Assembly (NCBI GenBank): GCA_009914755.4
Contig: CP086569.2
Location: forward strand, 13,568,001 to 13,632,000
DNA length: 64,000 bases
From: the human T2T-CHM13v2.0 reference genome, Homo sapiens
Direction of reading: 5' to 3'
In this document: positions 1 through 64,000 of the stretch, in pieces
Numbering within the stretch: position 1 is the stretch's first letter
Layout: every line of letters starts with the position of its first letter
Notes under the pieces: model-generated
Told to the model about the DNA's origin: nothing
What the model saw: the letters and a program-made list of their open reading frames with translations, nothing else
The model's database searches: none
Made by a program: the position numbers and the translations under genes

Positions 1-569
1 ACATATAAATATGTGGGCCCCTTTGCATCACTCGTACGTGATTTAGGAAGCACAGGTAGTCTGCAAACATGATGCTCATGCTGCTTGTTCTGTTACAAGT
101 AGTAAAGGCCTTGATACTGCTTGTTTTTGCCTTTATAAAGTCTGCGGATCTTAGTCCCAAAATACTGTCTTTGGATCCACTAAATAGTAACAGGTGAATC
201 TTATAGCTTTTGAGAAAGGTAAAATAAAATCCCAGATCCAACAGAGTTCTATATTAAAATGGTGGTAGTAACATCGGTAGACCTGTGTATTAGTGTATTA
301 TTACACAGTGTATTAGTATTTAGTGAAAATTGGGCTGTGATGTTTATAGGATGTATGTTATACAATAAAACCTTACCAGCAATAAAGAAAAAAATTAGCC
401 TATGTCTGCATATCTATACCTATCAAGACTTCTTCAAAGGAGAAGTAAAGTTAGTAAGTATAAGGCAGGAATTAAGTTCTAGAGTATCTTTTGATTATGA
501 TTATTACATGGGGCGCAGATGTAGAGCACAAAGTGGGCTTTGTTAGGGGCTTAGAACACTTGCATTCTA

Positions 570-874
570 TTTTTTTTTTTTTTTTTTTTTGAGATGGAGT
601 CTTGCTCTTTTCACGTTGGCTGGAGTGCAGTGGCACTGTCTGGGATCCCTGCAACCTCTGCCTCCCTGATTCAGGCAATTCTCCTGCTTCAGCCTCCTGA
701 GTAGCTGGGATTACAGGTGCCTGCTCTGACAGCTGGCTAATTTTTTGTATTTTTAGAACAGACGGAGTTTCGCCATGTTAGCCAGGCTGTTATCAAACTC
801 CTGACCTCAAGCGATCTGCCCATGTCGACTTCCCAAAGTGCTGGGATTACAGGACCGAGACACCGTGCCTGGCC
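570..874 (-). mobile_element. Alu (older AluS/J-like), antisense; poly-T at 570-590
   Basis: Reverse-complement Alu consensus ('gagatggagtcttgctc...ctgggattacagg...cctggcc'); diverged. Its head (841-874) forms the left end of the palindrome. Confidence 0.85.
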
Positions 875-1089
875 AACACTTGTACTTCTTATCTTTGCTG
901 GCTGATGATCTTGGGCAGTTAACTTATTTTTTCTAAAATTTTTTTATGGAAAACCAAGGATAGCAATACATGTATTAAGAACTTCATAATACATGTATTG
1001 CTATCCTTGGTTTTCCATAAAAAAATTTTAGAAAAAATAAGTTAACTGCCCAAGATCATCAGCCAGCAAAGATAAGAAGTACAAGTGTT

Positions 1090-1435
<346 letters not shown>

Positions 1436-2639
1436 TCATAAGATAGTAAGTTTTGCATGATATCTAATCCTAACAAATCTGCAATTTTGTATGTGTGTGC
1501 TAGGTGAGTACAAAAATGGACAAATAATACCAAGAGTCAATCTGCAACATATAAGAAATATCTTCAATCATGAGCAAGTGGGGCTCATAATGGGAATTCA
1601 TGACTGATTTAATATGAAATATTAATCGATGTAATATACCATACTAACAGATTAAGGAACAAAGGCGAAATTACAACTGAATACATCTTGCAGGAGACAA
1701 CAACTAGGCTTTTCTCCTATTCGTCCAGATAGATGGTCTGGCCCAGGATTCTACAGAAGCAGCTCTTCCAGTCACCCCAGGCAAGGGTCTCAGGATAGGG
1801 TAGGTTTACTTGCATGGCACACGATGCGAGAAGTGGTGGCCCCTTAAAAGCTGCTCTATGAATTCCCAGGCGCCGCAGCACGGTCTCAGGATCTCAGCAT
1901 TCAGGCTCACTTTTCTATGTACTGTTCATCCTGAGAAAAACTTGAAAACTGGTGATGTTTTCATGCAGGCTGTTATCGGCCAGAGCAGAGATTAACGATG
2001 AAGTAAAAACCAGTAGTGCAAGTGGAACCGTCAGAGCAACATAGTTGGGACACAAAAGATTAATCCCTTAGCCATAGCACCTCGCCTGGCGTTGACTTCT
2101 TTCTTGACTATGCCATACACTCTGCGTCCTACCAGTTCACATCAGATTTGCAGTCTTACTAAACGCCTTTCGTACTCCCACCTGTCCAGTAATCAGCTGT
2201 TTCCACAAGCAGTTACAGAACTAAAAGCGATTAAGGACAGGAATTCTATAGCTGAAGGGGCAGCGGATAGCCAGTGCCGTCCTGGGCTATTTTTATTGTG
2301 TGGCCCTAGCTGCAGCTATCCCAGTGTTGGTGATGAATACGCTTCAGTCGGGACTGAGGTTTCCGTCTAGGGCACCAAGGTGTTGCCAGTTCCGCTGCTT
2401 CTGGGTATAGAAAGAGTAGAAAAGGGGAAGAAAAGTAGAAACAGCAACCGTTAGCAAAGAGAGGAAGACGTAAATCAGAGCAGGGGAGGCCCTAGGGGCG
2501 GGGCTTGGCGGGGGTGGGGTCTTGGAGGGTCGCAGGTCGCGGCGCTGGGGATGGTGGGAGCCTGCGCAGCTGGCTGGGCGGTCTCTTTCTCTCTCTCCTT
2601 TTTTTTTTTTTTTTTTTTTTTTTTTGTCAGCCGGGTTCA

Positions 2640-2981
2640 ATGCGCCATATTGAAGAGGACGGGTCTAATAGATCGCTGGAGACACAATTTAACTGAACCC
2701 CGCCCGTTGTGGACTGACTTTGATGCTCTGAGTCCCTCCCTCCTTCACGCCGCTAGCAGGCCCTGATGTAGATTGCCTTTGTCTTACTTGGGACGTTTAC
2801 CTGAGCGCTTGGTGCTGGTGTCGGGACCGGGAGATAGGAGTGTCTCAGGAGAGACCTGGCCGAAAACCGCGAGAAAGAAAAGTGAAGCCTAGTGAAACTG
2901 CCTTTGCAGTGACTCAAGAAAAACTCATCACCTGGAGTCCGTGTAAGCTCGGCGACAGCCCTAGCAGCGAGGCCAAAACAG
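2640..2981 (+). other. USP9Y: Putative non-coding exon 1 (5'UTR) of USP9Y; the 5' boundary (TSS) cannot be determined from sequence, only the 3' donor is precise
   Basis: Consensus donor 'ccaaaacag|gtaaagag' at 2981|2982 inside the CpG island, on the same strand as the downstream coding exons. TSS guessed just downstream of the GC boxes and T-tract. Confidence 0.4.
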
Positions 2982-3245
2982 GTAAAGAGGGCTACTGAAT
3001 GACAAAGAGGTAGCGGCATCGGTCACCTGTATAAAGAGATGGACGCTTCTTAGGCCAAATCCCGGTATTTGTGAGCAATGTCTTCCTCAGGCATGCAGGC
3101 CGCAGTCACGACCGCGTGCCTAGAAAGTACCTAATATCAAAATATTTTACAGATATTTTGTTGTCCGCCATTCCCAGGTGTAGGTCTGAGTCTAGTCTCT
3201 ATTTCCCACTGTCGGGTGCCCTGATTACGTGGACCTGGCGCCTGT

Positions 3246-3342
3246 ACCGTAAACCACCCGCGCCTCCGAATCACCGACAGACAGATGTGAGATAATGTCG
3301 GAGGCTCAGGGGATTCTGAGTATGTGCGTTTCTTCTTTTGCC
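3246..3342. repeat. Copy 1 of a duplicated 97-bp segment (CpG-rich copy inside the CpG island)
   Basis: 'accgtaaaccacccgcgcctccgaatcaccgacagacagatgtgagataatgtcggaggctcaggggattctgagtatgtgcgtttc...' aligns to 5579-5676. Confidence 0.8.
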
Positions 3343-4190
3343 CTACCGGGCTTGAGACTTCTTATTTCGGAGGGCTAGGGGCAGACGCGGGCGGAACTGC
3401 TGTGTGTGTATTTTGCACTGTAAGGAAAAATGGCCGCCTAGCCTCCCCCGCCTTCCCTATTTCTCGTAATGCCTAAGGTGAAGTGGGAGGATTAAATCTC
3501 TGGTTTCACAGGAAGAACCTCCTGTCTATGCCCGGGGCCTCACTCAGAGCCAGGGACTAACCGCTCCTGGTTACACACCTTGCCCCACGGTCCTTCACAG
3601 GCTCGAAACTGGCTCGTTGCACCAAATGCTCTTACCCAGGTGGAGTGATGAGGAACGGAGTTAGGCGTTAGCTGTCCTTAGTCATTAGGCCAGACTTCTT
3701 GTCCACCTCCCGCAATCAGCCCTCACCATCTGACCTGAGAGTCTGCACCAGGTTTTTGCCCTCTTACAGCCTTATACCTCCTCTTCCTCTCCGCTACTTT
3801 GCTAAACGCCAAGACGCAGTATGACGTATTTTAATGAACAATTCGGTTCCGATTTAGTTTGTATCAGATCTCCTTTCTGTTCTCTACAGAAACAACTTGT
3901 CTCTGTTAGTGGTTGAACCTGTTTTTGTGATAGCGCATTACGCATAATGTACTTTTTCGGTATCTCAAAATATTAACTTAGACTTATGGAGCAGATATTT
4001 TACTAATTTTTATGAAATTTTTTGCAAACTAGAAATTTACACAGGAATTTTAAACGTTTATATTAAGAATGTTATTTATAAAATTTGCGCATAAGTTTAC
4101 TTAATTTGTACGCTGCCCGGTGTATCTTACTTGTTCAGAAGGTTTTTAAGTTTGAAAGATGTATACGTAACCCTTAACTATTAATGCTGG

Positions 4191-4497
4191 TTTTTTGTTT
4201 TTTGTTTTCTTTTTGAGACGGAGTTTCGCTCTTGTTGCCCTGGCAGGAGTGCAGTGGCGCGATCTCGGCTCACCACAACCTCCACCTCGCGGGTTCAAGC
4301 GATTCTTATGCCTTAGCCTCCGGAGTACCAGTGATTACAGGAATGCGCCACCACGTCGGGCTAATTTTGTATTTTTAGTAGAAACGTGGTTTCTCCATGT
4401 TGGTCAGGCTGGTCTCGAACTGCCGACCTCAGGTGATCTGCCCGCTTCGGTCTCCCAAAGGCCTGGGATTACAGGCGTGAGCCACCGTGCTCAGCCT
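4191..4497 (-). mobile_element. Alu, antisense
   Basis: 'ttttgagacggagtttcgctcttgttgccc...ctgggattacaggcgtgagccaccgtgctcagcc'. Confidence 0.85.
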
Positions 4498-4914
4498 GGT
4501 TTTTGTTTTTGTTTTTTTAAGGGGGGCATTCTCTTACTGGGCAACTCGTTCATCCTCTAAATCCACAAAACAAGATCACTGTTAAGAAGGAAATACAGGT
4601 TCTTTCACTACGAAACTTTCAAGACTTCTTTTCTTGGGGTTCATTCTCATTAGTAATTATCCGATAAACTAAGTACCAGATCATAAGGTACCACGGTTGT
4701 CTAAAACTATACCGTTAAACTTTAAAAATATACACCATAAACTTCTACATTTTTCTTAGTTTGCTGCTTTAATCACTGCCATTTTCGTCTCTGCAAATGC
4801 GCAATTGTTTAAAAGTGTAAGGATTTGTTTTTCAATTAGAAAACTCATTGATATGCTTTTAACTTTCTCGCTTCACATGCTTTTAACTTCTCGCTTCAAA
4901 CTTTATTCTTACAG

Positions 4915-4961
4915 TTTGGGAAGAAAGAAAACCTAAAGTATTTGCCGTTGGTGATTCAAGG
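4915..4961 (+). other. Candidate 47-nt non-coding (5'UTR) exon
   Basis: Strong acceptor 'ctttattcttacag|tttggg' and strong donor 'ttcaagg|gtgagttgg' 47 nt apart, 1.9 kb downstream of putative exon 1. Not verifiable without transcript data. Confidence 0.3.
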
Positions 4962-5120
4962 GTGAGTTGGGAGTATTTTTTATTTCACTGACTTGAAAAT
5001 AAGATTGTGGGATTTTAATTATTTCTTGTTGCCGTTTTCTGTTAACGGTGATTGCGTGAATGTTTACTCTTGTCAATCTTGTCTTACTGTTACAATATTT
5101 CTTTTTGTCGGTTGGCTTTA

Positions 5121-5487
<367 letters not shown>

Positions 5488-5578
5488 TTATAATGACTAC
5501 ATAATGGCAAAAACATTGTATTTGAGAATCTACGTAATAAAGAAGTGATTTTTAACAGATTTTATTTAACTTATTGAG

Positions 5579-5676
5579 ACCGTAAACCACCCGTGCCTCC
5601 CAGTCACAGACAGACAGATGTGAGATAATGTAGGAGGCTCAGGGGATTCTGAGTATGGACATTTCTTATTTTTGGG
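5579..5676. repeat. Copy 2 of the duplicated 97-bp segment (CpG-decayed copy)
   Basis: About 90% identical to 3246-3342; most differences are CG->TG/CA. Confidence 0.8.
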
Positions 5677-5734
5677 CTTTTGAATGGTTACCGTGGTTTG
5701 TCAATGAAAATGGAAAAGAAGGATTTCTTTTCCA

Positions 5735-6040
5735 GGCCAGGCACAGTGGCTCATTCCTGTCATCTTAGCAATTTGGGAAGCCGAGTCAGGCAGATCACCT
5801 GAGGTTAGGAGTTTGAGACCAGCTTGGCCAACATGGCAAAACCCTGTCTCTACTAAAAATACATACATTAGCTGGGCATGGTGGTGGGCGCCTGTGATCC
5901 CAGCTACTTGGGAAACTGAGGCAGGAGAACCACTTGAATTCAGGAAGCAGAGGTTGCAGTGAGCCGAGATCTGCGCCATTGCACTCCAGCCTGGGAGACA
6001 AAGCTGAGACTCTATCTCAAAAAAAGAAAAAGAAAAAAGA
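5735..6040 (+). mobile_element. Alu, sense; TSD 'aagaaggattt'
   Basis: 'ggccaggcacagtggctcattcctgt...'; A-rich tail 'aaaaaaagaaaaagaaaaaag'; TSD at 5718-5728 and 6039-6049. Confidence 0.85.
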
Positions 6041-6993
6041 AGGATTTACTGTGGGTCTTTTTTTCTTCTCGGATGTTGAAATGCGTTTTCCAGTATCTAG
6101 CATTACGTATTTTAATGGATATCTTCTAATAGATTTTTTCATCAGATATTTATGAGGCAGCTTACAGTTTTAGAAAGTAGGTATTTGTCTCAACTTCAAC
6201 ATTCACTTCTTGGTTTGTTGCACAAATTAACACTTTGTTAGCTTTTTGTTGTTTTATAAGATTCGTTTTTAAACTACAGTAGACAGTTTTGTTTTAGCAT
6301 TTTGATGTGGAAACCATCCTTTGCTTGAGTTAAAGATAATTATTTCAAATCTATGTTTTTTAAAAAATGTGCATTAAAGGATTGGTAGTCATTTTTGTGC
6401 AATAAACGAAATATTTTTTCTTATTGCATAAGTTAGTGTAATAGCTTTATTGAAGTATAATTTACATATTAAATGTTTCTTTTACATATACAACTTACTG
6501 GTTTCTAATACATTTACAGAGTTCTGAAACACTTCCAGTTTTAGAACATTTTCATCACTCCAGCACATCCTTGTTCCTTTTCAAGCCATTCCCCACTCAT
6601 ATCCTCAGCTCTTGGTAATCTGTAATCTTCTATATCTACAGATTTGCCTTTTTTGGATGTTTCACAAAAATTGAATCAAAATATGTAGTCTTTGTATCTC
6701 ACATCTTCCACATAGATAATGTTTTTGAGATTTGCGTCTTCCATGTAGATAATGTTTTTGAGATTCATTCATGTTGTAATATGGATAAATACTGTGTCTT
6801 TTTATACTAATGGTATATCATTATATGGGTGCAGTTTACCTGTTTACCAAGTGTACATTTGGTACACTTGTTTGCAGTTTGGGGTTTTTATAAGTGAAGT
6901 TGCTAGGAACATTAATGTACACAAGGCTTTATGTGTGAACAATTAGGGTTTTTGTTTCTTTGTTACATTTTAAGGACTTTAAGAACAATTACA

Positions 6994-7305
6994 GGGTGGG
7001 GCACAGTGGCTCATGCCTGTAATCCTAGCACTTTGGGAGGCCAAGGCGGGTGGATCACCTGAGGTCAGGAGTTCGAGACCAGCCTAGCCAATATGGTGAA
7101 ACCCCGTCTATACTAAAAATACAAAAAATAACTGGGCATGGTGGTGTGTGCCCATAGTCCCAGCTACTTGGAGGCTGAGGCAGAATCCTTGGGAGCCAGG
7201 AGGCAGAATCCCTTGAACCCAGGAGGCAGAAGTTGTAATGAGCAGAGATCTCACCACTGCACTCCAGCCTGGGCAACAGAGCAAGACTCTGTCTCAAAAA
7301 AAAGA
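6994..7305 (+). mobile_element. Alu, sense; TSD 'aagaacaatt'; internal 20-bp duplication
   Basis: 'gggtggggcacagtggctcatgcctgtaatcctagcactttgggaggccaagg...'. Confidence 0.85.
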
Positions 7306-7680
7306 AAAGAACAATTGTATCTTGGGGAGGTATGTAGTAACAAAATTACTTATTGTATTGTAAGTTTATATTTAACTTAAGCAATTGCCAAATTGTTTTC
7401 CAAGGTGTCTGCACCATTTTACATTCATACCAGCTGTTTTGGTATACTCTTTCCATTGGGTGTGCAGTGGTATCTTATTAGTGGTATCTTATTTTGCATT
7501 TTCCTAATGGCTAACAAATGTTGAACATCTTCTCATGTGCTCATTTTCTGATTGTGTTTCTTTAGAGAATATTCAGACTTGCCCATTAAAATTTATTGTT
7601 TGTTTTAAATTGACCTGTAAAAGCTCTTTGTTTGGCTATGTCTTTTTTTCCTTTCCTTCCTTTTTTTAATGTGTGTGTGT

Positions 7681-8176
<496 letters not shown>

Positions 8177-8369
8177 TAGATAATATCTTCTGTCAGACAT
8201 ATGATATGCAAATATTTTGTCCTAGTCTGCAGCTTATCTTCACTTTCTTAATGACATATTTTGAAGCACAAAAGCTTTTTGTTTTGTTTTGTTTTATTGC
8301 TTGTGCTTTTTATGTTCTAGCTAGGAAATCTTTTCCTAACTGAAAGTTATTGATGAAGAGTCACACTCC

Positions 8370-8965
8370 GTAAAATACTTGAAGGGATTTATTCTGAGCC
8401 AAGTATGAGGGACCAGTGGCCCATGACCCAGCACTCAGGAGACCCTGAGAACATGTGTCCAAGGTGGTCTGGGCACAGCCTAGCTTTATACATTTTACAG
8501 AGGCATGAGATATCCATCAAATACATATGTGGAAGATGTACATTGCTTCGGCCCAGAAAGTTGAGACAGCTGAAAGCTGGGGCTCCCAGGTTACTGGTAG
8601 AGTTAAAGTTTCTCTGATTGGTAGGTTGACAGTTAAGTTATTACCTAAATACCTAGAGTCAATAGAAGAGAACGTCTGGGTTATAATGATGAGGGATTGT
8701 GAAGACCAAAGTTCTCTTATGCAAGTGAAGCCTCCAGGTAGCGGGCTTCAGAAAAAATGGATTGTAAGATTGTAAATGTTTCTCATCAGAAAAATAGTCT
8801 ATTGTATTAGTAATTCCAAAAGAGAGGAGCATATAATGAGGTATGTCCGTACTCTTCTCCGCATCACAACCTGAACCAGCCCCCCTCAGGTTAGTCTTGG
8901 AATGTCCTTGCCAAAAGGAAGGGTCCATTCAGATGGTTGGAGGGCTTAGAATTTTATTTTTGGTT
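8370..8965 (+). repeat. Unclassified LTR-like interspersed repeat, copy A
   Basis: Shares 'tgagaacatgtg(t/c)ccaag(g/a)tgg...ttatacatttta(c/g)ag(a/g)g(g/a)catgagatatc...ccattcagatggttg(g/a)agggcttagaattttatttttggt' with 17575-18915. Confidence 0.55.
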
Positions 8966-9221
8966 TACATTCTCCCCCTTTAGGCCAAGATTTGCCAGAG
9001 GCAACATCAGTGGCCACCAAATTTTTATTCCATCCCATAAAGTTGGGACAGATGAACCCAGTGTGGCCTGGGTGTCTGGTCTGGGTTCATCTTGTCCCCC
9101 TTCGTGGGGACTCACCACCATTCCTCTATTGCCAGGGAACTGACAGTGAAAAGACTTATAGCCAGTTGAATATTTAGACAAAAAAAGAATGGATATAGAC
9201 ACACATTCATTACCCTGAGAT

Positions 9222-9516
9222 TTTTTTTTTTTATTTGAGAGAGAGTCTCACTCTATCGCCCAGACTGGAATGCAGTGGGGTGGTCTCAGCTTGGTGCATC
9301 CTCTGCCTCCTGGGTTCAAGCGATTCTCCTGCCTCAGCCTCCTGAGTAGCTGGGACTATAGGAGTGTGCTACCACACCCAGCTAATTTTTTGTGTGTTTT
9401 GAGTACAGACAGTTTCACCCTGTTGGCCAGTCTGGTGTTAAACCCCTGACCTTGTGGTCTGCCCACCCTGGCCTCACAAAGTGCTGGGATTACAGGCGTG
9501 AGCCACTGTGCCGGCC
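9222..9516 (-). mobile_element. Alu, antisense
   Basis: Poly-T then 'gagagagagtctcactctatcgcccagactggaatgcagtgg...gctgggattacaggcgtgagccactgtgccggcc'. Confidence 0.85.
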
Positions 9517-11621
9517 ACATTGTTTTTTGTTTGTTTGTTTTTTGTTTTTTAGTAAGTAAAAAGTCAACCAGCAAAAAGTCAAAGGTGAGGTTACAAAACT
9601 GACTTACCTTTAATTTCTATGCGTTCTGCTACTAATCATATAGTTTTAGTTACAGAATTACAGCAATTACCTATTCAAAAATGAGCATTGTTCTGAAAAA
9701 AAATTTTAAAAATGTATTATCTAGATGTACAACTTATAGCTGGGAGGCTTTGTCATGAGGTATCTTTACCCTCTCAGTAATTGTTTTCTTTTAGTTTTAT
9801 GAAAAGCAGAAAATACTTTATGGTTAGAATGCGTGAAAAGGCGCCACATGATAGCTTAGAGGGCAAAGTCCCTTGTTTACTAGCTGTGGAGGCATTTGTT
9901 TACCTCTGGTTACTTTGGCGGGTATGACCTAATTCTGCCCCTTAAAACCAGTCCTTAGAATCTCATGTGCCCACCGCTTTGGCAGTCGCTGGGCCTAGAA
10001 AGAGGGTGCTTGGATAGTCCTAGCAGCAGGACATTTGCAGAGAAAAACAGTCTAGGCCCAGTAGATGCCAAATGAGGGAAATTGGCATCTCTAGTCTTCA
10101 GGAGACCATGAATCTGGTTTCTTTGGAAGTAAAATAAGGAGAGATACATAACGTTAGTATTTTGACAATCAAAAGAGTATTTGCATGTCAGAACGAAAAA
10201 AGAACCTATTCCATTAGGGCACCAACTAACAATATGAAATCAAATTATAATCTGGTAATCTTTAGAGGATTATTGTACCCAAGAAATAACTCATGCTCTA
10301 TTCTGCAATTAAAAACAGAAGTCAGGGCTGAAATCTAGTAACATGCTAAACTTTTCCTTTGAAACAGTTTCTCTCTCCAGCACTCCTTTTCCATTATAGA
10401 GGAATTACAGTAAGACCAATTCATGTGCAAAATAAGTGTTAGGCTTATTGTACTTGGCCTGATTGTTTGCATAATGTGCAGCAAGCATTGATTGCCCATA
10501 TAGGCTCCTTTTAAGTTGGCTTTGCTGGAACTTTACCTAAAAATATGTTAGTCTAGTCAAAGTCTTGGTGAAGTAACTAGTGATTCAAGCTGTCTCATTT
10601 TAAGAGAAAAGACTCTTAATAAACTTAGGCAAATAACTGCATTACCATAAAATCAGTTTCTGAATTCTGGAGAACTCGAAGTGAAAGGGAAATTTCCTTA
10701 TAAGAACATACTTTACCCAAATGTTTTAAACCGTAAATAATCTAAAAAAGCATACTTCCTTGACTCTTCTTTAACCAGAGCAGCAGCCTTACAAAACAAG
10801 ATTGTATTTGTGTACCTTGGAACTGCTACTCACATGCTAAGCAGCTCTTGTCAGATGAGAGCTGTCAGGCATTGTACAATCTGGGAGCTCTTCACATGAT
10901 TAGAGTAAGTCCTAAGGAAGAAGGAGGCTCCCTGCTCATGAGTATCTCCTCCTTGTATTTTCCAGGTAGCAATATTCTATGTAAAGCATTATTAATTTAT
11001 CATGAAACTTTTGGGCAACATTATTTCCATTAGCATGGGGGAAGCTTCAGTTAACAACCCATAGCAAGGCAGTTACTGCTCCTCAAGTGGAAATGTTCTA
11101 CTTCAGGTATTCTCATTGGGAAGTAGTCACAGGCTTATGGTAGAAGCCCCAGTAAATGCTCTGCAAAGGCTGTGAAGTGGAGGATTTGTTCTATCACTGC
11201 AGCTTCTACCTTACATTCTGTGGGCTCAGGCAGTCTTACTGGTTCCTATTTAGCATGTCCACTTTAATTAACATTTCTCAAAGGGCAGATTTACGTGCCT
11301 TCCGTTGTTGTTGTTTTTCCTTTAATTTGCTCAGGTTGAATACCTGCCTTCAGTAAAGCTGAAGACACTAGTTAGGGGAAACATCCTTGCGTCAGGTACA
11401 TTGGTACCCATTTTCATAACACGTTTAGGTAAAGGAGTCACAGCTACTTTATAGAAAGCCTGTTTAAACACTCAGGTTTCATAATCTTTACATTTTTTAT
11501 GTTCTGGTCTGAGGAATCTTTCTTTTCTACTCCCAGACCATTTTACCTTTTCTGGTAAAAAAGAATTTGGGTTTCCAGTAGGGGATCCAGCCAAGGGACA
11601 CAGGCTGTTTTGTCAATCTTT

Positions 11622-11916
11622 ATCTTTATCTTTTTTTTATTTTTGAGACGCAGTCTCACTCTGCTGCCCAGAGTGGCAGGATCTTGGCTCACTGCAAGCT
11701 CTGCCTCCTGGGTTCACGCCATTCTCCGGCCTCAGCCTCCCAAGTAGCTGGGACAACAGGCGCCCGCCACCACGCCCGGCTAATTTTTTTGTATTTTTAG
11801 TAGAGACGAGGTTTCACCGTGTTAGCCAGGATGGTCTCGATCTCCTGACCTCGTGATCCACCCGCCTCGGCCTCCCAAAGTGCTGGGATTACAGGCGTGA
11901 GCCGCCGTGCCCGGCC
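11622..11916 (-). mobile_element. Alu (young AluY/S-like, CpGs largely retained), antisense; TSD 'caatctttatctt'
   Basis: Near-consensus reverse-complement Alu; direct repeats at 11607-11619 and 11917-11929. Confidence 0.9.
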
Positions 11917-13022
11917 CAATCTTTATCTTAATTGACTTAAGCATTGCTCCAGGCAGTGCCACCTTTTTCATTATGCTTTACCTTTTGATTTTTCTTAACT
12001 TTCCCTAATATGGTGCAAATAGTAGAAAACTACCTTTTGGTGTTTTTTAATGTTGGGGGACTAGCAGGGGTTCCCTTTGGTCCACGCAACCTTTGATAGT
12101 ATGTAAATTCCTTTGTTTTTGACCCTATCAATTTTCATTTTATTTATTAATAACCATTTAAAGATTTATGTAACCCTTCTGGGGCAAGTCCTTTGATTTT
12201 CTTTCCCTTTTCCATTTTGTTGTTAATTATCCTAATGTTTTAGTAAGCATCTTTAGGACTCAGGAGAGGCAACAAATTTAATAAGGCTTCTGAAATAGTT
12301 GTATGATTCTGCAAGAGGAATGCCACATGAGGTGCCCATGTAAAAGGGGCCTTCTTAACCCCAGCATTTAGTATGACCTAGGTAATAGGCATATTCAGTG
12401 GGAAAATATCTGGTCATCATAAGGCCAAACCCATAGGCTTCCATGTGAAGCACATCAACTGCTTCATCTGGGTGCTCCACTTGGCATTTTATTGGAGAGA
12501 ATTGGACAGTCCCTTTCTCAGGGTCAACGGACCTTACAGTGGCCATTTATCAAGTCCAGTAAGCTGGTTGTTATTTTAGAAAAAGTCTTCTGTGCCTTTG
12601 GATTGCATATACTCATCAGTGATTGTTTAATAATGAGCTTTGTGTCCAGCATCAACCCATTTACAATTAAGGATTCTGTCTTTAAAATTATTTTTACAAT
12701 CTATTATACTAAAAATTTTTCATGAAGCTGATAATATCAAACTGCAAATTAGAATAATTTCTTTATATTCCACCCTTTGGATTTGGTAGTTGATTTTGCC
12801 CTTCCCCTGTATTTATGATGTTTTTGGTAAAATAGTACATTTTTTCCTACTATTTTAACTCTTAGAAACCCAAATTCCTAGTGAGAAAACCTATGTAATT
12901 TAACATAACATCGCTTTTAAAATTTTAAACTAGTGAAGAGGATTTTCAGATTAAATTTGTCAAAGATAACCAAGATGATGTGAATTAAAAGGCATTTCAG
13001 CTAGCTTCTTTTAGTCTGATAA

Positions 13023-13638
<616 letters not shown>

Positions 13639-13876
13639 TAAGCACTTTTCTTTAAGCCAGTTGACTAGAGCTCTTTTATTTAGTTTGGTAGTGAAAAATC
13701 ACTTCCACATGACACATAAACATATAGACATAACAGACATAATGCACATACAGACAAAAGGCAGGTCCAAAAGATTTATTTGCCTGTTTTCAAAACTTCT
13801 GTCTCTTACTTTAGAATATAAATTTAAAAGGTTACGGGAGCCAACAAAAGGTGAAGGAGAGTTACCATCCCAGGAC

Positions 13877-14173
<297 letters not shown>

Positions 14174-14711
14174 AGATTGTCTCAGGCCTTTTCAAAAGAA
14201 AGATCTGAAATTCTGAGATATCAATCTAGGAATTTCAAAAGAAACAGATTATAGAATTTAAAACTTAACACCTTCTTGTATTAAGAGAAGTCAACATTTT
14301 AAATAAAACCTTGTTCTTACCAGTTCTTTAGTTTTTCATTAGTGTATTTCTAATAAGTTCAATTTCTAGAGAGAATGTTACAGTTTTTTTAAATACAGCC
14401 AACTTTATTATGTAACTTAAAAAAATTTTTTTACTAACCTTTTTACAAATTATATCAATCATTCATTACATGCTTGGACTTTCTGGTTTGTTCTAAATAT
14501 CTCTGTTTCTTGAACAACCAGTTACCTTATTTTAGGACAAAAAATTTACCACACAAGATTCTTTTTTATATTTCATTACTTTTCTTTTAACCTCTCTTTA
14601 AAAAACACAAAACTATTTCTGTAACTTTCTTTACATCTGTCTTATTTCCTGGTTCCTTTTTTGTATACCCACTAAATAAGATTTGCATTAGACAAAAATA
14701 TTTACCATTAA

Positions 14712-15015
<304 letters not shown>

Positions 15016-30455: not shown

Positions 30456-31237
30456 TGATTTGTGAGATGAATTTGTTTTGAAAATATTAGCTTGTTTTCA
30501 GTTGTGATACATTTGAAGTTGGTACAGAGTCCATTTTCTTTTATGTGTTAATGTATTGACAATATAGTTGTGTTGACAACTTCTTTTCTTATTTCCAGTT
30601 CAGTCTTTACAGAAGCTGACGAGAGATTTCCTTGTATTTTATGGTGGTATGATTGGCCTTAGAGCACTTCAGTTTTGAGATCTCTGCTGTATTTGTATAC
30701 AAGTATTTTGGAAGGTCAGTTGATAGGATGAATGAAAAACAAAAATTGGAAGTAATGGTACTAGTAATAAGTGGGGATTTTCATGTAGGTAAAGGAACTG
30801 ATAAGTCATAGGGAATCCGTGAGTTCTTAATCTTACTGAGTTTAGTTGTGTTCTTTGATTATTTTGGATAGCTTTGTTTAACGGTGAATGAAATGATTAA
30901 AATGGAAAAATTAAGTGCAGAAAATATGTTTAACATTATATAGGATGTCTTGTTTTAGGCATTTATTGCTAGATAACATATGTCCATTCTTGTATTGCTA
31001 TAAAGAAATATTGGATACTGGCTAATTTATAAATAAAAGAGATTTATTGGCTCATGATTCTGCAGGCTGTACAGGAAATATGATTCTGGAATCCGCTTGG
31101 CTTCTGGAAAGGCCTCAGGAAACTTAGAATGATGACACAAGGCAGAGGGGAAGCAGGCACATCTTACATGGCAGGAGCAGGGAGCAAGAAAGAGTGAAGC
31201 GGGAGGTGCTACACACTTTTAATAATCCAGATCTGAG

Positions 31238-31553
31238 TCAGGCATAGCAGCTTATGCCTATAATCCCAGCACTTTTGGGAGGCCAAGGCAGGCAGATCAC
31301 CTGAGGGTCAGGAGTTCAAGGCCAGCCTGGCCAACATGGTGAAACCTCATGTCTACTAAAAGTACAAAAATTAGCTGGGTGTGGTTGCACCTGCTTATAA
31401 TCCCAGCTGCTCAGGAGGCTGAGGCAGGAGAATTGCTTGAACCCGGGAGGCAGATGTTTCAGTGAACCAAGATTGCACCACTGCACTCCAGCCTGGGTGA
31501 ACAGAGTAAGACTCTGCCTTAAAAGTAAAATAAAATTAAATTAAAATTAAAAA
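31238..31553 (+). mobile_element. Alu, sense; TSD 'ccagatct'
   Basis: 'tcaggcatagcagcttatgcctataatcccagcacttttgggaggccaagg...' tail 'aaaagtaaaataaaattaaattaaaattaaaaa'. Confidence 0.85.
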
Positions 31554-33769
31554 CCAGATCTTGCAAGAACTCACTGTCAGAAGAACAGCACCAAGGGTAT
31601 GGTGCTGAACCATTCATGAAGGAGCCATCCTCAAGATCCAGTCATCTCATACCAGGTCCACCTCCATCTAATATTGGGAATTACAATTCATCATGAGGGT
31701 TGGTGGAGACATGGATCCAAGCCATGTCACATATTATCCTGACTGTAGTGGTTTAAGATAACAATTTTTATCTCACAATTTATTTTGAATACAGGCATGA
31801 TTTAGCTGTGTCCTTTGGTTCAGTATCTCTTCAAAGCTGTAATCAGGTTTTTCATGTGTTTGTCATCAACTGAAAGATTGACTGAGTATGGTTCTGAGAT
31901 CTCTCAGGTGATTATTGGCAGAATTAAGTTCCTTTTCGATTCTTGGTCTTATTTCTTCACCCATCTACTATAGTGCATTCTTGCCATGCAGCCCTTTTTA
32001 TGGAGCAAGTCACAATACAGCAGCTTGCTTCATTAGGGCAAGCAAGCAAGACAAGCTGCAGCAAATGCAAGTAACATGGAAGTCTTTATAATCTAATCAT
32101 GGAATTGACATAGTTAAAAACAAATCATTAGGTAGGCTCCAAATTGATCAGAACATGGTTATTGGACAAAACCATGACTGTCAGGAGGCTGCATCATGGG
32201 GAGCCATTTTACAAGCAGCACCATGGGTGTTATGGGGGATTTTATTACATTTGTTCTGCTCTTAAGAGTTGAAAGTCTTTAAAAATGTGTAAGTCTGTCG
32301 TTTGTTCTTGACTTCTGTCATGTTTTCAAGAATGCATTATGCAATGATGTAGAATACTGTTTGTAAAGTAGTTGTCTAGACTCTAGTGAAAATAATTACA
32401 GATAATCTCAGTTCATCAACGAATCGGTATATTAATGTCATATTTAACAGTTATAGGAATAAACTAAGCATAATAATAAATGATGATTTGAATGTTATTA
32501 TAATTATTATAGTGTCTAAAGCAGTGCTTCTTGACTGGGGCTGATTTTGCCTTCTCATAGGGCATTCGGCAATATCGGGGGACATCTTTGGTTATGATGT
32601 GAGGGGATGGTGATTAGCATACACTGGTTGGCATCTAGTAGGTAGAGGCCAGGGATAGTGCTAAACATCATACAGTGCACAGAATTCTCCCACTTGCAAA
32701 GAGTTATCTGACCCAAAATGGTAACAGTGCCAAGGATGAGATACCCTGGTCGGCAAGATTATTGTCATTTCTTTGTATAAGACTTCACGTCTGTTACTAG
32801 CCTTAAGCCCCATAGTTTGAGAATATACATATATTCTAACAATTATTCAGTATAATTGGTATAATGTACAATTTTTTAGTGTATATACATATACTAACCC
32901 ATAGTCCTTCTTGCTGCAGCTTACCAGGACCAAGCCAACAACACCTGTAATAATCTTAAAATGAGGGTCATTGTATGTGTGTGTGTATGTTCCTTGCCTG
33001 ATATAAAGGGTATTATTATCTGAGCCACATAAGTATCAGCTGTCTAAAAGTATATTGCTTTTATCGAGGATGATTTTAGTAATTGTAAGTACACGCTTAG
33101 TGCAGGAATTACGTTAGTGAAAAGAATCATGGGAGGCTTCTTTGGCTTCCTTTTAGCTACACAAAACAAGTAGTAGCTTCCTCAAGGAAGCTTTCTCTTC
33201 CAGTTACTCTCAAATATTGTTCACAACTATTTACTGTGTTGATTCCACTTGAATGAAGTTATTTTGACCTAGCTCTCCTCTACATGTTCATAATTACTTA
33301 ATATTCTTTCATCAGATAAAACTAGCCGCAATTGATGTGCATGCTCTGACCTTTTTTATTCCTTCTTATTAGTGTATGCTTAATGTTTGGCTTGCCTGGC
33401 CTGTGTTCTCTCATGTCTGACCTACAAGGCCCAGTTCATATGCCATCTTCATGAAATATTGCATCTTTATTTGGTAATGATGTACACTCTTTGAACTCTG
33501 CTTGCAATTTTTCATGAACCCAACACTTTCTACTTTATTTAATCTTTTGTGTTTTTGTCTTCTACTGGAACTTAAGTTTATGACTATTGGCATGGTCTCT
33601 GGCCCAGTAATAGTGATGCAGGATTTTCTTCATGGTCCCTTTGCCAGTTGGGGACCTCTGGAAATTGATGCTGGAGGCCTCACTTGGGACATGCTACCTG
33701 CCACAAGAGGTACCCCACCCCATATGCTTGCCCAGGTCCCATCTGGCTTGTGCACTGGTTCTCAAGTTC

Positions 33770-34180
33770 TTGTCCCGTGCCCAAGAAGAATGAGGATATG
33801 CTGACAATCAAGAGAGTGAGCAAAGCAGGGAGTTTTATTGAGTGATGAAACAGCTTTCAGTGGGGAGGGGACAAGGGGATGGTCCTCCTACACAAAGGCT
33901 GGAAAGTGTCCCTAATATGGCTGAGTCTGAGGCTTTTTATGGGCTCAGAATGGGAGGAGCAGACCCTAGGTAGTACTGGAAAAGAAAGAATTGATTGTGA
34001 AAGGGTGGGCAAACAGCTGGAGAAATTCCCATTCTTGGTCTCGAATTTCATCCAGGACCAGCATCTGGTCTTTTAGCCTTCAGGCCATTTTTGGCTTTAT
34101 GGGGTTTTACCAGGGACCTATCCCTATCTGCCTAGGCATTTGGCTGCCTCTTACTGCTGTAAGTTCCCTCCTCTGAAGAG
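33770..34180 (+). repeat. Unclassified LTR-like repeat, family 3, copy 1
   Basis: 'cttgtcccgtgcccaagaagaatgaggatatgctgacaa...gggagttttattgagtga...ccctaatatggctgagtc...ggctttttatgggc...gcatttggctgcctct'. Confidence 0.5.
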
Positions 34181-35516
34181 GTACATCTGACTGCCCTTAG
34201 GTTAGGGATGAAGACCAGTCTTAACTGCTTCCTGCTGTTACGGGTGCTATTTTGGGAAAACGGCAGTCAGATCTTCCTCAGAGGCCTGCCTAAGGGTCCT
34301 CAGTAAAAGGGGCCATCGTCCAGGTGTCCTGTTGCATGACCGTTTGGAGTTTTATGCCCTGAAGATGAGAAGCGACAAACCTGGTTATTAGAAGTCACGT
34401 ATGAAAATGAAACGAGGGAAAGAACAGCTGAAAAATCTGGAGGCTGCTGACATGCCCAGATAACTGGTGGCTACTGGTATGCCTGTTAAGATTTGGGTGA
34501 ATGGGGCTTGGCTTTGGTTAGTTCCCTTGGTTTTATTTTCCCAAAGAAACCTCTGGGTTATCAGCACCCTGTTTACTCTTATCACCTGGCAGGATTTGCA
34601 GGTAATTACCCAGAATTAGAATATTTATCCAGATTTTTATATTATCCATCCCTTTTGTTTCTTCTGAAATGCAGCCAAAGATCACTGGTTGGTTCACAGG
34701 AATAAGCAAGGTTAGTTTAAAATGTAGGCTAAAACTTACAACAACTAATGAGATTAAAATTATGTAAGTTTTGAAATGTAATTTTTCATTTTCCAGTTCT
34801 CATATTTGTTAAAAACAAATCATGATAGGACTCTGAGTTCTTTGCAAAATAAAACTTTAGTTTTTTTCCTTGGCCTGCTTGTTTGTACAAAGGGTAGCAA
34901 GAATAATTATTTTTCACATAGGTGCTCTAAATTGTCTTTGATGGAACTCTGCTCCACAAGGAATCTTAGACAAGACCTTTTAAAGCTGAGCTCAGCCATG
35001 GGTTTGTACCCTCAAATATCTATGAGTTAGGTAAATTCCCTGTCTTCTTGCAGTCCCAGGATAACATCGGGCTCCTGGGCCTGGTGGTAAGTGACATTCT
35101 TTACTCACACAGGTTAGGAGCCGCATACTAGGACTGCATAGACAAGGTATGAGGCCATTTTTCCAGAAGGGGTTTTATTGGCACTGCAAGTCAAGCTTGA
35201 TTCCTTAAAAGGAAGCACACCCTTGCAGTCAAAGCATTGGTAAAACCACCAGTTTCTCCAGCTGTATCCTGTTGCAAAAGAAAATGGATTCTTACTTCAC
35301 GAATGCAGATAACTGTATTGCCATAAGTTAAGGATACTCATCAATAGTTTCCAAATTCTAGAGAAACCAGGCAGACAAATGTGCTACAAATTTTGTTTTC
35401 AGGAAGATACCTTACTCAATTGTTAAAAGTGTAGATATCTCAAAAGTTTTCTTGACTCTGAAAAACAAAAAAACAAGGATCCAAAATGTTTTAAGCAAAA
35501 AGTTAAAAAAATACCT

Positions 35517-35830
35517 GGATGGGCATGGTGGCTCATGCCTGTAATCCCAGCACTTTGGGAGGCCGACGGGGGTGGATCACGAGGTCAGGAGACTGAGACC
35601 ATCCTGGCTAACACGGTGAAACCCCATCTCTATTAAAAATACAAAAAATTAGCCCGGCATGGTGGCGGGCACCTGTAGTCCCAGATACTCGTGAGGCTGA
35701 GGCAGGAGAATGGTGTGAACCCAGGAGGCAGAGCTTGCAGTGAGCCGAGATTCCATGCCACTGCACTCCAGCCTGGGCGACAGAACGAGACTGTCTCAAA
35801 AAAGAAAAAACAAAACAAACAAAAAAAAAT
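35517..35830 (+). mobile_element. Alu (AluY/S-like), sense
   Basis: 'ggatgggcatggtggctcatgcctgtaatcccagcactttgggaggccgacgg...' A-rich tail. Confidence 0.85.
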
Positions 35831-37105
35831 ATTCCTTCAGTTTTGTTCAGTCCATTCAGTTAACTCTTGCTCTGCTTGATATTCATGAACATTTCAGCTC
35901 TTCATGAGTCCTATACATTTTTCCTCTATTCTAGTGTCACAGTTTCCAGTGTCATCAGAAACTGGCATTTAAAAGCACCTGACAGAGTTCTATAGCTGAT
36001 GATAAGCCATCTTTTGAAGAGGATCAAGACAAGGCAATTGTCTGTGAATGACAAAATGACCCAATTACAAATACAATTGACAAAGAAATTAGGTTATTAG
36101 TGGTTTACAATAACTTAAAATCATAATGTTAATGATGATTGAAAACATATACTCAGACATTAGAATTTTAGAAATCCCACACAATTTTGGAACATACATT
36201 ATAATTTACTAACATATAACCTGAAGATTAAATATAATTTTTATTTTGCCAATCCCACAGAACTTCCCCATGGGCCCTCTGTAGCATCCAAAAGTTAGGG
36301 GTCAGAAGAGATAACCTTGAAACTGAAGTTTGATTTGGGGAAGCTTGTTAAATATGTTAGATATTTAAAACACTTAATATTATGAAGTAGAATTCCAGAT
36401 TATAATAAGTTATTTAGCCAAAATGATGACTCAAAAATTTTTAAAAAGGCAAAAACCTTTTTTCATTAAGAGAGAAGACTTAGCTTTCCAATCTACTCCT
36501 GTCTTAACTGCCTGTTTTTTGGAAGTTTATTCTCAAGGTGCAAACAAAAGTCTTTAATTATTCTTTCCTATTACATGAAAATCTTATTCAAGGGAGAGAA
36601 AGCCAAAATTCACCCTTGATTTAGTCTACGGTTAACATCAACCCCAACTTTTAAATGAAACCTTATAGATGATTCTCTCTGATCTTAGCCAGTTTGACCG
36701 TGAGGTGATAATCTTGTAAATCTTTCATAACCCTTTACAAATTTTGTTAAAGAGCAAATCAGTGCCTTAAGAAAACCTTGTTGTGTTTTTTATTTAAATG
36801 CTCAAATTAGAGACAAACCAAAAAAATACTTTTTGAATTTAGTCAACATGTTCACACAGAATTTATTTTATAAGATTAATTTTTACAAAACTAAAATAGA
36901 CAAAACCCATTTTATCTAATTTAAAATAAGGCTTCCACCCTCCTAAGGAAAAATTTACTTTGCCATGCCTTTTTATATTTTTTACTGCTAACACATTTTA
37001 CTTTTCTTACACACCTTTCGTATAAATCTATTTTCAATAGCTTCAGTTACATAAGGGTAATTCACAGCAATTTGTAATTTTAATGTAAAACCTGGTAAGC
37101 TCTTT

Positions 37106-37390
37106 GTTTGTTGTTTTGGAGACTGAATTTCACTCGTTGCCTAGTTTGTATGGCGCCGTCTTGGCTCACTGCAAACTCTGCCTCCCGGGTTCAAGCAATT
37201 CTGCCTCAGCCTCCAGGGTAGCTGAGATTACAGGCAGCTGCCACCATGCCTGGCTAATTTTTTCTATTTTCAGTAGAAATGGGGCTTCCCCATGTTAGCC
37301 AGCTGGTCTCGATCTCCTGACCTCAGGTGAGCCGCCCACCTCGGCCTCCCAAAGTGCTGAGATTACAGGTGTGAGCCACTGTGCCCAGCC
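37106..37390 (-). mobile_element. Alu, antisense; TSD 'ggtaagctcttt'
   Basis: 'tgtttgttgttttggagactgaatttcactcgttgcctag...gtgtgagccactgtgcccagcc'. Confidence 0.85.
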
Positions 37391-38235
37391 GGTTAAGCTC
37401 TTTTGATTATGTGCCAGGCACAGATAAAGTTTATGGCATAGCTAGGAGGAGCACTGTTAATTACATATGTCCCCAGGCCTGACCAAATTGTGAAACAGGC
37501 AAATCAAACAATTCTCAAAAGCCAAAGAAGCAGTTTATAACCTTGACATTTAGCAAACCTAGAATCTGACCTGCATAATTTAGACTATGTATTTACATTT
37601 TGAAAACAATTGTATTTTACCAATAATCTTTAAAACTTTTAATTTCTGAGAGATTAAAGTCGTGAACAAAAAAGGCATTATAGCTTTTTTCCTTCAAAAA
37701 TATTTCATCTAAGCACATATTTTTCTTTAAGCCAATTAATTAGACCTCTTTTTTATATAAACATAATACACATAACACATATATATAACTACACAAACCA
37801 CAAACAGAAGATCCAATATTTGCAAGATTTTTAATTTGCTCATCTCCTAATTCGATTACCACCTGGTGGAGCCTGTCCAAAAACAGAGCTAGGAAAACAT
37901 GGAGGTTTTAGGGCCTAATGAACAGGTATAGGTAGAAGCCAAAAGCAGATTTTTGAGAGGGATCTATTCACTTTTAATTTCTGGAGTTCCATGAGGAAAA
38001 CAGAGTTGTTTTTTTTTTCCTTCCCAAAATGGGGTCCATGTCACATTTTCTGTTTATTCCGAGCAGCCTCATGCTCTCAGAAGTTATCTCAGAGCCTATC
38101 ATGCATGCATTTAGAGTGGCACAACAAAATGAAGAAAAGTAATTCAGATGACTAAGAAGAAAAAAAAACTTTTTCCAGAAAGTTCCAAGAAGAGGAAGAA
38201 AAACATAGATGCCTTTTAAATATACCTATAGCTTG

Positions 38236-38305
38236 GTCCAGGCATGGTGGCTCACACCTGTAATTGCAGCAGTTTTGGGAGGCTGAGGTGGGTGGATCAT
38301 GAGGT
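38236..38305 (+). mobile_element. Alu 5'-terminal fragment only (about 70 bp) flanked by direct repeats 'atatagcttgg'
   Basis: 'ggtccaggcatggtggctcacacctgtaattgcagcagttttgggaggctgaggtgggtggatcatgaggtca', then the flank repeat; no right arm or A-tail. Confidence 0.6.
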
Positions 38306-39206
38306 CAATAATATATAGCTTGGTTATCCACTTTTAATTAAGCATAGCATTCCTTAAGAAAATAATTTAAAACCCCTTGTTACTCAACTTTAGCTATGCC
38401 AAGAGGCCAATATTTTTGGCTTTTGACCTTCACCAAAAATATAACCTCACAGGTGAAACCAACAAGCCTCAACTCAAAGTTATGACTTAATGAAGAGTGC
38501 ATGTGGTATTTTCAAAGAGGTGGTAAGCAGTTTTTACAAAACCTAGACTCTTTAAAGATAGCTCAGAGATAGGATGAGTTAAGAAAGGAAGCTAGAAGTC
38601 GTTCATGGAAGGGAAGAGAATCAGCAAATAGTAAAATTCACACACTAACCAGAAAGTACTTAGTCCCTATGCCAATATTGAACCAGGACCACTACTGTAA
38701 AATGGCAGACACCCAAAGAAAGTACTGCCACAGGTTTACAAGGTCAAGCTCCCAGGGGCTTAAAACAAGATGGAGACGAGCAAAATTTGTTACTGACCAC
38801 TTTGATGGCCTAGCTTGAACAGTGGGCTTATTGGGTCATAGGCCGTGCTCTATCCTAGGGTATTCTTACGACAGAACCATATAGAGAGACACATAAAGCA
38901 TATCAGATTGGCTATAGCTTAAGAGTAGTCTAATAAATCCTTTTTTCTATTAATTAAAACTACAGAGAGGATTTAAATAGTGATTTTTATAACTCATTCT
39001 ACCAGTTTACACAGGGAGAGCGAGGCCAGAAGTTTGGTAAGAAAAACGGTTTTTTGCTGATCTGTCATGTCAGGCTTTTGAGTTCCCTTCCCCCAAGTTG
39101 TGAAGACCTATATATCCTGAAGTCCTGTGAAAGGGAAGTAGGCAATGATACTGTAAAAGTTGTCCCTCCTCAAGATATTTACTCAGATTGGTGCTTGCTT
39201 CCCAGT

Positions 39207-39520
39207 TTTTTTTTGTTTGTTTTTTGTTTTGTTTTGTGTGAGACAGAGTCTTGATGTCACCCAGGCTGGAGTGCAGTGGCACAACGTCTGCTTACTGCAC
39301 CCTCCACCTCCCAGATTCAAGTGATTCTCCTGCCTCAGACTCCTGAGTAGCTGGGACTACAGGCATGTGTGCCACCACACCCAACTAATTTTTTGTATTT
39401 TTAGTAGAGATGGGGTTTCAGCGTGTTAGCTAGGGTGGTCTCGAACTTCTGACCTTGTGATCCACCTTACTTGGCCTCCCAAAGTGCTGGGATTATAGGC
39501 CTGAGCCACCATGCCCAGCC
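39207..39520 (-). mobile_element. Alu, antisense; TSD 'ttcccagttt'
   Basis: T-rich tail then 'gagacagagtcttgatgtcacccaggctggagtgcagtggcac...ggcctgagccaccatgcccagcc'. Confidence 0.85.
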
Positions 39521-41067
39521 TTCCCAGTTTATTTTTAAGCCAAACAGTTTGAGGTTTGGGGAAATTGACTTTTCCCAGTCTGGGGGATGAATCTGTAGGG
39601 ATTCTGTAGCATGGGGACACAATTACTCATCTGCAAAGAGGAGAGAGGAGGAAAAAGGAAAAAGAAGGTTTTGTTTTTTTTTTTTCAAGGGAGTCCCAGT
39701 GATTCAGGATGTATCCAAGAGAAGTGCAGACTGAAGGTGGCTGGTTACTTACCTGGAAGGAGGGGAAAACGGCATCCCTTAGTTCCTGTGTGTTTCCAGT
39801 GAATACCTGGGGTACACGAGGGAGAGAAAGAAAAGGCGTCCCCTTTATTTCTTCTGTCTTTATATCCCTGAGTCCCAGTGACTCAGCAGGGTGCTTTCAC
39901 GCACGTGTAACAGGTAGGAATTATCCGCATTCACCTATCCATTGCCTATTTTTTCTGCTGTCTGTAACTTATCTATGCCATGGATGCTAGCATGACCTGT
40001 ATCCATAAAATGGGCAGTGGGGGTGGAGATTCCAATTGGCAGGAATTAGTCATGCTCACCTGCACTGTGCCCCTTGACTATTGTCTGCCGCTGGATCCCT
40101 CAGATCCATTTTCCTTTCTAGAGCTTCAGCCTGAAGCTTGGAGTTCAGTTTGGGACAAGCAACTTCCTTAGGAAGGGGCATGGTTTCATTAAGTCCAGGT
40201 TGCCCTCACCAGACTGCAGCCAGCAGCTGTGAGGGCTACTTCTTTGCCATCTTCTTATAAGCTGAATACTCAGGTATAGCTGTGCAACGGGTTTGTACTC
40301 AGACAATGGAGAGAAAGGGAGAATTGGGGATCTGGCCTAGTAAGATGCCTTCCAAAAGAAAACAAAACCTCTTGCATAGAAAAGCTCCCTGTATGTGGCA
40401 GAGAAAAGAAAAGAAAAAAAAAAAAAAACAGCTTACATTCAGGGCAGGGAAGGTGCTTGGGGTGGAAAAAGCCTCTTTATGCAAATAGATTCCTCGAGCA
40501 GGGAGAGAGACTTTTAACCTCTGCTTCCTGTTTTCCTCTAGGAACAGAAACTGCATTGTTCTGAATTACATACCTGATGGCTGGTCCAAATGCTCTTTCC
40601 ACCTAGTAATATGTTTGTAGTTTGCAACAACACTTGCAACATTGTAAAAGAGATAAGTACCATAACATCCCCGAAAAACAAGAAGACAAATGCCACAGGA
40701 AAAATGGGAATTGAATGAGGCCAACATTCCCTAACCCCAAGAGTGATGGGGGAGGGTCCTCTCCAGCATCCTGTCCTCTGTAGTTGCACCACTGTTCTTA
40801 ACTAGCTTACCAGAGGGTTGGTGCTTCATCTGCCTTCAGAAAAATGTCTGAGGACAAGAGTTCACAGAAAAAAAGTGAAATTTAGGTCCACATTTACTCA
40901 CCCTTCAGGTATCCTGAGTGAGCCCCCAAAATGATAGGATTTTTCTTCTCAGTCACTTCGTAAGCTGATGAACCCTGGCTGGTGATGCCCTGCTTGGGCC
41001 TTGCATGGCCATGCTGGCATGCCCCAGCTCACCTGTGTTATAGCTTGTACCCCTTTTTGGTGGTTCT

Positions 41068-41500
41068 AAAACTCTTGTCCTGCACCCATGAAGAATAAGG
41101 ATGTGCTAACAAAGTGAGCAAGGTGGGAAGTTTTATTGAGTCACGAACTAGTCAGGCAAACCTGAAAAGGGACGAGGGGTTTGTCCCCCTTCCCAAAGGC
41201 AGGAAGGTCCCTCTAATATGGCTGAGTCGGGCTTTTTATGGGCCTAGAATGGGGGAGGGGCAAGCCATAGGTAGTACTGGAAAAGTCAACATTCGATTGG
41301 TTAAAAGATACTATTCAGAAAGAATCAATCATAAATGAAACGGCAGGCAAAAAGGAACAGAGGTTCTCATTCTGGGTTGTGTTTCATACAGGACTAGCAG
41401 TCAGTCTTTCAGCCTGTGGCCTGTTTTTGGCTTTCAGGTGGGGTTTCACCAGGGACTTGCCCCTGTCTAGGCATTTGGCTGGCTTCTGTAGCTATCAGAC
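41068..41500 (+). repeat. Unclassified LTR-like repeat, family 3, copy 2
   Basis: 'cttgtcctgcacccatgaagaataaggatgtgctaacaa...ggaagttttattgagtca...ccctctaatatggctgagtcgggctttttatgggc...gcatttggctggcttct'. Confidence 0.5.
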
Positions 41501-43343
41501 TGTTGAATAATTGAACTTTGTTTATTTCTCCATATTTTTGCAGTGGTAATTCCATTATAAAACCTAATGAAACAATGTTTTTATAGATGGTGTGGAAAGA
41601 CTTTTCTGGGCTCAGAGGTGAAACTGACCCTTGTGTATCAGCAGCATTTCTGACTGACTGAGAGAGTGTAGTGATTAACAGAGTTGTGATGTTAGTTAAG
41701 AAACTTAGATTTGCCATTGTAGCTTTTCTACCAATTAGCAGATTGTTTAACTCACTGAAATTGTAAAGTGGTAGACGTGGACTTAGTCATTACTGGGCAG
41801 CTTATGAATTGTATTCATTTACTCATGATGTAAAAATGGTTAGTCTCCACTTTTAAGGCTCTAGTTCTAGTGGCTAAATAGGTACTTATTTATACAGTAT
41901 GATAACTGCTGTATTAAAATACATGTCTCAAATGTGGAATAGTAGAAGAGGTGAAGAAAATCATAGTTTGAGGTAGAATACTGTTTGCTGGTCTTAAAAA
42001 CTGTGGTATTTTGGTGATTCCATAAATTAGGTCAGATACTTCCACTGGAGGGAAACAGTTTAAAGGATATATGTGATACTATTAATAGAATGAGGAAGAC
42101 ACACCAGATATTTAGGAGGGAATTAGCGAGCTTGAAACTAAGAGCTGGTTTGAATGAGACTGGGTCATAAGTGATTTCAAGTACCAGATTAAGGCACTGA
42201 GATTTTATTTTTAAGCACTGAAGTCAGATTTTTTCCTTTTAAAAGAAAGGATTCATGATGAAATCTGCTTTTTGTTTTGCAGAGAGCTTGGAGATAATTC
42301 TGGTGGCTGTGTGGAGTATGTGTTGGAGGTGAGTTGCTAGCTGAAGAATTAAAACAATAGTTTTAGCAGTTTGGGTAAGAGATGTTTACAGAAATGTTTT
42401 GTGGAATAAAACTGAACAGTCAGAGACCTATGAGATTACCATGGTCTGATAGAGGGGCAGCTAATACAATCTTTTCTTTTTTTGTCACTGAGTTAATTAC
42501 TAAGCTGGGGCAGGATATTTGTCTTTTACTTCATAAGAAAATAGCTCACAGTTTAACAGCTTAAAACAACAAACATATCTTTTCGTTTTTGTGGGTAGCA
42601 GTTATTTATCTGAAGGCTGGTATGTCCACTTCCACAATGGCTTACTCACATGATTGCTGACAGCAGGGCTGATTTCTTTGCTAGCAGTTGGCAAGAGGTA
42701 TGTCCTTGCTGTAAGGATATATCTGTAAGCCTGTTTCAGTGTTTGGGGCAAGCCTTGGCTATCAAGCTAAGGGTACCTATGTTGAGGCCTAGGGAATTAT
42801 CTATTGTAGCCTGCTTGGGAAAAATATTATGAGAAATTTTTGTTGTTCTGATTTGAACAGTAGAAGTGTGTAGTACTTGAGGTTCCTTGAGGGTATATTT
42901 AATATGGATTTTTCTGTCTGCAAAACAATATTGTGGAGATAGTGTTGAATCTGTAAATCACTTTGGGTAGTACTGATAACAGTAGTAAGTCTTGTAATAC
43001 CTGGACATTAGAGGTCTTTGCCTGTATTTCTGTCTTTAGTTATTTTTCCCTCCACAATAAATTTTTGTTTTTAGTATAAGTCATTGGTCTCCTTGATTAA
43101 ATTCTATAGATTTTTCTACATGTAATATCATGTCATCTCTGAATAGGCACAGTTTTACTCCCTTCTTTCTGATTTGGATGCCATTTTATATCTATCTCTT
43201 CTTTCTTTGCTCTGACTAGGACTCTCCATACTAAGTTGAATTAGAGGGGTCCTTGTCTTGTTCCAGATCTTAGAGAAAGGCTTTGCGCCTTTTCCCATTT
43301 GGTATGAAGTTAGGTCTTGCACTCCTCTTTGTCTTATATGACT

Positions 43344-43544
43344 TTTTTTTTTGACAGAGTCTTGCTCTGTCACCCAGGCTGGAGTGCAGTGGCGCAATCT
43401 TGGCCCACTGCAAGCTCTGCCTTCCAGGTTCACGCCATTATCCTGCCTCAGCCTCCTGAGGAGCTGGGACTACAGGCACCTGCCACCATGCTTGGCTAAT
43501 TTTTTAAATTTTTTTAATAGAGATGGGATTTTAACATGTGAGGT
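43344..43544 (-). mobile_element. 5'-truncated Alu, antisense, whose 5' junction carries a 29-bp inverted Alu segment (44405-44433); it is now separated from that segment by the LTR12 insertion
   Basis: Poly-T then 'gacagagtcttgctctgtcacccaggctggagtgcagtggcgcaatc...agagatgggattttaacatgtg'; the expected continuation appears inverted after the LTR. Confidence 0.75.
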
Positions 43545-44404
43545 TGTGTCCAGAATTTATTCCTTCTTGTGGGTTCTTGGTCTCGCTGACTTCAAGAAGG
43601 AAGCTGCGGACCCTCGCGGTGAGTGTTATAGCTCTTAAAGATGGTGTTCGGAGTTTGTTCCTTCAGATTTTCAGATGTGTCTGGAGTTTCTTCCTTCCAG
43701 TGGGTTCATGGTCTCTCTGACTTTAGGAGTTAAGCTGTAGGCCTTCGCAGTGAGCATTACAGCTCTTAAAGGTGGCGGGTCTGGAGTTGTTTATTCCTCC
43801 CAGTGGGTTCGTGGTCTCACTGACTTCAGGATGGAAGCCGCAGACCCTCATGGTGAGTGTTACAGCTTATAAAGGTAGTGTGGACCCAAAGAGTGAGTGG
43901 CAGCAAGATTTATTGTGAAGAGCGAAAGAACAAAGCTTCCACAGCATGAAAAGGGACCTGAGCAGGTTGCTGCTGCTGGCTGGGTGTAGCCAGCTTTTAT
44001 TCCCTTATTTGTCCCTGCCCATGTCCTGCTGATTGGTTCATTTTACGGAGTGCTGATTGATCCATTTGACAGAGTGCTGATTGGTCTGTTTACAATCCTT
44101 TAGCTAGATACAGAGCGCTGATTGGTGCGTTTTACAGAGTGCTCATTGGTGCGTTTACAATCCTCTAGCTAGACACAGAGCAGTGATTGGTATGTTTTTA
44201 CAGAGTGCTGATTGGTACATTTACAATCCTCTAGCAAGACACAGAGTGCTCATTGGTGCATTTTTATAGAGTGCTGATTGGTGCATTTACAATCCTTTAG
44301 CTAGACACAGAGTGCTGAATAGTGCATTTACAATCTTCTAGCTAGACAGAAAAGTTCTCCAAGTCCCCATTCGACCCAGGAAGTACAGCCGGCTTCACCT
44401 TTCA
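43545..44404 (+). mobile_element. Solo ERV-9 / LTR12-family LTR, sense orientation; about 8 U3 tandem repeats with ATTGG (CCAAT-box) motifs at 44010-44340; 4-bp TSD AGGT
   Basis: Starts 'tgtgtccagaatttattcc', with three 5' repeat units of about 100 bp. Characteristic repeats 'gagtgctgattggtgcatttacaatcctttagctagacacaga'. Ends '...gtccccattcgacccaggaagtacagccggcttcacctttca'. 'aggt' is present at both junctions. Confidence 0.75.
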
Positions 44405-44439
44405 AGGTCAGGAGCTCGAGACCATCCTGGCTATATGAC

Positions 44440-46440
44440 CTTTTTTTACGTTCTGTTTTGTTGAATGGTAATACAAGGTTGTTGAATTTAGTTAAATATT
44501 TTTTTCTACATCAAGATAAAGATCATGTGGTTTTTCTCCTTTTTTTGGTGATAGGGTATATTACATTGATTGGTATTCATGTATTGAACCAACTTTGCAT
44601 TGCAAAAATCCCATCTGATTATAATTTTTTCATGATACTGCTAAATTTGGTTTGCTAGTGTTTTGTTGAAGATTTTTGCATTTATATTTATCAGAAACAT
44701 TGGTCTGTAGTTTCTTTTTAGTAGAAAAGAAAGTGGAAAAGAAAACACTCACAGATTTAGTCTAAGAGGCCTGCATTACCTTTATTCCAAAGTCAATTTG
44801 TGAGTGTTTTCTTTATTTTTCAGGAAGACTTTCAGGATTTGTGATACGTATTCTTTAGATGTTTGTGTAATTCTTCAGTGAAGTCATGTGATCACAGACT
44901 TGTTGGTTGGAAAGTTTTTAATTAATGATTCAGCCTCCTTACTAGTTATAAATCTGTTCAGATTTTCTAATCCTTCATTATCTAGTCTTGGTACATTGTG
45001 TGTTTTTAGCAACTTACATTCATTTTTTGTAGCTTATCTAATTTAATGACATATAGTTGTTCAAAGTATTTTCTTAGACTCTTTTTTTCTGTTTGCATTG
45101 GTTGTATATCCCTTCTTTCAGCCTTGGTTTTAGTTATTTGAGGTTTTATTTTTTCCTCTTTATGTAAGTAGTGGTGTCAGTTGTGTTTATCTTTCAAACA
45201 GCCTCCTTTTGATTTGGTTGATCTTTTTTTTCTATTCTGTATTTTATTTATCTCTGCTATGATCTTTCTTCAGTTAGCTTCAGGTTTAGTTCTTTTTCTC
45301 CCTTAAGATTATAGTTGGGTTGTTAATTTCAGATTTAAGGCCAGCATTTTACAGGTATTAAACTTATAAACTTTAAAACTATGAACTTTTCCTCTAGCAT
45401 TGCTTTTGCTGTGTCCCATCAGTTTTGGTATGTTTTATTTTTAGTTTTTCTCGATATATTTTCTAATTGTCATTTTAATGTTTTCTGACCCATTGGCTCA
45501 GAATGTTTTGTTAAATTTTCACACATTTGTGGATTTCCAGTTTTCTTTCTGCTGTTGATTCTATTTTCATCCCATTGTTTTCTGAAAAGATACCTTATGT
45601 TGTTTCTGTTATTTTAATCTTATTAATACTTGATTTGATATGAGGTTTGTCTTGGGGAATGTGCCATATACACTTGAAAAGAATGTGTACTCTACTGTTG
45701 TTGGGTTAGTGTTCAGCATATGTCTAATTGTTTTATTGTTGAAATCCTCTATTTCCTTGTTGATTTTTTTTTTTTGTCTGGTTGGGTAGAAAGTGAGTTA
45801 GGGAAATTTTGTACTATTATTTTGTTGCTATCTATTTTTTCCTTTAATCTGTTAATATTGCTTTATATATTTTAGAGCTCTGCTTTTTGTTGCATATTTA
45901 CAGTTTTTTACCTTCCTAATGAATTACCTTTTTATGATTGTGTCTTTCCCTGTCTCTTGTGGAATTTTTTTATTTAGTCTATTTTGTGTGATATTAATAT
46001 AACAAACTCTGCTCTCATGTGGTTATTATATGCATGAAATATCCTTCTCCATTTTTTCACTTTGAAGCTATGGTTATTCTTTGATCACATAGTCTACTGT
46101 AGGACTCTTGTGAGTCTCTTATAGGGAAGGATAAGGTTGAACTTGCTTTTTTATCCTTGCAGCTCATCTATGTGTTTGATTGGAGAATCCATTTACACTT
46201 AAAGTATTTACTGAAAGGAAAGTATTAACTATTGTCAGTTAGTTACTTTTGCCTCGTATTTCTTGTGGATTTTTGCTTATTTTCTCTTTTACTGCCTTTT
46301 GTGTTTTGTTTATTTATTTTTTGGTAGCGATAAGTAGTTTCATTCTGTTTTCATTTTCATTGGTATATATTCTGTATTTTGTTTCTGGTTATAACTGCAA
46401 TAGGATCTTGTGACCTGTAGAGAGTTTACATAGTAAATTG
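44440..46440 (-). mobile_element. L1 (LINE-1) fragment, antisense, ORF2 5'-half region
   Basis: Matches to reverse-complement L1 ORF2 such as 'gatttttgcatttatatttatcagaaacattggtctgtagtttc', 'gaatgtgccatatacacttgaaaagaatgtgtactctactgttgttggg', and 'ctgttaatattgctttatatattttag'. Confidence 0.7.
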
Positions 46441-47383
46441 ATGTTGGACTATGCTTCATCTCTCTCCTCCCTAAAAAAAAATGCACTCCACAGAAAGCTT
46501 GCATATGCTTTTAGAGCAATTGGTTATTAATTCCTAAGTCATTCATAGATCTTACACCATCCTCACTTAAAGCAGCTTGTATACAAGGCAATCGATGAGG
46601 AAAAGGAAAGACATTGCCATTTTTTCAAGAATTTTCTGGAAGAAGAAGTTCAGATATTGGGTGGCTTTCAGTAGGGGAGCCTTGAACATATTTTATAGGC
46701 TAAGAAAAGTGAATCCAGGAAGAAACTGAGAAAAATTGAGAGAAGATTAGAGCAAGGTTTTTTTCATAAGTGGGGCATATATGTGGGATCAGGAGCCCCC
46801 AGGTAAGGGACAAAAGGAACAGACATGAGCAAGTTTGAAGTAGTGTTTAGTGAAGTGGCTGGTTTCTTTCTTACTTGCAGGAAAAACTTATTAAGTCATT
46901 TTTATTAGCAGCAGAACTAAAATAGAAAATGGGAGGGAGGGAGTTTTTTTAGTTTGTTTGTTTTAAAACCTATTTCATATAAAACATTTTGAATGAGAAT
47001 TTTTATGTATCAAAAAACAATGAAAGAGAAGACTATATGATAAGATGACCATATAGAGGTAGATTTATGTGTGTATATACTTCACGTTTGGTTTTTGTCC
47101 ATTTTCTTTTCAATCCTGCCCTTATGGAATAATATTAATTTGTAACTTGGTTTTCAATTTTATTTATTAAAGAACAATCTATGTCTGACTTAAATGTTTA
47201 GTTACCAGTCTTTAGTTTTTTTTTGATGAATATGGTCAGGAAAAACAGAATAGTATTGCATTGTTATAACGTTTTGTCTTGATTATTAATGAGATTGAAA
47301 GGGTATGTGTGTAGCGGTTTAATCATGGCAGACTTCCTATGTTAGAATCCCTTTTTCCACTAAGTACTGATTTGAGCAATTAA

Positions 47384-47693
<310 letters not shown>

Positions 47694-48015
47694 CAGCAAT
47701 TTACTTTTTTTTACTCTCTGTTTCTACTTACCTGTGAAGGTGGTTAATAACAACTACTAAATGGATTTGCTGAGTGAAATTAAGTGTTTCACATAGTGTC
47801 TGACTTCTAAAAAGTGCTGTTCTTAAATTTGTTATACACATATGTATTGGTCATGTGTGGTTTTTTGTTTATTTGATTTGTTTTACTTTAGTTTTTTATA
47901 TACTGTGCCTTACTCTGTTTCTCTCTCTCTCTTTTTTCTTGGCAGTGTGTTTTGGACACATAGATATCACTGATTATTCTTTTCTACCTTGCTTTGATTT
48001 CAAGTTTTAATTTTT

Positions 48016-48321
<306 letters not shown>

Positions 48322-49180
48322 TTAATTTTTATGGAAACAAACCTAGTTCTCAATCAGTGACACATCAGATTAAGCTTGGAGATTTTAAAGAAGTGCTGAT
48401 TATTAGGTCTCAGATGTTTTGCTGTTTGGTCTAGGCTGGAACTTGGACATTAGCAGTCCTCTAGAAGTACTTCAGGAAATGCTAATTTGCAATTTAGTAT
48501 GAAAACCACTGGACTAATGAATATGGAATGTAAAGGATTTGGTGGCGTTTTCCCATACTCCTATCAGATTGCAGTGAACCCTAACCAGTAAATTTCTGTG
48601 TCCTCTAGTCCTGTTAAGATTCTTTGAATATACTGTTGATTCTCCTGAAGGACTATTAAAAAGGACCTTGGGAAAAAAGACTTGTCAAAGTGGAAACGTG
48701 AGCTCACTTGACAGATTTGATGGTTTTGGAGAAATATGGTATAATTTAAACCCTTTCCAAAGAAGTTACCCGAAAGTTTTAAATTTTATATTTAAATCAC
48801 TTAAAAAATTATCTTAAAAGCCATTTATAACGCTCTGATACAATGATGTGTTGACTGTGCATTGTCTTGAATTCTTTGTAAAAATCTAATACTAGTTTCC
48901 TTATGTTTAGGTATTAAATTTTCACAGTATATATAAGGCAGCAATTGATAGGCCTTTCACAGATTCTTCTGTAAGTTAAAAATGACAACCAAGAAGCTTA
49001 CTTATTTTTCTGGAATGTTATATAATATATGGCATGTTTCCTGGCATAACTGCTTGTACAATAGTGTGAATTTCTTAAGGGAAGTAAAACTGTAAATACA
49101 CATTTAGCTTTTTATTTCTCTCATTTTTATAATCCTCTGTTATTAACTGTAAAGACTGGTGATTTTAGTGTACATATTAA

Positions 49181-49503
<323 letters not shown>

Positions 49504-49724
49504 CTCTTACTGGTCTTTTTAATATGTAAGACAGTGGTACCTTTTTTCCTTTTAGGTTATGAAATGGTCTCTGCAAGATGTTTTGTCCTTGAATTGGAAA
49601 TTTTTAAGGCTGATATATGCTGGTACTTCATCTTCTATATGTGGACTATAATTTCTTCCCTTAGGATAACTACATAAAGAGACAAAAAAAAGAAAAAAGA
49701 GCAAAGATCTGTGCTGTGTCAAGT

Positions 49725-49820
49725 ATGACAGCCATCACTCATGGCTCTCCAGTAGGAGGGAACGACAGCCAGGGCCAGGTTCTTGATGGCCAGTCTCAGC
49801 ATCTCTTCCAACAGAACCAG
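49725..49820 (+). CDS. USP9Y: USP9Y start-codon exon, coding part (exon spans 49665-49820; 49665-49724 is 5'UTR after acceptor 'tcttcccttag|gataac')
   Basis: ATG at 49725 in Kozak context (A at -3). 32 codons [32 protein letters not shown], then donor 'cag|gtaggagt' at 49820|49821. Matches the recalled USP9Y N-terminus; USP9X reads [32 protein letters not shown]. Confidence 0.85.
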
Positions 49821-49946
49821 GTAGGAGTAAGACTGTGTTGTTTTGAGTACTGTGAAATACAAAATTGTGAAACATGTCCTGAATGATTTGTAAAGTAATC
49901 ATAAAATATGTGGTTATTTTAAGTTACACGTGAAAAAAGTGACTGT

Positions 49947-50259
<313 letters not shown>

Positions 50260-50379
50260 TTAGTGAAAGGAAACCTTGATTACTGTACATGGTTGAGAAT
50301 GTAGCCCTGTGTTTTTCTGTATCTAAGGTCCCATGTGAATCTGAGGGCAAAAGTATTAAATTAGTCCCTGTAACCTTAG

Positions 50380-50580
50380 TTATAAGCACAGACTTCAGGC
50401 AGCTATTTATATTCAAACCCCACTTTATAAGATTATCTTATGACTCTAACTGCTATAATACCTAAGCCTCAGTTTTCATATCTATAAAACAAGGATAAGT
50501 GAAATAATATTTCTAAAAGGTTTAACATAGATTTAATATCAAAGTTCTGTGCTGACCTATTTGGAAATAATTACTTCTTT
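50380..50580 (+). mobile_element. MIR (ancient SINE) fragment
   Basis: MIR core-like 'ctataatacctaagcctcagttttcatatctataaaacaaggataagtgaaataat' (consensus 'gcctcagtttcctcatctgtaaaatggggataataata'). Confidence 0.45.
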
Positions 50581-50599
50581 TACTATACTGTTAGATTTT

Positions 50600-53300
50600 T
50601 TTGTAAGATACATGAAGCTTCTAATGTTAGTAATTTGCCTTTACTTTTTCTTGGCTTTTTTCCTAGGGTGATTCATTAATTGCATTGAGCTAATGTTTTC
50701 AGGGTTTTGGCTTTTTAATTCCCATTTGTGTGTTTTTTTTTCCTTTTTCTAAGATTCATTCTTTTGCTTTCTTTAGGTTTTGTTTGCTGTTCATTTTCTA
50801 GTTCCTTGAAGTAGTATTTTGTTGATATTTGGATTTATGTTTATGATATATTGGTCTAGTTTTCGTGCAATATATTTGGTTGTTGATGTGAGGGTAATGC
50901 TGACCTCATAGAATGGCCTAGAAAGAAAGTATTCCCTTTGCTTCCATCTGGTGGAAAAAAACGGTAGAGAATTGATATATTTGAGAGAATTTACCACTGA
51001 GCCTTTCTGGGCATTGTGCTTTCTGTTTCAGAAGATTGTTATTTATTGACTGTTTATTTAGAAAATATTGCCAATTCAAATGATCTGTTTCTTTTCTGAG
51101 TTTTGGCAGATTATGTCTTTAAAGGAATTTCTGGTAGGTGTAGAGCTGTTCATAGTATTCCTTTATTATCCTTCAATGCAGCAGCCCCAACCCTTTTAGG
51201 ACCAGCAACTGCTTTTGTGGAAGACAATTTTTCCATCGATGGGGGGATGTAAAATGGTTTTGGGATGAAACTGTTCCACCTCAGAACATCAGGCATTAGT
51301 TAGATTCTCATAAGGAGCATGCACCCTAGATCCCTCACATTGATTCAGTTTACAATAGGGTTCAGGCTCCTGTGACATTCTAATGTGTCTGCTCATGTGG
51401 CAGGAGTTGGGGCTCAGGTGCTAATGCTGGCTCACCTGACACTCACCTTCTGCTGTGCAGCCTGGTTCTTAACAGGACACGGACTGGTACCGTCTGTGAC
51501 CTGAGGCTTGGGGATCCCTTAATGAGTATGGCATCTGTATTATATGTCCCTTGTTTCAATTCTGTAATTAATAATTTGTGTCTTCTTTTTTCTTAGTCTG
51601 GCTAGAGGTTTATTGATGTTTTCAAAGAACCAGTGTGTATGGTTTTGCTGATTTTTCTGTTAATTTCTTGTCATTTTCATTCCTGCTGTAGTTTTTTTCT
51701 GCTTACTTTGGAATTTGTACTTCTTGATAGTTTTTTTTTTTTAATGGAAGCTTTGATTATTGATTTAAGAGTTTCTTTTTAATATATGCATTCAATGGTA
51801 TAAATTTTTGTCTTAGTTGTGCTTTTGCTGTATTCCACAAATTTTAAGTTGGATTTTCACTTTGTACAAATTTTATTTTTATTTCTCTTGAGCTTTCTTT
51901 CTCTCTGTCTTTTATTTTTCTGTTTTAGACTGAGTCTTGCTGTGTTACCCAGGCTGCAGTGCAGTGGCTTGATCTTGGCTTACTGAAACCGCTGCCTGCT
52001 GGGTTCAAGCAATTCTCCTGCCTCAGCCTCCTGAATAGCTGGGATCACAGGTGTGCGACACCACACCTAATTTTTGTATTTTTAGTAGAGATGGGGTTTC
52101 ACCATGTTGGTCAGGCTGTTCTCGAACTCCTGACCCTTGTGATCCACCTGCCTCAGCCTCCCAAAGTGCTGGGATTACAGGCATGAGCCACTGTGACCAG
52201 CCCTTTCTCTTTCTTTCTAAATAACTCACGTTATTTAGAAGTGTGTTAGTAACGAAATATTTTAGGATTTTACAACTGTCTTTTAGTGAGTTCTGGTTTA
52301 ATGCTATTGTGGCCTGAAAGCATGTGTTTTATTATTTTTATTTTAAATTTATTAAGGTGAGCTTTATGGCCACTGGGCGGGTTATCTTGGTGAATGTTCC
52401 CAGTGCACTTAGGAAGAAGGTATACTCACTGTTGTGGGGGAAATAATCTAGAGATATCAGTTAGATCCAGTTGATGGATGACGCTGTTTAGTTTTTTATG
52501 TTTCTACTGATATAGTCTGCTGAATCTGTCCATTTCTCATGGAAAAGTGTTGAACTCTCAAACTATCTTAATGGATCAATCTAGTCCTGCTTGCATTTAT
52601 ATCACTTTTTGCCTCACATATTATGGGGCCATATTGTTAGGAGCATATACATTAAAGATATTTCCAGCTTTTTGAATTGACCACATATATAATGTTGTTG
52701 TTTATTCCTGATAATTTTCCTTCACTGAAGTTCACTTTGTGAAGTTAGTATAGCTAATTTTCCTTTGTTTTGATTAGTATTAGCTTGGTATGTTTTTCTT
52801 CATTCCTTTAATTCTAATCTACATCTTTATATTTAAAGTGGGTTTCCTATGGACAGCATATAGTTGACTTTTGTTTTTTGATCTACTCTGATAATCTTTT
52901 AATAGGTATATTTAGGCCATTGATATTGAAGGTGATTATTGATATAGTTGTGTTAGTAACTACACTATTTGTTATTATTCTCCATTTGTTACCCTTATTG
53001 TTTGTTACTGTGTCCATTTTTTCTGCCTTTTGTGGTTGTAATTGAACATTCTATATATTTTTTTCTTTTCTAAGCTTATTAATCATAGGCTTTTATTTTT
53101 TATTTTTAAATTTTTTAGTGATTGCCCTAGAATTTGCAATATGCATTTATACCAAATCCGTAAGTCCACTTTCCAAAGTGGAGTACATGTACTATCATAA
53201 CAAAATATCTGTAATTGTTTCCTCCTGTTCTTGTATCATTGCTGTCTTTCATTTCATTTTTACGTAAGCTGTAATCATTGAATACGTTGTTGTTAATGCT
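50600..53300 (-). mobile_element. Second L1 fragment, antisense (ORF2 region and upstream), interrupted by the Alu at 51926-52202; independent of the fragment at 44440-46440
   Basis: 'gtgagggtaatgctgacctcatagaatggcctagaaagaaagtattccc' and 'gttcccagtgcacttaggaagaaggtatactcactgttgtggggg' match reverse-complement ORF2. The same ORF2 segment also occurs in the first fragment. Confidence 0.7.
51926..52202 (-). mobile_element. Alu, antisense, inserted in the L1 fragment
   Basis: 'tttagactgagtcttgctgtgttacccaggctgcagtgcagtggcttg...ggcatgagccactgtgaccagcc'. Confidence 0.85.
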
Positions 53301-53301
53301 A

Positions 53302-53611
53302 TTTTAATTTATTTTATTATTTTTTGAGACAGGCATCACTGTCAACCCAGGCTAGAATGCAGTAACATGATTTTAGCTTACAGTAGTGTTGAACTCCTGG
53401 GATCAAGTGTTGTTCCCACCTCAGCCTCCAAGGTAGCTAGGACTACAGGCATGCACCAACATATCTGGCTTTTTTTTTTTTTTTTTTTTAACTTTTGTAG
53501 AGGCTCTCACTATGTTTCCCAGGCTAGTCTCAAACTCCTGGACTCAAGCAACCCTCCCACTTGAGCCCTCCCAAGTCACTGGTATTACAGACAAAAGCCA
53601 CTGTGCCCAGC
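53302..53611 (-). mobile_element. Diverged AluJ-like element, antisense
   Basis: 'ttttttgagacaggcatcactgtcaacccaggctagaatgcagtaacatg...caaaagccactgtgcccagc'. Confidence 0.7.
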
Positions 53612-54113
53612 TGCTAATTTTATTTTAAAGAAACCATTATGTCTTAGATCATTTAAGATAAAAAGAAGAGTTTTTATGTTACCTTCATGCATTACTTACA
53701 GAATGCTTTTCTTTTGAAGATGTTTCTGTTGTATATCATTTTTCTACTCTCAGAAAAACTTGCAGAGCAGATACATTGACAACAAATTCTCTTAACTTTT
53801 GTCTGAGCAAGTTTCTATTTCTCCACTTTTTAAGTATACTTTTGCAGAATACAGAATTCTAGATAGGTAGTTGTTTTCTCTCAACACTTATAGATATTTT
53901 ATTCCAGTCTCTTGCTTATATGATTTCTTAGACCAAACCCAGTGTAATTCTAATCATTGCTTTGCTTATAGGTAAGATGTTTGCCTGTAGCATGTTTCAA
54001 ACTTTTTATTTTTCATCTTCTGCAATTTGAATGTATTTCTAGATGTACTCTTTTTTTTGTTTTTTTTTTTTTTTTTGGCATTTATCTAGCTTGGAATTCT
54101 CTGAGCTTCCTGA

Positions 54114-54608
<495 letters not shown>

Positions 54609-54727
54609 TGAATCTTTTTTAGAATTTCTCTCTCTTTGCTTACATTAACTACCTTCTCATGTCATCTACTTTATTCATTAGAGCCCTTAGTGCATTAATG
54701 GTAGTTATATTTCCATCTGATAAATCT

Positions 54728-55030
54728 TTTTATTTGGAGACAGGCTATCACTGTGTTTCCCAGGCTGGAGTGCGGTGGCGGGATCTTGGCTCACCACAGT
54801 CTCTCCCTCGTGTGCTGAAGCTATTCTCCCATGTCAGCCTCCCAAGTAGCTGAGACTACAGGCATGTGCTACCACGCCTGGCTGATTTTTGTGTTTTTTT
54901 TTTTTTTTTTTTGTAGAGATGGGGTTTTACCATGTTGCCCAGCCAAGTCTTGAACTCCTGGATTCAAGCTACCCACCTGCAATCGCCTCCCAAAGTGCTG
55001 GCATTACAGGCTTGAGTCACTGCGTCCGGC
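54728..55030 (-). mobile_element. Alu, antisense; TSD 'tccatctg(a)taaatct'
   Basis: 'tttttatttggagacaggctatcactgtgtttcccaggctggagtgcggtggcgg...gagtcactgcgtccggcc'. Confidence 0.85.
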
Positions 55031-55600
55031 CTCCATCTGTTAAATCTAACATTCCTGTTACATCTGAGTATGAATTTGATGCTTGCTCTGTCTCTTCAAA
55101 CAGTTTTTTTGTCTTTTAGTATGCATTGTAATTTTTTCTTCAGAGATGCACATTAAGTACTATGTAGAAAGGAACTTTGGCAGATGGGCTCTAGTAATGT
55201 ACTACTGGTAAGGTATTCGGGTAGGGGAAGCAATCTGTAATCTTACGATTAAGTCTCAATGTCGTAGTGAGCCTGTGGCCTTTGGGCTGTGGCTTAGATG
55301 GAACATGATGGGTATAGGGAGCTGGAATTGGAGTTTTTAGTTCTACCATGTAGAATGCTGTAGCAGGCTAGAGTTGAGTATTTTTTTTCCTTTAGGTCTC
55401 TTAGTCATTAAAAAACCTCAGTAGTATAAACTAGTTTCTCTTGAGGGCTTTCTTTTAACAGAACAGAATGTCCTTATGTATTTCAAAATGGCTACTTTGC
55501 ATCTTTCCCTCCGAGAAGCTCAAGGGACTTTTTTCTTATCTTTTCAGGGAAAGGTTAAAAAAAAAATTGTTCATTCCCATAAAATTTGGCTTCTTAGTAG

Positions 55601-55889
55601 TTTTTTTTTTTTTTGAGAGGGAGTCTCGCTGCGTTTCCCAGGCTGTGGTGCAGTGGTGCGATGTCGGCTCACTGCAACCACCGCCTCCCAGGTTCAAGCA
55701 ATTCTCTGCCTCAGCTTCCTGAGTAGCTGGGAATACAAGCACCACCACCCCTAGCTTATTTTTGTATTTTTAGTAGAGATGGAGTTTTACCATCTTGGCC
55801 AGGCTGCTCTTGAACTCCTGACGTCATGATCCACCCACTTCAGCCTCCCAAAGTGTTGGGATTACACAAGTGAGCCACCACGCCCAGCC
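55601..55889 (-). mobile_element. Alu, antisense; TSD 'tcttagt(a/g)gttttt'
   Basis: Poly-T then 'gagagggagtctcgctgcgtttcccaggctgtggtgcagtggtgcg...gtgagccaccacgcccagcc'. Confidence 0.85.
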
Positions 55890-56824
55890 TCTTAGTGGTT
55901 TTTAACTTGCATTGCATACTTCCCACCATGAGCCTTCAATAATTCTTTAATTACAGTTTAGGTTATCATACCTTGGGACTGGTTGCCACAGAGGTTTAAG
56001 ATCTACTCAGATTGTCTATTTCTTTATAACTTGTTCTTGGCGTAGATTGTATGCCTCTGGGAATTTGTCCTTTTATCCAGGTCATGCAGTTTGCTGAGAT
56101 ACAGTGGTTTATAGGATGCACTGATAATCCTTAACTTTTTTGTATAAAATTCATTAATGCCTCTTTTATTTTTAATATTAATTATTTGACTCTTCTCTTT
56201 TTCTTAGTCAATCTAGCTAAAGGTTTAGCAGCTCTTTATTTTTTTCAGGAACAGAATTTTGATTTCATTGGTTTTTCTTAGTTGTTTTTCTAGTCTCTAT
56301 TTTGCTTACATCTGTGCTCGCTTTTGCTTTAATGTGTCACTTAATGAAGGCATATGTTCTGAGAAATGCATTGTCAGGTGATTTCACTGTCTTGCAAACA
56401 TCATAGTGTGCTTACACAAACCTGGATGGTATAACCTACTACACATGTAGGCCAGTTATTGCCCTAGGCTACTAACCTGTTAGCATGAGTTGAATATGGT
56501 AGGCAATTGTAATACAATGGTAAGTTCTAAACAGAAAAAATTTAGTAAAAATGGACTATTGCAATATTATGAGATGACCATTGTATATTTAGTTCATCTT
56601 GAATGAAATGTTTTGTGGAGCATGGATGTATTTTGTTATTCTTTTAGTTCTTTAAGGTGCAAATTTGGTTGTTGATTTGAGATCTTTTTTTAAAGTACTT
56701 TATAAGGTTTCCTCAGCACTGGTTCTGCTCTATCCCATAAATTTGGCATTTTTTCATTTTCATTTGCCTCACATATTATATAGTTTCTATAGGATTTCTC
56801 CTCTTTGATGGATGGGCCATTTAA

Positions 56825-57185
<361 letters not shown>

Positions 57186-58954
57186 TCTTCTGCTATTGAT
57201 TTCTACTTTAATTGTATCCTGATCTGAAAAGAAACTTTTTATGAGTTAAGTCTTCCTATATTTGTTAAGATTTGTTTTGTGGCATTACGTATCCTGATGC
57301 ATGTTCCATGTGCCCTTGCAAAGAATGTGTATTCTGCTACTGTTGTGTATGTAGAGCAGGAATCCCTAGTCCCCAGGTCGGACCAGTACCACACTGTGGC
57401 CTGTTAGGAAGCAGGTCGTACAGCAGAAGGTGAGCATCAGGCTGGTGAGCGAGCATTACCATCTGAGCCCCAACTCCTGTCAGATCAATGGCAGCATTAG
57501 ATTCTCATAGGAGCATGAACCTTACTGTGAACTATGCATGCGAGGGATGTAGGTTGCGTGCTCCTTATGAGAAATCTAGTATCTCATGATCACAGGTTTC
57601 ATCCTGAACCCTCCCACCCCTCAACTGGCTCCATCCATGGAAAAATTATTAATTATTGTTGTTAATCTCTTACTGTGCCTGATTTATGAACTTTAACTTT
57701 ATCATAGATATGTATGGATAGGCTTGACTGTGACTGTGGTGGGTCCATTTCCACAATGGTTTCCTCACATGGCGGTTGGGTAGAGGCCTGTTTCTTAACC
57801 ATGCGGATCCCCTCGTAGGGCTGCCTGAGTGACTTCAGACATGGCAGTTAACCTCTGCCAGAGAAATTGACCTAAAAGAGAGGGAAGAAAAAGCCATGAT
57901 ACCTTTCATGACCTAGACTCACAAATCACATTGTCATTTCCAAAGTATCCCTATCTGTACGTTCTAGGCCAGAAACACACCTAAGGGTTATGTTCATATG
58001 ACATCATTAATCTGAAAGTTTACTTACATTATTATTACCTTTCCATTTTAGAGAATATAACTATTTTCTCACTGGCCAGAATGGGGTTGGTTAATTCAAG
58101 CTTAGAGACTGTTGAATCAGAGATAGGTAAGATTCAGTGGTCTTCTATTTTGTTCTTCCTTTTCAGTAGACCATAGTGGGGCTCTTCCCATTGTTTCAGT
58201 GAAACAATGGTGAAATGTTTCACTCTCTTCTTTGGAGGCCACCATTAGGTTTTATTATTCCCAACTATGGCATAATATCCTGATAGGAAATCCTGATTTC
58301 CTATATCCTGATAGGAAATCAAACTTTCTGCTTCAAGCCTTGTAAATAATGTGTTAAAGTTATGCTGAAGCTCATCTTCCCACACTTTCTGTGACTTTCC
58401 ACACTTTCCGTGATTTTCCACCTGCATCTGCAGTGGATTTTGAGCTAGTTTTGAGCCTGCTGCCCATATCCACTGTAGGCAGAATTGTATTGGAATGAAA
58501 TCATTAATCGCAGTTATCTTGTCTATATGTTTCTGGAGTATTCCGTTTTTCTTACCCAGGTAGCTTCTGCAGTTTTTTAAGCAAGCAACTAATTTTAGCC
58601 ACTTCTCAGTTATAGGCAGATGCAGTAATCTGTTGCTAAGTATCACATCTGACTTGGAAGTTGAAACCCACGTGCATGTGCTTTTTGTTTCTCTTGCTTT
58701 TTAAATTTCTATTTGTTTGGCTACAGACAGTAAACGTCACTTGGTTTATACATAATGTATGCATAATATACAGGTATTGGGTTTGACAAATGAAAGACTG
58801 TAACCAGCAGTATAATGAACATGTAAAATACAAAAATTTATTTGCACTGCCCTTGTATATTTAAGTCTTCCATTTTCAGTTCCTGGCAACTGCTGATCTG
58901 CTCTTCATTTGTATGTTTTGCCTTTTTCTTTTTCTTTTGTTTCCTTAACTAGAG

Positions 58955-59068
58955 ATAGGGTCTCCCTATGTTGTCCAGGCTGGTCTCAAACTCCTGGGTT
59001 TAATCAGTCCTCCCATCTTCACCTCCCAAAATGCTGGTATTACGGATGTGAGCTACCATACCGCATAG
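58955..59068 (-). mobile_element. Free Alu-monomer-like fragment (FLAM/FRAM-like), antisense
   Basis: 'agagatagggtctccctatgttgtccaggctggtctcaaactcctgggtttaatcagtcctcccatcttcacctcccaaaatgctggtattacggatgtgagctaccata'. Confidence 0.5.
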
Positions 59069-59957
59069 TTTGTCTTTTCTAAATCATGCTGACTTAATCT
59101 TTCGAGATTTTGCATTATGCATTTAGTATTCTTCCATATTGTTACATGCAACAAAAGTTTTTTCCTGTCAATTGCTGAGTAGTATTTTATTGCATAAATG
59201 TACTAGTTTGTCCATTTGCCTGTTGAAGGACAGTTGGGTGACTGAAAGACTGAAAAAGAAATAAATAACTATAATTTCAGTTTCTGAGTACAGACTTGTA
59301 ACCACCAGTATAATGGTTCTGAGTACAGAAACTGATATTACAGTTTTAAAATCTTGCAATAAAGAAAACATAGGAAAGTTCTATTAAACATTTAAGAAAT
59401 GAGGTCAATTCTATACAGTCCTCTTCCAGACATACTTTTCAATTTCATCTTCCTAAAACATAATTGGTATTTGTAAGGAAGACATTTATGTGTTGCTTAA
59501 GTTAAATATTTTAATCTCTTTAATTATGAGGTGTTAATTCTTGATGTTTTGAGGAATCCAGCTTCATTGCCTTTTCTTATTTGTCTCTCTCAAGGGAAAC
59601 TGAGGAAGAAGAAGAGTAACAGCAATAGGAACCTGTAATCCCTAGTTAGGAATTTTTGTGTCTAAACTATTGGTTATTATTAAGGAACGAAGAGTTTTTT
59701 TGGAACAGATTGTGAATCTATAATTATAATCTATAATCTAAGTTTAAAAAAGTAGGTTTGTACAGAATTTATGTAGTATATAGTCAAACTAAATTATTAG
59801 AACCTAAATTGATGAAGACACTGTAAACACAAAGGTGCATGTGAGGGTGAAGATTAGTGTTATCTTTGATAATGTAGTTTGGGAATATAGCCTTAAAAGG
59901 AATAGTTTATCTTGTTTAGTTAGTCATTACTTCAGTATCCTATCCTTAAGGAGATAA

Positions 59958-60363
<406 letters not shown>

Positions 60364-60374
60364 GCCATTAGTTA

Positions 60375-60695
<321 letters not shown>

Positions 60696-64000: not shown

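What the first reader, a model, noticed from the sequence alone, without database searches (positions are those of the whole stretch)
43344..44440. Sense-oriented solo ERV-9/LTR12 LTR with about 8 CCAAT-box U3 repeats inside the USP9Y intron, inserted at a twin-priming-type Alu inversion junction
45 bp (43500-43544) is counted once although two intervals overlap it (the same 45 bp are also counted in the 43344-43544 interval). Region 43545-44404 has the hallmark ERV-9 LTR architecture. It has 5' repeats of about 100 bp ('tgggttc.tggtctc.ctgacttca...gcggaccctcgcggtgagtgtta'), then about 8 tandem units of about 40 bp of 'gagtgctgattggtgcatttacaatcctttagctagacacaga', each carrying ATTGG (NF-Y/CCAAT), and it ends '...ccaagtccccattcgacccagg...cacctttca' with a 4-bp TSD AGGT. 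ERV-9/LTR12 LTRs are well-documented germline/testis-active promoters and enhancers and are reactivated by HDAC inhibitors. This one is in the same orientation as USP9Y, about 5.3 kb upstream of the start-codon exon. It could therefore drive an alternative first exon or act as an enhancer for this spermatogenesis gene. The target was a 5'-truncated antisense Alu whose break carries a 29-bp inverted Alu piece (44405-44433 'aggtcaggagctcgagaccatcctggcta' is the inverted continuation of '...catgtg'), i.e. a twin-priming signature.
Basis: partly seen in the sequence, partly recalled or inferred. Interest (0 to 1): 0.55.

Follow-up and report, generated by a model that had tools for sequence, protein, structure and literature searches.

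The report
Antisense solo LTR12 in USP9Y intron

Summary
The element at 43545-44404 is a real 860-bp solo ERV-9/LTR12 LTR. It has exact TG...CA ends and a 4-bp duplication (AGGT) on each side. It is nested in a 5'-inverted AluY, which is itself nested in an old L1.

The orientation is wrong. Two proviral ERV-9 contigs from metagenome assemblies contaminated with human DNA settle it. The end at 44404 is the U3 start, which follows env and the polypurine tract. The end at 43545 is the U5 end, which precedes the primer-binding site and gag. The LTR therefore reads U3-R-U5 on the minus strand. All eight CCAAT boxes, the AATAAAAG box and all four AATAAA motifs are on that strand.

The USP9-type exons (ATG at 49725) are on the plus strand, so the LTR is antisense to the gene. 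Its promoter fires away from the ATG exon.

The copy is among the more diverged of 55 compared, with low CpG content and a decayed GC box. Most likely it is an inert relic. An antisense transcript or an orientation-independent enhancer effect cannot be excluded. Ordinary; low interest.

The parts
43545..44404 (-). Solo ERV-9/LTR12 LTR, 860 bp. It reads U3-R-U5 on the minus strand, with sense start TGAAAGGTGAAGCC at 44404 and sense end ...TTCTGGACACA at 43545.
   Evidence: blastn to 120 LTR12-bearing contigs gives 70-87% identity. The ends align to the PPT|TGAGAGGTGAAGCC and ...GGACACA|TTTTGGCG(PBS) junctions of proviral contigs. Provirus genes were confirmed by Pfam.
44045..44347 (-). U3 enhancer repeats: five 41-bp and four 24-25-bp units in alternation. 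Seven of the nine keep an intact CCAAT. One GATA-type motif, TCTGTATCTAGCT, has its TATC core at minus-strand position 44110.
   Evidence: Unit table; TRF periods 24/41/66; motif scan; motif text from PMC11853044.
43985..44044 (-). Proximal promoter: the last CCAAT box, a decayed GC box (GGGCAGGGA where the majority consensus of other copies has GGGTGGGGC) and the AATAAAAG TATA-like box at 44001-43994. The inferred TSS lies about 25-30 nt further on the minus strand (~43970).
   Evidence: Sequence; alignment to 54 other copies. The TSS position is inferred, not measured.
43909..43914 (-). AATAAA polyadenylation signal in R, in the context CACAATAAATCTTGCTGCC. It is one of four AATAAA on the minus strand; the plus strand has none.
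43569..43867 (-). Three U5 repeat cores (B-type) at 43867-43803, 43764-43700 and 43633-43569.
   Evidence: TRF period 103. U5 B elements are described in PMC11853044.
43541..43544 (.). Left copy of the 4-bp target-site duplication of the LTR (AGGT on +, ACCT on -).
   Evidence: Two other solo copies also have 4-bp TSDs (L053 ATAT, L024 CTAT).
44405..44408 (.). Right copy of the 4-bp target-site duplication of the LTR.
43343..43540 (-). AluY-type element, 3' part (consensus ~97/103 to 279) plus the A-tail, seen as a T-run at 43343-43352.
   Evidence: Rfam Metazoa_SRP hit on the minus strand. blastn to AluY gives 86.6% identity over 103-279.
44405..44433 (+). Inverted 5' piece of the same Alu (AluY positions 66-94, 27/29). 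Before the LTR arrived it was joined to ...AACATGTG at 43540.
43335..43350 (.). Left target-site duplication of the Alu composite: TATATGAC, extendable to TATATGACTTTTTTTT.
44432..44447 (.). Right target-site duplication of the Alu composite: TATATGAC, extendable to TATATGACCTTTTTTT (15/16 against the left copy). It overlaps the Alu piece by 2 nt (TA).
43178..43334 (-). Old L1, ORF2 reverse-transcriptase region. This is the left flank of the composite insertion.
   Evidence: The flanks joined over one TSD copy align without a break to human L1 ORF2p residues 529-692 (E=3e-16).
44448..44724 (-). The same L1, right flank.
49665..49820 (+). ATG exon of the USP9-type gene (ATG at 49725, 32 codons [12 protein letters not shown]...QQNQ). 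The acceptor is ...cccttag| and the donor is |gtaggag.
   Evidence: Together with the next two exons it hits proteins named FAF-X / USP9.

Best explanation
43545-44404 is a solo LTR of the ERV-9 (LTR12) endogenous retrovirus, lying on the minus strand and therefore antisense to the USP9-type gene on the plus strand.

History, read from the nesting:
1. An old L1 on the minus strand was already in the intron.
2. An AluY-type RNA was inserted by L1 machinery in a twin-priming event. This left its 3' part plus a 31-bp inverted 5' piece between 8-16-bp target duplications.
3. An ERV-9 provirus then integrated 2-3 bp from the inversion junction and made a 4-bp duplication.
4. Recombination between the two LTRs left one LTR.

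The LTR's regulatory signals all read on the minus strand: CCAAT/NF-Y repeats, a GC box, an AATAAAAG box, a polyadenylation signal and U5 repeats. Any transcription it starts would run leftward, away from the ATG exon at 49665. It cannot give a sense-strand alternative first exon.

On the gene's strand it contributes no AATAAA, which fits a tolerated intronic insertion. The copy is CpG-poor and among the more diverged members of the family. Its most likely present role is none.

Shown here: identity, boundaries, orientation and nesting order. Inferred: the TSS position and the lack of function.
For: Family and boundaries:
- 120 contigs share the repeat. blastn gives 70-87% identity, and several hits cover the full length.
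- The window's two ends align base for base to ...GGGGGGAT|TGAGAGGTGAAGCC (after env and the PPT) and ...TTC(C/T)GGACACA|TTTTGGCG (before the PBS) in proviral contigs.

Orientation:
- In L030 the LTR, taken in the window's minus-strand orientation, is followed on the same strand by Gag_MA, RVP+RVT_1, RNase H and rve ORFs.
- In L048 the U5 end abuts gag, and the U3 start follows a TLV_coat env ORF.
- The published layout is U3 with ~41-nt CCAAT/GATA repeats, R, then U5 with 72-bp repeats. The sense-strand motif TCTGTATCTAGCT from that paper is found on the minus strand here (PMC11853044).
- The minus strand carries 8 of 8 CCAAT and 4 of 4 AATAAA.

Gene strand:
- Three exons with splice sites and an open frame lie on the + strand.
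- They hit USP9X-type proteins at 86% identity.

Nesting:
- Alu segments and strands.
- Alu TSDs.
- L1 ORF2p continuity across one TSD copy.

Decay:
- CpG observed/expected is 0.36.
- The core region is 87.4% identical to the family majority consensus, rank 49 of 55.
- The GC box reads GGGCAGGGA.

Context from the literature:
- Intronic ERVs and LTRs are generally biased to the antisense orientation (PMC1794541).
Against: - No expression, chromatin or comparative data could be examined, so 'inert' is an inference.
- Eight intact CCAAT boxes and the AATAAAAG box survive, so residual NF-Y binding or antisense promoter activity is possible.
- ERV9 shows the weakest antisense bias of the ERV families studied (PMC1794541), so orientation alone says little about selection here.
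- The subfamily was not assigned because no Repbase or Dfam library was available.
- The Y (rather than X) identity of the gene rests on my memory of the USP9Y N-terminus plus its 14% divergence from X-type database proteins.
- No upstream exon was located in the window, so 'inside an intron' is not directly shown.
Confidence: 0.88

Rival explanations
1. One reading: the LTR is in the same orientation as USP9Y and acts as a germline or HDAC-inhibitor-inducible alternative promoter, whose transcript splices into the ATG exon at 49665.
For: LTR12 elements do serve as alternative promoters of many genes, including in the male germ line (PMC11853044). The element is 5.3 kb upstream of the ATG exon and keeps 8 CCAAT boxes.
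Against: The orientation was tested and the model fails. U3-R-U5 reads on the minus strand. The TATA-like box and polyA signal are on the minus strand, while the gene is on the plus strand.
Confidence: 0.02
2. Antisense promoter: in testis or under epigenetic de-repression, the LTR starts a non-coding transcript on the minus strand that runs leftward through the AluY and L1. This transcript might interfere with USP9Y transcription.
For: An ordered set of promoter elements survives on the minus strand: CCAAT boxes, AATAAAAG and R/U5. LTR12 cryptic TSSs are activated by DNMT and HDAC inhibitors (PMC11853044).
Against: The GC box is decayed, CpG is low, and the copy ranks 49th of 55 in identity to consensus. 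No GGTGAGT or GGTAAGT donor motif lies on the minus strand within the LTR. There are no expression data.
Confidence: 0.08
3. Orientation-independent enhancer or open-chromatin element: NF-Y (with GATA or MZF1) binds the U3 repeats and modulates USP9Y or a neighbouring gene.
For: There are 8 intact CCAAT boxes in ACCAATCAG-type contexts and one GATA-type motif. LTR12 U3 repeats recruit NF-Y, MZF1 and GATA-2 at other loci (PMC11853044).
Against: The described ERV-9 LTR enhancer mechanism acts on downstream, cis-linked genes through transcription from R-U5 (PMC5416847). Here that direction leads away from the coding exons. Most of the ~5,000 LTR12 copies have no known function.
Confidence: 0.07
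4. Cryptic exon source: on the gene's strand, the antisense Alu supplies a T-run and AG acceptors (43343-43380), and the antisense U5 repeats supply two GGTGAGT donors (43618 and 43852). This could add a non-coding exon to the USP9Y 5'UTR.
For: Donor motifs are present. Simulations predicted strong exonization from antisense solitary LTR12C (PMC1794541).
Against: The same paper found no annotated human mRNA splicing events that involve antisense HERV9. Splice-site strength was not scored here.
Confidence: 0.03

Closest known systems
ERV-9 / LTR12 solitary LTRs (class I, gammaretrovirus-like HERV9), as reviewed in PMC11853044
   Same: - TG...CA ends and a 4-bp TSD.
- U3 with tandem ~41-nt CCAAT/GATA repeats.
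- A short R with AATAAA, and U5 with tandem repeats.
- 70-94% identity to LTRs that flank gag-pro-pol-env proviruses.
   Different: - It has no ~600-nt 5' extension, so it is not the typical LTR12C/D/E form.
- The U3 units alternate between 41-bp and 24-25-bp forms.
- It is CpG-decayed and lies antisense to its host gene.
LTR12-driven alternative promoters (e.g. the TP63 germline isoform, GBP2/5, DHRS2, listed in PMC11853044 Table 1)
   Same: Same repeat family, with CCAAT-rich U3, located upstream of a coding exon of a testis-relevant gene.
   Different: This LTR points away from the exon it would have to feed. No transcript evidence was available here.
5'-inverted (twin-primed) L1-mediated insertions (Ostertag and Kazazian model; Kojima 2010, PMC2912911)
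   Same: - The A-tailed 3' segment and an inverted, adjacent 5' segment lie within a single TSD pair.
- 2-nt microhomology (TA) at the 5' junction.
- A T-rich nick site (TTTTTTT|A) if the 16-bp TSD reading is right.
   Different: The element is an Alu. 5' inversion is rare for Alu: one case was found in a survey in which full-length Alus alone numbered 4,472. The inverted piece is only ~31 bp, and an LTR later landed 2-3 bp from the junction.

Membership tests
ERV-9 / LTR12 LTR | Sequence homology to the LTRs that flank ERV-9 proviruses | tested here: met
   blastn gives 70-87% identity over long stretches. The first 147-230 nt are 90-94% identical to the 3' LTRs of proviral contigs L048, L036 and L109. 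Provirus genes were confirmed by Pfam.
ERV-9 / LTR12 LTR | LTR termini TG...CA that coincide with the PPT and PBS junctions of proviruses | tested here: met
   window 44404 aligns to the PPT|TGAGAGG junction, and window 43545 aligns to the GGACACA|TTTTGGCG junction.
ERV-9 / LTR12 LTR | 4-bp target-site duplication (class I ERV) | tested here: met
   ACCT/ACCT on the sense strand. Solo copies L053 and L024 also have 4-bp TSDs.
ERV-9 / LTR12 LTR | U3 with 5-17 tandem ~41-nt repeats carrying CCAAT and GATA motifs | tested here: met
   There are 9 units plus a proximal box, 8 intact CCAAT, and one TCTGTATCTAGCT motif, all on the minus strand. The feature definition comes from PMC11853044.
ERV-9 / LTR12 LTR | U5 with tandem repeats (72-bp B elements) located 3' of R | tested here: met
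   Three 65-nt cores are spaced 103 and 131 nt apart, downstream of the AATAAA signal on the minus strand.
ERV-9 / LTR12 LTR | Subfamily call (LTR12, LTR12_, B, C, D, E or F) | not testable with these tools
   No Repbase or Dfam consensus library was available. The 860-bp length and the absence of the ~600-nt 5' extension argue against typical LTR12C/D/E.
Solo LTR (as opposed to a provirus end) | Host sequence and matching TSDs directly on both sides, with no internal ERV sequence | tested here: met
   Both flanks are Alu sequence with AGGT on each side.
LTR-derived alternative promoter of the host gene | LTR in the same transcriptional orientation as the gene | tested here: not met
   The LTR sense strand is minus. 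The exons are on the plus strand.
LTR-derived alternative promoter of the host gene | Transcripts that start in the LTR and splice to a gene exon | not testable with these tools
   No RNA data were available. The only paper in the library holding both USP9Y and LTR12 mentions them in unrelated contexts.
Twin-primed (5'-inverted) L1-mediated insertion | One TSD pair encloses the whole composite, and the host sequence is continuous when the composite is removed | tested here: met
   TATATGAC lies at 43335-43342 and 44432-44439, extendable to 15/16 over 16 bp. The joined flanks give unbroken L1 ORF2p residues 529-692.
Twin-primed (5'-inverted) L1-mediated insertion | The inverted segment comes from the part of the same RNA just 5' of the non-inverted segment, with its 3'-most base next to the TSD | tested here: met
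   The inverted piece is AluY 66-94 (64-94 if the preceding TG is included), with position 94 next to the TSD. The non-inverted part covers ~97/103 to 279. Both are Y-type at the diagnostic sites I checked by eye (consensus from memory).
Twin-primed (5'-inverted) L1-mediated insertion | A-tail at the 3' end and a T-rich endonuclease nick site | tested here: inconclusive
   A T10 run is present. However, it merges with the T-rich target, so tail length and the exact nick position (TTTTTTT|A versus GAC|C) are ambiguous.
USP9Y (versus USP9X) | N-terminal exons of USP9 type, diverged from the X copy | tested here: inconclusive
   Hits are named FAF-X and USP9/24. The best are X-type (MTATTRGS...) at 86% identity. 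The Y assignment rests on my memory of the USP9Y N-terminus (MTAITHGS...).

The most novel reading that the evidence does not exclude
Although backwards, the LTR may still matter. In male germ cells its eight NF-Y sites could keep the intron open. It could then act as an enhancer or start an antisense RNA that tunes USP9Y. Alternatively, the USP9Y pre-mRNA could carry antisense U3 repeats that act as an NF-Y-binding decoy RNA of the kind described for intronic LTR12 (PMC11853044). A smaller curiosity is that the host Alu is a rare 5'-inverted Alu.
Probability: 0.07. Interest if true: 0.35.

Novelty: already known. Interest (0 to 1): 0.1.

Why it matters
It matters mainly as a correction. The repeat order was read from the plus strand and taken as U3 followed by U5, which gave the wrong orientation and hence a wrong functional hypothesis for a spermatogenesis gene.

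The element is one of thousands of LTR12 copies. Nothing seen here sets it apart beyond its tidy three-level nesting and the rare inverted Alu.

If strand-specific testis data showed antisense initiation here, it would be a minor addition to the list of LTR12-derived transcripts.

Tried and rejected
- Searching the paper library for LTR12 k-mers, to find primers of known strand, gave only unrelated hits on the 11-mers and none on the long k-mers.
- Rfam returned only Alu-derived sub-threshold hits (SRP, mir-1268, mir-3135) plus weak chance hits. Nothing was specific to the LTR.
- A CpG-island scan of the whole window found none at GC > 0.55 and o/e > 0.6. The USP9Y promoter could therefore not be placed, and the upstream exon of the intron was not located.
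- My first translation of the flanks on the plus strand showed no L1 ORF2. The L1 is on the minus strand.
- A regex for LTR ends also matched internal U5 repeats, so only copies with distinct host flanks were used for TSD checks.
- I considered a block inversion of an LTR already sitting in a full-length antisense Alu. I rejected it because it needs three precise breakpoints, one of them exactly at the Alu's TSD. Twin priming needs only one coincidence: integration 2-3 bp from the junction.
- A DYZ19-type LTR12B-derived satellite was rejected, because this is a single copy with its own TSDs.
Full report
**What is in the sequence**

Positions 43545-44404 form an 860-bp block that starts TGTGTCC and ends CCTTTCA. 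AGGT lies directly on each side, at 43541-43544 and 44405-44408.

On the plus strand the block opens with three copies of a repeat. TRF reports a period of 103 for 43686-43876, and the repeat cores lie at 43569-43633, 43700-43764 and 43803-43867.

It closes with an array of ATTGG-bearing units (TRF periods 24, 41 and 66 in 44027-44348). There are exactly eight ATTGG and no CCAAT on the plus strand. The window-wide density of both motifs together is 1.45 per kb.

The units are not eight units of ~40 bp. There are five 41-bp units and four 24-25-bp units in alternation, plus a promoter-proximal box. Two of the units have a mutated CCAAT.

**Family and boundaries**

Several carry human skin, gut or oral metagenome labels, so they are contaminating human DNA.

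blastn of the element against these contigs gave 70-87% identity, and several matches covered the full length.

Some of the contigs are pieces of proviruses. Their ORFs match Gag_MA, RVP, RVT_1, RNase H, rve, MLVIN_C and TLV_coat, which is the gammaretrovirus-like gene set expected of ERV-9.

In these proviruses the LTR begins right after a polypurine tract (...TTTAGAGGGGGGAT|TGAGAGGTGAAGCC). It ends right before a TGG-type primer-binding site (...AATTCTGGACACA|TTTTGGCG...). The window's two ends align to these junctions base for base.

The boundaries 43545 and 44404 and the 4-bp duplication are therefore correct. Two other solo copies also have 4-bp duplications. Both flanks are Alu sequence, so this is a solo LTR.

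**Orientation: the main correction**

In contig L030, the LTR taken in the window's minus-strand orientation is followed on the same strand by gag, protease-RT, RNase H and integrase.

In contig L048, the end that corresponds to window 43545 abuts gag. The end that corresponds to window 44404 follows env.

So 44404 is the U3 start, 43545 is the U5 end, and the LTR reads U3-R-U5 on the minus strand.

The published layout agrees. It places U3 with 5-17 repeats of ~41 nt (CCAAT, GATA motif TCTGTATCTAGCT) first, then a short R, then U5 with 72-bp repeats (PMC11853044). The quoted GATA motif is found on the minus strand here.

The sequence itself agrees as well. All eight CCAAT, an AATAAAAG box at 44001-43994 and all four AATAAA motifs are on the minus strand. 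One of these AATAAA, at 43914-43909, sits in the expected R context. The plus strand has none.

**The gene**

On the plus strand, an exon at 49665-49820 has a 3' splice site, an ATG at 49725, 32 codons and a GT donor. Two further coding exons follow near 60.9 kb and 62.4 kb.

The joined 109-residue peptide hits proteins named FAF-X or USP9. The best hits are X-type (MTATTRGS...) at 86% identity.

This fits a diverged Y paralogue. The N-terminus MTAITHGS... matches USP9Y as I remember it, and that last step is from memory.

The LTR is 5,261 bp upstream of this exon and antisense to it. I did not find the upstream exon or a CpG island in the window, so "inside the intron" is likely but not shown here.

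**The nesting**

A minus-strand Alu lies at 43353-43539. The evidence is an Rfam SRP hit and 86.6% identity to AluY positions 103-279. It has a T-run at 43343-43352.

After the LTR, 44405-44433 is Alu positions 66-94 on the opposite strand, matching 27 of 29 bases.

It also matched several dozen other Alus in the window, mostly at 72-92% identity, so it is serviceable.

With the LTR and one AGGT removed, the sequence reads ...AACATG|TGAGGTCAGGAGCTCGAGACCATCCTGGCTA, followed by TATATGAC. The same TATATGAC precedes the T-run (43335-43342 and 44432-44439). The match extends to 15 of 16 bases if the T-rich stretch is included.

When everything between the two copies is removed, the flanks translate on the minus strand into an unbroken stretch of L1 ORF2p, residues 529-692 (E = 3e-16).

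So the composite entered an old L1 as one event. Its layout is the one the twin-priming model predicts: TSD, then the complement of positions 94 down to 64, then positions ~97 to 279, then the A-tail, then TSD (PMC2912911).

That paper found only one 5'-inverted Alu, in a survey in which full-length Alus alone numbered 4,472. This is therefore a rare form.

I weighed a block-inversion alternative and rejected it because it needs three precise breakpoints.

The ERV-9 integration site is 2-3 bp from the inversion junction. I treat that as coincidence.

**What it does**

The LTR's promoter faces leftward, away from the ATG exon, so it cannot produce a sense alternative first exon.

On the gene's strand it adds no polyadenylation signal. 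It does add two GGTGAGT donor-like motifs, at 43618 and 43852.

Antisense solitary LTR12 was predicted to exonize strongly, but no annotated splicing events with antisense HERV9 were found (PMC1794541).

The copy is decayed:
- CpG observed/expected is 0.36.
- The GC box reads GGGCAGGGA.
- The core region is 87.4% identical to the majority consensus of 54 other copies, rank 49 of 55.

My best reading is an inert relic. An antisense transcript, an orientation-independent NF-Y enhancer effect or a cryptic exon remain as low-probability rivals that need RNA and chromatin data.

**Subfamily and novelty**

No Repbase or Dfam library was available, so no subfamily call is made.

The element starts directly with TGAAAGGTGAAGCC after the duplication and is 860 bp long. 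It therefore lacks the ~600-nt 5' extension typical of many LTR12C/D/E copies.

This is a known repeat family in a well-studied gene region. The only paper in the library that holds both USP9Y and LTR12 mentions them in unrelated contexts.

The finding is ordinary. Its value is the corrected orientation.

Noticed in passing
L112 5952-6066 (metagenome contig OLNQ01003862.1): About 115 bp of LTR12 U3 repeats (ATTGG units) sits inside a 1,914-codon bacterial-looking ORF, just before dockerin-like repeats, with bacterial-type sequence on both sides. It is probably an assembly chimera with human reads. Contig L026 likewise joins GC-rich bacterial-like ORFs to an LTR12 at its end.
   Followed up: partly
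window 43343-43380 and 43618, 43852 (+ strand): On the gene's strand, the antisense Alu gives a T10 run followed by AG acceptor-like sites. The antisense U5 repeats give two perfect GTGAGT donor motifs. Together these could make a ~260-nt cryptic exon. No transcript data were available to test this.
   Followed up: partly
window 43178-43334 and 44448-44724 (- strand): The host of the composite insertion is an old L1 on the minus strand. It is interrupted in the reverse-transcriptase part of ORF2 (residues ~529-692) and carries several stop codons.
   Followed up: yes
window 43371-43498: Sub-threshold Rfam hits to mir-1268 (46 bits against a gathering score of 83) and mir-3135 (35.5 against 80) fall inside the Alu. 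They reflect the Alu origin of those miRNA families, not miRNA genes here.
   Followed up: no
window, whole: Several dozen Alu copies lie on both strands in 64 kb. No 500-bp window reaches GC > 0.55 with CpG o/e > 0.6, so the gene's CpG-island promoter does not seem to lie in the window.
   Followed up: no
L030 776-820; L090 and L048 (equivalent positions after the 5' LTR): The proviral contigs show TGG-type primer-binding sites right after the 5' LTR. L030 carries two in tandem (TGGCGCCCAACGTGGGGC and TGGCGACCCAGATGGGAC). The tRNA match was not checked.
   Followed up: no
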